Assembly (NCBI GenBank): GCA_016707895.1 | Contig: JADJGV010000034.1 | Span: forward strand, 629,625-693,624 | DNA from: Myxococcales bacterium | GTDB lineage: Bacteria > Myxococcota_A > Polyangia > Haliangiales > Haliangiaceae | Direction of reading: 5' to 3' | Length of the DNA stretch: 64,000 nt | Part shown: positions 1 to 64,000 of the stretch, one piece after another | How the letters are laid out: every line of letters starts with the position of its first letter | Numbering within the stretch: the first letter of the stretch is position 1 | Translations under genes and position numbers: made by a program | Notes under the pieces: model-generated | Database searches by the model: none | Told to the model about the DNA's origin: nothing | The model's input: the letters and a program-made list of their open reading frames with translations, nothing else

Positions 1-490
<490 letters not shown>

Positions 491-494
<4 letters not shown>

Positions 495-1651
495 GCCGTT
501 CTCCGTCGTCGGCGCACGAGCGCCAGGGTCGCGAGCGCCAGCGGCGCCGCGCGATCGGCACGATCGCCGGTCGAGCAGCAGCCGCCATCGTCGTCGTGGT
601 ACGCGAGCGCGATCCGCACCTTGGCGGTGCGGGTCGGGTCGGCGCGATCGGTGGCGCGCACGACCAGGCTGTCGTCGCCGGGCTCGAGCGGCGCGGCGAT
701 CGTCAGCGCGCCGTCGTCGGTCAGGGTCGCGGCGCCGGTGGCCGGCCCGGCGACGAGCGCCCAGCCGTGATCGGCGGCGAACGGATCGGCGGCGTCGAGC
801 GTCACCTGCCGCGTCGTGCCGGGCGCGACGGTCACCGCGTCGGGCAGCGGGTGCAGGCCGTCCTCGAGCTCGACGCCGGCCGCGGCCTCGATCCACGCCA
901 CCACCGTCGGGTGATCGGGCCGGACGTAGATGCCGCCTTCGGAGCAGTCGACCGTCGCGTCGGCGTAGCTGCGCGAGGTGACGCCGGCGACCAGCGGGCC
1001 GCGGGCGTCGAGCAGGTACATCGGCCCGCCGGAGTCGCCGGGGCAGGTGTCGACGCCGGCGCCGCCGGCGCCCAGCTCGCCGGCGGGCCGCAGGGTCGGA
1101 TCGCAGCCGCTCGAGCGCGTGCAGGCCGCGTCGGTGATCGTGGTGCGGGCGGCGCGCAGCGCGTCGACGAACTCGCCGCCGCTGGCGTCGATCGCGCCGT
1201 AGCCGACCAGCGCGACGGGCGCGCCGTCGACGACGCCGGTCCGGGCCCAGCCGGTGGCCAGCCGCCGCGGCGGCACGTCGGCGTCGCGATCGAGCAAGAG
1301 CAGCGCGACGTCGAACGCGCCGGGCCCAGGGACGACGGCCGCCACGCCGACGAACTCGCCGGCGCTCGGCCGGGCCAGCGAGTTGGTGCCGAGCAGCACC
1401 TCGTCGGCCGCGATGTCGCGGCAGTGATCGGCGGTGAGCACGACCCGCGGGGCGATCAGCACGCCGGTGCAGTACTGCTGGCGGTTCGACAGCACCGCCG
1501 CGACCTCGCGCCACTGGCCGGCGGGCACGTCGCTGCCGCCGATGACGGCGGACGGCTCCGGCGTCGCGGCGGGGGCCGGCGCGTCGTCACCGGGCGCCGC
1601 GGCGGCCACGCCGGCGCCGAGCAGCACGGCGAGGACCGGGAGCGACCGCAT
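491..1651 (-). CDS. Secreted S1-family (trypsin-like) serine protease with C-terminal MYXO-CTERM sorting domain
   Basis: Signal peptide MRSLPVLAVLLGAGVAAAAP; catalytic His motif TADHC and Ser motif GDSGGP; C-terminal GGCCSTG + hydrophobic helix + RRRRR tail typical of MYXO-CTERM. N-terminal R-rich extension of the 683-aa ORF rejected. Confidence 0.85.
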
Positions 1652-1707
1652 GGCTCCGACGATGGCACGCCGGCCGCCCGAACGGGAGGCCGCTCGGTTC
1701 CCGCAAT

Positions 1708-2637
1708 TCAGTAGCGCTTGACGGTGGGGTCGATCTGCACCGACCAGGCGTCGATGCCGCCGGCGAGGTTGTAGACGGTGCGGAAGCCCTGCTGCAGGAA
1801 GTGCTCGGCGGCGTTCTGGCTGCGCCCGCCGTGATGGCAGAAGAAGGCGAGCGGGGTCGACTTGTCGAGCTGCTCGATCGCGGCGGCGGCGGTGTCGTCG
1901 AGCAGCGTCGAGCCGGCGATCGTGGCGGTCGCGCGCTCGCCCGGGGTGCGCACGTCGTAGAGGTGCTTGACCTGGCCGCTGTCGAGGAGCGCCTTGAGCT
2001 CCTTGGGCGGGATCGCCTTCACCGCGGCCGGGCGGTTGGGGTTGTCGATCTTGAAGCCGGCGCCGCCGGGCCCGTCGACGTAGTCGATCACCACGCCGGC
2101 GGCGCGGCGCGCGCTGGCCGCGTCGAGCTGCACGGTGATGCCGTTGGTCACGACCGTCAGCGAGGCGGCCTCGCGCGGGCCGACGTCGAGGCCGTGATCG
2201 AAGCGCGCGTCGATCGACAGGTGGATGACGTCGTCGGCGCCGGCGTCGGCCAGGGCGCCGCGCAGCACCTCGGCGGCGCGCGGGGTGACCGTCACCGCCG
2301 GCGGCGCGGCCGGCGCGGCCAGGTCGCCGAGCCGCGTGGCCAGCTCGCCCGAGGCGTGGAGCTGGCGGACGATGTCGGAGCCGCCGACGAACTCTCCCTT
2401 GACGTACAGCTGGGGGATCGTCGGCCAGTCCGAGAACGCCTTGATGGCGTCGCGGATCGCCGCGTCGGCCAGCACGTTGACGGTGGTGTAGTTCGGCAGC
2501 ATGGTGTCGAGGATCTGGACCACGCTGGCGGAGAAGCCGCACTGGGGAAAGTTCCGGCTACCCTTCATGAACAGGACCACCGCGTCGGACGCGATGAGTG
2601 ATTCGATCTTCTGGCGAAGCTCTGGTGCGAGGCTCAT
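1708..2637 (-). CDS. Monothiol glutaredoxin (Grx4-type, CGFS active site) fused to C-terminal rhodanese domain
   Basis: N-terminus [15 protein letters not shown] matches CGFS-type Grx; C-terminus [28 protein letters not shown] is a rhodanese active-site loop with Cys. Confidence 0.8.
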
Positions 2638-2697
2638 GGAGACAACTCCGGCTCAAGGCGTGGGGCGCAAGGTTTGCGCGAATTTCAGGTGCTGGTG

Positions 2698-3864
2698 ATG
2701 GCTAGCACGGACTTGGCGGTGCGGGGGGTGACTTCGGTCGAAGCCGTCGACCGCGCCGCCTGGGACGCCCTCGACCATGGCCCATCGCCGTTCTTGCGCC
2801 ACGGCTTCCTCACCGCGCTCGAGGCGTCGGGCTCGATCGGCAAGCGCTCGGGCTGGCGCCCGGTGTACCTGCTGGCCGAGGCCGGCGGCCAGCTCCAGGG
2901 CGCGGTCGCCGCGTTCGTCAAGCAGCACTCGTACGGCGAGTACATCTTCGACTGGGCGTGGGCCGGCGCCGCCGAGCGCGCCGGGCTCGACTACTACCCC
3001 AAGCTGGTGATCGCCGCGCCGATCACGCCGGCCACCGGCCGCCGGATCCTGCTCGCGCCGGGCGCCGATCGCGCGCGCACCGCCGCCGCGCTGATCGCCG
3101 CGGTGCGGGCGGTGGCCGACGACGCCGGCTGCTCGTCGATCCACTGGCTGTTCTGCACCGACGACGAGCAGGCGCTGCTGGCCGGGCACGGGTTCTTGCC
3201 GCGGGCCAGCTTCCAGTACCACTGGCACAACCGCGGCTACGCGAGCTTCGACGGCTTCCTCGGCGCCCTGGCCTCCCGCAAGCGCAAGCAGCTCCGCAAG
3301 GAGCGGGCGCGGGTGCACGCGGCGATCGATCGGCTGACCTGGGTGCCGGGCGGCGAGCTCACCAGCGCGCAGCTCGACCGGATGGATCGCTGGTACCGCG
3401 CCACCACCGAGGAGCACGGCGGCCACGACTACCTGCGGCCCGGGTTCTTCCACCGGGTCGCCGCCGAGCTGCCCGACCTGACCTGGATCGCCGAGGTCAC
3501 CGTCGGCGACCGCCCGGCGGCGGGCGCGCTGTTCTTCGAGACGCCGCAGGGGTTGTACGGCCGTTACTGGGGCAGCGACGTCGAGCTCGACTGCCTGCAC
3601 TTCGAGACCGCCTACTACGCCGGCATCGAGCGCTGCATCGCGCGCGGCCTGCCGCTGTTCGAGGCCGGCGCCCAGGGCGACCACAAGCTGGTGCGCGGCT
3701 TCGATCCCAGCCCGACCTACTCGGCGCACTGGCTGCGCCACGAAGGCCTCGCCGCGGCGATCGACGAGTTCCTCGGCCGCGAGCGGCGCGCGGTGGCGCG
3801 GCAGATGGCCGAGCTGGCCGCGTACGGGCCGTACCGGCAGGCCGAGGGCGACGAGCCCGCGTGA
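2698..3864 (+). CDS. GNAT-family N-acetyltransferase, DUF482/FemAB-like (BioF2-like acetyltransferase domain)
   Basis: Conserved DUF482 N-terminus (SV..V....W..L......PFL...FL.ALE.SGS) and overall length; start taken at MASTD (first in-frame ATG after 2674). Confidence 0.7.
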
Positions 3865-3867
3865 GGG

Positions 3868-5196
3868 TCAGACCTCGGCGGCGGCGCGCAGGCCCGAGGC
3901 GATCGCGCCGTCGATGTAGCCGCTCCAGGCGGTGGCGGTCTCGGTGCCGGCCCAGTGCAGGCGGCCGACCGGCGTGCGGATGACCCGGCCGACGGTGGTC
4001 CAGACGCCGGGCGGGCAGAACGCGCCGTAGCAGCCGCCCGCCCACGGATCGTGCTCCCAGACGTGATCGACGTAGGCGCGGGGCGTCGCGGCGCCGTCGC
4101 CGTAGGCGCGGACGAAGCACGCGACCGCGGCCGAGCGGCGGCCGGCGAGGTCGAGGGCGCCCAGCCGGCGCGCGGCGTCGGCCTCGGCGAAGCCCATCAG
4201 CACGCCGCAGCTGCCGTCGGGCGGCGAGTTGTCGAACGCGACGTGGATCGGCCCGCGATCCGACAGCGACAGGCCCGACAGCCCGGCGTCGCGCCAGAAC
4301 GGGCGATCGTAGATCGCGGTGCACTTGATGACCGCGCCCATCGGCGTCTGCGCGATCAGCGCGGCGCGCTCGGGTGGCAGCCGCGGCGTGAAGTCGATCG
4401 CCGCGATCAGGTGCGGCGGGATCGCGATGATCGCGCGCTCGGCGGTGACCGCGCCGCGATCGTGGTGCACGGTCACCGCGGCGCCGTGCTCGATCCGCCG
4501 CGCCGCGCAGCCCAGCCGCACGTCGAGCCCGCTGGCCAGCCGCTCGGCCACGCCCTGCATGCCGCCGTCGACGCGGGTGGCCTGGGCGCCGTCGGTGGTG
4601 CCGAACAGCGTGTCGAGATCGCGGCCGCTGTGGATGTAGAACAGCGCGTGCAGGAGCGACATCTGCCCGAGCTCGGCGGCGAACACCGACTCGAGGCCGG
4701 CGGTGAGCAGGTCGCGGGCGACCGCGGTGCGCAGGTTGCGCGCCAGCCACGCGCCCAGCGTGGTCGCGTCCCAGCGCGCGGCGTGGCGCGCGGTCCACGG
4801 CGCGTCGAGCGGCACCTGCCGCGCCATCCGCTCGAGCCGCCACTGCGCCTGGCCGACGTCGAGCAGGCTGGCGACGCCGAGCCGCGGGATGGTGCCGCGG
4901 TAGCGCCGGGCCTTGCCGTCGACCAGCACCAGGTTGTCGCCGGTGGTCCAGGTGGGGAACGTGCGCGCGCCCTGCTCGGCCAGGAGCCCCAGCAGGTGAT
5001 CCTGGGTCGGGCCGGCCCACTGCCCGCCGAGGTCGACCCACGGCCCGCCCGGCGCCGGCGCGGTGTAGACCCGGCCGCCGACGCGATCGCGGGCCTCGAG
5101 CACGATCGCCGCCCGGCCGGCCTTGCGCAGCGCGCGCGCCGCGGATAGCCCGGCGAACCCGGCGCCGATGATCACCACGTCGGTCCGCTCGCTCAT
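3868..5196 (-). CDS. Flavin-containing amine oxidase (monoamine/putrescine oxidase family)
   Basis: N-terminal dinucleotide-binding motif DVVIIGAGFAGLSAARAL...LEARDRVGGR and amine-oxidase C-terminal domain; 442 aa after trimming the artefactual upstream extension of the 864-aa ORF. Confidence 0.85.
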   Translation of the reverse strand: MSERTDVVIIGAGFAGLSAARALRKAGRAAIVLEARDRVGGRVYTAPAPGGPWVDLGGQWAGPTQDHLLGLLAEQGARTFPTWTTGDNLVLVDGKARRYRGTIPRLGVASLLDVGQAQWRLERMARQVPLDAPWTARHAARWDATTLGAWLARNLRTAVARDLLTAGLESVFAAELGQMSLLHALFYIHSGRDLDTLFGTTDGAQATRVDGGMQGVAERLASGLDVRLGCAARRIEHGAAVTVHHDRGAVTAERAIIAIPPHLIAAIDFTPRLPPERAALIAQTPMGAVIKCTAIYDRPFWRDAGLSGLSLSDRGPIHVAFDNSPPDGSCGVLMGFAEADAARRLGALDLAGRRSAAVACFVRAYGDGAATPRAYVDHVWEHDPWAGGCYGAFCPPGVWTTVGRVIRTPVGRLHWAGTETATAWSGYIDGAIASGLRAAAEV

Positions 5197-5247
5197 GCGT
5201 CGAAGTGCATCACGCGGCCGCGGCGTCCGCCAGGTATCCTCCGGTCG

Positions 5248-6432
5248 ATGTGCGACACGCTGGTGACGATCGCGCCCGGGCGCGTGCGGTTCGCCAAGAA
5301 CTCCGACCGCGATCCCAACGAGGCGCAGGCGCCGACGTGGCGGCCGGCGCGCGACCACGTCGCCGGCGCGCCGCTGCGCTGCACCCACGTCACGATCCCG
5401 CAGGTCGCGCACACCCACGCGGTCTTGCTGTCGCGGCCGTTCTGGCTGTGGGGCGCCGAGATGGGCGCCAACGCGCACGGCGTGGTGATCGGCAACGAGG
5501 CGGTGTTCACCGATCAGCCGTTCACCGCCGCCGGCCTCACCGGCATGGACCTGGTGCGGCTCGGGCTCGAGCGCGGCGCCACCGCGGCCGAGGCCGTGGC
5601 GGTGATCGAGGACCTGGTCGCGCGCCACGGCCAGGGCGGCGGCTGCGGCCACGAGCACCCCGGGTTCCGCTACCACGCGAGCTTCCTGGTCGCCGACGCC
5701 CGCGGCGCGTTCGTCGTCGAGACCGCCGGTCGCGCGGTCGCGGTGCAGGCGGTGGTGGACGCCGCGACGATCTCCAACGCGCTGACCCTGCCGGCGCTGC
5801 GCGGCCACCGCGATCGGCTGCGCTCGTGGGTGGCGGCCGCCGATCATCGGCAGGCGTGCACGCTGGCCGCGGCCCGGGCCGCCCGCGGCGTCGGCGATCT
5901 GTTCGCGGCGCTGCGCGACCACGGCGACGGCGACGACGGCGCGCGCCCGCGCTACCGCTGGCACCACGGCGCGATGGCGGCGCCGTGCATGCACGCCGGC
6001 GGGCTGATCGCCGCGTCGCAGACCACCGCGTCGTGGGTCGCCGAGTTGACGCCGGCCGGCGCGCGTCACTGGATCACCGCGACCGCGGCGCCGTGCTTGT
6101 CGATCTTCAAGCCGGTCGCCGTCGACGATCCGCTCGCGCTGGGCCCGCCGCCGCGCGATCGCGCCGACGCCGGCCTGTGGTGGCAGCACGAGCGCCTGCA
6201 CCGCCGGGTGATCGGCGACGCCGCGTGGTGCCGGACGATCGCCGCCGAGCGCGACGAGGTCGAGCGCCGGTGGCTGAGCGCGCCGCCGGCGCCGACCGCG
6301 GCCTTCGCCGAGCACCGCGCGCTGGTGGAGCGCTGGCTGGCGGCCAGCGCGGCCGCGCCGGTCGCCGACGATCGGCCGTGGTACGTGCGCCGCTACTGGG
6401 CGGAGCGCGACCGCCGCGCCGGCCTGGCGTGA
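5248..6432 (+). CDS. Ntn-hydrolase, peptidase C69 / acyl-CoA:6-APA acyltransferase-like (N-terminal nucleophile Cys2)
   Basis: Starts MCDTLV (Met-Cys nucleophile typical of C69/secernin-type Ntn hydrolases); protein-like composition over 394 aa. Confidence 0.7.
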   Translation: MCDTLVTIAPGRVRFAKNSDRDPNEAQAPTWRPARDHVAGAPLRCTHVTIPQVAHTHAVLLSRPFWLWGAEMGANAHGVVIGNEAVFTDQPFTAAGLTGMDLVRLGLERGATAAEAVAVIEDLVARHGQGGGCGHEHPGFRYHASFLVADARGAFVVETAGRAVAVQAVVDAATISNALTLPALRGHRDRLRSWVAAADHRQACTLAAARAARGVGDLFAALRDHGDGDDGARPRYRWHHGAMAAPCMHAGGLIAASQTTASWVAELTPAGARHWITATAAPCLSIFKPVAVDDPLALGPPPRDRADAGLWWQHERLHRRVIGDAAWCRTIAAERDEVERRWLSAPPAPTAAFAEHRALVERWLAASAAAPVADDRPWYVRRYWAERDRRAGLA

Positions 6433-6435
6433 GCC

Positions 6436-6545
6436 GGTTCCGTTTGGAGGGTTTGTCGCCAAACCCTCCCCCGCGGGGTCACGCCCCCGCGGGGCCCCCG
6501 CCCAAGACGCGAGACTCCCGGGCGACGTTCCGGAGGTGCGGCGTC
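6436..6545. repeat. REP-like intergenic repeat copy A (hairpin GGAGGGTTTG-tcgc-CAAACCCTCC, palindromic CCCCGCGGGG x2, core CCCAAGACGCGAGA)
   Basis: Shares hairpin and core motifs with copies at 47300-47400 and 62146-62400; lies in convergent 3' intergenic region. Confidence 0.7.
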
Positions 6546-6567
6546 ACGGCGCGATGAGCCGCCCCGA

Positions 6568-6993
6568 TCACGGCGCGATCGGCCACGGCGTCGGCCGCAG
6601 CCCGGCCTGCCAGTTGTCGTGGCGGCCGTCCCAGTAGCCGACCTCGACCGCGGCGAGCTCGACGTCGTCGAGGCAGTTGAGGTTGATCGAGACGAAGTCG
6701 CCGCCGAGCTGGGCCAGGTGGCCGCGGCCGTAGACGCCGACGTGGCACCGCGGGCAGAAGTAGCGCCCGGCGATCTCCGGGTGGCGCGCGTAGGTGTGGA
6801 GCGTGCCTTCGTCGGTCAAGAGCGTGAAGGCGTCGGGGCGGACGATCGCGCCGGTCCACCCCAGCTTCGTGCAGATGGTGCAGTTGCAGCGGGTGCCGCG
6901 CGTCGCGTCGACGCGGACGGTGAAGCGCAGGTGCCCGCAGTGGCAGCTGCCGCGGTGGACGGAGAGGACCGGGTCGGGGCTGGAGGTCGTCAT
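6568..6993 (-). CDS. GFA-family protein (glutathione-dependent formaldehyde-activating / CENP-V-like zinc-binding domain)
   Basis: CHCG...C.C..C and CPRCH zinc-ligand pattern; start taken at MTTSSPD (M18 of ORF). Confidence 0.75.
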   Translation of the reverse strand: MTTSSPDPVLSVHRGSCHCGHLRFTVRVDATRGTRCNCTICTKLGWTGAIVRPDAFTLLTDEGTLHTYARHPEIAGRYFCPRCHVGVYGRGHLAQLGGDFVSINLNCLDDVELAAVEVGYWDGRHDNWQAGLRPTPWPIAP

Positions 6994-7240
6994 GGGATCG
7001 ACGGTGCCGGGGCCGCGTGACAGCCTTCTGTCAGGTATCGCCACGGCCAGGTCGGTCCACCTGTCGGACCGCAGAATTCGCGCGTCGCCCCGGCGCCGCG
7101 AAGCCGGTGCGCGTTCGCGCGGGCCGAGCCGCGGTCAACGGTCATGGCCGCGTCACGACCCGCGATCGCCGACCGACTTCTGATCGAACTCTGGCCCGGC
7201 GGCGCGGGCAGCCGACGCGCCGCGGCGGCACGCTGGCGGC

Positions 7241-8119
7241 ATGACACCCACCGACCCTCGCGATCGCCTGCGCTGGATCGACAACCTGCCGTTCTGGGGC
7301 GTCCACCTGGCCGCGATCGCCGGCCTGGCCTGGCTGGGCTGGTCGTGGACCGGCTTCTGGATCGCGCTCATCGCCTACGTCGTGCGGCTGTTCGCGATCA
7401 CCGCCGGCTACCACCGCTACTTCTCGCACCGCGCGTACAAGACCAGCCGCGCGTTCCAGCTCGTGCTGGCGGTGCTGGGCCTGACCTCGACCCAGAAGGG
7501 CCCGCTGTGGTGGGCCGCGCACCACCGCATCCACCACAAGTACTCCGACCAGCCCGGCGACCTGCACTCGGTGCGGCAGCGCGGCTTCTGGTGGGCGCAC
7601 ATGTTCTGGATCCTGGTTGAGCGCAACGCCAAGGCCGATCACGACAAGATCAAGGACCTGACCAAGTACCCCGAGCTGCGCTTCGTCGACCGCCACGCGA
7701 TCTGGTTCACGGTCGCGTACGCCGCCGCGCTGTACCTGCTCGGCGGCTGGACCGCGCTGATCTGGGGCTACTTCGTGTCGACGGTCGTGCTGTGGCACGG
7801 CACGTTCACGATCAACTCGCTGTCCCACGTCTGGGGCTGGCGCCGCTACCGCACCACCGACGACAGCGTCAACAACCCGCTGCTGGCCATCCTCACGCTG
7901 GGCGAGGGCTGGCACAACAACCACCACTACTACCAGCGGTCGGCGCGCCAGGGCTTCTACTGGTGGGAGGTCGACCTCAGCTTCTACGTGCTCAAGCTGC
8001 TCGAGGTGTTCCACATCGTCTGGGACGTGCAGGGCGTGCCGCGCCACGTCCGCGATCACCGGCCGCCGGCGCCGGTCGACGCCGACGGAGCCGAGGCGAT
8101 CGCGTCGTCCGGGCGGTGA
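7241..8119 (+). CDS. Acyl-CoA (stearoyl-CoA-type) fatty acid desaturase
   Basis: Three His boxes HRYFSH, HHRIHH, HNNHH and membrane topology typical of delta-9 desaturases. Confidence 0.9.
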   Translation: MTPTDPRDRLRWIDNLPFWGVHLAAIAGLAWLGWSWTGFWIALIAYVVRLFAITAGYHRYFSHRAYKTSRAFQLVLAVLGLTSTQKGPLWWAAHHRIHHKYSDQPGDLHSVRQRGFWWAHMFWILVERNAKADHDKIKDLTKYPELRFVDRHAIWFTVAYAAALYLLGGWTALIWGYFVSTVVLWHGTFTINSLSHVWGWRRYRTTDDSVNNPLLAILTLGEGWHNNHHYYQRSARQGFYWWEVDLSFYVLKLLEVFHIVWDVQGVPRHVRDHRPPAPVDADGAEAIASSGR

Positions 8120-8179
8120 CAGCCGAGGTACCGACGTTCGGGCTTGGGGCGGCGGCGGCGTGACGTACCATCGGCGGCG

Positions 8180-9559
8180 ATGCGGCGCGTCCTCCTCGGC
8201 TCGGCGATCTTCCTGACGGCCTGCGGCGGCGACGACGGGGCCACGCCGCCGCCGCTGTGCACCGGCGCCTGGCACGTGTGCGGCGGCCACCTGCGCGACG
8301 CCACCGGCCGGGCCGCGATCCTGCGCGGCATGAACGTCGGCAAGAAGGAGGCGCCGTACCTCGACTTCCACGCCGCCGCCGACTTCGCGCGGATGCGCGA
8401 CGACTGGGGCATGAACGCGGTCCGCTTCTACTTCCCGTGGGCTGCGGTCGAGCCCAGCCCCGGGCAGTACGACGACGCGTTCCTGGATCAGGTGCGGCAG
8501 CGGCTCGACTGGGCGGCCGCGGCCGAGGTCGACGTCGTGCTCGACCTGCACCAGGACGTCTACGGCGAGGGCTTCGGCTTCGACGGCGCGCCGCGCTGGA
8601 CCTGCGACCAGGCGCGCTACGACGCGTTCGTGCCGGCGGCGCAGTGGCCGCTCAACTACCTCGAGCCCAACGTCAAGGCGTGCTTCGACGGGCTGTGGAA
8701 CGACCCGGCGCTGGGCGAGGCCCACGCCGCGGCGTGGCGCCACATCGCGGGCCGGCTCGGCGATCACCCCGCGGTGATCGGCTTCGACGCGATCAACGAG
8801 CCGCACTGGGGCAGCCACGACCTGTTCACCTTCGAGCGCGAGCGGCTGCAGCCGTTCTACGATCGCGACGTCGCGGCGGTGCGCGCCGTCGCGCCGCGCT
8901 GGGTGGCGTTCCTCGAGCCGGCCGGCTCGCGCAACATCGGCATCCCGACCTCGCTGCAGCCGTTCGCCTACCCCGACGTGGTCTACGCGCCGCACGCCTA
9001 CGACTCGGCGGCCGAGCAGCAGCAGGGCTTCGACGAGGCGCGCCGGGCGGCGTTCCTCGAGAACGTGGCGCTGCAGCGGACCGAGGCCGAGGCGCTGGGC
9101 ACCGCGCTGTGGATCGGCGAGTACGGTGGCCTGGGCACCGATCCCGGCATCGTGCCGTACATGGACGCCGCCTACGACGCGGCCAGCGCGGTCGCCGCCT
9201 CGAGCATGTACTGGGCCTACAGCAGGGGCGGCGGCTACTCACCGCTCGACGCCAGCGGCGCCGAGATCGCGCCGCTGGTGGGCGCGATCGTGCGGCCGTA
9301 CCCGGCGCGGATCGCCGGCGACCCGATCGGGTGGACCCACGACGAGGCCGCGCGCACGCTGACCGTGCGCTACCGCCCCGACGCGCGGATCGCGACGCCG
9401 ACCGAGCTCGTCGTGCCGCCGCGGGTGTCGACCGCGCCGGCGGTGACCTGCGATGGCTGCGCGAGCGAGCGGCGCGGCGACACGCTGCTGATCACCGCGC
9501 CGCCGGCGGTCGACGCCGCGGGCGTGGCGACGGTGGTGGTGACGCTGCCCGCGCCGTGA
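8180..9559 (+). CDS. Glycoside hydrolase family 5 lipoprotein (cellulase/endoglycoceramidase-like)
   Basis: Lipobox FLTAC after signal peptide; GH5 motifs incl. INEP catalytic acid/base and GEYG nucleophile region. Confidence 0.8.
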   Translation: MRRVLLGSAIFLTACGGDDGATPPPLCTGAWHVCGGHLRDATGRAAILRGMNVGKKEAPYLDFHAAADFARMRDDWGMNAVRFYFPWAAVEPSPGQYDDAFLDQVRQRLDWAAAAEVDVVLDLHQDVYGEGFGFDGAPRWTCDQARYDAFVPAAQWPLNYLEPNVKACFDGLWNDPALGEAHAAAWRHIAGRLGDHPAVIGFDAINEPHWGSHDLFTFERERLQPFYDRDVAAVRAVAPRWVAFLEPAGSRNIGIPTSLQPFAYPDVVYAPHAYDSAAEQQQGFDEARRAAFLENVALQRTEAEALGTALWIGEYGGLGTDPGIVPYMDAAYDAASAVAASSMYWAYSRGGGYSPLDASGAEIAPLVGAIVRPYPARIAGDPIGWTHDEAARTLTVRYRPDARIATPTELVVPPRVSTAPAVTCDGCASERRGDTLLITAPPAVDAAGVATVVVTLPAP

Positions 9560-9560
9560 C

Positions 9561-10421
9561 TTAGCGCTTCGCGGCGCGCTTGCCGGCGCGCGCCGGGTAG
9601 CCGGCCAGCACCAGCACCTCGTCGACGTCGCCGCGCCGCGACGGGTCCGAGTTGATCGCGCGCGGGCACTTCACGCGATCGATGCGCAGGCCCTTGTACA
9701 TGGCGCGGATGCGCGGCGTGTCGGCGTTGGACAGCACCACCGCGCAGCCGCGGTCGGCCAGCCCGCGCACGGTGTCGGCCAGCGCCTGCTGATCGGCGGG
9801 GCCGAAGCCGTCGCCGGTGTACGCGGTGAAGTTGGCCGTCGTCGTGACCGGATCGTAGGGCGGGTCGAAGTAGACCAGGTCGCCGGGGCCGGCGTCGGCG
9901 ACCGCGGCCTGGTAGTCGCCGCACAAGAGCGTCGCGCGGCGCAGCACGGCCGAGGCGCGGTGGACCGTGTCGGCGTCGCAGATCGACGGGTTCTTGTAGC
10001 GGCCCATCGGCACGTTGAAGCCGCCGCCCTTGTTGACCCGCCAGAGGCCGTTGAAGCAGGTGCGGTTCAGGTAGATGAACGTGGCGGCGCGGTCGAGCGT
10101 CGTCCACGACACCGAGCGATCGTTCCAGCGCGCGCGGGTCTGGTAGTAGTGGTCCTCGGCGTGGGCCTGCTGGTGCAGCGCGAGGCGGCGCAGCACGCCG
10201 TCGGGATCGGTGGCGACGGCGCGGTACATGCCGATCAGATCGGGGTTGCGATCGGAGAGGACCGCGGCCTCGGGGCCGAGGTGGAAGAACACCGCGGCGC
10301 CGCCGGCGAACGGCTCGAAGTAGCGGCCGTAGGTGCGCGGCAGCCGGGTCAGGATCTCGGGCAAGAGCTTGGTCTTGCCGCCGACCCACTTGACGATCGG
10401 CCACGCGGCCGACGGCGGCAT
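9561..10421 (-). CDS. dam: DNA adenine methyltransferase (Dam / D12-class N6-adenine MTase), no adjacent restriction endonuclease
   Basis: PIVKWVGGK N-terminus, FEPFAGG SAM-binding motif, DPPY catalytic motif; start placed at MPPSAAW (M31 of ORF). Confidence 0.85.
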   Translation of the reverse strand: MPPSAAWPIVKWVGGKTKLLPEILTRLPRTYGRYFEPFAGGAAVFFHLGPEAAVLSDRNPDLIGMYRAVATDPDGVLRRLALHQQAHAEDHYYQTRARWNDRSVSWTTLDRAATFIYLNRTCFNGLWRVNKGGGFNVPMGRYKNPSICDADTVHRASAVLRRATLLCGDYQAAVADAGPGDLVYFDPPYDPVTTTANFTAYTGDGFGPADQQALADTVRGLADRGCAVVLSNADTPRIRAMYKGLRIDRVKCPRAINSDPSRRGDVDEVLVLAGYPARAGKRAAKR

Positions 10422-10649
10422 GGCCGGGGCGTCGGCGCGGTGGGCGCGCGCCAGGCGAGGCGCGACGGGCGAGGAGCGGACGAGGCGCGCGCGGCGCTTG
10501 GACGTGGCCATCGAGCGCTCAATGTCGAGCGAGCCGCGGCCGTGGGCAAAAAAGCGGAGTATTTTCGTTTAGTTATGAAACTGGGCCGGGAAGTGCTTCG
10601 ATAAGCGCCGATCCCGCCGCTGGGCAAGCGGGGGCGGACCGGTCAACGT

Positions 10650-11768
10650 GTGCGGGTGGGGAACCGGGTGCCTCCCGATCGTCGGCCCGACGACGCGCCG
10701 CCGCCGACGGTGATCGACGGGCGGGGCGCGGTGTCGAACCCCGACGGCCGCTACGCCGCGTTCGCGCGGGCGAGCTTCGATGACGGCTGGGGCGAGCAGG
10801 GCGCCGACGACCCGCGGCCGGCGCCGGCGACGACGGTCACCGACGAGGCGATCCAGTCGATCATCGCGACCAACGACTCGCCCGACGTGCCGTTCGATCA
10901 GTCGGTGAACCCGTACCGCGGCTGCGAGCACGGCTGCGTGTACTGCTTCGCGCGCCCGACCCACGCGTACCTCGGGTTGTCGCCCGGGCTCGACTTCGAG
11001 ACCAAGCTGCGGGCCAAGCCCGAGGCGGCGGCGACCTTGCGCCGCGAGCTGGCGCGCGCGAGCTACGCGTGCGCGCCGATCAACCTGGGCGCCAACACCG
11101 ATCCGTACCAGCCGATCGAGCGCGAGCGGCGCCTGACCCGCGCGGTGCTCGAGGTGCTGGCCGAGACCCACCACCCGGTCACGATCATCACCAAGAGCGC
11201 GCTGGTGGTGCGCGATCTGGATCTGCTGGCGCCGATGGCGGCGCGCGGCCTGGCGCAGGTGAACGTGTCGCTGACGACGCTGGCGCCGGCGCTGGCCGAG
11301 ATCCTCGAGCCGCGCGCGGCGCGGCCGCACCGCCGGCTGGCGACGATCGAGCGGCTGGCGGCGGCCGGCGTGCCGGTCGGCGTGCTGACCTCGCCGATGA
11401 TCCCGGCGATCAACGACGGCGAGCTGGAGGCGCTGATGACCGCGGCGCGCGGCGCCGGGGCCAGCTACGCGTCGTACGTCGTCCTGCGGCTGCCGCACGA
11501 GCTCAAGCAGATCTTCGACGACTGGCTGCGCGCGCACTTCCCCGATCGCGCCGCGCGGGTGCTGGCGCTGATGCGCGGCATGCGCGGGGGCCAGCTGTAC
11601 GACAGCGACTTCGCGCAGCGCATGCGCGGGACCGGGCCGTACGCCGAGCTGCTGGCGCGGCGGTTCGCCGTGGCGCGGGATCGGCTGGGGTTCGAGCCGG
11701 AGGCGCGGGCGCTGGATCGGACGCAGTTCGTGCGGCCGGAGCGGGGAGGGCAGCTGCGGCTGTTCTGA
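10650..11768 (+). CDS. Radical SAM protein, PA0069 / Rv2578c family (SplB-like 'DNA repair photolyase' annotation class)
   Basis: GRGAVSNPDGRY N-terminal signature and CEHGCVYCFAR radical-SAM cysteine triad; GTG start per ORF track, exact start uncertain. Confidence 0.8.
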   Translation: MRVGNRVPPDRRPDDAPPPTVIDGRGAVSNPDGRYAAFARASFDDGWGEQGADDPRPAPATTVTDEAIQSIIATNDSPDVPFDQSVNPYRGCEHGCVYCFARPTHAYLGLSPGLDFETKLRAKPEAAATLRRELARASYACAPINLGANTDPYQPIERERRLTRAVLEVLAETHHPVTIITKSALVVRDLDLLAPMAARGLAQVNVSLTTLAPALAEILEPRAARPHRRLATIERLAAAGVPVGVLTSPMIPAINDGELEALMTAARGAGASYASYVVLRLPHELKQIFDDWLRAHFPDRAARVLALMRGMRGGQLYDSDFAQRMRGTGPYAELLARRFAVARDRLGFEPEARALDRTQFVRPERGGQLRLF

Positions 11769-11851
11769 GGCCGCGGCCGGGAGCCGAGCCGGAGCCGGAT
11801 CCGGAGGCCGGGGGCCTCGACGCGACGGGGGCGGGTGACCATATAGGGAGC

Positions 11852-13123
11852 ATGACCGCGCTCGTCCGTCCCTCGCCGCCCTCGAGCGGCCAGCTCCTCG
11901 GCCGCGTGCTGGCGCAGCCGGCGCTGGTCGAGGCCGTCCAGCACCTGCCGGCCAGCGCGCTGGCCAAGCTGATCGAGCACGTCGGGCTCGAGGACGCCGG
12001 CGAGCTGATCGCGCTGGCCACGACGGCGCAGCTCGCCGACGTGTTCGATCACGATCTGTGGCGCGGGCGGCCGGGGCAGGCCGAGGCGCTCGACCCGGCG
12101 CGGTTCGCGGTGTGGCTGGAGGTGATGGTCGAGGCCGGCGCCGGCTTCGCCGCGCGGCGGCTGGCCGAGCTGCCGGAGGATCTGCTGACCCACCTGATCC
12201 ACCAGCGGGCGCTCGTGCTCGAGCTGGACCAGCTCGAGCGCGAGCTGGCCGAGCTGGGCGATGACGCCGACTACGTCGAGAAGGCGTGCGACGATCGCCT
12301 GCACGTCGAGCTCGACGTCTACCGGCTGGTGGCGCGCGGCGCCGATGGCTGGGACGCGCTGGCGGCGGTGCTGGTCGCCCTCGACGAGGCGCACCACGAC
12401 CTGCTGGCACGGGTGCTCGAGCGCTGCGCGTACCTGGCGCGGCGCGACGTCGTCGACGACGGCGGGCTGACCGCGGCGCTGTCGGCCGAGGCGTCGCTGG
12501 CCGACGACGTGGCCGGCGAGCGGGAGGACCGGCGGGCCGCCGACGGCTACGTCGAGCCGCGGGCGGCCGCGGGCTTCCTGCGCCTGGCCGCGAGCCAGGA
12601 CGCCGACGCGGTCCGCGCCGCCGGCCGCGACCCGACGACCCGCTCGTACTTCCGCGAGCTGGCGCCGCGCCCGGTGCCGCGGCCGTCGGCGGCCGCCGAC
12701 GCGCTGGTCGCGCTGCTGGTGGCCAACGGGGTGCTCGACGAGGGCGCGCGGGCGCTGCCGCTGCTGCCGGGCGGCGACGACGGTGGACCGGCGGCGACCC
12801 TGCGCGCGGCGCTGGCCGACCTCGACGACGCCGCGCTGCACCAGCGGCGGATCGCCGAGCTGGTGTACCTGGCCAACGTCCTGACCGCGGGCGCCGCGGT
12901 CGACGGCCGGACGTTCCGCCGCGGCGAGGCGGTCACGGCGGCGGTGACCGCGTGCGGCCTCGGGCTGGCGCACCTGGTGGCCACCACCGGCGAGGACGCG
13001 GCGGCGATCGTCCGCCGCGACGGCGCCGACCTGCTGTTCCGGATCGGCTGGCACCAGCTGAGCGCGGGCGGCCGCGACCCGGTGCGCGCGCTGCTGGGCG
13101 GCGCGCCGCGCGATCGGCCTTGA
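11852..13123 (+). CDS. Conserved hypothetical protein (423 aa, acidic, alpha-helical)
   Basis: ATG preceded by AGGGAG RBS; protein-like composition, unlike R-rich upstream part of same ORF. Confidence 0.6.
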   Translation: MTALVRPSPPSSGQLLGRVLAQPALVEAVQHLPASALAKLIEHVGLEDAGELIALATTAQLADVFDHDLWRGRPGQAEALDPARFAVWLEVMVEAGAGFAARRLAELPEDLLTHLIHQRALVLELDQLERELAELGDDADYVEKACDDRLHVELDVYRLVARGADGWDALAAVLVALDEAHHDLLARVLERCAYLARRDVVDDGGLTAALSAEASLADDVAGEREDRRAADGYVEPRAAAGFLRLAASQDADAVRAAGRDPTTRSYFRELAPRPVPRPSAAADALVALLVANGVLDEGARALPLLPGGDDGGPAATLRAALADLDDAALHQRRIAELVYLANVLTAGAAVDGRTFRRGEAVTAAVTACGLGLAHLVATTGEDAAAIVRRDGADLLFRIGWHQLSAGGRDPVRALLGGAPRDRP

Positions 13124-13258
13124 CGATCGCCACGGCGCCTGGCATCGATCGAGTCGCGCGACGCCTGCGTCGCGCCCGCATGGAGCGCTGAGCCCGTCCC
13201 TCGCACGTCCTCGCCGTCGCAGCCGCGGCGGCCGTCCGATCTGCAACGCGGAGGCTCC

Positions 13259-14752
<1,494 letters not shown>

Positions 14753-14897
14753 CGCGTCCCCGGGCGCGCCGCCGTCCCGGCCCGCCTTCCGGACCGCCTG
14801 GCTTCCGGACCGAAACCCCGGACGGTCGGGAATGCCGGCCGCCGCGCGGCGGTTCGGCGGCTGTCGCACCCCGTCGCAGCACCGCGGGGGGGCCGGC

Positions 14898-14928
14898 TTG
14901 ACATCAGGGCGACACCTCACCTAAAAGC
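14898..14928 (+). promoter_or_regulatory. Candidate sigma70-type promoter for the gldA-like ABC operon (TTGACA-19 nt-TAAAAG), followed by GGAG RBS
   Basis: Sequence ggcTTGACAtcagggcgacacctcaccTAAAAGcgc ~50 nt upstream of ATG at 14977. Confidence 0.3.
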
Positions 14929-14976
14929 GCAGCTCTTTCCACGATCTCCAACCGGGGATGGCCCCGGGGAGCCTCC

Positions 14977-15954
14977 ATGATCCAAGTCTCAAATCTCACC
15001 AAATATTACGGTGGGAAGCGTGCCCTCGGCCCGGTCTCGTTCGAGATCGACAAAGGCGAGACGGTGGGCTTCCTGGGCCTCAACGGCGCCGGCAAGACGA
15101 CGGCGCTCCGCATCCTGGCCTGCGATCTCCGCCCGACGGCGGGCGCGGTGTCGGTCGGCGGCATCGACGCGCTGGCCAACCCGCACGAGGTCCGCCGGCG
15201 CATCGGCTTCCTGCCCGAGACGCCGCCGCTCTACCCGGAGATGACCGTCCAGGCGTTCCTCGGCTTCGTCTGCGACCTGCGCGAGGTCGCCTCGAGCGAC
15301 AAGAAGGCCAAGATCGGCGACGCCCTCGCGCTGACCGATCTCACGCTCGTCGCCGGCGAGCCGATCGGGACCTTGTCCCACGGCTACCGCCAGCGCGTCG
15401 GCGTGGCCCAGGCCATCGTCCACCGCCCGCAGCTGGTCATCCTCGACGAGCCGACCCGCGGCCTCGACCCGCGGCAGATCGTCGAGATGCGCAAGCTGAT
15501 CCACGAGCTCAAGGACAAGCACACCGTGCTGCTGTCCTCGCACCAGCTGGCCGAGGTCAGCCAGACCTGCGACCGCCTGCTGGTGCTGGGCCGCGGCCAG
15601 GTCGTCGGCGCCGGCACCGAGGCCGAGCTGGGCGCGCTGCAGGAGCCGATGTTCTCGGTCGAGCTCACGGTCCGCGTCCCCGACGGCAAGGACGGCGGCG
15701 CCGCCGCGGTGCTCGCCGCGCTGGGCGGCATCGACGGCCTGCTCGGCAAGAGCGTGCCCACCGAGCGCGGCGACGGCTGGGAGCTGCTCATCTCGAGCAA
15801 GCGCGACGTCCGCGCCGAGGTCAGCCGCGCGGTGATCGGCGCCGGCCTCGACCTGCTCCGCCTCGACGCCCGCGCGGTCGACCTCGAGAACACCTTCCTC
15901 CGCCTGGTCGCCGCCGCCCCGGCCGCGGCCCCGGCGCCGGCCCCCAAGGAGTGA
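14977..15954 (+). CDS. ABC transporter ATP-binding protein (gliding-motility-associated GldA-like, ABC-2 type)
   Basis: Walker A GLNGAGKTT, signature LSHGYRQR, Walker B LVILDEPT. Confidence 0.9.
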   Translation: MIQVSNLTKYYGGKRALGPVSFEIDKGETVGFLGLNGAGKTTALRILACDLRPTAGAVSVGGIDALANPHEVRRRIGFLPETPPLYPEMTVQAFLGFVCDLREVASSDKKAKIGDALALTDLTLVAGEPIGTLSHGYRQRVGVAQAIVHRPQLVILDEPTRGLDPRQIVEMRKLIHELKDKHTVLLSSHQLAEVSQTCDRLLVLGRGQVVGAGTEAELGALQEPMFSVELTVRVPDGKDGGAAAVLAALGGIDGLLGKSVPTERGDGWELLISSKRDVRAEVSRAVIGAGLDLLRLDARAVDLENTFLRLVAAAPAAAPAPAPKE

Positions 15955-15956
15955 CG

Positions 15957-16679
15957 ATGCGGGCGATATACATGATCTTCCGCCGCGAGTTCGCGGCCTA
16001 CCTCCGCTCGATCATGGGCTGGATCGTCGTCGGCGTGGCGCTCCTCGCCATGGGCATCACGTTCCAGGCCTTCGGCTACAAGAGCGCGCTGGCCAGCGAG
16101 ATGCTCCAGCAGTTCTTCTGGTCGAGCTCGGGCGTCGTCATGATCATCTCGGTGATCCTGTCGTTCCGGGTCATCGCCGAGGAGCGCCAGTCCGGCTCGC
16201 TGATGCTGCTGTCGACCTCGCCGGTGCGTGAGCACGCGATCGTGATCGGCAAGTTCCTCGCGACGCTGGCGTTCCTGACGCTGATCCTGGTGCTGTCGGC
16301 GTACATCCCGCTGCTCATCAAGGGCCAGGGCAAGATCACCGGCACCCAGATCTTCGTCGGCTACCTCGGCCTGTGGCTGCTCGGCGGCGCCTGCCTCGCG
16401 GTCGGCGTGTTCGCGTCGAGCCTGACCCGCGAGATGGTCATCGCCGCGGTGGTCGCGGCGATCATCGTCGGCGGCATGGTCCTGCTCTACAAGCTGTCCT
16501 TGGTGCTCGACCCGCCGCTGCGCGCGGTGTTCGCCGAGCTGGACCTGTGGTGGATCCACTTCCAGAACGGCTTCATGCGCGGGATCTTCAACCTCAAGGA
16601 CCTCGTCTACTACCTGGCGATGATCTACTTCTTCCTGCTGCTCGCGGTGAAGACGCTGGAGGCGAAGCGATGGCAATGA
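15957..16679 (+). CDS. ABC-2 type transporter permease (GldF-like)
   Basis: Six predicted TM helices, 240 aa; starts 2 nt after gldA-like stop. Confidence 0.85.
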   Translation: MRAIYMIFRREFAAYLRSIMGWIVVGVALLAMGITFQAFGYKSALASEMLQQFFWSSSGVVMIISVILSFRVIAEERQSGSLMLLSTSPVREHAIVIGKFLATLAFLTLILVLSAYIPLLIKGQGKITGTQIFVGYLGLWLLGGACLAVGVFASSLTREMVIAAVVAAIIVGGMVLLYKLSLVLDPPLRAVFAELDLWWIHFQNGFMRGIFNLKDLVYYLAMIYFFLLLAVKTLEAKRWQ

Positions 16680-18667
16680 ACACTCCCGCGAAGCTGTGGG
16701 TCCGGGTGTCGCTGCTGGTCTCGGTGGCGCTCCTGGTCACCGCCCGCCGCACCCTCGACGCCGTGCCCGGCCTGGCCAAGGCGCTGACCGTGATCGCCGT
16801 GCTGGCCTTCCTGGGCGGCCTCGGCGCCCAGGTCTGGCGCTGGCTCAAGGCCACCAACAAGCGCAAGCAGGCCGAGACCACGCTCCTGGCCTGCTTCCTC
16901 GGCCTGCTCGCCGCCGGCGTCATGTACTACCTGACGACCAAGGGCGGGCTGGCGCTGATCGGCCGCGCCGACGCCACCCCCAAGAGCGCCGCCAAGTTCG
17001 ACACGGTCATGACGATCGGCTGGCTGATCGTCGGGCTGTGCGCGCTCTTGCCGACGATCTTCATGGAGGCCACCGTCGGCGAGTGGACCGCCGACGACCC
17101 CGACGACGTCGTCGAGTTCCAGCGCACCCGCGAGATGGGCGTGTCGGGCCTGACGATCGCGCTGGCCGCGGCGTTCCTGATGGTGACGTGCAACGTCGCC
17201 AAGCAGAAGAACGTGCGCAAGGACGTCTCCTACTTCAAGACCTCGTCGCCGGGCGACTCGACCCGCAAGATCGTCGAGAGCATGAAGGCGCCGATCAAGG
17301 TGCTGATGTTCTTCCCCGAGGTCAACGAGGTCGGCGAGGAGGTCCGCGGCTACTTCCAGGAGCTGGGCCGCCAGACCGGCAAGGTCACCGTCGAGCGCTA
17401 CGACCGCCTGGTCTCGGCGCAGCTGGCCCAGAAGTACCAGGTCCAGCGCGACGGCACCGTCGTGCTGGTCCGCGCCGGCGACGACGCCACCGCCACCGGC
17501 GCCGCCGCCGAGAAGAGCGGCAAGTTCGAGATCGACACCGACTTCGACAAGGCCCGCCGCCAGACCGGCAAGCTGCGCATCCTCGATCAGACGGTGAACA
17601 CCGAGCTGCTCAAGCTGGTGCGCGAGAAGCGGAAGGCCTACCTCACCGTCGGCCACGGCGAGATCAACGACCCCGACTCGCTGCCGGCGCAGGTGCGCGC
17701 GCGCTTCCCCGACGCCAAGGCGATGGTGATCAAGGCCATCCTCGGCCAGCTCAACTACGAGGTGAAGACGCTGCCGACGATGGACCTCAACCGCGAGGTC
17801 CCCGCCGACGCCACGCTGGTGATGGCGCTCGGCCCCAAGCTGCCGTTCGAGCCGGGTGAACTCACCACCCTGGCCGGCTACCTCGAGCGCGGCGGCCGCG
17901 TGCTGATCGCCGTCGACCCCCAGGGCGACTTCGAGCTGGGCCCGCTCGCGGGCTACTTCGGCGTCAGCGTCGACCGCCACCTCATCCACGACGACAAGAA
18001 CTACACGCCGGAGCGCGGCCAGCCGACCGACAAGATGCTGGCGCTGACCAACGGCTTCTCGTCGCACCCGGCCACCACCTCGCTGTCGCGCGGCGCCGCC
18101 AACCAGGCGATCCTGCTGCAGACCTCGGGCGCGCTGATCGAGCAGGACTTCAGCGGGCCGGCCGCGGCCGCCGCCGAGAAGCCCAAGCGCACGATCATCA
18201 TCCGCTCGATGAGCGACGCCTGGCTCGACCTCGATGGCAACCACGCCTTCGACGCGCCGGCCGAGAAGCGCGACCGCTACTCGATCGGCGCCGCGATCGA
18301 GGGCCCGAAGGCCAAGCAGCCCGACGGCACCGACGGCGAGCCGTGGCGGGCGCTGGTGTTCGCCGACAACGACCTGTTCGCCGACCGCATGTTCCGCACG
18401 CTCACCGGCCAGCAGGGCCTCGACACCAACAGCCGGACCTTGCCCGACGACAGCATCCGCTGGCTCGGCGGCGAGGAGGCGTTCGCCGGCATCGTCAACA
18501 CCGAGAAGGAGAACGAGGTCCGCCAGACCAAGCGCCAGCAGGCGCTGTGGTTCGTGGCCACGACGCTGTTCGTCCCGGTGCTGGTGGTCGGCCTGGGCCT
18601 GGCCTACGCGCTGTCGTATCGCCGCCGCCGGCCGCTGGCGGTCGCCAAGATGGAGAAGACGTCATGA
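16670..18667 (+). CDS. GldG-like ABC-type uncharacterized transport system auxiliary protein
   Basis: N- and C-terminal TM anchors flanking large periplasmic domain; position after gldA/gldF-like pair; start at MAMNTP (alternative ATG 16676 forms ATGA overlap with permease stop). Confidence 0.8.
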   Translation: MAMNTPAKLWVRVSLLVSVALLVTARRTLDAVPGLAKALTVIAVLAFLGGLGAQVWRWLKATNKRKQAETTLLACFLGLLAAGVMYYLTTKGGLALIGRADATPKSAAKFDTVMTIGWLIVGLCALLPTIFMEATVGEWTADDPDDVVEFQRTREMGVSGLTIALAAAFLMVTCNVAKQKNVRKDVSYFKTSSPGDSTRKIVESMKAPIKVLMFFPEVNEVGEEVRGYFQELGRQTGKVTVERYDRLVSAQLAQKYQVQRDGTVVLVRAGDDATATGAAAEKSGKFEIDTDFDKARRQTGKLRILDQTVNTELLKLVREKRKAYLTVGHGEINDPDSLPAQVRARFPDAKAMVIKAILGQLNYEVKTLPTMDLNREVPADATLVMALGPKLPFEPGELTTLAGYLERGGRVLIAVDPQGDFELGPLAGYFGVSVDRHLIHDDKNYTPERGQPTDKMLALTNGFSSHPATTSLSRGAANQAILLQTSGALIEQDFSGPAAAAAEKPKRTIIIRSMSDAWLDLDGNHAFDAPAEKRDRYSIGAAIEGPKAKQPDGTDGEPWRALVFADNDLFADRMFRTLTGQQGLDTNSRTLPDDSIRWLGGEEAFAGIVNTEKENEVRQTKRQQALWFVATTLFVPVLVVGLGLAYALSYRRRRPLAVAKMEKTS

Positions 18668-19903
18668 AGGGAGTCATCGTCCACGGCGCCCTGCTGGGCG
18701 TGATGCTGGTCTACGGCTACCGGACCTGGACCAAGGAAGAGGCCACCAAGCCGGTCGGCGGCGAGGTGGTGATGTGGACCCGCGGCGAGGCCGATCTCTC
18801 CAAGATCGAGTTCCAGACCGAGAACCGGCTGGTGCGCATCGAGCGTCGGGGCACCGGCGCCGCCGCGTACTGGTGGGGCAGCGAGTCCAAGACGATCAAG
18901 AAGCCCAAGCCGATCGATCCGCCGCCGCCGGCTGATCCCGCCGCGCCGCCGCCGCCGCCGCCGGCGCCGGAGTTCGTCGACGAGACCACGACCACCGAGT
19001 TCCCGATCGGCCCCGAGGGCGAGAAGCTGGTGAAGCAGTTCGCCCGGATGCGCGCGATCAAGTCGGTGGGCGTCCCGAAGGACGACAGCAAGAAGGACTA
19101 CGGCCTCGCCGACGCGCAGACGTCGATCGCGGTGGTGTTCGCCGACGGCGCCAAGACGCTGGTGGTCGGCGGCCGGGTGTTCGGCGGCGGCGATCGCTAC
19201 CTGCAGGACCTCGACACCAACAAGGCCTTCGTCGTGCTCGGCAGCCTGGTCGCCACCCTCGAGGGCGGCGAGCCCAGCCTGCGCCCGACCGACCTGCGCT
19301 CGTTCGACCCGAAGGCCGCGACCGCGGTCGAGGTGGCGGCCAAGGACAAGAGCAAGCGGGTGCAGAAGATCAAGGTCAAGGCGCCGGCGCCCGACGCCGA
19401 CGATCCGCACGCGCCGCCGCCCAACGCCGACGAGCTGATCGAGACCTGGGGCCAGGGCGCGACCGCCGACACCGTCGTCGCCAACTTCCTCGACAAGCTC
19501 GAGAAGCTGCGCCCGACCAGCTACGACGCGAAGCTCGACGTCGCGTCGCTCGAGCTGGTGGTGGCCGCGACGTACAAGGACGGCAAGGGCGCGCAGCTCG
19601 GCACGATCAAGCTGTACCGCCGCACCACGCCGGCCCCGGCCGACGCGACGCCGCCGACCCCGCCGGCCGACCCGACCAAGCCGGCGACGCCGGCCGCGCC
19701 GGCCGACCCGACCAAGCCGGCGACGCCGGCCGCCGCCGGCCGACCCGACCAAGCCGGCGACGCCGGATCAGCCGCCGGCCGCCAAGCCGGCCGACAAGGT
19801 CGAGTACTTCCTGTGGACCGAGCGCACCCGCGTGCCCGGCCTGCTGACCACGATGGCCGCCGAGCGCGTCGAGCAAGACGTGCCCACGCTGTTCGGTCAG
19901 TAG
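18664..19903 (+). pseudogene. DUF4340-domain protein (GldG-associated), reading frame interrupted by +1 shift inside a PADPTKPATPAA tandem repeat; plausible C-terminus (...VEYFLWTERTRVPGLLTTMAAERVEQDVPTLFGQ*) is in the +1 frame
   Basis: ATG overlaps gldG-like stop (ATGA). Two perfect 36-nt repeat units then a single extra G before the third unit; downstream frame-A text is R-rich nonsense while frame B reads protein-like to TAG at ~19903. Confidence 0.5.
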
Positions 19904-20048
19904 CACCGCCGCGCGCCGTGTCCAGGCCGCACCCACGAGCCGCCGCCGGGCGGCTCGTCGCATTTTTCGGCGCCGCGCGCCGCGTCCCTGACGATGGAAT
20001 ACGGGCAACCGTCTTGGCGGTCTGACGGATCGAACTCACGGAGACCCC

Positions 20049-21335
<1,287 letters not shown>

Positions 21336-21381
21336 GCGCGTCGCGGCCCGGCTGTCAGACGCGTCGGTCACGATCGCCGGC

Positions 21382-21912
21382 GTGCCTCGCCAGCTGCTGA
21401 TCGCCGCGCTCGCCGCGCTGCTCGCGCTGGTCGCGGTGCGCGCGCTGGCCGCCCGCGGGCGGTCGCGGCGGGCCCGGCGGGTCGGGCGGATCGCCGCCGA
21501 CGGTGAGCTCGCCGGCGCTGCGCTGCTGGCCGCGGCCGGTTTCGCGATCGTCGACCGTCAGGCGCGCCACGTGCTGCCGGTCGACGTCGACGGCGAGCGC
21601 TACGACGCCGGGCTGCGCTGCGACTACCTGGCCGAGCGCGCCGGCGAGCGCTGGGTGGCCGAGGTCAAGACCGGCAAGGACGCGCCCAGCCTGGCCAACC
21701 CGGCGACCCGGCGCCAGCTGCTCGAGTACCAGGTCGCGTACGGCGCGGTCGGCGTCGCGCTGGTCGACGCGACCGCCGGCGTCGTCCACGAGGTGCGCTT
21801 CGACCTCGCCCCGTCGCCCGCCGCGGCGGCGCCGCCCCCACCGCGCTGGCCGCTGTTCGCGCTCGGCGTCGCGGTCGGCCTGGGCGCGGCGGCGGCGCTC
21901 GCGCTCGTGTAG
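21382..21912 (+). CDS. Hypothetical protein with N-terminal TM/signal segment
   Basis: Protein-like composition in this frame versus R-rich antisense ORF; no recognisable domain. Confidence 0.4.
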   Translation: MPRQLLIAALAALLALVAVRALAARGRSRRARRVGRIAADGELAGAALLAAAGFAIVDRQARHVLPVDVDGERYDAGLRCDYLAERAGERWVAEVKTGKDAPSLANPATRRQLLEYQVAYGAVGVALVDATAGVVHEVRFDLAPSPAAAAPPPPRWPLFALGVAVGLGAAAALALV

Positions 21913-21923
21913 GATCGTCCGCG

Positions 21924-22256
21924 ATGATCCGCCTCGCGCTGGCCGCGCTCCTGCTCCTCACCGTCGCCTGCGGCGACGATCCGCCCAACGTCGGCGCCAC
22001 CTGCACCGCCACCAGCGGCTGCGACGAGGGGCTGACCTGCAACACCGCCGCGGCCGGCGGCTACTGCACGCAGGCGTGCACGATGCCGGGCGAGACCACC
22101 GAGTGCCCCGAGGGCTCGCTGTGCGACGGCGTCATCGGCGCCGCCACCGAGTGCGTCAAGATCTGCGAGAAGGCCAGCGACTGCCGCGCCGATCAGGACT
22201 GCAACGGCACCACCGGCGGCAGCACCAAGGCGTGCAAGCCGAAGGCGGCGCAGTAG
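21924..22256 (+). CDS. Small Cys-rich secreted lipoprotein
   Basis: Signal peptide with lipobox LLTVAC; 14 Cys in 110 aa in CxxxC/CxC patterns. Confidence 0.6.
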   Translation: MIRLALAALLLLTVACGDDPPNVGATCTATSGCDEGLTCNTAAAGGYCTQACTMPGETTECPEGSLCDGVIGAATECVKICEKASDCRADQDCNGTTGGSTKACKPKAAQ

Positions 22257-22259
22257 GCG

Positions 22260-22853
22260 CTACTTCAGGTTGGCGTTCGCGAAGTCCCAGTTCACCAGCT
22301 TCCAGTACTCCTCGATGTACTTGGGGCGGGCGTTCCGGTAGTCGATGTAGTAGGCGTGCTCCCAGACGTCGATCGTCAGGATGCACGACTTGCCGACCGC
22401 GAACGGGGTGTCGGCGTTGGCGCTCTGCTCGATCGCCAGGCCGCCGTCGGCGTTCTGCACCAGCCACGCCCAGCCCGAGCCGAACTGGGTGGCGGCGGCC
22501 TTGCTGAACTTCTCCTTGAAGTCGGCGAAGCTGCCGAAGCTCTTGTCGATCGCCGCGGCGATCGCGCCGGTGGGCGCGCCGCCGGCGCTGGGCGCCAGCG
22601 AGTGCCAGTAGAAGGTGTGGTTCCACACCTGCGCGGCGTTGTTGAAGAACGGCTTCTCCGAGGCCTGGCCGTGGGACGCCTTGACGACCTCCTCCAGCGA
22701 CATCGCCTCGTACTTGGTGCCGGGGGCGAGGTTGTTCAGGTTGGTGACGTAGGCCTGGTGGTGCTTGCCGTAGTGGTAGTCGATGGTCTCGGCCGACACG
22801 ATCGGCGCGAGGGCGTCCTTGCCGTAGGGCAGGGGGGGAAGCGTGAATGCCAT
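22260..22853 (-). CDS. sodB: Superoxide dismutase, Fe/Mn family (Fe-type signature)
   Basis: LPPLPY N-terminus, HHQAYV, AAQVWNHTFYW, DVWEHAYY motifs; 197 aa after trimming ORF extension. Confidence 0.9.
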   Translation of the reverse strand: MAFTLPPLPYGKDALAPIVSAETIDYHYGKHHQAYVTNLNNLAPGTKYEAMSLEEVVKASHGQASEKPFFNNAAQVWNHTFYWHSLAPSAGGAPTGAIAAAIDKSFGSFADFKEKFSKAAATQFGSGWAWLVQNADGGLAIEQSANADTPFAVGKSCILTIDVWEHAYYIDYRNARPKYIEEYWKLVNWDFANANLK

Positions 22854-22949
22854 GGGATCCTCCTGGGTGGGCCGGGGTTCCGGCGGTGGACGCACCGTAC
22901 CAGGGTGGGGCGCGCGCGTCGGCCAACCGATGGCCAACCTATGGAACTT

Positions 22950-22967
22950 CTGCCAATGGATTGGCAG
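22950..22967. promoter_or_regulatory. Perfect palindrome CTGCCAAtggaTTGGCAG in sodB/MBL divergent region, candidate operator
   Basis: 7-bp arms with 4-bp spacer located ~100 nt upstream of sodB start and upstream of MBL gene. Confidence 0.3.
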
Positions 22968-23039
22968 ACGCGCGCCGGCCCGCAAGCCCGCACGATCGGC
23001 GCCGGCGGCGGCTGCGGCCACCGCACGGTCGGCGCTACG

Positions 23040-23978
23040 ATGCGGCGCGTGCTCGGACCCCTCGGCCACCTGGCGGCGCTCGCCGCCTACGGCGCGCGCC
23101 GCGGCCGCCAGGTCGATCACGATCTCGACGCGCACCGCGCGCTGACCTGGACCGCCGGTGACGGCCTGCCCCGCGGCCTGACGCTCGAGTGGCTCGGCAC
23201 CGCCGGGTTCCGCCTCACCTACGAGGGCCAGCACCTGCTGATCGATCCGTACCTGACCCGGCTGCCGCTCGGCGATCTGTTGCGGCGGCGGGTGGTGCCG
23301 GCGGACGCGGCGGCGCTCGCCGGGGTGCCCGATCCGCTGGCGATCCTGGTCGGCCACACCCACTTCGATCACGCGCTCGACGTGCCGGCGCTGGCCCGGC
23401 GCGCCGGCTGCCCGGTCTACGGCTCGGCCTCGCTGGCGCGGTTGATGGCGCTGCACGGCCAGCCCGAGCGCGCGGTCACCGTCGCGCCGCACCGCACCTA
23501 CGACGTCGGGCCGTTCGCGGTGACGTTCGTGCCCAGCCTGCACAGCAAGCTGGCCGGCGGCCTGTGGGTGCCGTACGGCGGCGAGATCACCTGCGAGCAC
23601 GTCGACGAGCTGGTGCCGCAGGCCTACAAGTGCGGCCAGGTCTGGGGCATCCACGTCGCGGTCGGCGGCGCGACCTTCTACCACCAGGGCTCGTGCGACC
23701 TCATCGACGCCGAGGTCCGGCACCGCGGCGTCGACGTGCTCCTGTGCGGGATCTCGGGCCGGCGCTTCACCCGCCGCTACGTCGCGCGGCTCCTGCGCGC
23801 GCTCGAGCCGCGGCTGGTGGTGCCGCACCACTTCGACGACTTCTTCCGGCCGCGGGCCGCGCCGATGGCGATGAGCCTCAACGTCAACCTGGCCGGCTTC
23901 GTCGACGAGGTCGGCGCGGTGTCGCGCGACTTCGCGATCAAGACGCTGGGTTGCGGCCAGCCGGTGGGGGCGGCGTGA
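23040..23978 (+). CDS. MBL-fold metallo-hydrolase
   Basis: HTHFDH metal-binding motif and beta-lactamase-fold pattern; start uncertain (ATG 22941 or 23040). Confidence 0.7.
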   Translation: MRRVLGPLGHLAALAAYGARRGRQVDHDLDAHRALTWTAGDGLPRGLTLEWLGTAGFRLTYEGQHLLIDPYLTRLPLGDLLRRRVVPADAAALAGVPDPLAILVGHTHFDHALDVPALARRAGCPVYGSASLARLMALHGQPERAVTVAPHRTYDVGPFAVTFVPSLHSKLAGGLWVPYGGEITCEHVDELVPQAYKCGQVWGIHVAVGGATFYHQGSCDLIDAEVRHRGVDVLLCGISGRRFTRRYVARLLRALEPRLVVPHHFDDFFRPRAAPMAMSLNVNLAGFVDEVGAVSRDFAIKTLGCGQPVGAA

Positions 23979-25495
23979 GCTTCCTCGACGCGCTGGTCGC
24001 CTACGCCCGCGCCGGCCACGTGGTGTGGATGGCGCCGGCCTGGCTCGCGGTGATCGTCGCGGTCAAGCGCTGGGCGCCCGAGGCGCGCCGGCGGGTGTGG
24101 CCGTCGACCGTGCTGTTGATCCTGGCGGCGCTGCTGGTGGTGTGGGGCGCCAGCGCCGACGCGCTCGGCTACGACGATCAGCCGATCGCGGCCGCCGCCC
24201 TGGCGTTCGAGCTGCTCGCGGTGGTCGGCCTGGCCCAGGTCGCGGTGTTCACCGTCGCGCTGCCGCGGATCGGCGTGGTGGTGCCGCGGATCCTGGTCGA
24301 CATCGCCACCGGCGTCGCGTCGGTGGTGGTGCTGATCGTCGTCGGCAAGCGCGCCGGCTGGTCGCTGGCCGGGCTGATCACCACCTCGGCGGTGCTGACC
24401 GCGGTGATCGGCTTCTCGCTGCAGGACACGCTCGGCAACCTGATGGGCGGCCTGGCGCTGCAGGCCGACAGCTCGATCAAGGTCGGCGACTGGATCACGC
24501 TCGGGCCCGGCGGCCCGGCCGGCCGGGTCAGCGAGATCCGCTGGCGCTACACCGCGATCGAGACCCGGGCCTGGGAGACCGTCGTGATCCCCAACTCGGT
24601 CTTGATGAAGAGCCAGGTCACGGTGCAGGGCCGCCGCGCCGGCGAACCGCTGCAGCTGCGCCGCGCCTTCGAGCTGTTCGTCGACTTCCGCACCGCGCCG
24701 ACCGAGGTGATCGCCGCGGTGCTGCGCGAGCTGGGCGGCGATCCGGTGCCCAGCATGGCGACCACGCCGCCGCCGCAGGTGCTGTTCACCGGCGTCCGCG
24801 ACAGCTACGCCGTCTACACCGTGCGCTACTGGCTGACCGACCTCGCGATCGACGAGGTCACCGACAGCGCGGTGCGCATCCGCGCGTACTTCGCGCTGCG
24901 ACGGGCCGGCATCCCGCTGTCGATCCCGGCCCAGGCGCTGTTCGTCACCGCCGAGACCGAGGACCGCCGCGCCCGCAAGCACGACGAGGAGCAGGCGCGC
25001 CGCCTGGCCGCGCTGGCCCGGGTCGATCTGTTCGCGCCGCTGGGCGCCGAGGAGCGCGCGACGCTGGCCGCGGCGCTGCGGCCGGCGCCGTTCGCCACCG
25101 GCGAGGCGGTCACGCACGAGGGCGACCCCGGCGACGGCCTGTACCTGATCACCGCGGGCGCCGCGGTGGTGCAGCTGGGCATGGGCGAACGCGCCCGCGA
25201 GATCGCGCGGCTCGGCCCCGGGCAGTTCTTCGGCGAGATGTCGTTGATGACCGGCGCCGCGCGCTCGGCCACCGTCGTCGCGGCCACCGACCTCGAGTGC
25301 TACTGCATCGACAAGGCGGTGTTCCAGACGCTGGTCACCGCGCGCCCCGAGATCGCCGAGCAGATCGCCGAGGTGCTCGCGGCGCGGCGCGAGGCGCTGG
25401 AGTCGGCCCGCGGCCAGCGCGCCGCCACCAGCCAGGCCGAGGCCAAGGCCGATCTGGCCGATCGCATCCGCGGCTTCTTCGGGCTGCGCGGGTAG
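23975..25495 (+). CDS. Mechanosensitive ion channel (MscS family) with C-terminal cyclic-nucleotide-binding domain
   Basis: TM helices + MscS beta domain (VGDWITLG...GRVSEIRWRYTAIET); C-terminal cNMP-binding (FGEMSLMTGAARSATVVA); GTG start overlapping upstream stop (GTGA). Confidence 0.85.
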   Translation: MSFLDALVAYARAGHVVWMAPAWLAVIVAVKRWAPEARRRVWPSTVLLILAALLVVWGASADALGYDDQPIAAAALAFELLAVVGLAQVAVFTVALPRIGVVVPRILVDIATGVASVVVLIVVGKRAGWSLAGLITTSAVLTAVIGFSLQDTLGNLMGGLALQADSSIKVGDWITLGPGGPAGRVSEIRWRYTAIETRAWETVVIPNSVLMKSQVTVQGRRAGEPLQLRRAFELFVDFRTAPTEVIAAVLRELGGDPVPSMATTPPPQVLFTGVRDSYAVYTVRYWLTDLAIDEVTDSAVRIRAYFALRRAGIPLSIPAQALFVTAETEDRRARKHDEEQARRLAALARVDLFAPLGAEERATLAAALRPAPFATGEAVTHEGDPGDGLYLITAGAAVVQLGMGERAREIARLGPGQFFGEMSLMTGAARSATVVAATDLECYCIDKAVFQTLVTARPEIAEQIAEVLAARREALESARGQRAATSQAEAKADLADRIRGFFGLRG

Positions 25496-25537
25496 GCGCT
25501 GCGATCGGCCGCGCGCGTCGGCGCTGCGATGGCGAGC

Positions 25538-27679
25538 TCAGGGGACGGCCAGGATCTCGATCCAGGGCTGTCGCAGGTTGTAGACGCCGATCAGGGCGAC
25601 GTGGCCCTGGTTGTCGCTGATGAGATCGTACGGCTCGACGGCGTCGAACCCGGGGCCGCCGTAGTCCGAGGCGCCGTTGGTGTCCTTGTCGAGTCGCCAC
25701 ACCTCGGCGCCGGTGGCGTCGTGGGCCAGGACCAGCGCGCCGGCGGCGAACGCGGAACGGCCCTGGAAGCGATGCGCGCGGGCGGTGACGATGCGGCCGT
25801 CACGGTCGATCGCGACGAAGCGCCCGACGGTGCCGTCGACCTCGGGGACGCTGAAGGTGGTGGCGCCGGTGGCATCGAGGCGGACGAGCGCCGCCTCCGT
25901 CGCCATGACCAGGCCGCTCTGGTGATCGTAGGCGAGCTTGGTCCTCGTCAGGCCGCTGATGGTCCACGGCGCGCCTCGCGGTGTGCCGTCGAACGCGAAG
26001 CGATCGATCGTGGTCGCCGAGGCGGCGACGTCGTAACGGGCGACGGCCAGTTCGGCGGCCGATGCGGTGATGGCCAGGGGCAGCTCGATCGGGGTGCGCC
26101 AGCGCACCGTGCCGTCGGTCGCCGCACGCACCGCCAGCTCGTCGTTCCACGCGAGCGCCACTTCGTCGCCGACCGGGGCCAGCACCGGCACGAAGGCCGG
26201 CGTTGTCGTGGGCAGCGGCTGGGCCCAAACGGTCGCGCCGGCGCCGTCGAGCCGGAGCAACGTGTAGGTGGTCTGGTCCGGACCAAGCACGACCAGGTAC
26301 GCGGCGCCGGTCGCGGTGGTGGCGGCATCGACGACCCACCGGAACTCGGACGGCAAGGCGCGTGACCAGCGCATCGCGCCCGTCGGCGCCAGGCGCGACA
26401 CGATGAGCGCAGGAGGTTCTTGCAGGCGATCGTCGCCGGCCGCCAGCAGATCGCCGTCGGCGAAGAACGCGGCGGCTGCGACCGGGACCTCGGGCAGGAG
26501 CGTGGTTACCTCGCCATCGTCCTTGGCGAACGTGGCGGTGGCCGCGCGATCGTTCACGGTCAGGCCGAGTTCGCACGTCCGACCGATGCCGCCACAGGCG
26601 CCCGACCAGCCGGTGAACCGCGACGGCGTGCGGGCCCGCAGCACCGGGTGGTCGCCGGGCTCGACGTGGAGCGTGCAGTCGTCGGTGCAGGTGCTGGCCA
26701 CGGGGTCGTAGCTCACCGTGCCGACCGCCTCGCCGTCGAGGCTGAGCGCGATGGCCTTGGCGGCTGGGCTAGCGAAGTGCACGATCCAGCTCGGCGTGAA
26801 CGAACGCGGCACGAGCGAGATCGTGCGCGTCGCCGAGGCGCCGGCAAGATGGCTGCCGCCGGTCGGCGTCGCGGTGAGCGTGACGCGGTCGTCGTCGAAG
26901 GCCCGCGCGCAGACGCCGACATCACCAGTGCCGCAATCGATGCCCGCCGGCGACGAGGTGATCGTGCCAGTGCCGGCGCCGCGGGGGTAGACCTCGACGC
27001 CGCTGATGAAGCGACCATCGATGGGGACGGTGGCGCCGCCGAGGTGCATCGCGCCGATCGCGCAGCCGCGGGCGAGCGGCGTGTACGCGACGCGCATCGT
27101 GCACGCCGCGCCGCCGGTGAGCATCGGGCCGCAGTCCGAGGCGGTGTTGCCGATGAAGCCGGCGCCGCTGAAGGCGGGCGCGCCGAGCGGGATCGGCGTG
27201 GTGCCTTGGTTGGAGACGATGAACTCCGAGATCCCGAGCGCGACCGCGCCGCGGCTGAACGATAGGTTGGCGGCGCCGATGAACAACCCGGTGGTCGTGG
27301 CGATCGCGGTGCCGGTCAGCGCGATGCGCGTGGCGCCGACGCGCAGCGATGCCCGCTTCGCGCCGAGCGACTGGGGCGCGAAGTCGACCTGTACGAAGCA
27401 CAGGTCGCCGGTGCCGAGGCGGCGGCCCTCGTCGCAGTCGGTGACCGGGGCGATCACGAACTCGGCGGCATCGGCGCCGTCGAGCGCCAGCGAGATCGGG
27501 CCCGGCGCGCCGTCGTTGCGGAAGGTGATGACGGTGGTTGCGCGCTGCACGAGCTGGGTGTCGGGTGCCGCCCAGGCGGTCGCGGGCGCGCAGGCGATCT
27601 CCGCGTTCGGCGCGGCCTCGTCGGCGCCGCCGCAGGCGAGCACCGGCCCGCAGAGGGCAACAACGACGTGGCCGCGCAT
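25538..27679 (-). CDS. Large secreted lipoprotein; N-terminal Ig-like/choice-of-anchor-type domains, C-terminal beta-propeller-like repeats
   Basis: Lipobox PVLAC; Gly/Thr-rich beta-rich composition; last gene of a four-gene minus-strand operon. Confidence 0.6.
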   Translation of the reverse strand: MRGHVVVALCGPVLACGGADEAAPNAEIACAPATAWAAPDTQLVQRATTVITFRNDGAPGPISLALDGADAAEFVIAPVTDCDEGRRLGTGDLCFVQVDFAPQSLGAKRASLRVGATRIALTGTAIATTTGLFIGAANLSFSRGAVALGISEFIVSNQGTTPIPLGAPAFSGAGFIGNTASDCGPMLTGGAACTMRVAYTPLARGCAIGAMHLGGATVPIDGRFISGVEVYPRGAGTGTITSSPAGIDCGTGDVGVCARAFDDDRVTLTATPTGGSHLAGASATRTISLVPRSFTPSWIVHFASPAAKAIALSLDGEAVGTVSYDPVASTCTDDCTLHVEPGDHPVLRARTPSRFTGWSGACGGIGRTCELGLTVNDRAATATFAKDDGEVTTLLPEVPVAAAAFFADGDLLAAGDDRLQEPPALIVSRLAPTGAMRWSRALPSEFRWVVDAATTATGAAYLVVLGPDQTTYTLLRLDGAGATVWAQPLPTTTPAFVPVLAPVGDEVALAWNDELAVRAATDGTVRWRTPIELPLAITASAAELAVARYDVAASATTIDRFAFDGTPRGAPWTISGLTRTKLAYDHQSGLVMATEAALVRLDATGATTFSVPEVDGTVGRFVAIDRDGRIVTARAHRFQGRSAFAAGALVLAHDATGAEVWRLDKDTNGASDYGGPGFDAVEPYDLISDNQGHVALIGVYNLRQPWIEILAVP

Positions 27680-27688
27680 CGCGCGATG

Positions 27689-28717
27689 TTACCGCGCGCG
27701 CGGCAGGTCGCCCAGCGAGACCGCGACGTCGATCCGGTAGCGCAGCCGGTCCTGCCACGAGGTCGCCGGCACGCCGCGGCGCGTGCGCACGCCAACGAGC
27801 ACCAGCATGATGATCAAGCACACCGCGACCAGCGCGGTGGTGCCGCGGGCCCGGCCGGTATCGACGACGGCGTCGGCCCGATCGTCGGCGAGGACTGTCG
27901 TGAGCGCGATCACGATCGCCGCGAGGCCCACCGCGATGCCAGCGTGGGCCGGACGGGTCGGCGGCACGGCCAGCGCGATCGCGGCCGCGGTGAGCGCGAG
28001 CGCGACGAGCTGCGCGCGTCGCCCAGGGACCGTGCGCGCGGTCACGTGCGCGGCGAGGATGAGCGCGATGAGCGTCCAGCGCGGCGCGAGGTCATGGCCG
28101 TCGAACGGCAGGGCTGCGAGCACGAGCACCAGCGTGACGCGGCCGATGGCGTGTCCGGCGTCGAGGCGCGTGAAGATCAGGCCGAGCACCAGCGCGAAGC
28201 CCCAGCCGTCGTCGAGGAGATGCGCGCTCGCGGCGACCCGATGGGTGAGCAGATCGAGCCCGGCCTGGAGCCCGCGTGGGTGGTGCGCGGCGCTGCCGAG
28301 GCCGTGGTGATCGCCGGCGCCGGCGAGGATGGCCAGCCCGGCGAAGGCGCAGGCGATGGCGACCGGCGCCCGGGGCCATCCTCGCGCGCCGAGCGGCGTC
28401 GGGGACGCGGCCCAGGCCCCGCCGAGCGCGGCGCCGAGCCCCAGGGCGATATCGATGAGCGCGGTCGGCGCACCGCGCTGCACGAGCGCCCCCAGCGGCG
28501 CGACGAGCGCGAGGCCCCAGGAGATCGCCAGCGCGACCGGCGCGTCGTCGCGAGCAAGCGCGCGCCCGACGACGCGCCCGAGGCCGTGTAGCCCCCCGGC
28601 GACGCCGAGCGTGCCGGCGACGAGTGCGAGCCGCACGTCGAGCCCAGGCACGAGCGGGAGCGCCTGCGCGCCGACGATCAGGGCGACCACCGCGACGGCG
28701 CGCGCGCGCGGCCTCAC
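27689..28717 (-). CDS. Polytopic membrane protein with His-rich motifs (DHHGLGSAAHHP...LLTH), possibly HupE/UreJ-like
   Basis: GTG start overlapping upstream lipoprotein stop (GTGA); 342 aa hydrophobic; HupE-like assignment is only a loose motif resemblance. Confidence 0.5.
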   Translation of the reverse strand: MRPRARAVAVVALIVGAQALPLVPGLDVRLALVAGTLGVAGGLHGLGRVVGRALARDDAPVALAISWGLALVAPLGALVQRGAPTALIDIALGLGAALGGAWAASPTPLGARGWPRAPVAIACAFAGLAILAGAGDHHGLGSAAHHPRGLQAGLDLLTHRVAASAHLLDDGWGFALVLGLIFTRLDAGHAIGRVTLVLVLAALPFDGHDLAPRWTLIALILAAHVTARTVPGRRAQLVALALTAAAIALAVPPTRPAHAGIAVGLAAIVIALTTVLADDRADAVVDTGRARGTTALVAVCLIIMLVLVGVRTRRGVPATSWQDRLRYRIDVAVSLGDLPRAR

Positions 28718-29277
28718 CGCGCCGGCTCCCAGCGCACGCCGTCGAGCCGTGCCGCGGCCATGCGCGACGGCTCGCGCATCGGCTCGCCGACCGACGACAG
28801 GATCACGTATACGTCCTGCCACGCGCCGCTCGGGTGGACGTCGAGCGTGACCTCGAAGCTGCCGTCGGGGGCGAGCGCGCCGGCGTAGGCGACCGCGCCA
28901 GCGAAGGTGACGGTGAGGTCGGGCTCGGTGAGCACCCGCGTGCGATCGACGCGGCCGTGGAGCCACAGCCGCATGGCGCCGGTGCCGCGCACCCGCAGCC
29001 GCGCGGTCGCGCCCATCCACCGCGCCGGCGCGGCCTCGCCGCTCTTGCACCGCTGGCCGCGATCGCGATCGACCACGGAGCCATCGGGGGCCACGCACTG
29101 GATCGCCGAAAGGTCGTCTTCGAAGCGAAGGTCGCTGCGGTTGCCGAGCTGCCATGCCGCCACCAGGCCCTCGCGCACCGCGAGGTCGCGCACGAAGGCC
29201 TCGCGGGCCCGGACGCCGGCCGACGGCGCCGGCTCGCTGCACGCGGCGAGGGCGATCGTCAGCGCGAGGCGCTTCAT
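28714..29277 (-). CDS. Lipoprotein (187 aa)
   Basis: MKRLALTIALAAC lipobox; ATG overlaps upstream membrane-protein stop (ATGA). Confidence 0.6.
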   Translation of the reverse strand: MKRLALTIALAACSEPAPSAGVRAREAFVRDLAVREGLVAAWQLGNRSDLRFEDDLSAIQCVAPDGSVVDRDRGQRCKSGEAAPARWMGATARLRVRGTGAMRLWLHGRVDRTRVLTEPDLTVTFAGAVAYAGALAPDGSFEVTLDVHPSGAWQDVYVILSSVGEPMREPSRMAAARLDGVRWEPAR

Positions 29278-31178
29278 CGCCGGCTCTCCAGATCGAGCAG
29301 CACCATGCCGTCGCGTTCGAAGAGGATCGCGCGGGTGGTGGCCAGCGCCGCCGATGTCTCGACCGCGTCGACGGTGTGCGCGCCGATCACCTGCCACAGC
29401 TCGCTGTCGAACAGCGTGCGCAGCACCCAGTAGTCGCGACGGTAGAAGTAGCGCGAGCGATCGCCGCGGACGAACGCGTAATAGCGGATGCCCTGGCCGC
29501 GCAGGTAGGTCGCCAATGCCTCGGGGCCGGCGAACGCGGGCCAGCCCGGTGCCGGGCTCACGTAGCCGGGGGTGTCGACGTTGATGATGTCGTTGCGCCG
29601 GTAGTCGAGCAGGAACGGCTGATCGAGCAGCACGGCGAGCGTCGCCCCAGGCGGGGTCGCGGCCTGAAGCTCGGCGTAGAGCGCGCGTGGCGCGGCGATT
29701 TCCTCGGCGGCGGGGCCGCGGTGGGCGCCGTCGAGATCGCGTGCGAGATTGGCGTAGCTGCTGATCATGCTGGGCGCGGTGATCGCGAGCTGGGTCAGGA
29801 GCGCCACGAGCGCGATCAGGCGGGCCAGCGCCGGGGTGGTCACTGCTGCGTCGGGCTGGTGGCTGGGCTCGACGATGGCGACCACGGTCCACGCGGTCAT
29901 GAAGCCGAACGCGTACCGCCACAGGTTGGGCGGATCTGACAGCGAGAAGGCGTGGACCAGCTCGACGAAGCCGAGCGTGCACGCGACCGCGAGCGCGGTG
30001 AGCGGCGCGCCGGGGCGGCGATCGCGGATCGCGAACAGCACCAGCGCCAGCGGCAACATGACGCGGATCGGCGTGGGCTCGACGGCGACCTTGCCGAAGA
30101 ACTGCAGCTCGCGCCACAGCGACCCGGTCGCGCCGAGCTGGATGTCGGGGTTGAAGTTGCCGGGCCACAGCGGATACAGCGGTGTGCCGCAGGTGCGCCA
30201 TGCGGCGATCGCGTAGGGCAGGAGCCCGACGGCGAAGCCGAGCGCCAGCGCAGTCCAGCGATCGCGGCGGGCGAACGGCTGCGGCGACCACGCCAGGGTG
30301 GCGAGTACGAACACGCCGGCGATGAACAGGTTGGTCTGGCGCAGCGACGCCGCCGCGGCGGCGACCAGCGCCACCATCACCCACCGACGCGTGGTGTCCT
30401 CAAGTGTGGCGGTGCGGTACAGCGCCAGACACAGCGCCAGCCCGGACCAGTGGCTGCCGGTGTTGATCGACGTGTCGGGCAGGACCGCCAGTACGAGCAA
30501 GAGCGCGGCCACCAGCGCGTGATCGATCGCGGCGCGACCGCGGGCCAAGCCGATCACCAGCGCGAACGTGATGAGGCGGAACAGGCCGTGGTCGACGAGG
30601 TACGGGTTGGCCAGCGTCCCGCGCACCGCGCCGAGCGACGCCAGGATCGTCTGCCCGCCGTACGCCGAGATGCGGCGGAAGCTGAAGCGCTCGTCGAGGT
30701 CACCGATCTGTAGGAGGCGGCGCACCAGCGCGGTGTAGGCGAGATCGTCGTCGTTGACGTTGACCTGGCGGTTGGCGATGCCGTGCAGCACGTCGATCGC
30801 CACCGCGAGCGCGATCAGGCCGTAGAGCGCCAGCGCCGGGCGATCGCGGAGCGCGTGCCAGGTGGCCCCGACGTCCGGCGGCGCCGCGGTGACGACGTGC
30901 CAGCCGTAGCCGACCGCGCCGACGCCGAGCAGCGCGAGCTGTACCGGCGCGCTGAGCACGCCGAGCATCATCAGCCAGCCGCCGACGGCGAGGTAGGCGG
31001 CGCAGCCCCACGCCAGGCGGAGGCCGAGATCGACGTCGAGCCGCGCGGCGCGCGCGACCCACCGCCCCCAGCCGGCGAGGCTGGTCGCCAGCACCAGCAG
31101 CCACGCGGCGCCGCCGAGCAGCCGATCGTCGGGCCAGCCGAGGCCGACGACGGCGCCGGTCGCCGGCGCGGCGAGCAT
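29274..31178 (-). CDS. Large polytopic integral membrane protein (~634 aa), function unknown (possible GT-C-type glycosyltransferase)
   Basis: At least 12 hydrophobic segments with periplasmic loops; start at MLAAPATG (GTG 39 nt upstream also possible); R-rich upstream part of 939-aa ORF rejected. Confidence 0.6.
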   Translation of the reverse strand: MLAAPATGAVVGLGWPDDRLLGGAAWLLVLATSLAGWGRWVARAARLDVDLGLRLAWGCAAYLAVGGWLMMLGVLSAPVQLALLGVGAVGYGWHVVTAAPPDVGATWHALRDRPALALYGLIALAVAIDVLHGIANRQVNVNDDDLAYTALVRRLLQIGDLDERFSFRRISAYGGQTILASLGAVRGTLANPYLVDHGLFRLITFALVIGLARGRAAIDHALVAALLLVLAVLPDTSINTGSHWSGLALCLALYRTATLEDTTRRWVMVALVAAAAASLRQTNLFIAGVFVLATLAWSPQPFARRDRWTALALGFAVGLLPYAIAAWRTCGTPLYPLWPGNFNPDIQLGATGSLWRELQFFGKVAVEPTPIRVMLPLALVLFAIRDRRPGAPLTALAVACTLGFVELVHAFSLSDPPNLWRYAFGFMTAWTVVAIVEPSHQPDAAVTTPALARLIALVALLTQLAITAPSMISSYANLARDLDGAHRGPAAEEIAAPRALYAELQAATPPGATLAVLLDQPFLLDYRRNDIINVDTPGYVSPAPGWPAFAGPEALATYLRGQGIRYYAFVRGDRSRYFYRRDYWVLRTLFDSELWQVIGAHTVDAVETSAALATTRAILFERDGMVLLDLESRR

Positions 31179-31481
31179 GAACGCGCGCGCGGCGAGCCGG
31201 CCGCGCGCGGTCACACCGGCCCCGCGGCGGCGTGCTCCTCGGGGCTCACCGTCCTGGCCCCGCGCCGCGACGCCGTGCTGTCGGCGAGCGCCATCGGGCT
31301 GAACACGTGCGCGCGCCGATCGCGCAGATGCTCGACGATGGACGGCCTGCAGCGCATCGGGGCGGAAGCTAACCCAAGCCCGGGAGCGCCGCAATCCGGC
31401 CGCTGAGGCCAAGGCCGTGGCGCCGCGCGCGCGCGACGTCGAGGAGGCGCTGCGGTCGGCGGCGAGCCGCGGCATCGGCCC

Positions 31482-31979
31482 ATGGCGCAGCCGCTGCACC
31501 ACCGCGCGACCCACGCCGACCTGGCGGCGCTGCCGGCGCACGTGGTCGGCGAGATCGTCGATGGCGAGCTGTACGGCCCGTTCGGCAAGGGCCGCGGCGG
31601 CCCCGGCGGCGGGATCATCCTCGACGAGCCCGAGCTGCACCTCGGGGCCGACGTGGTGGTGCCCGACCTGGCCGGCTGGCGGCGCGCGCGGATGCCCGAG
31701 CTGCCCGACGTCGCGGCGTTCACGCTGGCGCCGGACTGGGCCGCCGAGGTGCTGTCGGCGTCGACCGCGCGGCTGGATCGGGTGGGCAAGCTGCCGGTCT
31801 ACGCGCGCGAGGCGGTCGGCCACGTGTGGCTGATCGATCCGGTGGCGCAGACGCTCGAGGTGTTCAAACTCGACGGCGCGCGCTACGCGCTGATCCTGAC
31901 CGCGGGCGGGGACGCCGTGGTGCGGGCCGAGCCGTTCGACGCGATCGAGCTGGCGCTGGCGTCGCTGTGGGCGCGGTGA
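31482..31979 (+). CDS. Uma2-family (DUF820) PD-(D/E)XK-type endonuclease-like protein
   Basis: HADLAALPAHVVGEIVDGELY...VVPDLAGW...PDVAAFTLAPDWAAEVLS...RLDRVGKLPVYAREAVGHVWLIDP matches Uma2 family pattern; N-terminus appears short. Confidence 0.7.
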   Translation: MAQPLHHRATHADLAALPAHVVGEIVDGELYGPFGKGRGGPGGGIILDEPELHLGADVVVPDLAGWRRARMPELPDVAAFTLAPDWAAEVLSASTARLDRVGKLPVYAREAVGHVWLIDPVAQTLEVFKLDGARYALILTAGGDAVVRAEPFDAIELALASLWAR

Positions 31980-32007
31980 CGGCCGCCGGATCGGGCATGC
32001 TGCCGGC

Positions 32008-32556
32008 ATGGCCACCCATCCGCGGTATCGCGTCGACGCGGGCGCGCACTGCATCGACGTCCGCCTGACCTCGATCGAGCAGCTGTTTGACAACCGCGAT
32101 CCCGCGCCGTTCCGCAGCCGCGACCTCGACCCCGACCTGCTCGAGTACCTGGTGGCCGCCGGCGAGGACCTGCTGGCCCACGGCCCGCTGCGCGTCGTGC
32201 TGTGGTTCCCGACCGCGGTCGACGCCGACCGCGTCGTGCCGGCCTACCGCGCGCACCTCGACTACGAGCTGGCACGGCTGGCGCGCCGGCGCCGCCGCGA
32301 GCGCCGCACCGCGCTGGCCCAGCTCGCCCTCGGCGCGCTGTTCCTGGTCGCGCTGGTGTCGCTGGCCCAGCTCGCCGGCGACCTGCCGCGCCTCGGTGCC
32401 ATCGCCCGCGAGGGCCTCACCATCTCGGCCTGGGTCATCCTGTGGCGCCCGATCCAGGCGCTGGTCTACGACTGGATCCCCGCCCACCGCGAGCGCCGCG
32501 TGCTGGCCCGGCTCCGCGACGCGCCGGTCGCGATCGCGGTGGGGGAGGCGGGGTGA
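32008..32556 (+). CDS. Hypothetical protein with C-terminal TM segments
   Basis: Protein-like composition, ATG start; no recognisable domain. Confidence 0.5.
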   Translation: MATHPRYRVDAGAHCIDVRLTSIEQLFDNRDPAPFRSRDLDPDLLEYLVAAGEDLLAHGPLRVVLWFPTAVDADRVVPAYRAHLDYELARLARRRRRERRTALAQLALGALFLVALVSLAQLAGDLPRLGAIAREGLTISAWVILWRPIQALVYDWIPAHRERRVLARLRDAPVAIAVGEAG

Positions 32557-32962
32557 GGGCGTCCGGGGAGGCGTCCTCCGCGTCGACGAACTGGCGCGGT
32601 TTGACTCGGCGAGCGGCGGGGGGCGGCTCGTCGCCAGCGCGGGCAATTAGGGCGCCAGCGCGCCGGGGCACGGTCGGCGCCCGACCTCTCGCCTGGCGCA
32701 ACAACGGACGGCACGCGCGGGGAACCGCGCTCCGTGCGCATCGCGATGGCGAGCGCGGCGCTACGGCGGCACCGAGGTCCGTGGCGGTCCAAGGTGACGG
32801 CCCCCCAAGAATCCTCGGTCGAACTGAGCGACACCTCTGATCGCCCAATCGAGGCCCGCAGTCCCGGGCCTGAGGGGACCTGCGGCGCCTCGGCGTGAGG
32901 GTGTGGATGGCCGGCGACTTCGACGGTGTGCAGGGGCCTTTTCGGCCCGTGAGGGTGGTCGG

Positions 32963-33739
32963 CTAGTTGCCCGCGGCCCACGTGAGCGCGTGGGCCACGA
33001 GGTCGAGGAAGGCTGGCTCGGCGTAGGACTCGGGCGTGTGCCCCATCGCGGTGTAGAACATGCGGCCGCCGAGGTGATCGTCGGTCCAGGCGATCGGGTG
33101 GTAGCCGACACGCTGATCGTCGGGCAGCGGCGGCTGGGCGCTGGCCTCGTCGAGCGCAAGCACGACGTGGACGCCTTGATCCTCGGGCCGCTCGTGGAAC
33201 GCATACCACTCGTCGGTCCGGGACCAGCGCGCTGGTAGCCCGGTGGCGCTCGGCGCGGCGGGATCCTCGACGGTGACGTCGGCGACGGTCAGGACCGGCG
33301 GGTGCGTGCGGAAGCGGGCGCCGATCAGCTCGACGAAGAACGGCCAGTCGTACTCGGTGGCCGAGGCCGAGTGCAGCCCGACCACGCCGCCGCCGGCCCG
33401 CACCCACGGCTCGAACGCGTCGCGGGCCGGCTCGTCGAGCACGTTGCCGCTCGTGACGGCGAAGACGACGACGTCGACGTCGGCCAAGACGCCGGAGGTG
33501 AATGCCGCCGGGTCGCTCGACGCGGTGACCGTGAAGCCGCGGGTCGCGCACATGTCGACAAGCGCTGCGCGCGCCACCGGCGTCGACGGATGCGTCCACA
33601 GGGTCTCGCGCGAGAACACCAGCACCCGAGGCTGGTCCGCGGTGCCACGGCACGCCGCGTCGATCACCGGATCCCGTCGTACGACGAGATCGTCGCCGCA
33701 CGCGGCGGCGAGCGCGAGCAGGAGCACGAGCGGCCGCAT
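32963..33739 (-). CDS. ThuA-domain lipoprotein (type-1 glutamine amidotransferase-like fold)
   Basis: Lipobox LAAAC; ThuA-like VLVFSRE...GGGVVGLHSA...YHPIAWT pattern. Confidence 0.75.
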   Translation of the reverse strand: MRPLVLLLALAAACGDDLVVRRDPVIDAACRGTADQPRVLVFSRETLWTHPSTPVARAALVDMCATRGFTVTASSDPAAFTSGVLADVDVVVFAVTSGNVLDEPARDAFEPWVRAGGGVVGLHSASATEYDWPFFVELIGARFRTHPPVLTVADVTVEDPAAPSATGLPARWSRTDEWYAFHERPEDQGVHVVLALDEASAQPPLPDDQRVGYHPIAWTDDHLGGRMFYTAMGHTPESYAEPAFLDLVAHALTWAAGN

Positions 33740-33776
33740 CAGCGCCAGGGTATCAGCTCGAGGCGGCCGCAGCCGG

Positions 33777-34640
33777 TCAGAGTCGCGCGACCGCGAGCAG
33801 CTCGCCGGTCGAGAACGGGAGCGGGAACGCGCGCACGGCCGCCGGCGCGACGCGGGTGACCGCCCGGGCGACCTTGGTCAGCGCCGGGTGTGGGTACACC
33901 TCGAACTGGTGACCGATGTAGTCCAGCGTCAGCGACTTCCACAGCGTGTGGAAGTCGACCGACGCGAAGCCGACGTCGGTGAGCAGGCGCCGGAGGTTCT
34001 GCTGGTTGAAGTAGAACAGGTGTTCGACCTTGTAGTGGGTCCAGCCGGTGCGGAGCACCCGGCGCGAGGGCGAGCCGGCGTCGGGCGTCGTGATCGCCAG
34101 GACGCCACCTGGGCGTAGCAGCTTGCGGGCGAGTTCGAGGGTGCGCCGCGGATCGCGCACGTGCTCGATGTAGTCGCACATCGTGATGACCGCGAAGTCA
34201 CCGGCGCCGGCGTCGGCGAAGCGCGCGTCGGCCAGCTCGCCGCAGAACACGCGGTCGGGGCCGAACTTGGTGGCGATCGCCTGAGCGCCAAACTCCGACA
34301 GCTCGAGGCCGTAGGGCTGGTACCCGAGGTCGCGTGCGACCTCGAGCAAGAAGCCGGTCGCGGCGCCGCAATCGAGCAGCTTGTCGCCAGGCTGGGCCGC
34401 TGGCAACTTGCCGAGCACGAACTTGAACGTGCCGCGCTTGAGGTTGGCCACCGTGGCCTCGTTGTCGTGGAGCCCCCAGGCGTCGTAGTAGTGCGCACCG
34501 TAGATCTTGGCGAGCGTGTCGTCGGACGGCTGCGGCGAGATCCGCTCCAGCCCGCAGCCGTCGCAGCGCACGAAGTGGTGCTCGGCCTTGTCGAACATCG
34601 GCCGGAACTGAGACGAAGCGCACACCTCGCAGGCGATCAT
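33777..34640 (-). CDS. Class I SAM-dependent methyltransferase with N-terminal CxxC...CxxC zinc ribbon
   Basis: CEVC....CDGCG zinc ribbon; LLDCGAATG SAM-binding motif I. Confidence 0.8.
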   Translation of the reverse strand: MIACEVCASSQFRPMFDKAEHHFVRCDGCGLERISPQPSDDTLAKIYGAHYYDAWGLHDNEATVANLKRGTFKFVLGKLPAAQPGDKLLDCGAATGFLLEVARDLGYQPYGLELSEFGAQAIATKFGPDRVFCGELADARFADAGAGDFAVITMCDYIEHVRDPRRTLELARKLLRPGGVLAITTPDAGSPSRRVLRTGWTHYKVEHLFYFNQQNLRRLLTDVGFASVDFHTLWKSLTLDYIGHQFEVYPHPALTKVARAVTRVAPAAVRAFPLPFSTGELLAVARL

Positions 34641-34815
34641 CGCGTGTGTGTGCCACCGTCGCAGCGGCGCGTCAATGGCGCGGGGAGGTCACGGCGGCGT
34701 CAGGACCTCGATCCACGTCCGCCGCGTGTTGAACCGCCCGGCGACGATCACCCGGCCGGTGGCGTCGACCGCGAGGTCGGACACCTCGAACGCCGTTGAA
34801 CCGCTCGCCCGCGGG

Positions 34816-35790
34816 TCATCCTCGCGACGGCGCGACGGCGGCCGCCAGCTCGGCTGGTGACACCGTCGAGGTGCCCCGTCGCGACACGACGATGCCCGCG
34901 GCCAGGCTAGCCAGTTCCATGGCCACCTCCAACGCAAGGCCAGCGGCGAGGCCCAGCGTGAGCGTCGCCACCACGGTGTCGCCCGCGCCGGTGACGTCGA
35001 AGACCTCGCGCGCGGCCGCCGGGACGTGCGCGCCGCGGTCACCACCACGATACAGCGTCATGCCATCGGCGCCGCGGGTCACCAGCAGCGCCGCGCCGTC
35101 GAGCGCTGGGGCCAGTCGGCGCGCGGCGGCGTCGATCTCCGCGAGCGTGTGCACCGGGTGGCTCACCGCGCGCTCGAGTTCGGCCAGGTTCGGAGTGATC
35201 ACGGTGGCCCGCGCGTAGACCGAGAAGTCGCGCTGCTTTGGGTCGACGACCACGGGGATGCCGCGCCGGTGGCCGGCGTCGATCGCGTGGCGTGCCAGAT
35301 CGCGGGTGACCACGCCCTTGTCGTAGTCCGACAGCACGATCGCGTCCGCCCCTTCCAGCGCGCGCTCGAGCGCATCGCCGAGCGCCGCGGCGACCGCGCC
35401 GCTGACGGGGGTCCGCCGCTCGCTGTCCACCCGGGCGATCTGGTGGCCGCCGGCGACCAGCCGGGTCTTCCGGGTGGTCGGACGTGCGGGATCGACCACC
35501 GTCTCCGCCTTGATCGCGGCGCGGCGTAGCGCGCCGTCGAGCGTCCGCGCACCTTCGTCGTCGCCGACCACGCCGACCACCGTCGCGTGCGCGCCGAGCT
35601 GGGCCAGGTTGTGGGCGGTGTTGGCGGCACCGCCCAGGCGATGCTCCGTGGTGCGGAGATCGAGGACCGGCACGGGCGCCTCGGGGGACACCCGGTGGAC
35701 CTCGCCGCGGAGGTACTCGTCGATCATCAGGTCGCCGAGCACGATCACGCGGCGACCGCGCAGCTCGTCGACGAGGGCCGGGCTCAACAT
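34816..35790 (-). CDS. hldE: D-glycero-beta-D-manno-heptose-7-phosphate kinase (HldE domain I / RfaE1-like, PfkB family) as a stand-alone protein
   Basis: PfkB carbohydrate-kinase pattern incl. C-terminal DVTGAGDT; 324 aa. Confidence 0.8.
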   Translation of the reverse strand: MLSPALVDELRGRRVIVLGDLMIDEYLRGEVHRVSPEAPVPVLDLRTTEHRLGGAANTAHNLAQLGAHATVVGVVGDDEGARTLDGALRRAAIKAETVVDPARPTTRKTRLVAGGHQIARVDSERRTPVSGAVAAALGDALERALEGADAIVLSDYDKGVVTRDLARHAIDAGHRRGIPVVVDPKQRDFSVYARATVITPNLAELERAVSHPVHTLAEIDAAARRLAPALDGAALLVTRGADGMTLYRGGDRGAHVPAAAREVFDVTGAGDTVVATLTLGLAAGLALEVAMELASLAAGIVVSRRGTSTVSPAELAAAVAPSRG

Positions 35791-35895
35791 GCGGCTCGAC
35801 GCTACTCTACCCCCCTCGCCGATGCAACGCGGTGGCGAGAGGCGCGCGTGCGCCTCGCCACGCTTCCGAATCGTGACCATCGGTTGACACCGTCG

Positions 35896-38052
35896 ATGCT
35901 CACGACTAAAGCTCGCACGCGCGTGAGTTCCTTGTCGACGACCAGCGCGCCCGCGGGGCGCGCGCGCGTGCACCCGGCGGCGCTGCTTGGCCTGGCGTTG
36001 GCCGCCGCGTTCCTGTTTGCGACACGCACCGAAGGCTTCCGCGTCAACTGGGGCGATCCGTGGTCCGACGGCAACGCGCTGACCTCGGGACGCTACTTCG
36101 CGAGGGATGGCTTCGCCGCCACCGGCATGACGCCGGTGCTCGACGTCGGGCCGTTGACCCCGGACTCGCTGCGCTACACCCACTATCCACCGCTGCCGGA
36201 CCTGGTGAACGGCGTCCAGCAGCGCGTGGTTGGGACCATGTCGATCGGCGGTTTTCGCTTGCTCGCCGATCTGTTGAGCTTGCTCAGCCTGGTGTTCTTC
36301 TATCGGTTCGTCCGCCGCTTCACGTCGGCGGCCGTGGCCGGCTACGCCGTGTTGCTGGTCGGGACCAACCTGTTGTGGCTCCAGTACGCCGACACCTTGC
36401 ACCACGTGCCGCTGTACACCGCGCTCGGCTATGCCGCGCTCGATCAGGTCGGCGCCTGGACCGAACGACCGGCGCGGCGCCGCCTGGCCGTGATCCTGAT
36501 CGCGACGACGTTGTGTGCGCTGGCGTCGTACGACTTCGGCCTGTACCTGCCGATCATGACCGTCGCCGCGGTCGTGTGGAGTGGGCGGCGGCTGCGCGAC
36601 CGCGAGTCGTGGCCGGTGATGATGGCGGTGGGCGCCGGCCTGATCCTCGGCGTCGTCGTCAAGTTCGCCCTCATCGCGTGGGCGGTGGGGCCGGTGCATC
36701 TCGTCCACGACCTGCTGTTTCAGTTCGAGGAGCGCGCCACGGCGCGGCATTCGACCAACTACACGGCGGGGCTCATGCCGATCGTCAGCGCCCGCCTGTG
36801 GCGGTTCTTCACGCCGCTGTTCCTCGTCCTGTTGCTCGCCGGCCCGTGGCTGGCATGGCGCCGGCGCCGGACCGGCGTCGACGCGCCGGTCGCGCTTCGG
36901 CCGTTGTGGTTTCTGGCGGCGGGGGTGCCGTTCTGCGTGGTGTTCTCGCAGCTGCTCGTCGAACAGTTCCATCCCACGCTGCAGTTCGTGCCGTTCTACG
37001 CGGTCGGGTTCGCCGCGATCATCGTCGCGATGCGCGAGCATGCCCGGCCGGCGCTTCGGCGCGGCGGCCTGGTGCTGGCCGCGTTCCTCCTCGCCTGGCA
37101 AGCGCGCGAGCTCGTCCGGTTCCCCAAGGTGGTGCTCGCCGAGTCCGATCTCCGTGCGGTCGGCGGTCACCTGGCGCGAGTCGACGATCGCCGCTTTGTG
37201 CTGTCCAACCTCCTGGTCGACGGGCCGGTGCGATACTACTGGCAGCGGCACCTCATGGGGTTGCCGGCGATGTCGGAGGCTGCGGCCGACGCGTACTTTC
37301 GGGACCTGTTCTGGCGGTACGGCAACCGCCCGGTGCGGTTCGTCGCGATCAGCGGCGCCCCCGACGTCGCCTACGACAAGCTCGTGTTCGCGTTGCTGGC
37401 TGGCCAGCGGCGCTGGTCGTGGATCGCTAGCCCGTACGCGAACCGCGCCAAGATCCGCAAACGGCTGGGCCAGATGAACGACGACCTGATGGAGGCGATC
37501 GAGGCGCGCGGCACGCTCGAGTTCGAGCGCGGACCCTTCCGCGTGTACCGCATCGATCCCGCGATCGGCGATCGGGGCTGGGCCTTGCCGATCACCGATG
37601 ACGTGGCGATGGTCGAGCTCGGCGACCCGCAGGCGGTCCGCTACAAGCTGTACGGGCTCGGGCCGGCGACGATCGGCCCCGATGGGGTCGCCGCGGCGGC
37701 GCTGACCGGTCACGAGGTCGCAGACGTGCGCTTCACCATGCAGGGCCTCGTCGATGTGCCCTCCGGCCGCGACCCGCGCGGGGCCGTCCAGCTACACGTC
37801 CCCGGTGCCGACGCCGTGATCGACGTCGCCGTGTGGTCGGCGGGCGACGGGCAGTTGCGGGTGCAGGTCAACGGCGTGGACCTCGGTGAGCAGCGGCTCG
37901 TGGCCGGGTGGCAGCAGGTCACCTACGCGGTGCCGCCCGCCGCGGTCGAGGCCGCGCGGCGAGTGGTCGGCGCACCCGGCGCACCCGACGTCGTCGCGTT
38001 GATCGCTGGCACCGAGTTGCGCGTCGCCCGCGTCAGCGCTGCGGTGCGCTGA
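35896..38052 (+). CDS. GT-C family glycosyltransferase, ArnT/PMT_2-like membrane protein
   Basis: RYTHYPPLP first-loop motif typical of ArnT-like GT-C enzymes, about 10 N-terminal TM helices and large C-terminal soluble domain; embedded in the heptose cluster. Confidence 0.65.
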   Translation: MLTTKARTRVSSLSTTSAPAGRARVHPAALLGLALAAAFLFATRTEGFRVNWGDPWSDGNALTSGRYFARDGFAATGMTPVLDVGPLTPDSLRYTHYPPLPDLVNGVQQRVVGTMSIGGFRLLADLLSLLSLVFFYRFVRRFTSAAVAGYAVLLVGTNLLWLQYADTLHHVPLYTALGYAALDQVGAWTERPARRRLAVILIATTLCALASYDFGLYLPIMTVAAVVWSGRRLRDRESWPVMMAVGAGLILGVVVKFALIAWAVGPVHLVHDLLFQFEERATARHSTNYTAGLMPIVSARLWRFFTPLFLVLLLAGPWLAWRRRRTGVDAPVALRPLWFLAAGVPFCVVFSQLLVEQFHPTLQFVPFYAVGFAAIIVAMREHARPALRRGGLVLAAFLLAWQARELVRFPKVVLAESDLRAVGGHLARVDDRRFVLSNLLVDGPVRYYWQRHLMGLPAMSEAAADAYFRDLFWRYGNRPVRFVAISGAPDVAYDKLVFALLAGQRRWSWIASPYANRAKIRKRLGQMNDDLMEAIEARGTLEFERGPFRVYRIDPAIGDRGWALPITDDVAMVELGDPQAVRYKLYGLGPATIGPDGVAAAALTGHEVADVRFTMQGLVDVPSGRDPRGAVQLHVPGADAVIDVAVWSAGDGQLRVQVNGVDLGEQRLVAGWQQVTYAVPPAAVEAARRVVGAPGAPDVVALIAGTELRVARVSAAVR

Positions 38053-38065
38053 CCGTTCCCCCCGG

Positions 38066-38575
38066 TCACGCCGCGAAGAACGCGGCCAGCGTCGCGCTGG
38101 CGGCCGGCCAGCCAACCACGTCGACGCCGGGACCGGGATCCTCGGCGAACCGCAGCGCCGCGCACCCGGCGGCGCGCCCGGCCGCCACGTCAGCCGCCTT
38201 GTCGCCGATCATCAGCGACCGGTCGAGGTCGAGCCCGAGGTCCCGGGCGGCGTCGAGCAACATGCCGGGCGCGGGCTTGCGGCAGCGGCAGCCGTCGTCG
38301 GGGCCGTGGGGGCAGACGTAGACCCCGGCGAAGCGTACGCCGGCGGCGGCGAACTGGCGCTCGACCTGGGCCTGCACCGCGGCAGCTTCGGCCGGGGTCA
38401 CCATGCCGCGGGCCAGCCCCGACTGGTTGGTCACGATCACCAGCGCGACCTCGGAGGGCAGCGCGGCCAGCGCCGCGGCCGCGCCCGGCAAGAGCGCGAC
38501 GGTGGCGGGGTCACGCGGGTAGCCGACGTCGACGATCAGCGTGCCGTCGCGATCGAGGAACAGCGCGCGGGTCAC
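38066..38575 (-). CDS. gmhB: D-glycero-D-manno-heptose 1,7-bisphosphate phosphatase (HAD-IIIA)
   Basis: FLDRDGTL motif I, VTNQSG motif II, GDKAADV motif III; GTG start overlapping upstream stop (GTGA). Confidence 0.8.
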
Positions 38576-39645
38576 TCGGCCAGCAGCCGGGCCAGGGTGT
38601 CGGTCGACGAGCGCCCCGGCACCAGCGGCACGAACTCGACCTTGCCGCCCCAGCTCGCCACCAGCGCGGCCTCGGGGATGGGCTTGCCGTGGGGCGGGGC
38701 GTAGTCGGCGCCCTTGACGTGGACGTCGGGTCGCACCGCGGTCAGCACCTCGACCGGGGTCGGCGCGTCGAAGACGGTGATCGCGTCGACGCACTCGAGC
38801 GCCGCCAGCAGCTCGCACCGCTCGATGGCCGGGAAGATCGGCCGGCTCGGCCCCTTGTTGCCGCGGACGCTGGCGTCGCTGTTGACGCCGACGATCAGCA
38901 CGTCGGCGAAGCCGCGCGCGGCCCGCAGCGACTGCAGGTGGCCGACGTGCAGCACGTCGAACACGCCGTTGGTCCACGCCACCGTGCGCTTGTGGGCGCG
39001 GCAGCGCTCGCGGAACGCGACGACGCCGTCGAGGTCGTACAGCTTGGGGGCCGCCGCCACAGGGGCGGGGTGGGCCGCGCCGTAGCCGGCGTCGACCTGC
39101 GCGCACCACACGTGGCCGATCGCGATGTGGCACTCCTGGATGCGCGCGGTGTCGCCCGACGGCACGACCACGCCGGCGTCGCACGCGTCGACGAACGCGC
39201 GGCCGCGGGCCCCGGTCAGGCCGATCACCTTGACGCCCAGCGCCCGCGCCGCGTCGGCGGCGGCGACCACGTTCTTCGACGTGCCGCTGGTGGTGATCGC
39301 GATCAGCACGTCGCCGGGCCGGCCCAGCGCCTCGACCTGCCGGCGGAACACCAGCTCGTAGCCGTAGTCGTTGCCGATCGCCGTGAGCGCCGAGGTGTCG
39401 GTGGTGAGCGCGATCGCCGGCAGCCCGCGCCGCTCGACGACGAACCGCCCGACCAGCTCGGCGGCGATGTGCTGCGCGTCGGCGGCCGAGCCGCCGTTGC
39501 CGCACAAGAGCACCTTGCCGCCGGCGGCCAGCGTCGCGGCGATCAGCTCGCCGGCCGCGACGATCGCCGGCAGCTCGGTGGCGATCAGCTCCTGGCGCAC
39601 GCGCACGCCGTCGACCAACGCGGCGCGCGCGACGTCGGCGGTCAT
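38572..39645 (-). CDS. gmhA: Fusion protein: phosphoheptose isomerase (SIS domain, GmhA) + D-beta-D-heptose-1-phosphate adenylyltransferase (HldE domain II / RfaE2, cytidylyltransferase fold)
   Basis: N-terminal SIS domain ([28 protein letters not shown]); C-terminal nucleotidyltransferase HxGH motif ([12 protein letters not shown]) and adenylyltransferase C-terminus. Confidence 0.85.
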
Positions 39646-40895
39646 GGCACCGCGCGCGCGGCGGTGGGCGCCGTGGCCTCGAGGACCTCACGCACCTGCA
39701 CCATCACGTCGTCGACCGCCACCGTGCAGGCCGCGGTGTTGGTGATCTCCGACGACGGCCGCCCGCCCGAGATGTCCTTGCCGTTGTACACGGTGAACAG
39801 CGGGATCGAGTACAGCGGCGGCACCACCGAGCGCACCCGCGAGCCCTGGGGCGCGAACAGCACCGGCGAGTCGGCGAAGAACAGCCCGACGATCGGCGCG
39901 TCGACCAGGCAGGCCAGGTGCATCGGGCCGCTGTCGTTGGACACCACCAGCGCGGCCTCGGCGAACAGCGTCACCAGTTCGCGCAGGTTGAGGTCGCCGG
40001 CCACCGCGACGGCCCGCGGCGTCCGGCAGTGGCCGACCACCCGCTCGACGTAGGCGCGCTCGCTGGGCGCGCCGATGAACAGCACCCGGGCCCGCGGGCG
40101 CTCGGCGACGATCCGATCGGCCAGCGCGGCGTAGCGAGCCTCGGGCCACTTGCGGGCCTCGGGCGCCAGATCGGGCGACGTGTTGGCGTTGATCACGACC
40201 AGCTCGTCACCGGGGGCGATCTTGCCGGCCAGCTTCTTGCGCACGCCGGCGCGCTCGAGCTCCGACGGGTCGAGCCGCGGGTAGCGGTAGCGGGCGGTCC
40301 ACGCGGCGAAGTCGAGGAAGTACGGGTCCTCGGTGGCGATCAGGTACGGCAAGGACAGGAAGATGTCCTTGGTGTGGAAGTAGTGGTTGTAGATGCCGGT
40401 GACGTCGAGCAGCGACCGCCGCCACGCCTCCGACTGCAGGTAGAACCCGGCCTTCTTGGGGATGCCGGCCAGGCTGGCCAGGGTCAGCGGGAACTTGGCG
40501 AAGAACTCGAGATCGACGGCCAGCTCGCAGCGCGCCGCGCGCAGCGCGCGGATGACGCCGAGCGTGGTGCGGGTGAAGCTCGCCGGCGTCGACGGGTCGA
40601 TGTAGTGGTTGACGTCGGTCAGCCCGAGGATCTCGAGCACGTCGCGGTTGCCCTTGAACGTGACGAAGTGGATGCGCGCGCCGGGGTGCTGATCGCGCAG
40701 CGCCGCGACCGCCGGGCTGGCCACCACGATCGACCCCATCCCGAAGAACTTCATCACGACGATGTTCTTCACCGGCCCGGGCGGCGCGGCGAACGGGCGC
40801 GACAGCTCCTTGCCCGCGGCCAGCGCCGAGCAGAGCAGGTTGCCGACCAGGCCGTCGATGCGGCGCATCATCTTGACGTTCACGAGGCCGTGCAT
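39642..40895 (-). CDS. Glycosyltransferase family 9 (LPS heptosyltransferase, WaaC/WaaF-like)
   Basis: GT9 pattern ([19 protein letters not shown]-terminal Rossmann, C-terminal NDSGPMHLA); stop overlaps gmhA-fusion start (ATGA). Confidence 0.8.
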
Positions 40896-40982
40896 CCCAC
40901 GCTCCCGCCGGGAGCGTCAAGTCGGCGCAGCTCTTGCGGGAGTTGCGCGTGCGCCAGGCCACGGACCGGGTGGGGCCGACCG

Positions 40983-41753
40983 CTACTTCGGCGGCATGCG
41001 CAGCGCGCCGTCGAGGCGGATGGTCTCGCCGTTGAGGTAGCCGTTGCCGACGATCGCGGCCACCAGCTCGGCGTACTCGGCGGGATCGCCGAGGCGCTTG
41101 GGGAAGACGACGTCGGCGGCGAGCGCGGCGCGCTTGTCCTCGGGCAGGGCGGCCAGCATCGGCGTGTCCATCAGGCCGGGCGCGATCGTGCACACCCGGA
41201 TGCCGGCGGGGGCGAGGTCGCGGGCGGCGGGCAGGGTCATGCCGACGACGCCGGCCTTCGACGCGGCGTAGGCGATCTGGCCGATCTGGCCGTCGTAGGC
41301 GGCGACCGACGCGGTGTTGACGATGACGCCGCGCTCGCCGCTGGCGGTGGGGGCGGCGTGGCTCATCGCGCTGGCGGCCAGCCGCAGCACGTTGAACGTG
41401 CCGATCAGGTTGATGCCGACGATCGTCTGGAACAGGTCGAGCTTGTGCGGCGCCCCGGTCTTGTCGAGGGTGCGCGCGGCCCAGCCGACGCCGGCGCACG
41501 ACACCGCGATCCGCAGCGGGCCGAAGTGCGCGGCGGCGGCGATCGCGGCCTCGATCTGGGCGGCGTCGGTGACGTCGGCCTGGGCGAAGCGGGCGCGGTC
41601 GGCGCCCAGCTCGTCGGCCAGCGCGGCGCCGCGGGCCAGGTCGCGGTCGACGATGACGACCTTGGCGCCGCCGGCGACCAGGCGGCGGACGGTGGCGGCG
41701 CCCAGGCCCGAGGCGCCACCGGTGACGAGAGCGACGGAGTCGGCGAGCTGCAT
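40983..41753 (-). CDS. SDR-family oxidoreductase (3-hydroxyacyl-CoA dehydrogenase type-2-like)
   Basis: TGGASGLG cofactor motif, YAASKAG catalytic motif; start at MQLADS. Confidence 0.85.
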
Positions 41754-41802
41754 GGCGCGACCATGCCGGCGGCCCCGGTTGGGGTCAAGCCGGGGCAAGC
41801 GA

Positions 41803-44800
41803 TCACGGCGCGTCGTCGGCCGGGCGCACCACCACCGCGTCGACGCCGTCGGCCAGGCGCCAGCCACCGGCGGCGGTCTCGATGATCTCGCGCTCGTCGG
41901 CGATCAGCCCCTTGAGCGTCTGGCGCAGGCGCTTCACCGCGACGTAGACGGTGTTGCGGTGGCGCAGCGGGTGGTACTCGCGGCCGCCCCAGACGCCGAG
42001 GAACAGCTGCTCGGCCGGCACCACCGCGCCGCCGGCCTCGACCAGCGCCGCGAACAGCTCGCACGCCAGCGGCCGGCCGCGATCGATCGCGACCTGGCCG
42101 GCGTGGTTGCAGGTGATCACCGCCCGCACCGGCTCGATCACGAAGGCGTGGCCGGCGCGCAGCCGATCGAGCTCGCCGTCGTCGACGATCCGCACGCCGC
42201 CCTTGCCGACGACGCGGTAGCTGGCGCCCGGGGCCAGCCCGAGCGCGGCCAGCATCGCGCGCTGCCCCGGCGACGGTGGCGCCTCGCCCAGCGCGACCCG
42301 CAGCGCGCGGCCCTCGCCGTGCTCGAGCGACGCGACGCCGGCGTGGACCGCGGCCAGGAGCTCGGCGCGGCCGCCGACCGCGTCGCCGCGCCGGGTGCGC
42401 AGCGCGCCGCGCAAGAGCGCGCACCGGGCCAGCACCCGGCCGTGGCCGGTGGCGGTGGCCAGCGCGGCGGCCTCGGCGGTCAGCGCCTCGGCCTCGACCA
42501 GCCCGGCCGGATCGGCGGTGGCGATCAGCGCCGCGGCGCGCGCCACCAGCGCCCGCGCGTGCTGGCCGCGGCGCCCGCGCTTGCGGTAGTGCTCGAGGGC
42601 GCGGCCGGCGGCGGCCAGCGCGACCCGGGCGTCGCCGCCGTGCAGCTCGACGCCGGCGCGATCGAGATCGAGCGCGGCCTGGGCGGCGGCGGTCTCGAGA
42701 TCGGCGGGGCGGGCGGCGAGATCGGCGGCGATCGCGTCGAGGTGGCGGCGCGCGCTGCCGAGGTCGCTGTCCTGGGCGGCCAGCCGGGCCAGCACCGCCT
42801 GGGCGGTGCGCCGGGTCTGGGTGCCGGCGAAGTCCTCGGCGAGCGCCGCCTCGGCCAGCGCCCGGGCCTCGGCCGGCTTGCCGGCGATCAGCAGCGCCTC
42901 GGCGGTGGTGGTGCGGCCGTGGCAGCCCAGCGAGTCGAGCTCGGCGGCCTGGGCCAGCCGCGCCATCCGCGCCGACAGCTCGATCGCCGCGTTGACCTCG
43001 CCCTGGGCCAGCAGCGCGCGCGCGATGTAGTAGCCGGCGATCGACGCCATCACCTGATCGCCGTGATCGTCGAGGTACGCGAACGCGCGCTCGAGCTTGT
43101 CGCGGGCCTCGGGCAGCTCGCCGGCGGCCTGCGCGACGACGCCGGCGTAGAGCGCGCTGACGTGCTCGCGCAGCGCGCCCCCGGCGGCGGCGCCCAGCAC
43201 CCGCTCGAGCAGGCCGCGGGCGGTGGCGACGTCGTCGCACTCGGCGCGGGCCAGCACCTCGAGCATCACCAGCATGACCTCGAGATCGTCGACGCCGGTG
43301 CCGCGCAGCGCGAGCACCGCCTCGCGCGCGCAGCCGATCGCCGCGGCGAACTGCTCGGGGATGATGTACGACAGCGTCATCGACCAGCCCCAGCGCGCGC
43401 GCTCGCGCGGCCCGGCCTCGGGGTAGTCGCCGAGCGCGGCGGTCAGCACCTCGCGGGCGGCCGCGCCGTGGCCGCGCAGCCCGGCGATGTCGGCCAGCTC
43501 GAGCGCGACGCCGAACCGCTCGGCGGCGGTGTCGGCCGCGTCGCGGGCCTGGCGGAACAGCGCCTCGGCCTCGGTCAGGCGGCCGCGCTGCTGCGCGACG
43601 TCGCCGGCCAGCCGCAGCCCGCGCACCGAGCCGCGGGCCGCCGCGCTGATCCGCGCCAGCACGTCGGCGGCCTCGGCGATCAGCGAGCGCCGCACCAGGA
43701 TGCGCGCCAGCATCAGCCCGATCGCGTCGCGGGCGTCGTCGACGGCGTCGGCGATCGCGCGCAGGCTGGCGATCAGCAGGTGATCGAGGCCGGCCGCGGC
43801 GATGACCCGGTAGTGGGTCTCGCAGCGCTCCCACGCCTCGTCGACGTCGCCGGCCGCGGTCAGGTGGTAGACCGCCTCGACCAGATCGGCGGCGTCGCCG
43901 GGCGTCGCCGGCCGGGTCCCGTCGCCGGCGCGCGCCAGGTGCAGCTCGGCCAGCTGGCGGTGGGCGGCGGCGCGCTCGCGGCGGGTCGCGACCCGCAGCA
44001 CCGCGTCGCGCACCAGGTCGTGGACGAGCGCCACGCCGCGGCTGGCGTCGACCAGCAGGTGGCGGCCCAGCTCGCGCACCCGGGCCGCGCCGGGGCCGGG
44101 GCCGCCATCGGGGTCGGGCGCGCCGCCGGCCAGCGCCTGGGCGTCGCCGGTCGACAGCCGGCCGCGGCTCAGCGCCAGCGCCAGCAGGAGCGCCCGGGCG
44201 TCGGGGGCCAGCGCGCGGACGGTGTCGTCGAGGCCGCCGGCCGCGCTGGCGTCGCCGGCGACCTCGCGCACGACGAAGAACGGGCTGCCGCCGGAGCGCG
44301 CGAACACCGCGCCGGCGTCGGGCACCGGCACGCCCAGCCGCACCGCCAGCTCGCGCACCAACGTCGCGGTGGCCGAGGCGTCGAGCGGCCCCAGCCGGTG
44401 CATCACCGGCGGCGGCAGCTCGGCCGGCAGCGCCAGCTCGACCCGCGACGCCACCAGGATGCGGCTGTTGCGCACCCGCCGCGACAGGAAGCCCAGCAGC
44501 TCGGCCAGCTCGTCGGCCGGCAGGTGGTGCAGATCGTCGAGGAACACCAGCGTCGGCCGGGCCTCGAGCGCGGCGGCGATGTCGGCCAGGTCGTCGGCCG
44601 CCGACGCGCCGCTGGCGGCGAAGTCGATGCGCCGTCGCCGCGCGCCGAGCTGCGACTTGAGCAGCGCCACCAGGTCGGCGCCGCTGGCGCCCGGCTGCGC
44701 CGCCAGCACCAGCGCCTGGGCGTCGGCCCACCGCGGCGTGCGCTGCGCCTCCTCGACCAGCTTGTAGACCAGCTCGCTCTTGCCGACGCCGCCGACGCCG

Positions 44801-44946
44801 TAGAACAGGTGCAGCGTCTCGCGATCGAGCAGCGCCACCGCCCGGGCCAGCTCGTCGGCGCGGCCGACCCAGCTCGCGACGGCCCGCGGGAAGGGCGGGC
44901 TGGTCGGCGGCGGCACCGTGCGGCGACGGGCGAGGCGTTCGCTCAC
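41803..44946 (-). CDS. STAND-type P-loop NTPase with TPR-rich sensor region and C-terminal OmpR/PhoB-type winged-helix DNA-binding domain (putative transcriptional regulator)
   Basis: Walker A GVGGVGKS near N-terminus, Walker [10 protein letters not shown], extensive Ala/Leu-rich TPR-like helical repeats, C-terminus [34 protein letters not shown] resembling OmpR trans_reg_C. Confidence 0.75.
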
Positions 44947-45057
44947 GCGCCGATCGTAGCCGTCCGGTCGCGCCCGGTCACGGCCGGCGCGCCGCGATCC
45001 TCGGCGGGGAATCCCGACCCCAGCGCTGGTGACGGTCGTCCCGGCGCGTGCCCGGCG

Positions 45058-46179
45058 TCACGGCACCAGCCGGTAGCGGAACGTCAGCCGGCGGCCGGCG
45101 CGGCGCACCCGCACCTGAGCGGTGGCGTCGACCGGCAGCGCGGCCGCGGCGGCGACGATCGCGGCCAGCGGGCCGGCCGGCCCGCGCGCCAGGTCGATCA
45201 GCAGCACGTCGTCGCTGGCGAAGCCCAGCGCCCGCAGCGGCGAGGTCGGCGCCACGTCGTGCAGCGCCAGCGCCGGCGCGTCGCCGATGGCCCGCAGCTC
45301 GATCGCCGCGCCCAGCGCGGGCAGCGCGAGGATCCGATCGCGCACCGCCGCCGGCACCCGCACCTCGCCGCTGGCGCAGCTGACGCCCCACGCGGTCATC
45401 GCGGTCGCCGCCGGGCACGGCATGCGCTCGTCGAGGAACGTGCCGGCGATCATCGCGGTGGCCAGGAGCGTCGCGGCCTGGCCGTCGGGCAGCCGCAGGC
45501 CCAGCGCCAGCGTCGGATCGCCCGGCGTCGGCCCGGCGACGGTCAGCGCCGCCACCGCGGCCCACGCGCCGCCCAGCCGATCGCGATCGGCGTTGGCGCG
45601 CCAGCGCTCGATCCGCGCGCGCACGCCGTCGGCGGCGCTGCCGGCGTCGAACCGCACGCTGGCCCGGGCGTCGACGCCGGCCCGCGGATCGAGCGTCACG
45701 TCGGCGCGCGCCACCACCCCGGCCGACAGCTCGTAGTCGGCGATCGCCCGGGCCGGCGCCTTGGGCAGGCGGGCGAAGCGCGCGCGGCGATCGCGATCGG
45801 TGAAGAACCCCGGCTCGCCGTCCGCGCGCGGCGCCAGGCCGTGGCTCCACAGCGCCAGCGCGCCACGCTCGACCAGCGCCGGGCACCCGCCGCGCGGCCC
45901 GCCGTCGATCGCCAGCAGGTAGCCGTCCTCAGGCAGCATGTGGGCCCACGCGATCACCACCCGATCGGCGGCGGCGGCGCGGGCCAGCACGCACGCCGGC
46001 ACCTCGCCGCGCCGCGCGACCGCTCGGGCCTGGGCCTCGGCCCAGGTGCCGCCCACCGCCCGCGGGGTCAGCTCGACCACCACGCCGGCCTCCTCGGGGA
46101 TGGCGTCGAGCGCCCGGCTCGGCGCCCGCGACCCGCGGCACGCGGCCACGAGCGCGCAGATCGCGAGGCACCAGCGCAT
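45058..46179 (-). CDS. Lipoprotein, function unknown
   Basis: Lipobox ALVAAC; protein-like frame, 373 aa. Confidence 0.55.
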   Translation of the reverse strand: MRWCLAICALVAACRGSRAPSRALDAIPEEAGVVVELTPRAVGGTWAEAQARAVARRGEVPACVLARAAAADRVVIAWAHMLPEDGYLLAIDGGPRGGCPALVERGALALWSHGLAPRADGEPGFFTDRDRRARFARLPKAPARAIADYELSAGVVARADVTLDPRAGVDARASVRFDAGSAADGVRARIERWRANADRDRLGGAWAAVAALTVAGPTPGDPTLALGLRLPDGQAATLLATAMIAGTFLDERMPCPAATAMTAWGVSCASGEVRVPAAVRDRILALPALGAAIELRAIGDAPALALHDVAPTSPLRALGFASDDVLLIDLARGPAGPLAAIVAAAAALPVDATAQVRVRRAGRRLTFRYRLVP

Positions 46180-46245
46180 CGGGCGCCCACGCTACCACGC
46201 CGGATCGGGATGACGCCGGTCGGCCTCCGCGTTACATCCGCAGCC

Positions 46246-46872
46246 ATGAAGCTCGCGTTCGCCTCGTCGCTCCTGCTCGCCGCGGCCGCCTGTGGCGGCG
46301 GCGCCCACGCCACCGCGCCCATCGCCAACGGCGGCACGCCCGCGCCGGCGGCCGGCGACATCCACGCGGTCGACTGGGCCAACCGCACGTACCAGTCGGG
46401 CGACGGCACGTTCACCGTCAAGGACGGCGCCGCCGAGTTCGCGTTCGACGAGGAGGGCAACGAGGTCGCGCCCGACTACCAGCCCAAGGATCCCGACGGC
46501 TTCGTCGAGCACGGCTACTTCAACGTGACGCCGCCGCGCTTCGGCGACGTCGACGGCGACGGCGCCGACGACGCGCTGGTGATCCACGTCTACAACGGCG
46601 GTGGCACCGGCCAGTTCGACGGCGTCACGCTGTACACGATGCGCGGCGGCGCGCCGGTCGCGCTCGGCGAGATCCCCGGCGGCGATCGCGGCGACGGCGG
46701 CATCAGCGACGCCCACATCGAGGGCGGCGTCGTGCTGGTCGATCGGATGATGTCGCAAGAGGGCGACGGCGCGTGCTGCCCGTCGAAGCTGCAGCAGGAG
46801 CGGTGGGCGTGGAAGGGCGGCGCGTTCGTCGAGGACGAGGCGGCGCGGCGGCTGGTCGACATGCCGCAGTGA
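46246..46872 (+). CDS. Lipoprotein (208 aa) with Gly/Asp-rich repeat region
   Basis: MKLAFASSLLLAAAAC lipobox; only the real C-terminal gene of a spurious 1852-aa ORF. Confidence 0.6.
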   Translation: MKLAFASSLLLAAAACGGGAHATAPIANGGTPAPAAGDIHAVDWANRTYQSGDGTFTVKDGAAEFAFDEEGNEVAPDYQPKDPDGFVEHGYFNVTPPRFGDVDGDGADDALVIHVYNGGGTGQFDGVTLYTMRGGAPVALGEIPGGDRGDGGISDAHIEGGVVLVDRMMSQEGDGACCPSKLQQERWAWKGGAFVEDEAARRLVDMPQ

Positions 46873-46894
46873 CCGCGGTGGGGTAGCCTCGGGC

Positions 46895-47299
46895 ATGGAC
46901 CTGCGCGCCATCCTCGAACGCAGCCGCACCGTCGCCGTCGTCGGCATCCACCACGACGCGGCGCGGCCGGCGCACTACGTGCCGGCCTACCTGCACGACC
47001 ACGGCTACCGCATCCGCGGCGTCAACCCGGCGCTGGTCGGGCGCGTGCTGTTCGGGCACCCGGTGGTCGCCACCCTGGCCGACGTCGACGAGCCGATCGA
47101 CCTGGTCGACGTGTTCCGCCGCGGCGACGCGCTGCCCGACCACCTCGCCGAGCTGCTGGCCTGCCCGGCGCCGGTGGTGTGGTTCCAGCTCGGCATCACC
47201 AACGATGCGGTGGCGGCGGCGCTGACCGCCGCCGGCAAGCAGGTGGTGCAAGATCGCTGCACGCTCGCCGAGCACCGCCGGTTGGGGCTGGGCGCATGA
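46895..47299 (+). CDS. CoA-binding domain protein (YccU/YneT family)
   Basis: RTVAVVGIHHDAARPAHYV...GYRIRGVNP pattern of CoA_binding_2 proteins. Confidence 0.8.
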   Translation: MDLRAILERSRTVAVVGIHHDAARPAHYVPAYLHDHGYRIRGVNPALVGRVLFGHPVVATLADVDEPIDLVDVFRRGDALPDHLAELLACPAPVVWFQLGITNDAVAAALTAAGKQVVQDRCTLAEHRRLGLGA

Positions 47300-47400
47300 G
47301 CTCTCTGGAAGGGGCTTTCGCAAAGCCCCTTCCCCGTCGGGTCATGCCCCGACGGGGCCCCAACCCGAAACGCGAGATCGTGTTCGGGGATCCGCGTGCT
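47300..47400. repeat. REP-like intergenic repeat copy B (hairpins GGAAGGGGCTTT-cgc-AAAGCCCCTTCC and CCCCGTCGGG-tcatg-CCCCGACGGGG, core ACCCGAAACGCGAGA)
   Basis: Two adjacent perfect stem-loops immediately after the CoA-binding gene stop; shares motifs with copies A and C/D. Confidence 0.7.
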
Positions 47401-47476
47401 GATCAACCCGGTGATCGCCGCGCGCCTGCGCGGGCCGATCCGCGTTGCTCCCAGGCCCGGCATCGGGCATGGTGCC

Positions 47477-47854
47477 AGGATGCTCCTGTGGATCGTGCTC
47501 GGCATCGCCGGCGCCATCACCACCTACGTGGTGGTGGGCGTGTGGTCCGATCGCCGGGTCGCGCTGCCGCCGGCCGGGACGCCCGAGGTGCCGCCGCCCG
47601 GGCCGCTGCCGGTCGCGCCGCCGGCGCCGCCGGCCGCGCCGATCCTGCGCGGCGACACCGCGGCCACCGCCGTGCCGGTGCCCGCCGCCTGGCGCGAGAA
47701 GCTGGCGGCCGGCAAGTGCGGCTGCGGCCAGGCGCTAGCGATCGCCAGCGACGAGGCGCTGCGCTACGACGGCCGGCTGATGGTGGTGGTGCGGCTGGCG
47801 TGCGCGGCCTGCGGCCACGCGCGGTCGGTCTACCTGGCGCCCGCCGAGGCGTGA
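47477..47854 (+). CDS. Hypothetical small membrane protein with C-terminal CxC...CxxC cluster
   Basis: Start at MLLWIVLGIAGAITTYVV (TM helix); weak, could be non-coding. Confidence 0.35.
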   Translation, partial: RMLLWIVLGIAGAITTYVVVGVWSDRRVALPPAGTPEVPPPGPLPVAPPAPPAAPILRGDTAATAVPVPAAWREKLAAGKCGCGQALAIASDEALRYDGRLMVVVRLACAACGHARSVYLAPAEA

Positions 47855-48517
<663 letters not shown>

Positions 48518-48614
48518 GAGCGATCGAGTACGCGATCGCTCTGACACCGCCACCGCCACCGCCACCGCCCAGCTCTCGTCCCGGGGCTGGGCTCGTCGGG
48601 GACCGCCCCAGGTC

Positions 48615-50852
48615 TCAGAACTTGTAGGTCGCGCCGACGCGGGCGTAGGTGTTGTAGTCGGTCGTCAGCATCGGCTGGTTGAAGTCGTCGACGAACAGCG
48701 CGCGCTCGCTCTGGAACGGGGCGCCCTCGAGCATGACCCACAGGTTCCAGCGCTGGCGCAGCGCGATCTCGGCGATCACCGCGGTCATCAGCCGGACGCC
48801 GCCGTCGCGGCTGAAGAAGTCGTTGCCGCTCTCGCCGGTGAGGTCCTCGACCCGCTTGGCCTCCTCGGCCGTGTAGCCGTCGGCCATCGGCGCCGGGCCG
48901 CCGGCGCGGTGCAGGTACTTGGTGCACGCGGCGATCGGATCGCCGTCGAACGGCATCGCGTCGGTCGGCGCGACGCCGCTCTTGAGCTCGGGGCAGTGGC
49001 GGTCGCTCCAGAACTCGAGGTAGGCGCGGGCGCTGACCGTGACGTGGGTGAACGCGGTCAGCGACGCGACGCCGCCGGCGCTGAACGTCGCGCCGTTGCG
49101 CTTGGAGTCGTCGAACAGCTTCGAGCCCCACCACAGGTTGCCGAACACGCCGGCCGAGAACGGGTCGTTGTCGACCAGCTGGAACCGCGCGCCCAGGCCG
49201 ATCTCCGAGCGCTCGATCATCGAGCGCACGCCGACGTTGGCGTCGAAGCCGATGCCGGACTTCTTGCCGGCGCCGACCGCGACCCGGACGTCGAAGAAGT
49301 ACGGGTAGCCCAGGCTGATGTCGACCGTCGACCGGCCGCGCGGCATCGTCCGCGCGCCCCACGACGCCAGGCCCCGCTGCTGGGCCTTGAGCTGGTCGTC
49401 GGACAGGCCCTCGACCTTGAGCGTCGCCGAGACGATGTCGCTCTTGCCGCCCTCGAGCATGTGGGTCTCCTCCCACGGCTGGTAGCCGGCCTTCTGGACG
49501 CGGATGATCGTCGTGCCGACCTCGATCTCGGTCAGCTCGAGCGGGGTCACGCCCTGGGGCAGGCCGTTGATCATGACCTCGGCGCCGGGCGGATCCGACA
49601 GCACCCGCAGCCGGGCCACGGCCTTGAGGTCGGCCGACACCGTCAGGGTCTGGCCCTCCTCGAGGCGGACCTTGGTCTCGAAGGTCTTGTAGCCGGCCAG
49701 CTTGACCACGACGAAGTGATCGCCGCGGGCGACCTGCTTCTCCTGCGGCACCTTGCCGATGCCGGCGCCGTCGAGGAAGACGTCGGCGTCGGGCACCGCC
49801 GACAGCACCTTGAGCGTGCCCTTGCCGCCGGCCCCGGCCTCGGCGTTGAGGTCGAGCTTGAGCACGGTCGACTGGCCGTCGTTGATCGTGATGCGCTCCT
49901 CGTGCGGCTGGTAGCCGGGGGCCTTCACCTCGAGCACGTGGTCGCCGCCCTTCACCTGCTTGATGTCGAGCGGCACCTTGCCCATGGGGGTGCCGTCGAG
50001 GAAGACCTCGGCGCCGGTGACGTTGGACAGCACGCGGATGGTGCCGCCCTGGCCGCCCAGCGTGGCCTTGAGCTCGCCGCGCACCTTGGCCTGCTGCCCG
50101 GCCAGCACCTGGATGGTCTGCTTCCACGGGATCGCCGGGTCCTTGCGCAGCTCGACCACGTGCAGGCCCTCGATCACGTCGTTGAGCACCAGCGGGGTGG
50201 TGCCGTTCTGCTTGTTGCCGTCGAGGTACACCTCGGCGTCGGCGACGTCGGCCTCGACCACGATGATGCCGACCTTGGGCTTGGCCACCGCCTTGAGCAC
50301 CGGGGTCAGGTTGGCCTTCTCGTTGTCCTTGACCTCGACCCAGGTCTGGAAGTTGTCGAAGCCCTCGCGCTTGAGCTCGACCAGGTGGCGGCCGGCGGTG
50401 GTGGTGAGCAGCACCGGCGCCGAGCCCTGGGACTGGCCGTCGAGGTAGACCGTCGCGCCGAAGACGTTCTGATCGGCGTCGGCGCGGATGTCGATGCGCG
50501 GCGGGTCGACCTTCTTGATCAGCGGGATGAAGACGCTCTGCACCTTGCGGGTGCGGGCCACCTTCTGGTTCTTCTGGGCCAGCTGGTAGCCGTCGAGCTC
50601 GACGATGATCAGGTAGTCCCCGTTCTTCATCTTGCCCTGCCACGGGGTCACCCCGACCGCGCCGAGCTCCTTGCGGTCGATGTAGATGGTGGCGCCGGGC
50701 GGGGCCGACTCGATCTTGACGGGGTACTTGCCGCCGGACAGGGCGGGGTGGCTCTGGGCCGCGGCCGGACCGGCCAGGCACAGCGCCACGATCGCGAGCG
50801 CAAAGATCGACGCGCCGCGGAGCCAGCGCAGAGGCAACTCGGTGAGCTTCAT
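48615..50852 (-). CDS. PEGA-domain repeat protein with C-terminal outer-membrane beta-barrel-like region
   Basis: Signal peptide MKLTELPLRWLRGASIFALAIVALCLAGPAAAQ; multiple PEGA-like repeats (A.V..DG..G.TP......G.H...L...GY); C-terminal ...YKF typical OMP terminus; codon usage distinct (Lys-rich). Confidence 0.8.
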   Translation of the reverse strand: MKLTELPLRWLRGASIFALAIVALCLAGPAAAQSHPALSGGKYPVKIESAPPGATIYIDRKELGAVGVTPWQGKMKNGDYLIIVELDGYQLAQKNQKVARTRKVQSVFIPLIKKVDPPRIDIRADADQNVFGATVYLDGQSQGSAPVLLTTTAGRHLVELKREGFDNFQTWVEVKDNEKANLTPVLKAVAKPKVGIIVVEADVADAEVYLDGNKQNGTTPLVLNDVIEGLHVVELRKDPAIPWKQTIQVLAGQQAKVRGELKATLGGQGGTIRVLSNVTGAEVFLDGTPMGKVPLDIKQVKGGDHVLEVKAPGYQPHEERITINDGQSTVLKLDLNAEAGAGGKGTLKVLSAVPDADVFLDGAGIGKVPQEKQVARGDHFVVVKLAGYKTFETKVRLEEGQTLTVSADLKAVARLRVLSDPPGAEVMINGLPQGVTPLELTEIEVGTTIIRVQKAGYQPWEETHMLEGGKSDIVSATLKVEGLSDDQLKAQQRGLASWGARTMPRGRSTVDISLGYPYFFDVRVAVGAGKKSGIGFDANVGVRSMIERSEIGLGARFQLVDNDPFSAGVFGNLWWGSKLFDDSKRNGATFSAGGVASLTAFTHVTVSARAYLEFWSDRHCPELKSGVAPTDAMPFDGDPIAACTKYLHRAGGPAPMADGYTAEEAKRVEDLTGESGNDFFSRDGGVRLMTAVIAEIALRQRWNLWVMLEGAPFQSERALFVDDFNQPMLTTDYNTYARVGATYKF

Positions 50853-50968
50853 GGTGCGGGAACTCCCCTTCATGCGAGGGCGAACGTAGCAGGTCCGGCG
50901 ACCGCCCGAGGCGTCCGGTCCCTGGTTTCGACGCCGCGGTTCACCCGGTGTTCACCGTGCGTGACGGC

Positions 50969-51796
50969 TCACACACCGGCCATGTGCGAGACGGTGCCGG
51001 AGATCAACAGCGACGCGACCGCGATCGCCACCGCGCCGCGGTACAGCGCGAAGCCGACCAGGCGGTGGCTGCCGAGGAAGCGCAAGAGCCACGCGATCGA
51101 CGCGTAGCCGCTGAGCGCGGCCACCACCAGTGCCACCGTCATCGGCTTCCAGGCGCCGGGCCCGAGCTCGGCCATCGACTGCTTGGCCTCGAGGATCGCG
51201 GCGCCGGCGATCGCCGGGATGCCCAGCAAGAACGAGAACCGCGCGGCGTCGGTGCGGCGCATCCCGACCAGCAGCGCCGCGACGATCGTCGCGCCCGAGC
51301 GCGACACGCCCGGGCACAGCGCCATGGCCTGGGCCCCGCCGATGATCAGCGCGTCGCGCACGCCGAGGTCGTCGAGCGTGCGCGCGCCCTGGGCCCGGGC
51401 GTCGATCACCGCCATCAGCACGCCGACCACCATCAGCGACGCGGCGATCACCCACAGCGAGCGCGCGTCGCCCTCGACGAGGTCCTTGGCCAGGAGGCCG
51501 AGCACGACGATCGGCACGGTGCCGAGCACGATCAGCAGCGGCAGCCGGCCGCGCGGGCTGCGCGGATCGCGGAACATCGCGCGCGGCAGGTCGATGAACA
51601 GGTCGCGCGCGAAGTAGACGATCACGGCGGCCAGCGTGCCGAGCTGCAGCACCGCGGTGAACGCGGCGCCAGGATCGTGCTGGCCGAGCAGCGCCGGCGC
51701 CAGGCGCAGGTGCGCGGTCGACGACACCGGCAAGAACTCGGTGAGCCCCTGGATCAGACCCAGGACGATCGCGAACCAGATCGGCACGGCGCGCAC
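50969..51796 (-). CDS. uppP: Undecaprenyl-diphosphate phosphatase
   Basis: GLTEFLPVSSTAHL and PGVSRSG signature motifs. Confidence 0.9.
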   Translation of the reverse strand: MRAVPIWFAIVLGLIQGLTEFLPVSSTAHLRLAPALLGQHDPGAAFTAVLQLGTLAAVIVYFARDLFIDLPRAMFRDPRSPRGRLPLLIVLGTVPIVVLGLLAKDLVEGDARSLWVIAASLMVVGVLMAVIDARAQGARTLDDLGVRDALIIGGAQAMALCPGVSRSGATIVAALLVGMRRTDAARFSFLLGIPAIAGAAILEAKQSMAELGPGAWKPMTVALVVAALSGYASIAWLLRFLGSHRLVGFALYRGAVAIAVASLLISGTVSHMAGV

Positions 51797-51812
51797 GCTA
51801 TCATGCGCGCCG

Positions 51813-52208
51813 ATGCCTCGCTTCGCCTCGCTGTCGCTCGCGCTGGTGCTCGCCGCCTGTCCGCACGCCGCGCCGACCGCGCCGCCGACGCCGCCGGCGG
51901 CGATCGACGCCGGCCCCGAGGTCGTGGCGCCGACCGTCGACGCCGCGCCGCCGGCGCTGACCGCCGACGAGTGCGGCGCCTATGTCGATCACGTGCTGGC
52001 GGTGGCGCTGACGGCGATGCGCGGCACCCGCGCCGCCGACGAGATCCCGACCGGCGAGCAGGTCGCGGCGATCCGCGCGAAGCTGGTGGCCAGCGAGCCG
52101 TGCCGCGAGCTGGATCGCGCGGCGTGGACGTGCGCGCTGGCGGCGAGCGATCAGGCGGCGCTGTACGCGTGCGCCGGGCCGGCGACGCCGGCTACCGGCG
52201 CGCGCTGA
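51813..52208 (+). CDS. Small lipoprotein
   Basis: MPRFASLSLALVLAAC lipobox; start only ~16 nt from divergent uppP start so start assignment uncertain. Confidence 0.45.
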   Translation: MPRFASLSLALVLAACPHAAPTAPPTPPAAIDAGPEVVAPTVDAAPPALTADECGAYVDHVLAVALTAMRGTRAADEIPTGEQVAAIRAKLVASEPCRELDRAAWTCALAASDQAALYACAGPATPATGAR

Positions 52209-53232
52209 GGCGCGGCAGGGCGGCGGTCATGCGCGGCAGCGCGGCGTGCGGCGGCGCGGGCGGGAGCGGCGCGGGCGGGAGCGGCGGCGCCGCCGGGCGG
52301 GCGACGTCGACCGAGGTCACGTCGCCGACGCCGAGATCGGTGACGTCGGTCGTGATCTCGGAGGTGTCGTCGTTCATGACCCGCGCCGGCGGCAGCTTCG
52401 CGGCGGGCTGCGCGGCCGGCAGCTGCGCCGGGACCAGCGGACCGGTGCCGCGGGCGAAGCGGCGCGGCGGCGACGGCGGCAGCGGCGTGACTGGCAGCGG
52501 CGCCGGCTGCGCGACCACCGGCGGCGGTGGCAGCGGCGGGGGCTGGAGGCGCGCGGGCAGGGGCGCGGCGGCGATCGGGCGCGCGGGCGGCGCGACCGCG
52601 GCGCCGGCCGACGTGGTGCGTCGGACCCGGGCAGGCTCCGCGACGGGGCGGGCGATCGGCGCCGCCGGGCGGGCGATCGGCGCGGCATGCGCGCGGGCGA
52701 CCGGCGGGGCGCTCGGCGCTGCCGCCCGAGCCGGGCGCTGCGGCGGGGTGGCGGGCGGCGCGAGGCGGCGCGCGACCGTGGCGTTGGGCAGCGCGCGGAT
52801 CGCCGGCGCCGGCACCTTGGCGGCCTCGGTCTCGGCGGCGGCGATGCGCGCGCGGGCCAGGGCCAGCTGCCACTCCCACTCGTCGTCGTCGGCCAGGCCG
52901 TCGTCGCCGTCGTCCGGCAGCACGTCGGCGGCGATGATCACCGAGGGCATGCTGGCGGATCGAGGCGCCACCGGGGTGGCGACTGGCGCCACCGGCGCGG
53001 CGAGCCGCGGGGCGGGGAGCGGCGGTGGCGGCGTGGGCTGCGCGATCGGCGCGACGGTCGGACCGGGCACCGGGGCCGCGAAGGCCACGTCGCTGGTCAT
53101 CGCGTGCAGGTCGACGATTCTCCCGTCTGGAGTCAACATCATCCCGTACCGCGACAGCTTCACGTACCCAGCGCGCGCGAGGATGCTCTCGATGACCGCC
53201 ATGGGGACCGGCTTCTGCACGGCCCGGGCCAT
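52192..53232 (-). CDS. Pro/Ala-rich hypothetical protein with conserved-looking N-terminal ~50-aa domain
   Basis: MARAVQKPVPMAVIESILARAGYVKLSRYGMMLTPDGRIVDLHAM followed by PxxP-rich low-complexity region; rest of 1503-aa ORF rejected. Confidence 0.5.
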   Translation of the reverse strand: MARAVQKPVPMAVIESILARAGYVKLSRYGMMLTPDGRIVDLHAMTSDVAFAAPVPGPTVAPIAQPTPPPPLPAPRLAAPVAPVATPVAPRSASMPSVIIAADVLPDDGDDGLADDDEWEWQLALARARIAAAETEAAKVPAPAIRALPNATVARRLAPPATPPQRPARAAAPSAPPVARAHAAPIARPAAPIARPVAEPARVRRTTSAGAAVAPPARPIAAAPLPARLQPPPLPPPPVVAQPAPLPVTPLPPSPPRRFARGTGPLVPAQLPAAQPAAKLPPARVMNDDTSEITTDVTDLGVGDVTSVDVARPAAPPLPPAPLPPAPPHAALPRMTAALPRLSARR

Positions 53233-53366
53233 GTTCGCGGGGATCGCGCGTCGCGCAACTCGTCGGATCGACGATCCCGCGTCGGTGCGGTCCGTCACCT
53301 CCGGAGCCCCAGCCCTCGGGACGGTTGTCCCCGGGCGGATCGCCGCACCCCGCCGCGCCTGGCTTC

Positions 53367-54143
<777 letters not shown>

Positions 54144-54210
54144 CGCCGGCGATGGTACGCAGGCCGGCGATTGTCGCAACCGATCGCGCGCGCCGGTTGT
54201 CGCACCGCCC

Positions 54211-56640
54211 ATGCGTCCACTCGTGTGTGCGGTCGTGCTCGCCCTCCTGGCCGCGCCGGCGTCGGCCGACGTCCTCGGCGCCGCTCTCGATCAACCGCTG
54301 ACCGAGGTGTCGCACGCCGTCGACGTGTCGGTCGTCGACGGGATCGCGACCTACAAGGTCCAGCGGGTGTTCGCCAACGGCGGCACCAAGGCCGACGAGG
54401 TACGCCTCGAGATCGATCTGCCCTACGGCGGCGCCGCCACCGGGCTGCGCATCCGGGCCCGCGATCGCTGGTACGACGGCGAGCTGATGGAGGCCGAGAA
54501 GGCCGAGAAGCTGTACCTGGAGCTCACCGGCAAGGGCCGCTGGGAGCCCAAGGACCCGGCGCTGCTGTACTGGCGGTGGGCCGACAAGCTGCGGCTGCGG
54601 GTGTTCCCGGTCATGCCCGGCGGCACCAGCACCGTCGAGTACACGCTGACCGTGCCGACGCGCTACGAGCGCGGCAAGGTGTTCCTGTCGTACCCGCGGC
54701 TGGCCGAGGGCGCCGCCGACAACCTCGCGGTGCCGGTGTTCACGATCCGCCCGGGCTGGGGCAACGCGATGACCGCGATCAAGATCGACGGCGCGCGCAA
54801 GGCGCCCGGCGCGCCGATCGTGCTGGCTCGGCCGACCGAGCCGGCGTGGCTCGCGGCGATCAGCCACACCAGCGGCGCCAGCTACGTGGCGAGCGTGGTC
54901 GAGGTCGAGGACACCGCGCCGGCGCGCCGCGCCTTCGCCAAGGCCACCGTCACGCTCGACATCGAGCACACCTACCGGAGCGATCTGCGGGTCGCGCTGA
55001 TCACGCCCAAGGGCGACGAGGTCGAGGTCTTCGACGGCAGCGGCGGCAGCGACAACGACGTCCGCGGCGCGTTCCCCGTCGACCTGCCGGCCAAGACCGC
55101 GGGCGTCGGCGCGTGGCGCCTGGTGGTCTCGGATCACGCGGCGCTCGACGCCGGCACGCTGACCGCGTGGAAGCTGACGCTGGGCGACAAGGCGCCGGTG
55201 GTCGTCGACGCCAGCGACCTGCCGCTGTTCATCCCCGACGCGCCCGAGAACGAGTCCGACGGCGGCGTCGCGATGATCGAGCTGGCGCCGCCGCCGATCG
55301 ACGCGGTGGCCAACCGCTACGGCAAGGTGGTGGCGTCGAAGGCCCACGCCTTCGGGCGTCTCGAGATCGACGCCGCGCCCGAGCTGCGGCCGCTGCCCAA
55401 GAAGGCGCAGGTGGTGTTCGCGATCGACGCCTCGTACTCGATGGACGTCGAGGGCGTCGCCAGCCAGGTCGCGCTGATCAAGGGCTACCTGGCCCACGTC
55501 CCCGACGCCGAGGTCGAGGTGGTCGTCTATCGCCGCGCCGCGGCCCGGCTGTTCGGCGGCTTCGTCCCGGCCGGCCAGGTCGCGGCCAGGCTGGCCGCCG
55601 CCGAGCAGGCCGGCCGGCTGGCGCCGGGCAACGGCAGCGCGCTCGACGAGGGCGCGAAGCTGGCGGCGGCGCTCTTGGCCACCCGCAAGGGCGCGCTGCG
55701 GATGGTGCTGACCACCGACAACCGGCTGCGCGGCCGCTGGACCAACGACCTCGCGCTGGCCGGCCTGGCCGCGGCGCCGGCCGGCGCGGTGGTCCACGTC
55801 GTCGAGGCCAACCCGGAGGGCTTCGCGGTCGAGCTGACGCGGGACGACGCGCACCCGCTGGCGCCGCTGGCGCTGACCCACCACGGCATCGCCGCCACCG
55901 TCGTCGGGCTGGGCATCGGCGACAAGCGGCTGAGCGAGCGCGTGCTCGGGCTGGTGCGCCCGGTGCGGATCGATCACTTCGCGATCGGCGGCCTCGACCT
56001 GGTCAACGGCAAGTACGACCAGTCGATCCCCGACGTGCTCGACGAGGGCGCCGGGCTGCGGGTGGTGGTCGCCGCCGCCGCCGCGCCCGACAAGGTCGAG
56101 CTCACCGGCATGATCTGGGGCGACAAGTTCCGCCGGGTGGTCACCGCCGACGCGGCGTTCTCGAAGGCCGCCGCGGCGTGGGTGTTCTCCGAGGACGATC
56201 ACCAGGAGCTGTCGCACGAAGAGATGATGACGGTGGCGATGATGGGCAAGGCGGTGTCGCCGGTGACCTCGTACCTGGCCACCGAGCCCGGCGTGCGGCC
56301 GTCGGTGATCGGCCTCGAGGAGGGCCTGGCCGGCTTCGGCGTCGGCTCGGGCATGGGCGGCATGGGCATGTCCGGCGTCGGCGGGGTGCCGCTGGCGCCG
56401 CCCGACCCGATGACGCTCCTGGCCCGCGCCGCCGCCGCGTGCGTCAAGCGGCACCAGCCCGCCGCCGGCTGGGCGGTGCACCTCGACATGGAGACCACCG
56501 GCCACGAGGTCGTCGACGTGGTGCCCGGCGCTGGCGCGACCACGCCGGTCGGCGCGTGCCTGATCGAGGCGGTGTGGGCGCTGCCGCTGCCGACCAGCTA
56601 CGTCGCCGCGCGCGCGACGCACCCGCTCGACTTCCAGTGA
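54211..56640 (+). CDS. Secreted VIT-domain / von Willebrand factor A protein with an internal proprotein-convertase P-domain
   Basis: Signal peptide; N-terminal VIT-like region; P-domain-like block (RSDLRVALITPKGDEVEVFDGSGGSDNDVRGAFPVDL...WRLVVSD...GTLTAWKLTL); vWA MIDAS VVFAIDASYSMD. Confidence 0.75.
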   Translation: MRPLVCAVVLALLAAPASADVLGAALDQPLTEVSHAVDVSVVDGIATYKVQRVFANGGTKADEVRLEIDLPYGGAATGLRIRARDRWYDGELMEAEKAEKLYLELTGKGRWEPKDPALLYWRWADKLRLRVFPVMPGGTSTVEYTLTVPTRYERGKVFLSYPRLAEGAADNLAVPVFTIRPGWGNAMTAIKIDGARKAPGAPIVLARPTEPAWLAAISHTSGASYVASVVEVEDTAPARRAFAKATVTLDIEHTYRSDLRVALITPKGDEVEVFDGSGGSDNDVRGAFPVDLPAKTAGVGAWRLVVSDHAALDAGTLTAWKLTLGDKAPVVVDASDLPLFIPDAPENESDGGVAMIELAPPPIDAVANRYGKVVASKAHAFGRLEIDAAPELRPLPKKAQVVFAIDASYSMDVEGVASQVALIKGYLAHVPDAEVEVVVYRRAAARLFGGFVPAGQVAARLAAAEQAGRLAPGNGSALDEGAKLAAALLATRKGALRMVLTTDNRLRGRWTNDLALAGLAAAPAGAVVHVVEANPEGFAVELTRDDAHPLAPLALTHHGIAATVVGLGIGDKRLSERVLGLVRPVRIDHFAIGGLDLVNGKYDQSIPDVLDEGAGLRVVVAAAAAPDKVELTGMIWGDKFRRVVTADAAFSKAAAAWVFSEDDHQELSHEEMMTVAMMGKAVSPVTSYLATEPGVRPSVIGLEEGLAGFGVGSGMGGMGMSGVGGVPLAPPDPMTLLARAAAACVKRHQPAAGWAVHLDMETTGHEVVDVVPGAGATTPVGACLIEAVWALPLPTSYVAARATHPLDFQ

Positions 56641-56742
56641 AGGCCGGGCGGCCACGGCGCCGCCGCGCAAGGTTTCTTCACGTCCGCGGCGGCACTGGCG
56701 CAACGTCGGGCCCGCAGCTTGGGTAGCGAAAAGGAGCTACTC

Positions 56743-57258
56743 ATGCTGTGTCTCGCACTCGGTCTCGGAGTCCTCGGCGCCATCGGCTTCGCGCGCATGC
56801 ACCGGCGCCACCACGGCTGGCACGGCGGCGGTTGCCACGGCGGCGGTTGCCACGGCGGCGGTTGCCACGGCGGCCACGGCCACCACCACGGCGGCTGGCG
56901 CCACCGCCGCGCCCGCCGCTGGATGCTGGGCCGGATGTTCGAGCGCATCGACGCAAGCCCCGCGCAGGAGCGGGCGCTGGTGGCCGAGCTCGATCAGCTC
57001 GAGCAGCGGCTGCGCACCGCCCGCGGCAACCTGACCGCGCTGCGGCCGACGCTGGCCGAGGCGCTGCACGCCGACACGCTCGACGCCACCGCGGCGGCCG
57101 GCCTCGAGGCCGGGGTCGACGCGGCGATCGCCGACGCCCGCGCCGCGCTGTTCGACTCGCTGCGCGCGATCCACGGGCTGCTCGATCCCAAGCAGCGCGC
57201 CACCCTCGCGGCGATGCTCGGCGGCGCGGCCCGCGGCGCCGGCCCCTACCGCGTCTGA
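56743..57258 (+). CDS. CpxP/Spy/ZraP-like periplasmic protein with N-terminal His/Gly/Cys-rich metal-binding repeat (HGGGC x3, HGHHHGGWRH)
   Basis: Strong RBS AAGGAG 6 nt upstream of ATG; TM/signal segment; C-terminal helical domain with LTxxQ-like motif LLDPKQRATL; immediately upstream of two-component system. Confidence 0.7.
   Translation: MLCLALGLGVLGAIGFARMHRRHHGWHGGGCHGGGCHGGGCHGGHGHHHGGWRHRRARRWMLGRMFERIDASPAQERALVAELDQLEQRLRTARGNLTALRPTLAEALHADTLDATAAAGLEAGVDAAIADARAALFDSLRAIHGLLDPKQRATLAAMLGGAARGAGPYRV
56821..56865 (+). repeat. 3 x 15-bp perfect tandem repeat cacggcggcggttgc encoding HGGGC
   Basis: Direct inspection of sequence inside the CpxP-like gene. Confidence 0.8.
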
Positions 57259-57288
57259 GCGCGGCAACCGTGCGAGGATGAACGCCCG

Positions 57289-57975
57289 ATGCGGGTCCTG
57301 CTCATCGACGACGACGCCCGGCTCGCCGAGCTGCTCGTCGCGTACCTGGCGCCGCAGGGCGTCGCGCTCACCCACGCGCCCGGCGGCCAGGCCGGGCTGG
57401 CCCAGGTCGCGGCCGGCGGCTGGGACGCGGTCCTGCTCGACGTGATGATGCCGGGGCTCGACGGCCTGGCGGTGCTGCGCCAGCTGCGCGCCAAGGACGC
57501 GCGGCTGCCGGTGCTGATGCTCACCGCGCGCGGCGACGAGTCGGATCGTGTCGTCGGGCTCGAGCTCGGCGCCGACGACTACGTCGCCAAGCCGTTCTCG
57601 CCGCGCGAGCTCCTGGCCCGGCTGCGCGCGGTGGTGCGGCGGGCCACGCCGAGCGCGGTCGCGGCGCGGATCGCCGCCGCCGGCATCGAGGTCGACGTCG
57701 CCGGCCGGCAGGCGTGGGTCGACGGCGCGCCGCTCGAGCTGACCGCGCTCGAGCTCGACCTGCTGACGGTGCTGGTGCAGCGCGCCGGCCGGGTCGTGCC
57801 GCGGGCCGCGCTGCTCGAGCTGGCCGGCCGCGACGACACCACCGTCGGCGATCGCACGATCGACGTCCACATCTCGCGGTTGCGCAAGAAGCTGGGCGAG
57901 CCGGCCGCGGCGCGGCTCAAGACCGTGCGCGGCATCGGCTACACGCTGGCCCGCGGCGCCGACGAGGCGCCGTGA
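57289..57975 (+). CDS. OmpR-family two-component response regulator
   Basis: Receiver domain (LLIDDD, phospho-acceptor D in LLDVMMPG, KPF) and C-terminal winged helix (RTIDVHISRLRKKL). Confidence 0.9.
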   Translation: MRVLLIDDDARLAELLVAYLAPQGVALTHAPGGQAGLAQVAAGGWDAVLLDVMMPGLDGLAVLRQLRAKDARLPVLMLTARGDESDRVVGLELGADDYVAKPFSPRELLARLRAVVRRATPSAVAARIAAAGIEVDVAGRQAWVDGAPLELTALELDLLTVLVQRAGRVVPRAALLELAGRDDTTVGDRTIDVHISRLRKKLGEPAAARLKTVRGIGYTLARGADEAP

Positions 57976-59018
57976 GATCGCGGCGGCGCTGGCGCGAGGA
58001 GCTGCGCGCCGAGCGCGAGTTCTGGCGGCGCCACCACGCGATGCACCACGCGATGCACCACGCGCGGCGCCACCGCCACGGGCCGTGGTGGCTGCAGGGC
58101 AAGCTGCGGCTGCGCATCTTCCTCGGCTTCGGCGTGGCGCTGGCCGCCGGCGCGTGGGTCGGCGCGCGCCAGCCGCACTGGTGGCAGCTCGCGCTGATCC
58201 TGTCGGCGCTGTGGATGGTGGCGGGCGCGATGGCGTGGCGGCTGACCCGGCCGCTGGTGGTGACGATCGCCGCGGCCCGGGCGATCGGCGACGGCAAGCT
58301 CGACACCCGGGTCGACGTCGGCCACCGCGGCGAGCTGGCGATCCTCGCGAGCGCGCTCAACCACATGGCGGCGCGCATCGAGCAACAGCTGCGCGATCAG
58401 AAGGCGCTCCTGGCCGCGGTCTCGCACGAGCTGCGCACGCCGCTGGGCCACCTGCGGGTGATGATCGAGACCGCGCGCGAGCAGGCCGACTGGCGCGCCC
58501 TCGACGCGGTCGAGCGGGAGCTGCTGGCGCTCGACGATCTGGTGGCGCGGCTCCTGGCGTCGTCGCGCCTCGAGTTCGGGCGGATCGAGCGGCGGCCGCT
58601 CGACGTCGCGGCGCTCACCGCCGACGTCGCGCTGGCCAGCGGGGTCTCGGCCGACGTGATCGCCGCCGAGGGCGACGCCACCGCGGCGATCGATCCGACG
58701 CTGGTGCGCCGCGCGATCGCCAACCTGATCGACAACGCCGCCCGCCACGGCGGCGGCGTGACCGCGATCCGCATCGAGCGGCGCGCCGACGAGGTGGTGG
58801 TCGAGGTCGACGACGCCGGCCCCGGGCTGCCCGCCGATCGGGTCGGCGACGTCGGCCGCGCGTTCGTGCCGTCGACCGGCGGCGGCCTGGGCTTGGGCCT
58901 GGCGCTGGTCGCGCGGATCGCCGCCGCCCACGACGGCCGGAGCTGGGCCGGCGAGCGCCCCGGCGGCGGCGCCCGGGTCGGGCTGAGCCTCGCGGTGGCG
59001 CCGCGCGCCGAGCCGTGA
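57972..59018 (+). CDS. Sensor histidine kinase with His-rich N-terminal cytoplasmic segment (HHAMHHAMHHARRHRH), two TM helices, HAMP, HisKA, HATPase
   Basis: H-box AAVSHELRTPL, N-box LIDNAARHG, G-boxes DDAGPGLP / GGGLGLGL; GTG start overlapping RR stop (GTGA). Confidence 0.85.
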   Translation: MRSRRRWREELRAEREFWRRHHAMHHAMHHARRHRHGPWWLQGKLRLRIFLGFGVALAAGAWVGARQPHWWQLALILSALWMVAGAMAWRLTRPLVVTIAAARAIGDGKLDTRVDVGHRGELAILASALNHMAARIEQQLRDQKALLAAVSHELRTPLGHLRVMIETAREQADWRALDAVERELLALDDLVARLLASSRLEFGRIERRPLDVAALTADVALASGVSADVIAAEGDATAAIDPTLVRRAIANLIDNAARHGGGVTAIRIERRADEVVVEVDDAGPGLPADRVGDVGRAFVPSTGGGLGLGLALVARIAAAHDGRSWAGERPGGGARVGLSLAVAPRAEP

Positions 59019-59021
59019 GCG

Positions 59022-60401
59022 TCAGCCCGCGAGCGTGAGGATCGCGATCGCCGCGTCGAGCCGGGTCGCGGCCTGATCGTCGGCCAGCGCGCCCCACAGG
59101 CCGGCGGTGATGGCGCCGGCGCCGACGTGGGCCTGCACCACCGCGCGCCGCACGTCGGCGTCGGGCGAGCCGGCGAGCTCGGTGAGGATCGCCGCGCCGT
59201 GCGGGTCGCCGAGCCGCGCCAGCTCGGCGGCGGCGTCGGCGCGATCGGCCGGGGCCGCGGTCGCCGCGAGCGCGGTCAGCGCGGTGAGCGCGGCGCCGTG
59301 CTGACCCAGGTACGCCAGCGCGCGGGCCGCGGCCAGCTTCACCGTCGGCGCCGGATCGGCGAGCGCCGCGGTGGCGCGGGCGATCGCCGCGTCCTGCGGC
59401 AGCGCCGCGGCCAGCAGGTTGACCACGCCGGCGCGGGTGCCGACGTCGGTGGCGCCCAGCGCGCGATCGAACACCGCCACCGCGGCGGCGCGATCGCCGC
59501 GCCGGTGCGCCGCGGTCGCCGCCACCATCGGATCGGCGTGGGCGAGCAGCGCCTCGAGCGCCGGCTTGCCGCCGGCCTTGGCCACCAGCGCCACCGCGGC
59601 CAGCCGCACGGCGAGCGACTCGTCGGCCAGGAAGCGCGTCGCGTCGGGCAGGGCCGCCCGGCCACCGCCGCCGGCGGCCAGCGCCGCGATCGCCGCGGCC
59701 CGGACCTCGGCCGCGCCGTCGCCGGTCATCGTCACCAGCTCGGCCGCGCCGTCGCCGCCGACCGTGCCCAGGTAGCGCGCGACCGCGGCTCGCACCTGCG
59801 GGTCGGGATCGCCGGCCAGCGGCCGCAGGTCGTCGATCGCCAGCCGCCGGACCTTGCGGCCGATGCCTTCGACGGCGATCGCCCGGGCCCGCGGGTCGTC
59901 GGAGCGCAGCATCTGCTGGGCGACGTCGGGGGCCTGGCCGAACGAGCGCAGCACCGCCACCGCCGCCGCCGCCGCCACCGCGTCGTCGTCGTCGCCCATC
60001 GCCTTGCCGACGTCCTCGGCCAGCTCCTCGAGCTCGAGGCGCTCGATCGCGCGGATCGCGGTCAGCCGCAGCGCCGCCGACGGCGACGTCACGCCCTGCC
60101 ACACGGTGGTCAGCGCCATCGTGCGCAGCGCCTTGCGATCGTCGGTGCCGCCGTGCTGCGCGCGCCACGCCCGGTAGTCGGCCACCGCGCGGCCGGGATC
60201 GCCCAGGCCGAGCAGCGCGCGCAGCCGGATGCGGTGCAGCTCGGCGTCGCCGGGGTGCTTGGACAGCTCGGCCGCGGTGTAGTCCGAGGCGCCGCGGTAG
60301 TCCCCGCGGGCCAGGAGCGTGTTGGCGTGCTGGACCGACGCCGACGGCCCGCAGGCGGTGGCGGCGATCACGACGAGGGACAGGAGCAGGGCAGGGCGCA
60401 T
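59022..60401 (-). CDS. HEAT/PBS-lyase-like repeat lipoprotein
   Basis: Lipobox IAATAC; repeated DP..VR.AA..AL modules. Confidence 0.7.
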   Translation of the reverse strand: MRPALLLSLVVIAATACGPSASVQHANTLLARGDYRGASDYTAAELSKHPGDAELHRIRLRALLGLGDPGRAVADYRAWRAQHGGTDDRKALRTMALTTVWQGVTSPSAALRLTAIRAIERLELEELAEDVGKAMGDDDDAVAAAAAVAVLRSFGQAPDVAQQMLRSDDPRARAIAVEGIGRKVRRLAIDDLRPLAGDPDPQVRAAVARYLGTVGGDGAAELVTMTGDGAAEVRAAAIAALAAGGGGRAALPDATRFLADESLAVRLAAVALVAKAGGKPALEALLAHADPMVAATAAHRRGDRAAAVAVFDRALGATDVGTRAGVVNLLAAALPQDAAIARATAALADPAPTVKLAAARALAYLGQHGAALTALTALAATAAPADRADAAAELARLGDPHGAAILTELAGSPDADVRRAVVQAHVGAGAITAGLWGALADDQAATRLDAAIAILTLAG

Positions 60402-60520
60402 GGCGGACTCCGACGGCAAGGATGCACCGCCCGACCCGGGCGGGCCAGGCGCGCGTGCCTGAGGTGTGTGCCTGCGTAGTGGCGGCGCCCGCCGCCGCGG
60501 TTACGTGCTACCCACAGCGC

Positions 60521-61213
60521 GTGACGCTGCGCGCGATCCTCTTCGATCTCGATGGCACCCTGGTCGACAGCGAGGCCGACTACGCCGAGGCCATCGCCCG
60601 CTGCGTCGCCCGCGAGTTCGCGATCACGCTCACCGCCGCCGATCGCGCCTACGGCACCGGCCGCTCGTGGGTCGCGATCCACGCGTACCTGCGCGAGCGC
60701 TACCCGGCGCTGGCCTGGGATCGCGACGCGTTGATCGCCGCGACCGCCGCCGAGAGCCGGGCGCTGTTCGCCGAGCGCGGCATCACCGTGCTCCCCGGGG
60801 CCCACGCCGCGGTGGCGCGGTTCGACGCCTTCGCCCGGGGCCTGGTGACCGGCAGCTCGCGGGCCGAGGCCGGGCACATGCTCGAGCTCCTGCGCCTGAG
60901 CGACGCGTTCGCGATCACGCTGTGCGCCGAGGACGTGCCGCGGTCCAAGCCGGCGCCCGACGGCTACCTGGCGGCGTGCGCCCACCTCGGCGTCGCGCCG
61001 GCCGAGGCGCTGGTCATCGAGGACTCGGCGGCCGGGTGCGCCGCCGGCCGCGCCGCCGGCTGCGCGGTGGTCGCGGTGCGGGCCGGCAACCGCGGCGGGC
61101 AAGATCAGGGCGCGGCCCACGTCGTGGTCGACACCCTCGACGCGATCACCATCGAGCTGGCCCACGAGGTGGCGCGATCGGTCGACCGTGGGTATGGTGC
61201 GCCGACGGCATGA
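60521..61213 (+). CDS. HAD-IA family hydrolase (phosphatase/beta-phosphoglucomutase-like)
   Basis: ILFDLDGTLVDS motif I, VTGSS motif II, IEDSAAG motif III; GTG start assumed at VTLRAILFD. Confidence 0.75.
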   Translation: MTLRAILFDLDGTLVDSEADYAEAIARCVAREFAITLTAADRAYGTGRSWVAIHAYLRERYPALAWDRDALIAATAAESRALFAERGITVLPGAHAAVARFDAFARGLVTGSSRAEAGHMLELLRLSDAFAITLCAEDVPRSKPAPDGYLAACAHLGVAPAEALVIEDSAAGCAAGRAAGCAVVAVRAGNRGGQDQGAAHVVVDTLDAITIELAHEVARSVDRGYGAPTA

Positions 61214-62142
61214 AGCTCCCGCCGCGCGTCACCGTGTACGAGGTCGGGCCCCGCGATGGCCTGCAGAACGAGGCGCGGCACGTGCCGACCGCCGAGAAGA
61301 TCGCGTTCATCACGGCGCTGATCGACAGCGGCCTCTCGCGCATCGAGATCACCAGCTTCGTCAGCCCCAAGTGGATCCCGCAGCTGGCCGACGCCGCCGA
61401 GGTCGCGCGCGGCGTGCCGCGCAAGGAGGGCGTCGTGCTGTCGTGCCTGGTGCCCAACCGCCGCGGGCTCGACACCGCGCTGGCCGCCGGGATGCGCGAG
61501 GTCGCGGTGTTCATGTCGGCGTCGGAGACGCACAACAAGAAGAACGTCAACAAGACGATGCGCGAGACGCTGGCGGCGTTCGCCGACGTCGTGCCGCCCG
61601 CGCTGGCCGCCGGCGTGCCGGTGCGCGCGTACCTGTCGACGTGCTTCGGCTGTCCCTACGAGGGCGACGTCGATCCCGCGGTGGTGGTCGAGCTGTGCCG
61701 CGAGCTGCGGGCGATGGGCGTCTACCAGGTCTCGGTGTCCGACACGATCGGCGTCGCCAACCCGGCGCAGGTCGAGGACGTGCTCAGCCGGGTGCTGACC
61801 GAGGTGCCGCTCGAGGCGGTGGCGGTGCACTTCCACGACACCCAGGGCACCGCGCTGGCCAACTGCGTCACCGCGCTGCAGCTCGGCGTCACCACGATCG
61901 ACTCGTCGGTCGGCGGCCTCGGCGGCTGCCCCTACGCGCCCGGCGCCTCGGGCAACCTCGCCACCGACGATCTGGTCGGCATGCTGCACTCGATGGGCAT
62001 CGCGACCGGCATCGATCTCGACAAGCTGGTCATCGCCGCGCGCCAGGCCGCCACGTTCATCGGCCACGACCTGCCGTCGAAGTTCCTCAAGGCCTACCTC
62101 GGCAAGCAGGCGCGCGCGCGCCGCCGCGCCGAGCTGGGCTGA
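61210..62142 (+). CDS. Hydroxymethylglutaryl-CoA lyase
   Basis: VGPRDGLQNE, TSFVSPKWIPQ, HFHDTQG, GLGGCPYAPGASGN motifs; ATG overlaps HAD stop (ATGA). Confidence 0.9.
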   Translation: MKLPPRVTVYEVGPRDGLQNEARHVPTAEKIAFITALIDSGLSRIEITSFVSPKWIPQLADAAEVARGVPRKEGVVLSCLVPNRRGLDTALAAGMREVAVFMSASETHNKKNVNKTMRETLAAFADVVPPALAAGVPVRAYLSTCFGCPYEGDVDPAVVVELCRELRAMGVYQVSVSDTIGVANPAQVEDVLSRVLTEVPLEAVAVHFHDTQGTALANCVTALQLGVTTIDSSVGGLGGCPYAPGASGNLATDDLVGMLHSMGIATGIDLDKLVIAARQAATFIGHDLPSKFLKAYLGKQARARRRAELG

Positions 62143-62145
62143 GAC

Positions 62146-62400
62146 ATGCGGAGGGTTTCTCGCGAAACCCTCCCCCCGGCATTCGCCGGGGCCCCCCTCC
62201 CAAGACGGCCCAGATCCTCGGCGCGTCTGTCCGAGCCTTTCGCTGGGGCCGAAACGGCCGAAGGCCGGATCCGCGTGGACCCGGCCTTCGTCTCGCAGTC
62301 TCCTGTGCCCCGTGCCGAACGCTCTCGCGTTTCGGGTGGGGGCCCCACGTCTTGTGGGGGAGGGGCTTTGCGAAAGCCCCTCCAGGAAACAGGATCTCAG
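62146..62400. repeat. REP-like intergenic repeats, copies C and D in inverted (tail-to-tail) orientation, with additional hairpins between them
   Basis: Forward copy: GGAGGGTTTC-tcgc-GAAACCCTCC, CCCCGGCattcGCCGGGG, CCTCCCAAGACG. Reverse copy (as revcomp): GGAGGGGCTTTcgcAAAGCCCCTCC ... CCCACAAGACG ... ACCCGAAACGCGAGAGCG. Confidence 0.7.
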
Positions 62401-63179
62401 CCGCCGATCTGCCACTCGCCGCCGACGCGGACGTAGACGTTGCCGCGCAGCTCCCAGCGCACCGGCGCCCAGCGGTGGCCGGCCTTGGCGCGCTCCCAGT
62501 GGCCGGGGACCCACTCGTACTGGCGGGCCTGCTCGCTCCACGCGTAGGCGCCCTCGATCCAGACGTAGCCGCGGCGCGCCGCGCCGGGGTTCTCGACGCG
62601 CGGCGGGGGCGGCGCCATCGTCGGACCGACGATGACGACCTGGCCGCCCGACGAGATCACCGTGCCGGCGCCGTTGGTGGCGATCACGCCGCCCTGGCCG
62701 TTGTTGACGATGACGCCGCCGTTGCCGCCGACCACGCCGCCATTGCCGCCCACCACCACGCCGCCGCCACCGGGCTGGTCGTAGCGGTGATCCTGGTTGT
62801 GCGGATCGATCACGGTGCCGCCGCCGCCGCCGGTGACGACCACGCCGCCGCCGACCACGACCCAGCTGCCGTCGACCCAGTGCCAGCTACCGTTGCGCGG
62901 CTCCCAGCGGCCGTCGTTCCAGGCGTAGCCAGAGCGCTCGCGCTCCCAGTGGCCATCGACCCACACCCACTGGCCGCCCTGCCACTGCCAGTTGCCCTTG
63001 ACCCACACGTGGCCGCTCATCGGCTGCGGGTTCTCGGCGCGCGGGGGCGGCGGTTGATCGTAGGCGACGACGGCGCCAGTGGCGATGCGGCCCCGGGCCG
63101 TGACGACGCAGGCGGGGAGCGTGGTGCCGAGCAGGGCCGCGAGGCCCAGGGTCGACAGGATCCGACGGGTACGGTTCAT
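62397..63179 (-). CDS. Lipoprotein with internal Trp-rich repeats (W..G.W.WV.G.W) and Gly-rich (GGNGGV) repeats
   Basis: AAGGAG RBS 7 nt upstream of ATG; lipobox TLPAC; repeated YVW..G.W.W / HWER modules. Confidence 0.7.
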   Translation of the reverse strand: MNRTRRILSTLGLAALLGTTLPACVVTARGRIATGAVVAYDQPPPPRAENPQPMSGHVWVKGNWQWQGGQWVWVDGHWERERSGYAWNDGRWEPRNGSWHWVDGSWVVVGGGVVVTGGGGGTVIDPHNQDHRYDQPGGGGVVVGGNGGVVGGNGGVIVNNGQGGVIATNGAGTVISSGGQVVIVGPTMAPPPPRVENPGAARRGYVWIEGAYAWSEQARQYEWVPGHWERAKAGHRWAPVRWELRGNVYVRVGGEWQIGG

Positions 63180-63313
63180 CTCGAGTCTCCTTTAGGTCGT
63201 CCAGCCGGAGCGTCCGGGCCGGGAACAACTCTTGGACGGCCAGGTCCATGATTGTTTCAACCGCGAGTATTCCCACCCGCGATCGTCCTGTCAACGCACC
63301 GGGTTCCGCGAAC

Positions 63314-63925
63314 TTACGGGCCCTTGCTGGCCTTCAAGGCCTCGAGATCAGCCGGGGTCGCGGTGCGCAGCCACACCAGGTAGTCGGCCATCGCACGGAT
63401 CTGGTTGGGCTCGAGGTCGTCGTCGTAGGCCGGCATGTCGTCGAGCTTGCCGAACAGGTTGGGCGCCCCGCTGTCGCGCAGCACCGCCTCGTAGTAGCGG
63501 CGCGATCCGTAGCCGGCGAGGTTGGGCCCGGTCGAGGCGTCGGTGCCGGCGCGGTTGTGGCAGTCGGCGCACGGGCCGTCGTCGAACAGCGGCTTGCCCT
63601 GCTCGACCTTGGCGGCGTCGACGTCGGTGGCGCCGGTCTCGGCGTAGAGCAGCTCGACCAGCGCGTCGAGGTCGGCGCCGGCGGCCTCGGTCTTGGGCAT
63701 CGCGTTCTCGTCGTCGACGATCTTCTTCGACGTGCCGAAGTGCTCCGGCGCCGACGGATCGAGCAGGAGCGAGCGGATGTGCGCGCGGCTGGCCAGGCCC
63801 GGCCCAATCACCGGCGCCTTGCGATCGTCGCCGTCGTGGCAGCTCGCGCACTCGCTGGCCCACAGCGTCCGCGCCACGTAGAAGCGCGGCGTCGTGAACA
63901 CCGCCAGGCCGCCTGGCGACGGCAC
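63314..63925 (-). CDS. Di-heme c-type cytochrome (possibly N-terminally incomplete near window end)
   Basis: Two CxxCH motifs (CASCH, CADCH); ORF start lies 75 nt from window end. Confidence 0.65.
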   Translation of the reverse strand: MPSPGGLAVFTTPRFYVARTLWASECASCHDGDDRKAPVIGPGLASRAHIRSLLLDPSAPEHFGTSKKIVDDENAMPKTEAAGADLDALVELLYAETGATDVDAAKVEQGKPLFDDGPCADCHNRAGTDASTGPNLAGYGSRRYYEAVLRDSGAPNLFGKLDDMPAYDDDLEPNQIRAMADYLVWLRTATPADLEALKASKGP

Positions 63926-64000
63926 GCCGTTGGTCTTGGCCAGCGCCCGCGCTCGCGCCGCCTCGCGCGCGAACCGGTGGCTGCGCCGCTGCAGCTCCTG

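Follow-up and report, generated by a model that had tools for sequence, protein, structure and literature searches.

A three-hairpin repeat behind stop codons, probably a lineage-restricted mobile element of uncultured Kofleriaceae

What kind of repeat stands behind several unrelated genes in a 64,000-nt stretch of high-GC myxobacterial DNA (the window, meaning the whole stretch analysed)? The original prediction had described three loci, at 6436-6545, 47300-47400 and 62146-62400, built from three shared modules, and had viewed them as a dispersed REP/BIME-like family acting as terminators or mRNA stabilisers, or else as a miniature inverted-repeat element. The loci with the described modules were present at these coordinates. 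A covariance model (R1) was built from the window copies aligned with related copies, and the whole 64-kb window was searched with filters off. This yielded four full-length copies, with all else at noise level: copy A at 6440-6514 (+ strand, E = 2e-13), copy B at 47302-47377 (+, E = 5e-17), copy C at 62144-62214 (+, E = 6e-10) and copy D at 62323-62389 (- strand, E = 1.4e-19). Thus the modules are real, but the third locus consists of two copies in inverted orientation, which makes four copies rather than three. Likewise, the positions of the loci were right, yet the unit is longer than had been proposed; comparisons of filled and empty sites together with a perfect tandem duplication gave a length of about 104 to 111 nt. 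The similarity of the loci survived a proper alignment. A conserved 24-mer, GGGGCCCCNNCCCRARACGCGAGA, occurred three times in the window against an expectation of 0.00 from 100 dinucleotide shuffles. A generic repeat finder run on the whole window missed the family and returned low-identity GC-rich coding noise. A repeat unrelated to the hairpins, a 36-nt unit present 3.2 times with 96% match in a GC-rich region (19652-19766), is probably a coding proline/alanine-rich repeat.

All four copies start 3 to 14 nt past the TGA stop of a gene on the same strand, and the four genes, for a C69/secernin-like protein, a CoA-binding-domain protein, an HMG-CoA lyase and a WXXGXW-repeat protein, are mutually unrelated. 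Copy A begins 4 to 14 nt after the stop codon (6430-6432, +) of the C69/secernin-like gene (5248-6432). Its full unit (6437-6543, +) has no counterpart at the orthologous site of a second genome, 'Myxococcales bacterium new MAG-81' (GCA_016794525.1; MAG-81 below). It comprises the leader GTTCCGTTT, hairpin 1 (6446-6469), hairpin 2 (6470-6493), the conserved 24-mer (6491-6514) and a hairpin 3 region at about 6499-6543, all on the + strand. Copy B (47300-47409, +) follows the stop codon (47297-47299, +) of the CoA-binding-domain gene (46895-47299) with the leader GCTCTCT, hairpin 1 (47307-47333), hairpin 2 (47332-47357), the 24-mer (47354-47377), hairpin 3 (47364-47389) and a tail ending in GATCAACCC that is common to copies at unrelated loci. 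Behind the HMG-CoA lyase gene the string TGAGAC (62140-62145, +), which is the stop codon plus 3 nt, was found in the filled allele of the window and in the empty allele of L081 alike. It is followed by copy C, a 104-nt segment (62146-62249, +) that is present in the window and in MAG-81 and missing from L081; its parts are hairpin 1 (62150-62173), hairpin 2 (62174-62191), a degenerate core (62188-62214) and a third hairpin at about 62207-62249. Copy D (62306-62396) lies on the - strand with the leader GATCCTGTTTCCT (62384-62396), hairpin 1 (62359-62383), hairpin 2 (62343-62358), the 24-mer (62323-62346) and, at about 62306-62342, a hairpin 3 whose loop is GAGA. The stop codon of the WXXGXW-repeat gene (62397-62399, -; TCA on the + strand) stands 13 nt before its hairpin 1. 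The inverted pair C/D is one copy behind each of two convergent genes, HMG-CoA lyase (+) and WXXGXW-repeat (-).

The family is not restricted to the window. In a scan of the 24-mer against a collection with one genome per bacterial species, at least 66 loci carried it exactly. At least 60 of these loci, with at least 62 exact matches, were from MAG-81 alone, and among the matches listed three loci came from a Kofleriaceae MAG and three from high-GC contigs binned under other names. Model R1 recovered 91 copies in 560 kb, made up of the fetched 24-mer loci and the window, in agreement with the dispersed family that had been predicted. By extrapolation, a density of one copy per 16 to 26 kb would mean that a genome carries a few hundred. 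Copies mostly stand alone or form direct tandem arrays (L004, L015, L023, L036, L042, L047 and L085). Near-identical cores of 60 to 70 nt stand behind unrelated genes. The window itself was 99.9% identical to a contig of GCA_964269055.1, and the sources assign its proteins to Kofleriaceae/Myxococcales.

On the other hand, five relatives at 80-90% protein identity were covered by about 85 kb surrounding their HMG-CoA lyase orthologue, and no copy was found there. In one relative with 90% protein identity the spacer between the HMG-CoA lyase and WXXGXW genes holds a different tandem repeat (L073 6882-7131; a 74-nt unit present 3.4 times with 92% match), which is unrelated to the three-hairpin element. 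The element was also seen on contigs of 70-74% GC labelled Ferruginibacter (L050, JBAOHS010000005.1), Phycisphaerales (L023, CALMQD010000185.1) and Ideonella (L025, JAMHWF010000012.1), and L023 is 89% identical to a MAG-81 locus across 2.7 kb. Judged by their sequence these contigs are probably mis-binned or chimeric Kofleriaceae DNA. A viral origin was rejected, as a collection of viral contigs gave no match. Catalogues of such repeat families deal mainly with Proteobacteria, and in the library searched we found no description of this element or of a myxobacterial counterpart.

Each unit consists of a leader of 5 to 13 nt and three successive GC-rich hairpins. Hairpin 1 has the consensus G(G)AGGGnCTTT-CGC-AAAGnCCCTC(C). 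Hairpin 2 follows the scheme CCCC-X-loop-X'-GGGG, where the base is constant and the inner part is exchangeable, with the variants AC/GT, GG/CC, GTCGGG/CCCGAC and GCGGGG/CCCCGC. The 5' arm of hairpin 3, CCCRARACGCGAGA, is conserved, its 3' arm differs among copies and its loop is GAGA or AGAU. What had been listed as a third, free-standing core module turned out on folding to be this 5' arm with the GAGA/AGAU loop. The boundaries of the unit are blurred, with leaders and 3' parts varying from copy to copy. In 63 trimmed copies the leaders before hairpin 1 were variable (..CCTTG, ..CNAGA and others), and hairpin 2 was flanked by CCTCC and CCCCCAC.

Each window copy folded with its flanks into three hairpins in series, with z-scores of -2.0 to -5.3. 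In a model-based alignment of the 91 copies (81 distinct) standard pairs occupied 96.7% of the cells. Changes on both sides were seen in 11 of the 16 pairs, and the cells with such a change numbered 118 compared with 31 ± 4 in shuffles; these counts come from an alignment fitted to the model and from copies that form sub-families, so the cells are not independent events. Pairing fell to 35-67% when the partner columns were slid by 1 to 3 positions. The pairing of hairpins 1 and 2 is thus maintained through compensatory change, which bears out the predicted hairpin character. The mismatches, 15 G.T versus 7 A.C, favour neither strand decisively, nor RNA versus single-stranded DNA.

In the MAG-81 counterpart of copy D (L084 4128-4200) hairpin 1 and the core are intact, but about 73 nt of unrelated sequence take the place of hairpin 2 between them. 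Long inserts at the same position were also noted in the model matches L045 1481-1593 and L014 269-373. The place of hairpin 2 appears to be a hotspot at which cassettes are exchanged.

Comparison with known RNAs gave no match to Rfam at gathering thresholds in the whole window. A permissive Rfam search of 62100-62420 had ar35 as its best result with 23.9 bits versus a threshold of 45, and neither tRNA nor tmRNA was found in the window. A tRNA T-arm-like string in some tails, GGTTCGAGTCC, was dropped, as it lacks a matching stem. A Shine-Dalgarno role for the GGAGGG of hairpin 1 was rejected since no start codon comes after it. A recoding signal such as the bacterial SECIS, a hairpin just 3' of an in-frame UGA within an ORF that runs on, was likewise rejected. 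The TGA is a genuine gene end, with C-termini that agree with those of orthologues lacking the element, and what follows it, after dozens of unrelated genes, is the repeat and DNA that does not code.

Placement behind stop codons at the 3' ends of genes, part of the original prediction, applied to all four window copies and extended to the family. At least 68 of the 91 copies have a long, high-GC3 ORF of the same strand before them, with its stop codon 0 to 15 nt (mode 5 to 9) ahead of hairpin 1; the remaining 23 are mostly internal members of arrays or failures of the crude ORF filter. Between tandem genes at least 30 of 34 arrays were co-oriented with the upstream gene and abutted its stop rather than the next start, and at least two of the four exceptions were gene-call errors. 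Between convergent genes part of the stop-adjacent pattern is automatic because the intergenic spacers in these genomes are very short; there, either orientation faces one of two stops, and co-orientation comes by itself. The stop codon was TGA in 92% of the element-adjacent genes compared with a background of 74% (Fisher p = 0.03), and the following base was G in 64% versus 36%. At comparable filled and empty sites the insertion point lay 0 to 4 nt past the stop. In two genomes the spacer between groES (Cpn10) and groEL (Cpn60) contains arrays. One paralogous gene seen repeatedly near copies was examined as a candidate transposase and proved to be a sigma-54 activator.

The mobility of the units was approached by comparing orthologous sites in close genomes; in the flanking genes MAG-81 and the window share 93-97% nucleotide identity. 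At site A the window has the unit and MAG-81 does not; the latter has only TGAGCCGCGATCA (7 nt) between the two convergent stops. The window allele has 128 extra nt, namely the unit and a duplication of TCACGGCGCGA and TGAGCCG. By direct reading, these two strings, which carry the stop codons of both convergent genes, are present twice beside copy A (6544-6567, +) and once in the empty MAG-81 site, so that TGAGCCG pre-exists in the empty allele. Across 6544-6579 of the window TCACGGCGCGAT occurs twice at a distance of 24 nt, as does TGAGCCG, while each is single in the empty MAG-81 allele. The resulting pattern, T1-element-T3-T1-T2-T3 in the window versus T1-T2-T3 in MAG-81, fits no standard insertion model.

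At site B the unit is present in the window, and its core is missing from MAG-81 and from a third genome. Here the TGA on the element side shortens the CoA-binding ORF relative to its orthologues: the protein has 134 aa ending in ...LGLGA where the element is present and 135 to 140 aa in relatives that lack the element core. It is the shortest form that goes with an element directly behind the stop codon. The C-termini of the protein in relatives (P0269-P0283) are strain-specific and read ...GAPRR, ...GAPLPR, ...GAPLPSTR and ...GHR.

Site C is filled in the window and in MAG-81, while L081 (96% identical) is cleanly empty. There TGAGAC is joined directly to CGAAACGG, which is the window sequence minus exactly 104 nt with a junction ambiguity of 1 nt, and this filled/empty pair showed neither a duplication nor inverted ends. 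Polarising site C as a deletion in L081 was given up, for L081 and MAG-81 lie at roughly the same distance from the window; for the filled/empty events in general, insertion and precise deletion both fit. Site D is filled in the window and in L081, and in MAG-81 it has 73 unrelated nt in place of hairpin 2. At a further site, behind a PEGA-domain gene, two 111-nt units form a perfect tandem in a third genome (L085), with a TAG overlapping hairpin 1, and the window has no unit there. In the window the PEGA gene is directly followed by a leader-like string, TGAGACCTGGGG (48606-48617, -), after which hairpins are missing; the string may be what is left of a lost copy, or a preferred target site that is unoccupied. 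The gene end reads ...aagttcTGAGACCTGGGG in the window. TGAGAC was found behind element-free genes at one of about 190 stops and otherwise almost only before copies of the element.

The copy number and composition of arrays differed between orthologous sites of two MAGs (L003/L015 and L013/L023). Taken together, units are gained and lost as blocks among genomes that have diverged by 3-7%, and they are locally amplified into direct tandem arrays. Short-read contigs of other samples stop within copies B (in hairpin 1) and D, which is expected of a multi-copy repeat.

Several explanations were weighed against these data. Independent GC-rich terminator hairpins could resemble each other by chance or composition, since the genome has 74% GC and G/C palindromes are common. 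However, the expectation of 0.00 for the core, model E-values down to 1e-19 and 91 alignable copies with the same module order leave practically no room for this idea. A classical MITE, i.e. a DDE-type insertion sequence with an internal deletion, terminal inverted repeats and target duplications of fixed length (e.g. a 3-bp TNA/TGA), would account for the second TGA near the right end of several copies and for TGAGCCG on both sides of copy A; in addition the tail GGATCAACCCTC, on direct reading only, weakly mirrors the 5' arm of hairpin 1. Yet the hallmarks of such an element did not emerge. Across 65 loci there was no general excess of flank duplication (self versus cross-locus, p = 0.23), with no copy above the 99th percentile, and the isolated flank repeats of 7 to 12 nt (site A, L025 and L037) were within chance. 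A long target duplication, hinted at by a MAFFT alignment of upstream gene ends with the right ends of elements, was not upheld by the same 65-locus test. Bounding of the unit by TGA...TGA as a 3-bp duplication was rejected, as TGA has no sharp positional peak at the right boundary. Terminal inverted repeats were absent at the ends of the 104-nt segment of site C (ATGCGGAGGG...CGCTGGGGC) and of the 111-nt unit of L085, and the site C pair showed a repeat of at most 1 nt. Furthermore, the strict strand bias is unusual for DDE MITEs. We consider a MITE very unlikely, and the earlier suggestion of a miniature inverted-repeat element was given up because there are neither terminal inverted repeats nor a consistent target duplication.

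Alternatively, the hairpins might be kept for a function rather than by selfish spread, as a selected cis-acting RNA element of the 3'-UTR, be it an 'I-shaped' terminator that needs no U tract, a stabiliser of the 3' end or a stop-adjacent hairpin that modulates termination or ribosome rescue. Co-orientation with the upstream gene at 0 to 15 nt from its stop, the compensatory changes in the stems and the very stable hairpins all agree with this, and published REPs are similarly placed and have had RNA roles proposed (PMC3733652). Yet near-identical cores of 60 to 70 nt behind unrelated genes, sites that differ in occupancy between genomes of 93-97% identity, perfect tandem duplications and the absence of copies in relatives at 80-90% protein identity point to recent spread rather than to ancient conserved regulation. 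With respect to termination, none of the hairpins of the four window copies is followed by a T-run, and a terminator scan of 60000-64000 called no site at C or D. Intrinsic (rho-independent) terminators and the element have in common a GC-rich stem-loop just downstream of the gene on the sense strand, but the element has no T/U tract, is near-identical behind unrelated genes and also occurs in the groES-groEL spacer. As for the terminator role that had been proposed, the element is not a canonical intrinsic terminator, and obligate termination is unlikely because there is no U tract and arrays stand between groES and groEL. On balance a selected RNA element in place of a mobile one appears unlikely. 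We favour the view that the units are a lineage-restricted, high-copy, non-autonomous mobile repeat of the REP/BIME kind in uncultured Kofleriaceae (Haliangiales, Myxococcota), and we regard this as probable. Mobility and RNA function are not mutually exclusive; units could have spread first and been co-opted later.

How close is the element to known repeats? With the REP/BIME/REPIN sequences of Proteobacteria (Di Nocera et al. 2013, PMC3733652) it shares high-copy extragenic hairpins between tandem or convergent genes, a position within about 20 bp of the upstream ORF end that sometimes touches the stop codon, mosaic clusters of modules, lineage-specific families and stems kept by compensatory change. 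Most published REP families lie less than 20 bp from the upstream ORF end, and GTAG REPs can supply the stop codon (PMC3733652). The known REP super-families are, however, defined by a GTAG/CGTC tag (PMC3733652), whereas the element has none at the hairpin foot; neither GTAG nor CGTC was found at the stem foot in 63 trimmed copies. A REP is one palindrome of 20 to 40 nt, while the element is a fixed series of three different hairpins of about 105 nt. REPINs and BIMEs are predominantly closely spaced inverted pairs, while the element is single or in direct tandem and rarely forms inverted pairs. Its orientation to the upstream gene is near-absolute, in contrast to REP/BIME. Of four features that define REP membership, high-copy stem-loop palindromes are present in the element, and two others, the tag and the inverted-pair organisation, are lacking; the fourth is a cognate RAYT (Y1 transposase) gene flanked by the repeats, for which the search of about 600 kb described below gave no match. 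Because of these two we do not place it as a REP sensu stricto; its class is that of interspersed extragenic hairpin repeats. Thus 'REP/BIME-like' is a fitting analogy; it holds for high-copy, stop-proximal extragenic stem-loops but not for the tag or for inverted pairs. The fixed three-hairpin unit and the near-absolute coupling in sense orientation to a stop codon are two mildly unusual traits.

Palindrome-associated elements derived from IS200/IS605 are moved by a Y1/HUH TnpA and insert strand-specifically 3' of a short sequence. The element resembles them in its subterminal hairpins, in the lack of terminal inverted repeats and target duplications, in its clean presence/absence alleles and in a strand bias that may reflect insertion 3' of a short sequence. 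It differs in that its two end hairpins are unlike each other and that its target amounts to a preference for TGA(G), from which no defined target of 4 to 5 nt is derivable. Mycobacterial interspersed repetitive units (MIRUs) measure 40 to 100 bp, occur in high-GC genomes as direct tandem arrays in operon spacers, have one orientation with respect to transcription and abut or overlap the upstream stop codon; they are defined by small overlapping ORFs and translational coupling. The element shares with MIRUs its unit size, high GC, tandem arrays, orientation and adjacency to stop codons, but MIRUs are not known for a comparable series of conserved hairpins, and there is no sequence similarity.

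As to mechanism, a mobile repeat of this kind would spread by insertion specific for strand and position, with no terminal inverted repeats and no target duplication of fixed length left behind. The closest model would be the single-strand 'peel-and-paste' transposition that HUH/Y1 enzymes carry out in IS200/IS605 and RAYT systems, and purifying selection might then remove insertions except those just behind ORFs. Mobilisation as single-stranded DNA by a candidate HUH/Y1 enzyme fits the combination of features best, and we propose it with considerable doubt. A tblastn search of about 600 kb, roughly 5% of one genome, with RAYT, IS608 TnpA and IS200 TnpA queries gave nothing at E < 0.8, which is a weak negative. 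Because of their position and orientation the units would be transcribed as the 3' end of the upstream mRNA, where the hairpins, being very stable, might stop 3'-5' exonucleases or alter read-through. A putative role at the RNA level as a 3' stabiliser or modulator of read-through is, judged from position and orientation, a reasonable if tentative proposal. We think it improbable that the repeat represents a mobile class which targets the position right after the stop codon, or supplies the stop (TGA-G), in sense orientation without terminal inverted repeats or target duplication. If it did, an HUH-type or other recombinase of Myxococcota would have a mode of targeting that has not been described; alternatively, the stop-proximal hairpin would act at the RNA level in translation termination or ribosome rescue and so keep the element in place.

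The orientation, the stop proximity and the clean filled/empty alleles make the element a tractable case for studying how hairpin repeats without terminal inverted repeats choose their sites, and the same features open a way to ask if these repeats influence the mRNA of the upstream gene. As its sites vary among genomes only 3-7% apart, the element is also a sensitive marker for strain typing, and its presence is associated with strain-level variation in the C-terminal length of the neighbouring protein. It breaks short-read assemblies of this abundant wastewater group of Kofleriaceae. It also misleads gene callers, as one public ORF start falls inside an element tail. In the public annotation of a near-identical contig a 152-aa ORF (window 47396-47854, +) is called from GTG 47396, inside the tail of copy B. 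The orthologues in MAG-81 and a third genome have 123 to 124 aa and start at an ATG equivalent to window position 47484, and from this comparison of sequences the 152-aa call looks over-extended because of the repeat.

Follow-up and report, generated by a model that had tools for sequence, protein, structure and literature searches.

Spy, CpxP, ZraP, and CnrX are the textbook periplasmic accessory proteins of stress and metal signaling in the Gram-negative envelope. The metal-binding ends of ZraP, which are rich in Gly, His, Cys, and Trp, lie in the periplasm. CnrX has a basic N terminus before its membrane anchor (N terminus inside, domain periplasmic), binds Ni and Co through a defined set of His, Glu, and Met residues, and signals to a pair of an anti-sigma factor and an ECF sigma factor. 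The signals of intramembrane kinases are, in general, poorly understood. Literature searches on LTXXQ proteins, on ZraP, CpxP, Spy, and CnrX, and on accessory proteins turned up no membrane-anchored or cytoplasm-facing member. LiaF has been described as a negative regulator of the intramembrane-sensing kinase LiaS (PMC3543457, PMC7191749).

The window, by which we mean the whole stretch of 64,000 nt that was analyzed, carries a three-gene signaling operon whose co-directional genes encode a 171-aa protein, an OmpR-type response regulator, and a HAMP histidine kinase. The original prediction had read these genes, preceded by a consensus ribosome-binding site, as an envelope module. All three ORFs are as it described them, AAGGAG is read at 56731–56736, and the peptides that it quoted (HGWHGGGCHGGGCHGGGCHGGHGHHHGGWRH and LLDPKQRATL from the small protein, HHAMHHAMHHARRHRH from the kinase) recur letter for letter in the translations.

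56743..57258, + strand: gene of a 171-aa Spy/CpxP/ZraP-like protein with a predicted membrane anchor (ORF, Pfam, AF2, profile search)
57289..57975, + strand: gene of an OmpR/PhoB-type response regulator, 228 aa (Pfam domains)
57972..59018, + strand: gene of a histidine kinase, 348 aa, with a His/Arg-rich N terminus, TM1, a loop of ~7 aa, TM2, HAMP, HisKA, and HATPase_c

The GTG start codon of the kinase gene overlaps the stop codon of the regulator gene (GTGA). Gene calling in this DNA of 75% GC required GC3 to exceed GC1; two long antisense ORFs, 56737..57870 and 57939..58931, were discounted as coding since their GC1 is above their GC3.

The operon is self-contained and widespread in Myxococcota. 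The family of the small protein comprises at least 788 clusters (50% identity, E ≤ 1e-10), 149 representatives of which were examined, and the gene order is kept in about 70 species of Kofleriaceae/Haliangiales as well as in more distant Myxococcota, where a Minicystis MAG and another contig have the same three genes in the same order. Essentially every sufficiently long locus among 77 shows the succession of small gene, regulator gene, and kinase gene, and the proposed arrangement of accessory protein, regulator, and kinase is thus strongly conserved. When all called genes in these 77 loci were clustered, the window had no conserved neighbor in common with them apart from the operon genes themselves; no metal transporter, chaperone, efflux, or other metal gene is conserved beside the operon. 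A YifB/ComM-like gene is frequent upstream in related loci, where it is divergently transcribed, and is absent from the window; ECF triads are only occasional neighbors, in a few loci. At least one family member, from Polyangium aurulentum, does not adjoin a two-component system.

The C-terminal part of the small protein had been assigned to the CpxP/Spy type, and the HMM search bears this out.

56920..57213, + strand: LTXXQ (Spy/CpxP/ZraP/CnrX-fold) helical-hairpin domain, residues 60–157
56947–56970 and 57178–57198, + strand: variants of the LTXXQ motif, IDASPAQE and LLDPKQR, respectively
57241..57255, + strand: conserved C-terminal GPYRV tail (alignment)

Pfam PF07813 (LTXXQ) matches residues 60–157 with 28.6 bits, above the curated gathering score of 24.3, and a profile built from 114 family sequences matches Spy (PDB 3oeo) with E = 8.4e-7. 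A PDB sequence search with a narrow profile of 40 sequences gave nothing significant, with CnrX at E of about 1, and NCBIfam yielded no model for the small protein. The protein has the bent alpha-helical hairpin of the Spy/CpxP/ZraP family, and ZraP is its best structural match. IDASPAQ (residues 69–75) and LLDPKQ (residues 146–151) align with LNLTDAQ and ILTPEQ of Spy, and P73, Q75, L147, D148, and Q151 are invariant or nearly so in the family. H144 is the only invariant His of the folded domain, in which D70, E76, E82, D114, and D148 are also invariant, and a ligand set of the CnrX type is therefore not evident. PF13801 (Metal_resist) gave 17.2 bits, below its cut-off of 29.2. A precomputed PF13801 match is present in many relatives, and NCBI lists the identical 171-aa protein as [quoted passage not shown]. 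Residues P168, Y169, and R170 of the tail are invariant in 40 aligned homologs (column identity 0.88), and a GPYR motif stands near the C terminus in most of the 149 representatives.

The original prediction called the N-terminal part a membrane or signal segment, and its charge pattern and conservation argue for one particular topology.

56743..56811, + strand: N-terminal transmembrane helix (residues 1–17, MLCLALGLGVLGAIGFA) and basic cluster RMHRRH

The start codon is fixed by the conserved ribosome-binding site, which stands at a constant distance. In 64 of 68 homologs, the hydrophobic helix begins at Met1, with no Lys or Arg before it and one to five in the next 15 residues; likewise, 133 of the 149 representatives have no basic n-region and place the basic cluster after the helix, with two to seven Lys or Arg directly behind the core. 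The hydrophobic segment is followed by RxxRR and by 5 to 13 further Lys or Arg in the linker. According to the positive-inside rule, the absence of preceding charge together with the basic cluster after the helix would make the linker and the Spy-like domain cytoplasmic, and basic residues early in the mature part of a protein are known to block Sec export. The N-terminal helix, which AF2 extends over residues 2–23, has a mean column identity of 0.75 vs 0.71 for the folded domain, and residues A5, G7, G9, L11, and G12 are kept in at least 90% of homologs; being as conserved as a folded domain, it is unlike a cleaved signal peptide. Judged from the sequence, a Sec signal peptide with a basic n-region is not present. 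It is therefore quite likely that the small protein has an N-out/C-in anchor and that its linker and Spy-like domain face the cytoplasm, an orientation predicted from the positive-inside rule and conservation only, and the envelope location originally assigned to it is disfavored. The hydrophobic stretch, at 16–17 residues, is short for a membrane span, which counts against this orientation.

Between the helix and the folded domain lies a segment that is variable in sequence and rich in potential ligands.

56812..56910, + strand: His/Gly/Cys/Trp-rich disordered linker, residues 24–56 (TRF, AF2, homologs)

AF2 gives a pLDDT below 50 over linker residues 24–45. The linkers of homologs have 30–62 aa with 4–14 His and 0–4 Cys, and at least one Cys is found in all full-length members but one, but length and sequence are poorly conserved (column identity 0.43). 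Tandem Repeats Finder detected a 15-bp unit in 3.6 copies at 56821–56874, which encodes GGGCH, and a 12-bp unit in 2.8 copies at 58032–58064, which encodes HHAM in the kinase, both with 100% matches; the latter had not been mentioned at the DNA level before. These repeats are not due to chance. The copy number was to be compared among related strains, and it does vary: clusters of small proteins that are at least 94% identical contain one, two, three, or about four copies of GGGCH and are accordingly 161, 166, 171, or 175–179 aa long, and HHAM occurs once or twice among near-identical strains, P0089 having one copy fewer. The 15-bp tandem repeats are thus as perfect as was claimed but not a conserved ligand array; like HHAM, they are strain-variable slippage products, and the change in copy number is as compatible with a loosely constrained spacer as with a tunable ligand array. 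Such polymorphism at the strain level offers a natural experiment on the relevance of His/Cys dosage.

In the two signaling proteins, Pfam assigns Response_reg to residues 3–112 and Trans_reg_C to residues 147–220 of the regulator, which is 61–99% identical in related loci, and HAMP, HisKA (PF00512), and HATPase_c to residues 87–138, 143–202, and 241–340 of the kinase, respectively.

58032..58079, + strand: HHAMHHAMHHARRHRH stretch, kinase residues 21–36, which contains the 12-bp repeat (2.8 copies)
58107..58238, + strand: TM1 (about residues 46–65), loop RQPHWWQ, and TM2 (about residues 73–89), from the sequence and the HAMP start at residue 87

As originally noted, the kinase has almost no periplasmic loop. 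With two helices and an extracytoplasmic linker of only about seven residues, it lacks a periplasmic domain and its N terminus is cytoplasmic; it is of the intramembrane type and is itself unable to read a periplasmic ligand. The HHAMHHAMHHARRHRH stretch belongs to a variable linker flanked by two conserved motifs, RWxELxAEREMWxR and PWWLQ, and the pattern PWWLQxxxRxRIF...WW is conserved in orthologous kinases. In 58 kinases (57 orthologs and the window's own), His makes up 14.5% of the 40 residues before TM1 vs 2.3% of the rest of the kinase, so the His-rich segment is present in orthologs and, like that of the small-protein linker, is a trait of the family. A cytoplasmic N-terminal LiaF-like_C domain (PF09922) was found by motif count in 35 of these 58 kinases, with scores of 43.7 and 35.8 bits vs a cut-off of 29 in orthologous kinases, but the Pfam search found none in the three proteins of the window, whose clade lost the domain. 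Its place at the kinase N terminus indicates that sensory additions to the kinase are made on the cytoplasmic side. Neither the regulator nor the kinase reaches any NCBIfam equivalog cut-off, both being far below all of them. The regulator scored 165 bits against the CpxR model (cut-off 341) and the kinase 102 bits against CpxA (cut-off 486), and the models of the heavy-metal subfamily (CusRS/CopRS/CzcRS; TIGR01386/TIGR01387) gave 104 bits vs 292.55 for the kinase and 166.5 vs 279.2 for the regulator. The system thus matches none of these NCBIfam models, CopS/CusS included, and the parallel drawn to zraP-zraSR and cpxP-cpxRA does not extend to orthology, given the OmpR-type regulator and the scores far below the CpxR/CpxA cut-offs.

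The region upstream of the small gene contains three conserved elements.

56667..56681, + strand: conserved 15-nt box GCAAGGTTTCTTCAC, candidate regulator-binding site or promoter element
56698..56720, + strand: second conserved block GCGCAAC (GCGaAACA in the family), followed by a −10-like hexamer CAGCTT (CAtccT in the family)
56731..56736, + strand: Shine-Dalgarno sequence AAGGAG, six nt before the ATG (read from the sequence)

The box occurs in the window as a single exact copy, and the only other match in the 64 kb has three mismatches, which is at chance level. With up to one mismatch, the pattern GCAAKGTTTCTTCAY is found exactly once in 57 related loci and twice in four, in which a tandem paralog of the small gene carries a copy of its own; in 56 of 64 loci, its distance to the downstream ATG is 69–74 nt (mostly 71–72 nt). 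In view of this fixed distance and the duplication together with the small gene, the operon is probably autoregulated through the box as a candidate site, which would then be a direct handle on the regulon. Position-specific information over 64 loci is highest at positions 2 (A) and 6 (T) of the hexamer, and the second block and the hexamer together might be the promoter; no −35 match lies near the block, and a scan of 56500–59300 for sigma-70 promoters and intrinsic terminators found nothing. Related loci share a conserved GAAAGGA motif with the same spacing as the Shine-Dalgarno sequence. An inverted repeat in the stretch from the box to the second block (GTTTC...GAAAC) was discarded because it is not general, the window having GCAAC, and so was pairing of the CAtccT block with the Shine-Dalgarno sequence, which would involve only 4 bp and shows no excess folding in a typical locus (L006).

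The best overall explanation, to which we assign a probability of roughly 0.45, is that a bitopic Spy-like accessory protein facing the cytoplasm is coupled to the intramembrane kinase and its regulator. The small protein would consist of a Gly-rich N-terminal helix, a disordered basic linker rich in His, Gly, Cys, and Trp, a hairpin of the Spy/CpxP/ZraP fold, and the GPYR tail, and its linker and hairpin would lie at the cytoplasmic face of the inner membrane, on the same side as the His/Arg-rich N terminus, HAMP domain, and catalytic core of the kinase. It might dock on the kinase by helix-helix contacts in the membrane and also by way of its cytoplasmic domain, in the way that CpxP, ZraP, and LiaF dock on theirs, and thereby set the balance of kinase and phosphatase activities. 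Physical coupling of the two proteins seems somewhat more probable than its absence. Occupation of the linker and of the His-rich juxtamembrane segment of the kinase by a transition metal (Zn, Ni, Co, or Cu) or by protons would change the contact, and the phosphorylated regulator would act at the 15-nt box, making the accessory protein itself an output and closing a feedback loop. A metal as the signal can be put forward only tentatively: the sensing of Zn, Ni, or Cu that was originally suggested is plausible from the His/Cys-rich composition, which is family wide, but gains no support from gene context, where no conserved metal gene adjoins the operon.

A membrane- or envelope-stress system in the manner of LiaFSR, in which the small protein is a LiaF/CpxP-like inhibitor released from the kinase by stress and the His-rich stretches are spacers of indifferent sequence that seek the membrane surface (Trp, Arg, and His at the interface), is on the unlikely side. 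The intramembrane type of the kinase agrees with it, and so do the LiaF-like_C domains above cut-off in orthologous kinases, given that LiaF inhibits LiaS (PMC3543457, PMC7191749), the repeat number that differs between near-identical strains, the low identity of the linker columns, and the lack of any metal-related neighbor. A neutral spacer at 75% GC, however, would be expected to fill with Ala, Gly, Arg, and Pro rather than with His, Cys, and Trp, whereas His is enriched throughout the family both in the linker and before TM1; moreover, the window kinase is devoid of a LiaF-like domain, and the proteins belong to the HisKA and OmpR classes, not to HisKA_3 and NarL as in LiaSR.

Periplasmic action of the CpxP/ZraP/CnrX type appears distinctly improbable for the window. 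It is essentially the envelope reading of the original prediction, and takes the segment as a signal peptide or N-in anchor; the His/Cys stretch and the LTXXQ domain would then lie in the periplasm, bind metal or misfolded proteins there, and signal through the transmembrane helices or short loop of the kinase. All characterized proteins of this fold (Spy, CpxP, ZraP, and CnrX, which are also the best structural and sequence matches) are periplasmic, as are the ends of ZraP, and small residues (GFA, AIA) before the basic cluster could form a peptidase site. Some distant family members, furthermore, have neighboring kinases whose periplasmic domain is about 100 aa long (loci L064, L070, L074, L075, L077, and L078), for which periplasmic contact like that of CpxP is the textbook expectation. 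Export is nevertheless disfavored by the charge distribution in 133 of the 149 representatives, the segment is conserved to a degree atypical of signal peptides, and the window kinase offers only about seven periplasmic residues for contact. Still more doubtful is that the small protein serves solely as an output, namely a metal buffer or chaperone that is tethered to the membrane and induced by the system (compare the induction of Spy by Bae and Cpx, and cytoplasmic His-rich stores of Ni and Zn), and has no regulatory role, with the kinase sensing alone. In its favor, the box precedes the small gene and has been duplicated along with it, the Polyangium aurulentum member does without an adjacent two-component system, and repeat number would simply tune capacity; an output-only role is difficult to reconcile with a near-universal gene order and tight spacing across very divergent lineages, with a strongly conserved Gly-rich transmembrane helix that suggests a specific helix-helix partner, and with a conserved GPYR tail that resembles a docking motif.

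Returning to the bitopic, cytoplasm-facing accessory protein, we consider it possible, albeit speculative, that the family is the first cytoplasm-side branch of Spy/CpxP/ZraP/CnrX proteins and forms a composite inner-leaflet sensor of cytoplasmic metals or protons with a capacity tuned by slippage. Such a sensor may combine the N-out Spy-like domain on its His/Cys-rich tether with the His/Arg-rich or LiaF-like_C N terminus of the kinase. If true, a membrane-tethered branch facing the cytoplasm would mean that the fold is not bound to one compartment, and its coupling to kinases without an outside domain would be a new accessory-protein input for intramembrane kinases. The impact is limited in that the operon comes from Kofleriaceae and related Myxococcota that are uncultured and the key claim of orientation is a prediction.

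In ZraPSR of Enterobacteria (PDB 3lay), ZraP loses its signal peptide by cleavage and is soluble in the periplasm, the kinase ZraS has a periplasmic domain, and ZraR is an NtrC-type sigma-54 activator. The window system, by comparison, has an N-terminal anchor on a protein predicted to face the cytoplasm, a kinase loop of about seven residues, and an OmpR-type regulator, and the His-rich part of the small protein precedes the domain. Spy and CpxP of Escherichia coli (PDB 3oeo, 3o39, and 3itf) are periplasmic, and CpxP acts on a periplasmic sensor domain of CpxA, which the window kinase does not possess. Relative to CnrX/NccX of CnrYXH (PDB 2y39 and 3zg1), the charge pattern around the anchor is reversed, and the place of the anti-sigma and ECF sigma factors is taken by a two-component system of OmpR-type regulator and histidine kinase. 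The likeness to LiaFSR of Firmicutes lies in a two-helix kinase with a minimal outside loop, an upstream gene for a membrane-anchored accessory protein, and the LiaF-like_C domain of many orthologous kinases; LiaS and LiaR, in contrast, are of the HisKA_3 and NarL classes, whereas the window proteins are of the HisKA (PF00512) and Trans_reg_C classes. LiaF crosses the membrane with four helices and lacks an LTXXQ domain, while LiaF-like_C, where present in the family described here, is fused to the kinase and not to the accessory protein.

The His/Cys-rich small protein of the window is encoded by the first of three co-directional, tightly packed genes, whose frames are confirmed by a GC content at third codon positions (0.94-0.98) that exceeds that at first positions. 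The gene order and AAGGAG ribosome-binding site of the original prediction were borne out by ORF calls spanning 56743..59018, the peptide strings it quoted were all found in the window proteins, and the 15-bp tandem repeat that it named as encoding the His/Cys stretch was recovered by Tandem Repeats Finder as a perfect unit, as was a second repeat in the kinase gene. The long antisense ORFs over the operon were rejected as noncoding, GC1 being higher than GC3 in them. The features and kinase domains are as follows.

56667-56681 (+), conserved 15-nt box
56731-56736 (+), Shine-Dalgarno sequence AAGGAG before the small gene
56743..57258 (+), small protein gene, 171 aa
56821-56874, perfect 15-bp repeat unit, x3.6, encoding GGGCH three times
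57289..57975 (+), response regulator gene, 228 aa
57972..59018 (+), histidine kinase gene, 348 aa, with a GTG start overlapping the regulator stop codon
58032-58064, perfect 12-bp repeat unit, x2.8, encoding HHAM
Kinase residues 87-138, HAMP (domain search)
Kinase residues 143-202, HisKA (domain search)
Kinase residues 241-340, HATPase_c (domain search)

In agreement with the domain originally proposed, the small protein is a member of the Spy/CpxP/ZraP/CnrX fold family. Pfam LTXXQ matched residues 60-157 with 28.6 bits, above its gathering score of 24.3, while Metal_resist stayed below threshold (17.2 versus 29.2 bits). Searched against the PDB, a narrow family profile had no significant hit, and a 114-sequence profile matched Spy (E=8.4e-7), aligning IDASPAQ and LLDPKQ with both LTXXQ motifs of that protein. 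In the AlphaFold model the domain forms a long helical hairpin (pLDDT 84-96), and ahead of it come a helix at the N-terminus (residues 2-23) and a disordered linker (residues 24-45). Family membership is not new, because an identical protein at NCBI already carries the pipeline name "Spy/CpxP family protein refolding chaperone".

When one genome per species was scanned, 77 related loci were obtained, of which Kofleriaceae or Haliangiales MAGs contributed nearly all, and Anaeromyxobacteraceae and Polyangia a few. The order small gene, regulator, kinase was found in essentially all that were sufficiently long, with identities of 61-99% for the regulator and 38-97% for the kinase. In an exhaustive profile search, cluster representatives of the small protein numbered 1758 at E<=1e-3 and 788 at E<=1e-10. 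In a Minicystis MAG and another long contig, distant members again stand ahead of genes for an OmpR-type regulator and a kinase; one member in cultured Polyangium aurulentum does not. Clustering of all locus genes revealed no further neighbor common with the window. Directly upstream of the operon, 53836-56640 (+) encodes a large protein that combines VIT, proprotein-convertase P and VWA domains, and 59022-60419 (-) encodes a HEAT/TPR-repeat protein convergent with the 3' end of the kinase gene, with 3 nt between the stop codons; each is common only to the closest loci, L001 and L022. The window also holds the 3' part of a long ORF for an extremely Pro/Ala-rich low-complexity protein (52192 to ~53330, -; PPLPAP and APIARP repeats, 82% GC) and a 260-aa protein (62397-63179, -) whose N-terminus is signal-peptide/lipoprotein-like and whose three WXXGXW matches (PF12779, E=2e-16) have a Gly-rich stretch between them. 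Loci L005, L009 and a few others have, 3-5 genes off the operon, a triad in which an ECF sigma factor is accompanied by an anti-sigma factor (zf-HC2-like) and a further LTXXQ-like protein, an arrangement like the CnrYXH type.

In 56 of 64 loci, a 15-nt box, GCAAKGTTTCTTCAY (also written GCAAGGTTTCTTCAC), stands 69-74 nt, mostly 71-72 nt, upstream of the start codon of the small gene; GCGaAACA comes next and then a -10-like CAtccT, with the A and the T its most informative positions. Each locus has a single box, except the four with tandem duplicates of the small gene (L004, 4287-5507; L011; L013; L021), which have two, each gene copy retaining its own. A promoter scan found neither a -35 match nor a consensus sigma-70 promoter upstream of the small gene, as would be expected of an activator-dependent promoter, and we infer that the regulator may autoregulate the operon via this candidate site. 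The leader RNA of the window can form a strong hairpin at 56713-56750 (-23.2 kcal/mol, z=-4.0, 0 of 200 shuffles as stable), with an 8-nt loop that contains the Shine-Dalgarno sequence GAAAAGGA and a stem that contains the AUG; its 5' arm is transcribed only if transcription starts far enough upstream. The hairpin is clade-specific, because a similar one exists in L022 and none in the more distant L006. In 24 of 64 loci (e.g. L006, L007, L030, L042 and L061), the window not among them, CCGGAC repeats, often CCGGCCGGACRNCGGAC, cluster ~90 nt before the box, in the gap that separates the operon from a divergent YifB/ComM-like gene, at 8.2 per kb versus ~1 per kb (both strands) for the loci as a whole.

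The regulator is of the OmpR/PhoB type, having Response_reg and Trans_reg_C domains. Neither it nor the kinase reached any equivalog or subfamily cut-off of NCBIfam, including those of CpxR/CpxA, BaeR/BaeS and the heavy-metal CopS/CusS/CzcS subfamily, so that the two-component system is not orthologous to any named one. The suggested likeness to zraP-zraSR and cpxP-cpxRA holds for the type of arrangement, in which an accessory protein goes with a two-component pair, and fails for orthology, and the view that the system matches no characterized one stands as far as the NCBIfam models reach. The kinase has, as proposed, almost no periplasmic loop, since only RQPHWWQ separates its hydrophobic helices (~46-65 and ~73-89), and is of the intramembrane type; because HAMP must be cytoplasmic, so are its N-terminal 45 residues, including HHAMHHAMHHARRHRH. 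Orthologues conserve the juxtamembrane motif RWxELHAEREMWxR...PWWLQARMRRRIF, and the HHAM array of the window lies inside the short variable linker joining its two halves. Only the nearest clade (L001, L002, L003, L022 and L033) has an exact His run here, but in terms of composition the His-rich segment is not absent from orthologues, since the 40 residues before the first transmembrane helix contain 5.8 His on average (14.5%, range 1-11), whereas His makes up 2.3% of the remaining kinase. Among 58 kinases (57 orthologues and that of the window), 35 carry an extra N-terminal cytoplasmic domain of ~130 aa matching Pfam LiaF-like_C (43.7 and 35.8 bits, cut-off 29), nine have other long N-terminal extensions, some of them acidic coiled coils, and 14, including that of the window, are short. 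Such additions at the cytoplasmic N-terminus point to sensory elaboration on that side of the membrane.

With a probability of roughly 0.45, we tentatively favor a system in which the anchored Spy-like protein would act as an accessory regulator, contacting the intramembrane kinase both inside the membrane and on its cytoplasmic side. In this reading, an element formed by the His/Cys linker and the kinase's His/Arg segment would respond to metal or protons, and the regulator would feed back on its own operon. The classical alternative, a periplasmic arrangement like that of CpxP or ZraP, as the original envelope reading implied, depends on the orientation of the small protein. The start codon of this protein is fixed, because a GAAAGGA/AAGGAG ribosome-binding site is conserved at constant distance from it. 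In 64 of 68 homologues residue 1 is already part of a hydrophobic helix, with no K/R ahead of it, 1-5 K/R in the 15 residues that follow and 5-13 in the linker as a whole. The pattern recurs in 133 of the 149 best family representatives, most of the exceptions being truncated or having mis-called starts. Under von Heijne's positive-inside rule, and because basic residues just past the hydrophobic core block Sec export, it predicts an N-out/C-in anchor, whereas Spy, CpxP, ZraP and CnrX have the reverse pattern, with K/R before the core. Mean column identity is 0.75 in the helix versus 0.71 in the folded domain, with A5, G7, G9, L11 and G12 nearly invariant, which fits a functional interface between helices better than a signal peptide that is cleaved off. 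The short predicted span (16-17 residues) and the real periplasmic domains of kinases accompanying some distant relatives count against certainty, but it is quite probable that the small protein faces the cytoplasm, and the periplasmic arrangement, disfavored by these predictions, seems decidedly unlikely.

The metal-sensing part of the favored reading draws on the linker, which is conserved in composition and not in sequence (column identity 0.43): it spans 30-62 aa with 4-14 His, 4-19 Gly, 1-4 Trp and 0-4 Cys, at least one Cys being present in all full-length members but one. In the distant representative P0193, otherwise only ~39% identical to the window protein, the linker is GWHGGGCHGGGCHGGGHG, with the GGGCH repeat as in the window, suggesting recurrent or convergent expansion. 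The metal proposal keeps a compositional basis, His/Cys richness, because gene context adds nothing for metal: clustering of all locus genes found no conserved metal transporter beside the operon. Copy number among relatives, which the original prediction had singled out, does vary, with one, two, three or ~4 GGGCH units in proteins at least 94% identical to that of the window and one or two HHAM units in near-identical strains; both arrays are active slippage sites, and this fits a tunable ligand array and a loosely constrained spacer alike. The latter would suit a Lia-like membrane-stress sensor with His-rich parts as spacers, as would the LiaF-like domains, LiaF being an inhibitor of the intramembrane-sensing kinase LiaS (PMC3543457, PMC7191749); set beside the recurrent His enrichment, such a sensor is unlikely, if conceivable. 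That the small protein is a mere output, serving as a metal buffer or chaperone, would suit the Polyangium member apart from a regulator and kinase; set beside the conserved gene order and helix, it is very unlikely.

Systems that pair a regulator and kinase with an LTXXQ accessory protein are well known, and annotation pipelines already assign this protein to the family; our literature search found no description of members combining the anchor, tether, GPYR tail and intramembrane kinase. What is new, as judged from the predictions, is the N-terminal anchor with reversed charge bias, the His/Gly/Cys/Trp tether and the GPYR tail of the small protein, together with an intramembrane kinase with cytoplasmic additions, a conserved candidate operator and a large, Myxococcota-wide distribution.

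Follow-up and report, generated by a model that had tools for sequence, protein, structure and literature searches.

The 254-nt spacer (62143-62396) between the stop codons of an HMG-CoA lyase-like (HMGL-like) gene and a convergent WXXGXW-repeat lipoprotein-like gene of a Myxococcales bacterium probably consists of a native segment of ~50 nt with a terminator-like hairpin, to which two independent insertions of a non-autonomous, lineage-specific repeat of ~100 nt have been added. The tail-to-tail geometry of the two repeat copies is a by-product of two convergent genes each gaining a unit. Units of this repeat are gained and lost between strains, lodge at stop codons in the sense orientation, stack in tandem and can supply a working stop codon.

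The features of the spacer and the further copies of the repeat are collected in Table 1. In the window, i.e., the whole stretch of 64,000 nt that was analysed, the covariance model of the repeat (R1) matches exactly four copies, designated A to D. Copies C (+) and D (-) both lie in the spacer, which confirms the forward and reverse copies placed there tail-to-tail by the initial annotation. The additional hairpin that had been noted between them is also found (CGAAGGCCGGATCC/GGACCCGGCCTTCG, 62259-62290), with 14-nt arms that are 93% complementary. The spacer folds with -148.6 kcal/mol on the (+) strand and -156.9 kcal/mol on the (-) strand, against means of about -115 and -118 kcal/mol for dinucleotide shuffles, corresponding to z-scores of -6.46 and -7.27, respectively. 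Since none of the 200 shuffles folds as well, the self-complementarity is well above chance for DNA of 72% G+C, in agreement with the earlier description of a highly structured segment of ~250 bp. In separate folds the units and the central hairpin are each structured on their own; the native core with the central hairpin has z-scores of -3.5 (+) and -5.0 (-). This hairpin is most likely the original terminator-like hairpin for both genes. No U-tract terminators are predicted in 61900-62700, including the position of the central hairpin. Rfam 15 gives no match at gathering score in the window, a permissive scan of the spacer returns only chance matches below threshold, and ARAGORN detects no tRNA or tmRNA. 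The C-terminus of the HMGL-like lyase is the same as in its relatives.

Table 1. Repeat copies of the window and features of the spacer between the convergent genes (positions on the forward strand of the window).
Feature	Position	Strand	Remarks
Copy A, R1 match	6431-6516	+	60.2 bits
Repeat unit A	6433-6554	+	directly past the stop (6430-6432) of a C69-dipeptidase-like gene
Copy B, R1 match	47293-47379	+	76.8 bits
Repeat unit B	47297-47411	+	leader TGA 47297-47299 is the stop of a CoA-binding-domain gene
HMGL-like gene	61210-62142	+	stop TGA 62140-62142
Copy C, R1 match	62135-62216	+	40.6 bits, E 1.4e-7
Repeat unit C	62146-62249	+	104 nt; 40.6 bits; fold z -3.2; indel in L074
Unit C, hairpin 1	62150-62173	+	
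Unit C, hairpin 2	62174-62191	+	
Unit C, C-rich core	62192-62214	+	
Unit C, 3' hairpin and tail	to 62249	+	
Native spacer core	62250-62297	.	kept in L074 without unit C; contains the central hairpin
Copy D, R1 match	62321-62398	-	94.8 bits, E 6e-20
Repeat unit D	~62298-62396	-	~99 nt; near family consensus; 94.8 bits; z -6.35
Unit D, hairpin 1	62359-62383	-	
Unit D, hairpin 2	62343-62358	-	
Unit D, core	~62321-62344	-	GGGGCCCCCACCCGAAACGCGAGA
Unit D, 3' part	to ~62298	-	GAGA-loop hairpin, tail ...GGAGAC
WXXGXW-repeat lipoprotein-like gene	62397-63179	-	stop complement 62397-62399

Copies of the repeat were detected using blastn-short, followed by R1; a generic repeat finder was swamped by high-G+C noise. 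The consensus structure from RNAalifold missed hairpin 2, and the structure was given to the model by hand. Species-representative genomes scanned for exact matches to the pattern of the 3' core, GGGGCCCCNNCCCRARACGCGAGA, contain at least 66 loci, and among the loci listed nearly all belong to two activated-sludge MAGs, Myxococcales 'new MAG-81' (JAEUJY01) and Kofleriaceae (JAGPCY01). The fetched loci contain 87 R1 copies. The window itself matches contig CAXWNE010000036.1 of MAG GCA_964269055.1, and database proteins identical to those of the window carry the label Myxococcales bacterium. A search of viral contigs for the core motif gives 0 matches.

The units, as defined by empty-site indels and the alignment, are 99-118 nt long and contain three different hairpins. 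The 5' part consists of a short leader with its own TGA and a conserved hairpin 1, GGAGGG(K)CTTT-CGC-AAAG(M)CCCTCC, with the joint consensus ..TGAGACCTTGGAGGG.. for leader and hairpin. Hairpin 2 is hypervariable, with lengths from 17 to more than 60 nt, and is always framed by CCCC and GGGG. It is followed by a conserved, unpaired core, GGGGCCCCCACCCGAAACGCGAGA, and by a third, variable hairpin with several tails, such as ...CTGATCAACCC or ...GGGAGAC. The family consensus contains no T-run. Compensatory changes in hairpins 1 and 2 amount to 67 double-change cells versus 25 in shuffles, and 93% of the cells are paired versus 33-73% when the partner is slid. The pair swaps include U-A to G-C in 30 sequences, A-U to G-C in 19 and G-C to A-U in 11. 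The copies are paralogous to one another, so the counts trace back to a small number of changes at the subfamily level and not to many independent events. The mismatch spectrum comprises 8 G-U and 4 A-C mismatches, too few to separate RNA-level from DNA-level structure.

The modules of the unit vary in content and number. The hairpin-2 slot can hold unrelated inserts (L074:4074-4197, L017:962-1028, L020:267-382, L051:1479-1602 and L066:209-332) and behaves like a hypervariable cargo site; the inserts read in L074 and L017 are ~60 nt long, and no gene-sized insert is seen in those five loci. The 3' half of the unit (core, third hairpin and tail) often occurs in two to three tandem repeats with periods of ~52-79 nt (L059:1390-1500, L028:840-946, L029:1739-1893, L042:465-700, L013, L015 and L071), and the 5' half (leader and hairpin 1) is duplicated by itself in L001:5078, L014, L009 and L051. 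At 19660-19766 of the window a 36-37-nt unit (CCGCCGGCCGACCCGACCAAGCCGGCGACGCCGG) is repeated in tandem, in three nearly identical copies that have no relation to the present finding. The repeat is also present on contigs binned to Phycisphaerales, Ideonella and Ferruginibacter MAGs (L029, L031 and L056). One of these, L029, is 89% identical to a MAG-81 contig (L019) over 2.7 kb, and at least this one looks like a misbinned contig from the myxobacterial lineage; the repeat could thus serve as a binning marker for the lineage.

For a comparison of the spacer between strains, loci encoding close relatives of the lyase were fetched from metagenomes. The sister strain in L074, with a lyase that is 98% identical, reads ...GGCTGAGAC|CGAAACGGCCGAAGGCCGG... 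at this position: unit C is precisely absent, as a clean 104-nt indel, and the central hairpin and the flanks are intact. On the lipoprotein side of L074 the stop codon is adjoined by a unit with a 61-nt hairpin-2 module and the tail ...GATCAACCC, followed by TGC, past which lies an older, internally deleted unit with a tail that is orthologous to that of D. The newer-looking unit of this tandem is thus nearest to the stop, and the decayed unit lies downstream. In L076 and L077 (87% identity) no unit is present and the spacer is 95 nt long. In the window, copy C is flanked on the left by GCTGAGAC, which the 3' end of the unit on the right, GCTGGGGC, resembles. Copies C and D belong to different subfamilies, with differences in both hairpin 1 and hairpin 2 and with R1 scores of 40.6 versus 94.8 bits. 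On the basis of these strain and subfamily comparisons, the native spacer was ~50 nt long with one hairpin, and each gene gained its own unit.

The locus L075 (91% identity) carries a different repeat family with a similar architecture behind both stop codons, reading GGAGAGGTCTG-TCAC-CAGACCTCTCC and then TCGCCGGGG-TCAG-GCCCCCGGCGA. The layout at L075:3350-3520 comprises the stop, a short leader, a conserved hairpin, a second hairpin of the CCGGGG type and a C-rich core. Judged from the sequence, this common layout suggests a superfamily with lineage-specific sequences.

Filled and empty sites can be compared for copies A, B and C of the window. At the site of copy A, the spacer between the convergent dipeptidase-like and GFA genes measures only 7-13 nt in loci fetched from two related lineages, MAG-81 among them; in the window it contains an insert of ~118 nt and, in addition, a duplicated TCACGGCGCGA, an extra local duplication of 18 nt. 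Unit A lies between two copies of TGAGCCG (6430-6436 and 6555-6561). The site of copy B is empty in four fetched sister-strain loci, which read ...GGCGCGCCGCTGCCGCGT TGA TCGCCGCGCGCC. Unit B replaces 12-13 nt of coding sequence, such that the CoA-binding-domain protein of the window (134 aa; region 46895-47414) ends with ...GLGA*, whereas every homologue ends with ...GLGAPxxR*; the host protein has become 4 C-terminal codons shorter and uses the TGA of the element as its stop. The native TGATCGCC... follows directly after the 3' end of unit B, and the original TGA survives at 47412-47414. The absence of A, B and C from close relatives implies that the element is, or was, mobile.

The junctions vary between the copies: C is clean, A has the extra 18-nt duplication and B exchanges 12-13 nt. 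Direct repeats of 3 to 11 nt that include the stop codon are found for A, B, C and L031, the latter having GCGCTGAGCAC on both sides. A TGA occurs within 1-4 nt after 8 of the 17 copies with a t2 or t4 tail (p ~8e-9), and most others have TGC, TGT or TGG at this place. In internal tandem copies the leader position is occupied by TGA, TGT, TGG or CGA; this variation indicates that the leader TGA is an integral part of the repeat and erodes wherever it does not act as a stop. The common junction pattern is TGA-unit-TGA, or a one-base variant of it, and a target duplication of 3 nt (TGA) is possible. A general target duplication of 7 nt is not significant, with 15 of 65 copies versus 10.4 +/- 2.7 in controls. 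At the ends that the empty sites delimit for A, B and C, terminal inverted repeats are absent, the two ends not being mutually reverse-complementary. Folding predicts a short stem that closes the unit for A, B and D, and none for C. A tblastn search with a single distant query, E. coli RayT, gives no match in 950 kb of element-rich loci. An ORF between two divergent copies in L035 has a size that fits a RAYT, but its sequence, judged by eye, resembles a Wza-like polysaccharide-export protein, and the candidate was rejected. Two further readings were likewise discarded: a tandem in-frame backup stop, as the left-to-right TGA distances of 115 and 125 nt are not multiples of 3, and a SECIS or read-through element, against which the copy number and the variable spacing argue.

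The position of the units relative to coding sequences was determined with ORFs called by a G+C-frame criterion, and the public gene calls were reproduced at this locus. All four copies of the window start 8-14 nt past a stop codon and are co-oriented with the upstream gene. For 58 of the 71 primary copies, the distance from the last base of the stop codon of a co-oriented coding ORF to the start of hairpin 1 is -15 to +15 nt, with a mode of 7 nt; the chance level is 2.4% of strand-specific spacer positions (p ~4e-81). There are 11 copies without a qualifying stop nearby, several of which are full units that are separated from the stop by a partial hairpin-1 unit lying directly next to it. The downstream gene is co-directional in ~60% and convergent in ~40% of the cases, at times at a distance of only 30-150 nt. 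The stop codons beside units are TGA in 51, TAA in 3 and TAG in 4 cases, compared with 251, 14 and 99 for neighbouring genes without units, and TAG is thus depleted at unit stops (4/58 versus 99/364, p 4e-4). Genes that end with Phe (TTC TGA) are enriched ~7-fold among the hosts (11/58 versus 10/364, p 1.6e-5; loci L007-L072), which points to an effect of either sequence context or gene class. The Phe-ending hosts include two SSB genes (DDDIPF and DDDLPF) and several outer-membrane-like proteins. On the (-) strand of the window, at ~48540-48625, a gene ending with ...ATYKF* is followed by TGAGACCTGGGGCGGTCCCC, which matches the commonest leader, TTCTGAGACCT, with no recognisable unit behind it; from its sequence, this stretch could be either a natural target-like site or a relic.

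The stop-adjacent position would also be expected if the units were host-selected cis-acting RNA elements, e.g., terminators, 3'-end stabilisers or modulators of translation termination, placed by function and not by targeting. As the primary explanation this seems rather unlikely. It is consistent with the very stable hairpins that start 0-15 nt past the stop, with the conserved unpaired core, and with the orthologous copies that are found across species (L001/L014 and L009/L021), on account of which some copies are regarded as old and may be kept for host function. In high-G+C bacteria, hairpins that lack a U-tract are believed to act as terminators. According to PMC12306157, REPs located within 15 nt of a stop codon affect translation in E. 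coli by stalling ribosomes and lowering translation. On the other hand, the units have no U-tract, close strains lack copies A, B and C at these loci, and a modal distance of 7 nt could arise by selection alone only from a very large number of random insertions. In addition, units occur within the groES-groEL operon, where the spacer carries 1.5 and ~2.5 units in L009:3700-4300 (-) and L021:2400-3100 (-), respectively; the groES-groEL genes of these two related MAGs are ~92% identical and differ in unit number. Because units are present inside this operon and 30-150 nt upstream of co-directional genes, they are not efficient obligatory terminators. An intrinsic (Rho-independent) terminator was rejected, as the units lack a U-tract and are not confined to the ends of transcription units. 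The bidirectional terminator proposed in the initial annotation fits the native central hairpin best. A cis-acting RNA role is nevertheless compatible with a mobile element, for which it would be a secondary function gained by exaptation. The transcript of an inserted unit would make up the initial ~100 nt of the 3' UTR, and by analogy with E. coli REPs a hairpin 0-15 nt past the stop might shield the 3' end of the mRNA or delay ribosomes at termination.

It is much less probable that the units are multicopy genes for trans-acting small RNAs derived from 3' UTRs. The three-hairpin fold and the conserved unpaired C-rich stretch, which would act as the seed, are compatible with such RNAs. Against it stand the lack of Rfam matches and of promoter-like or U-tract terminator sites, the occurrence of at least tens of copies per genome that are all tied to stops, the hypervariable hairpin 2, and the frequent truncated or tandem partial units.

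Least credible is the proposal that all 254 nt make up a single composite mobile element, either a BIME/REPIN-like pair of REPs or a MITE with C and D as its terminal inverted repeats: C and D are indeed mutually inverted and the entire segment is strongly self-structured, but L074 lacks C and retains the central hairpin with a different set of units at the D end, hairpins 1 and 2 and the score are not the same in C and D, the units have no GTAG or CGTC head, and no other convergent pair within a single spacer is present among ~90 copies. On its outside the supposed composite is bordered by the two stop codons, which are inverted relative to each other and do not constitute a target duplication; direct repeat-like sequences are found at the ends of single units only. 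Of the mobile miniature element suggested initially, the small mobile repeat is retained and the movement of the composite as one unit is abandoned.

The individual units share several properties with REP and BIME elements: they are short, G+C-rich, hairpin-forming and of high copy number, occupy extragenic positions at gene 3' ends, in operons and between convergent genes, and are built from mosaic or tandem modules. The differences are nonetheless substantial. The basic REP/BIME unit is an imperfect palindrome of 20-40 nt, compared with ~100 nt and three hairpins here, and neither of the REP heads GTAG and CGTC (PMC3733652) is present in the consensus of the leader and hairpin 1. Unlike REP/BIME, the units have a strict polarity with respect to the upstream gene. 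REP/BIME elements go with a cognate RAYT gene, which REPs usually flank, and for the units the E. coli RayT query matched nothing in the 950 kb. Stop adjacency applies to 82-90% of the units versus ~11% (446/4,072) to about half (260/496) of the E. coli REPs, according to counts quoted in PMC12306157. The recurrent unit of BIMEs and REPINs is an inverted REP pair, whereas here the two halves are gained and lost independently and only one convergent pair is known. With MITEs such as Correia/CREE, ERIC and RUP the units have in common that they are non-autonomous, structured, ~100-150 nt long and subject to insertion polymorphism at the strain level; the terminal inverted repeats and the parent insertion sequence of MITEs are not found for the units, and as a target duplication of fixed length only a 3-nt TGA seems possible.

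Similarities also exist with the palindrome-associated elements derived from IS200/IS605, which likewise have subterminal hairpins, lack inverted repeats and insert in one orientation beside a short specific motif, which here contains TGA; a regular target duplication is absent from those elements and not evident for the units. The motif is reminiscent of the ISDra2 target, TTGAT. In contrast to IS200/IS605, the orientation of the units follows the gene and not the replication strand, as illustrated by C and D, which are opposite at one locus; furthermore, TGA is present at both junctions of the unit, and no TnpA or RAYT was detected. The mycobacterial MIRUs are likewise interspersed, oriented with transcription, located in operon spacers and overlapping with the stop of the upstream gene. 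They are described as containing small ORFs that couple this stop to the next start, whereas the present family consists of hairpin modules that no start codon follows.

For the mobile repeat itself, the absence of terminal inverted repeats makes a single-strand (HUH-type) or site-specific mechanism likelier than that of a DDE-type MITE. Insertion would hit the TGA directly, and each junction would then carry TGA or a variant of it with one base changed. TGA specificity combined with purifying selection does not fully explain why other TGAs in the spacers are avoided, so that a coupling to translation termination, or recognition of a longer target sequence, may play a part. A tentative extension, which we regard as possible though not probable, is that the units represent an undescribed mobile element that homes to stop codons, inserting in the sense orientation at TGA and bringing its own replacement TGA, such that the host protein stays intact. 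As a speculative route, the element might act on the single-stranded non-template DNA that would be exposed where translation stops and transcription continues. Stop homing, if it occurs, would explain the position and polarity of the units and a possible gene-class bias, as seen for groES, the two SSB genes and the Phe-ending genes.

Small hairpin repeats at gene 3' ends are already known, and the termini of REPs can provide stop codons to flanking ORFs (PMC3733652). What is new about the present family is its architecture and lineage, an almost absolute adjacency to stops in the sense orientation, a TGA that each unit brings along, and a hairpin 2 that is modular and hypervariable; our literature search found no description of a myxobacterial family with these properties. 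In these MAGs, the units account for long structured spacers, strain-level indels, altered C-termini, as for copy B, and contigs that look misbinned. If the targeting is real, a selfish repeat would have reached a high copy number in a gene-dense genome by using the one position where an insertion of 100 nt is nearly harmless, with its own stop codon repairing the damage. Co-occurring strains would then provide a natural set of many genes that either have or lack a strong hairpin 0-15 nt past the stop. Such a set could be used to test how hairpins influence the termination of translation, the rescue of ribosomes and the decay of mRNA in bacteria of high G+C content.
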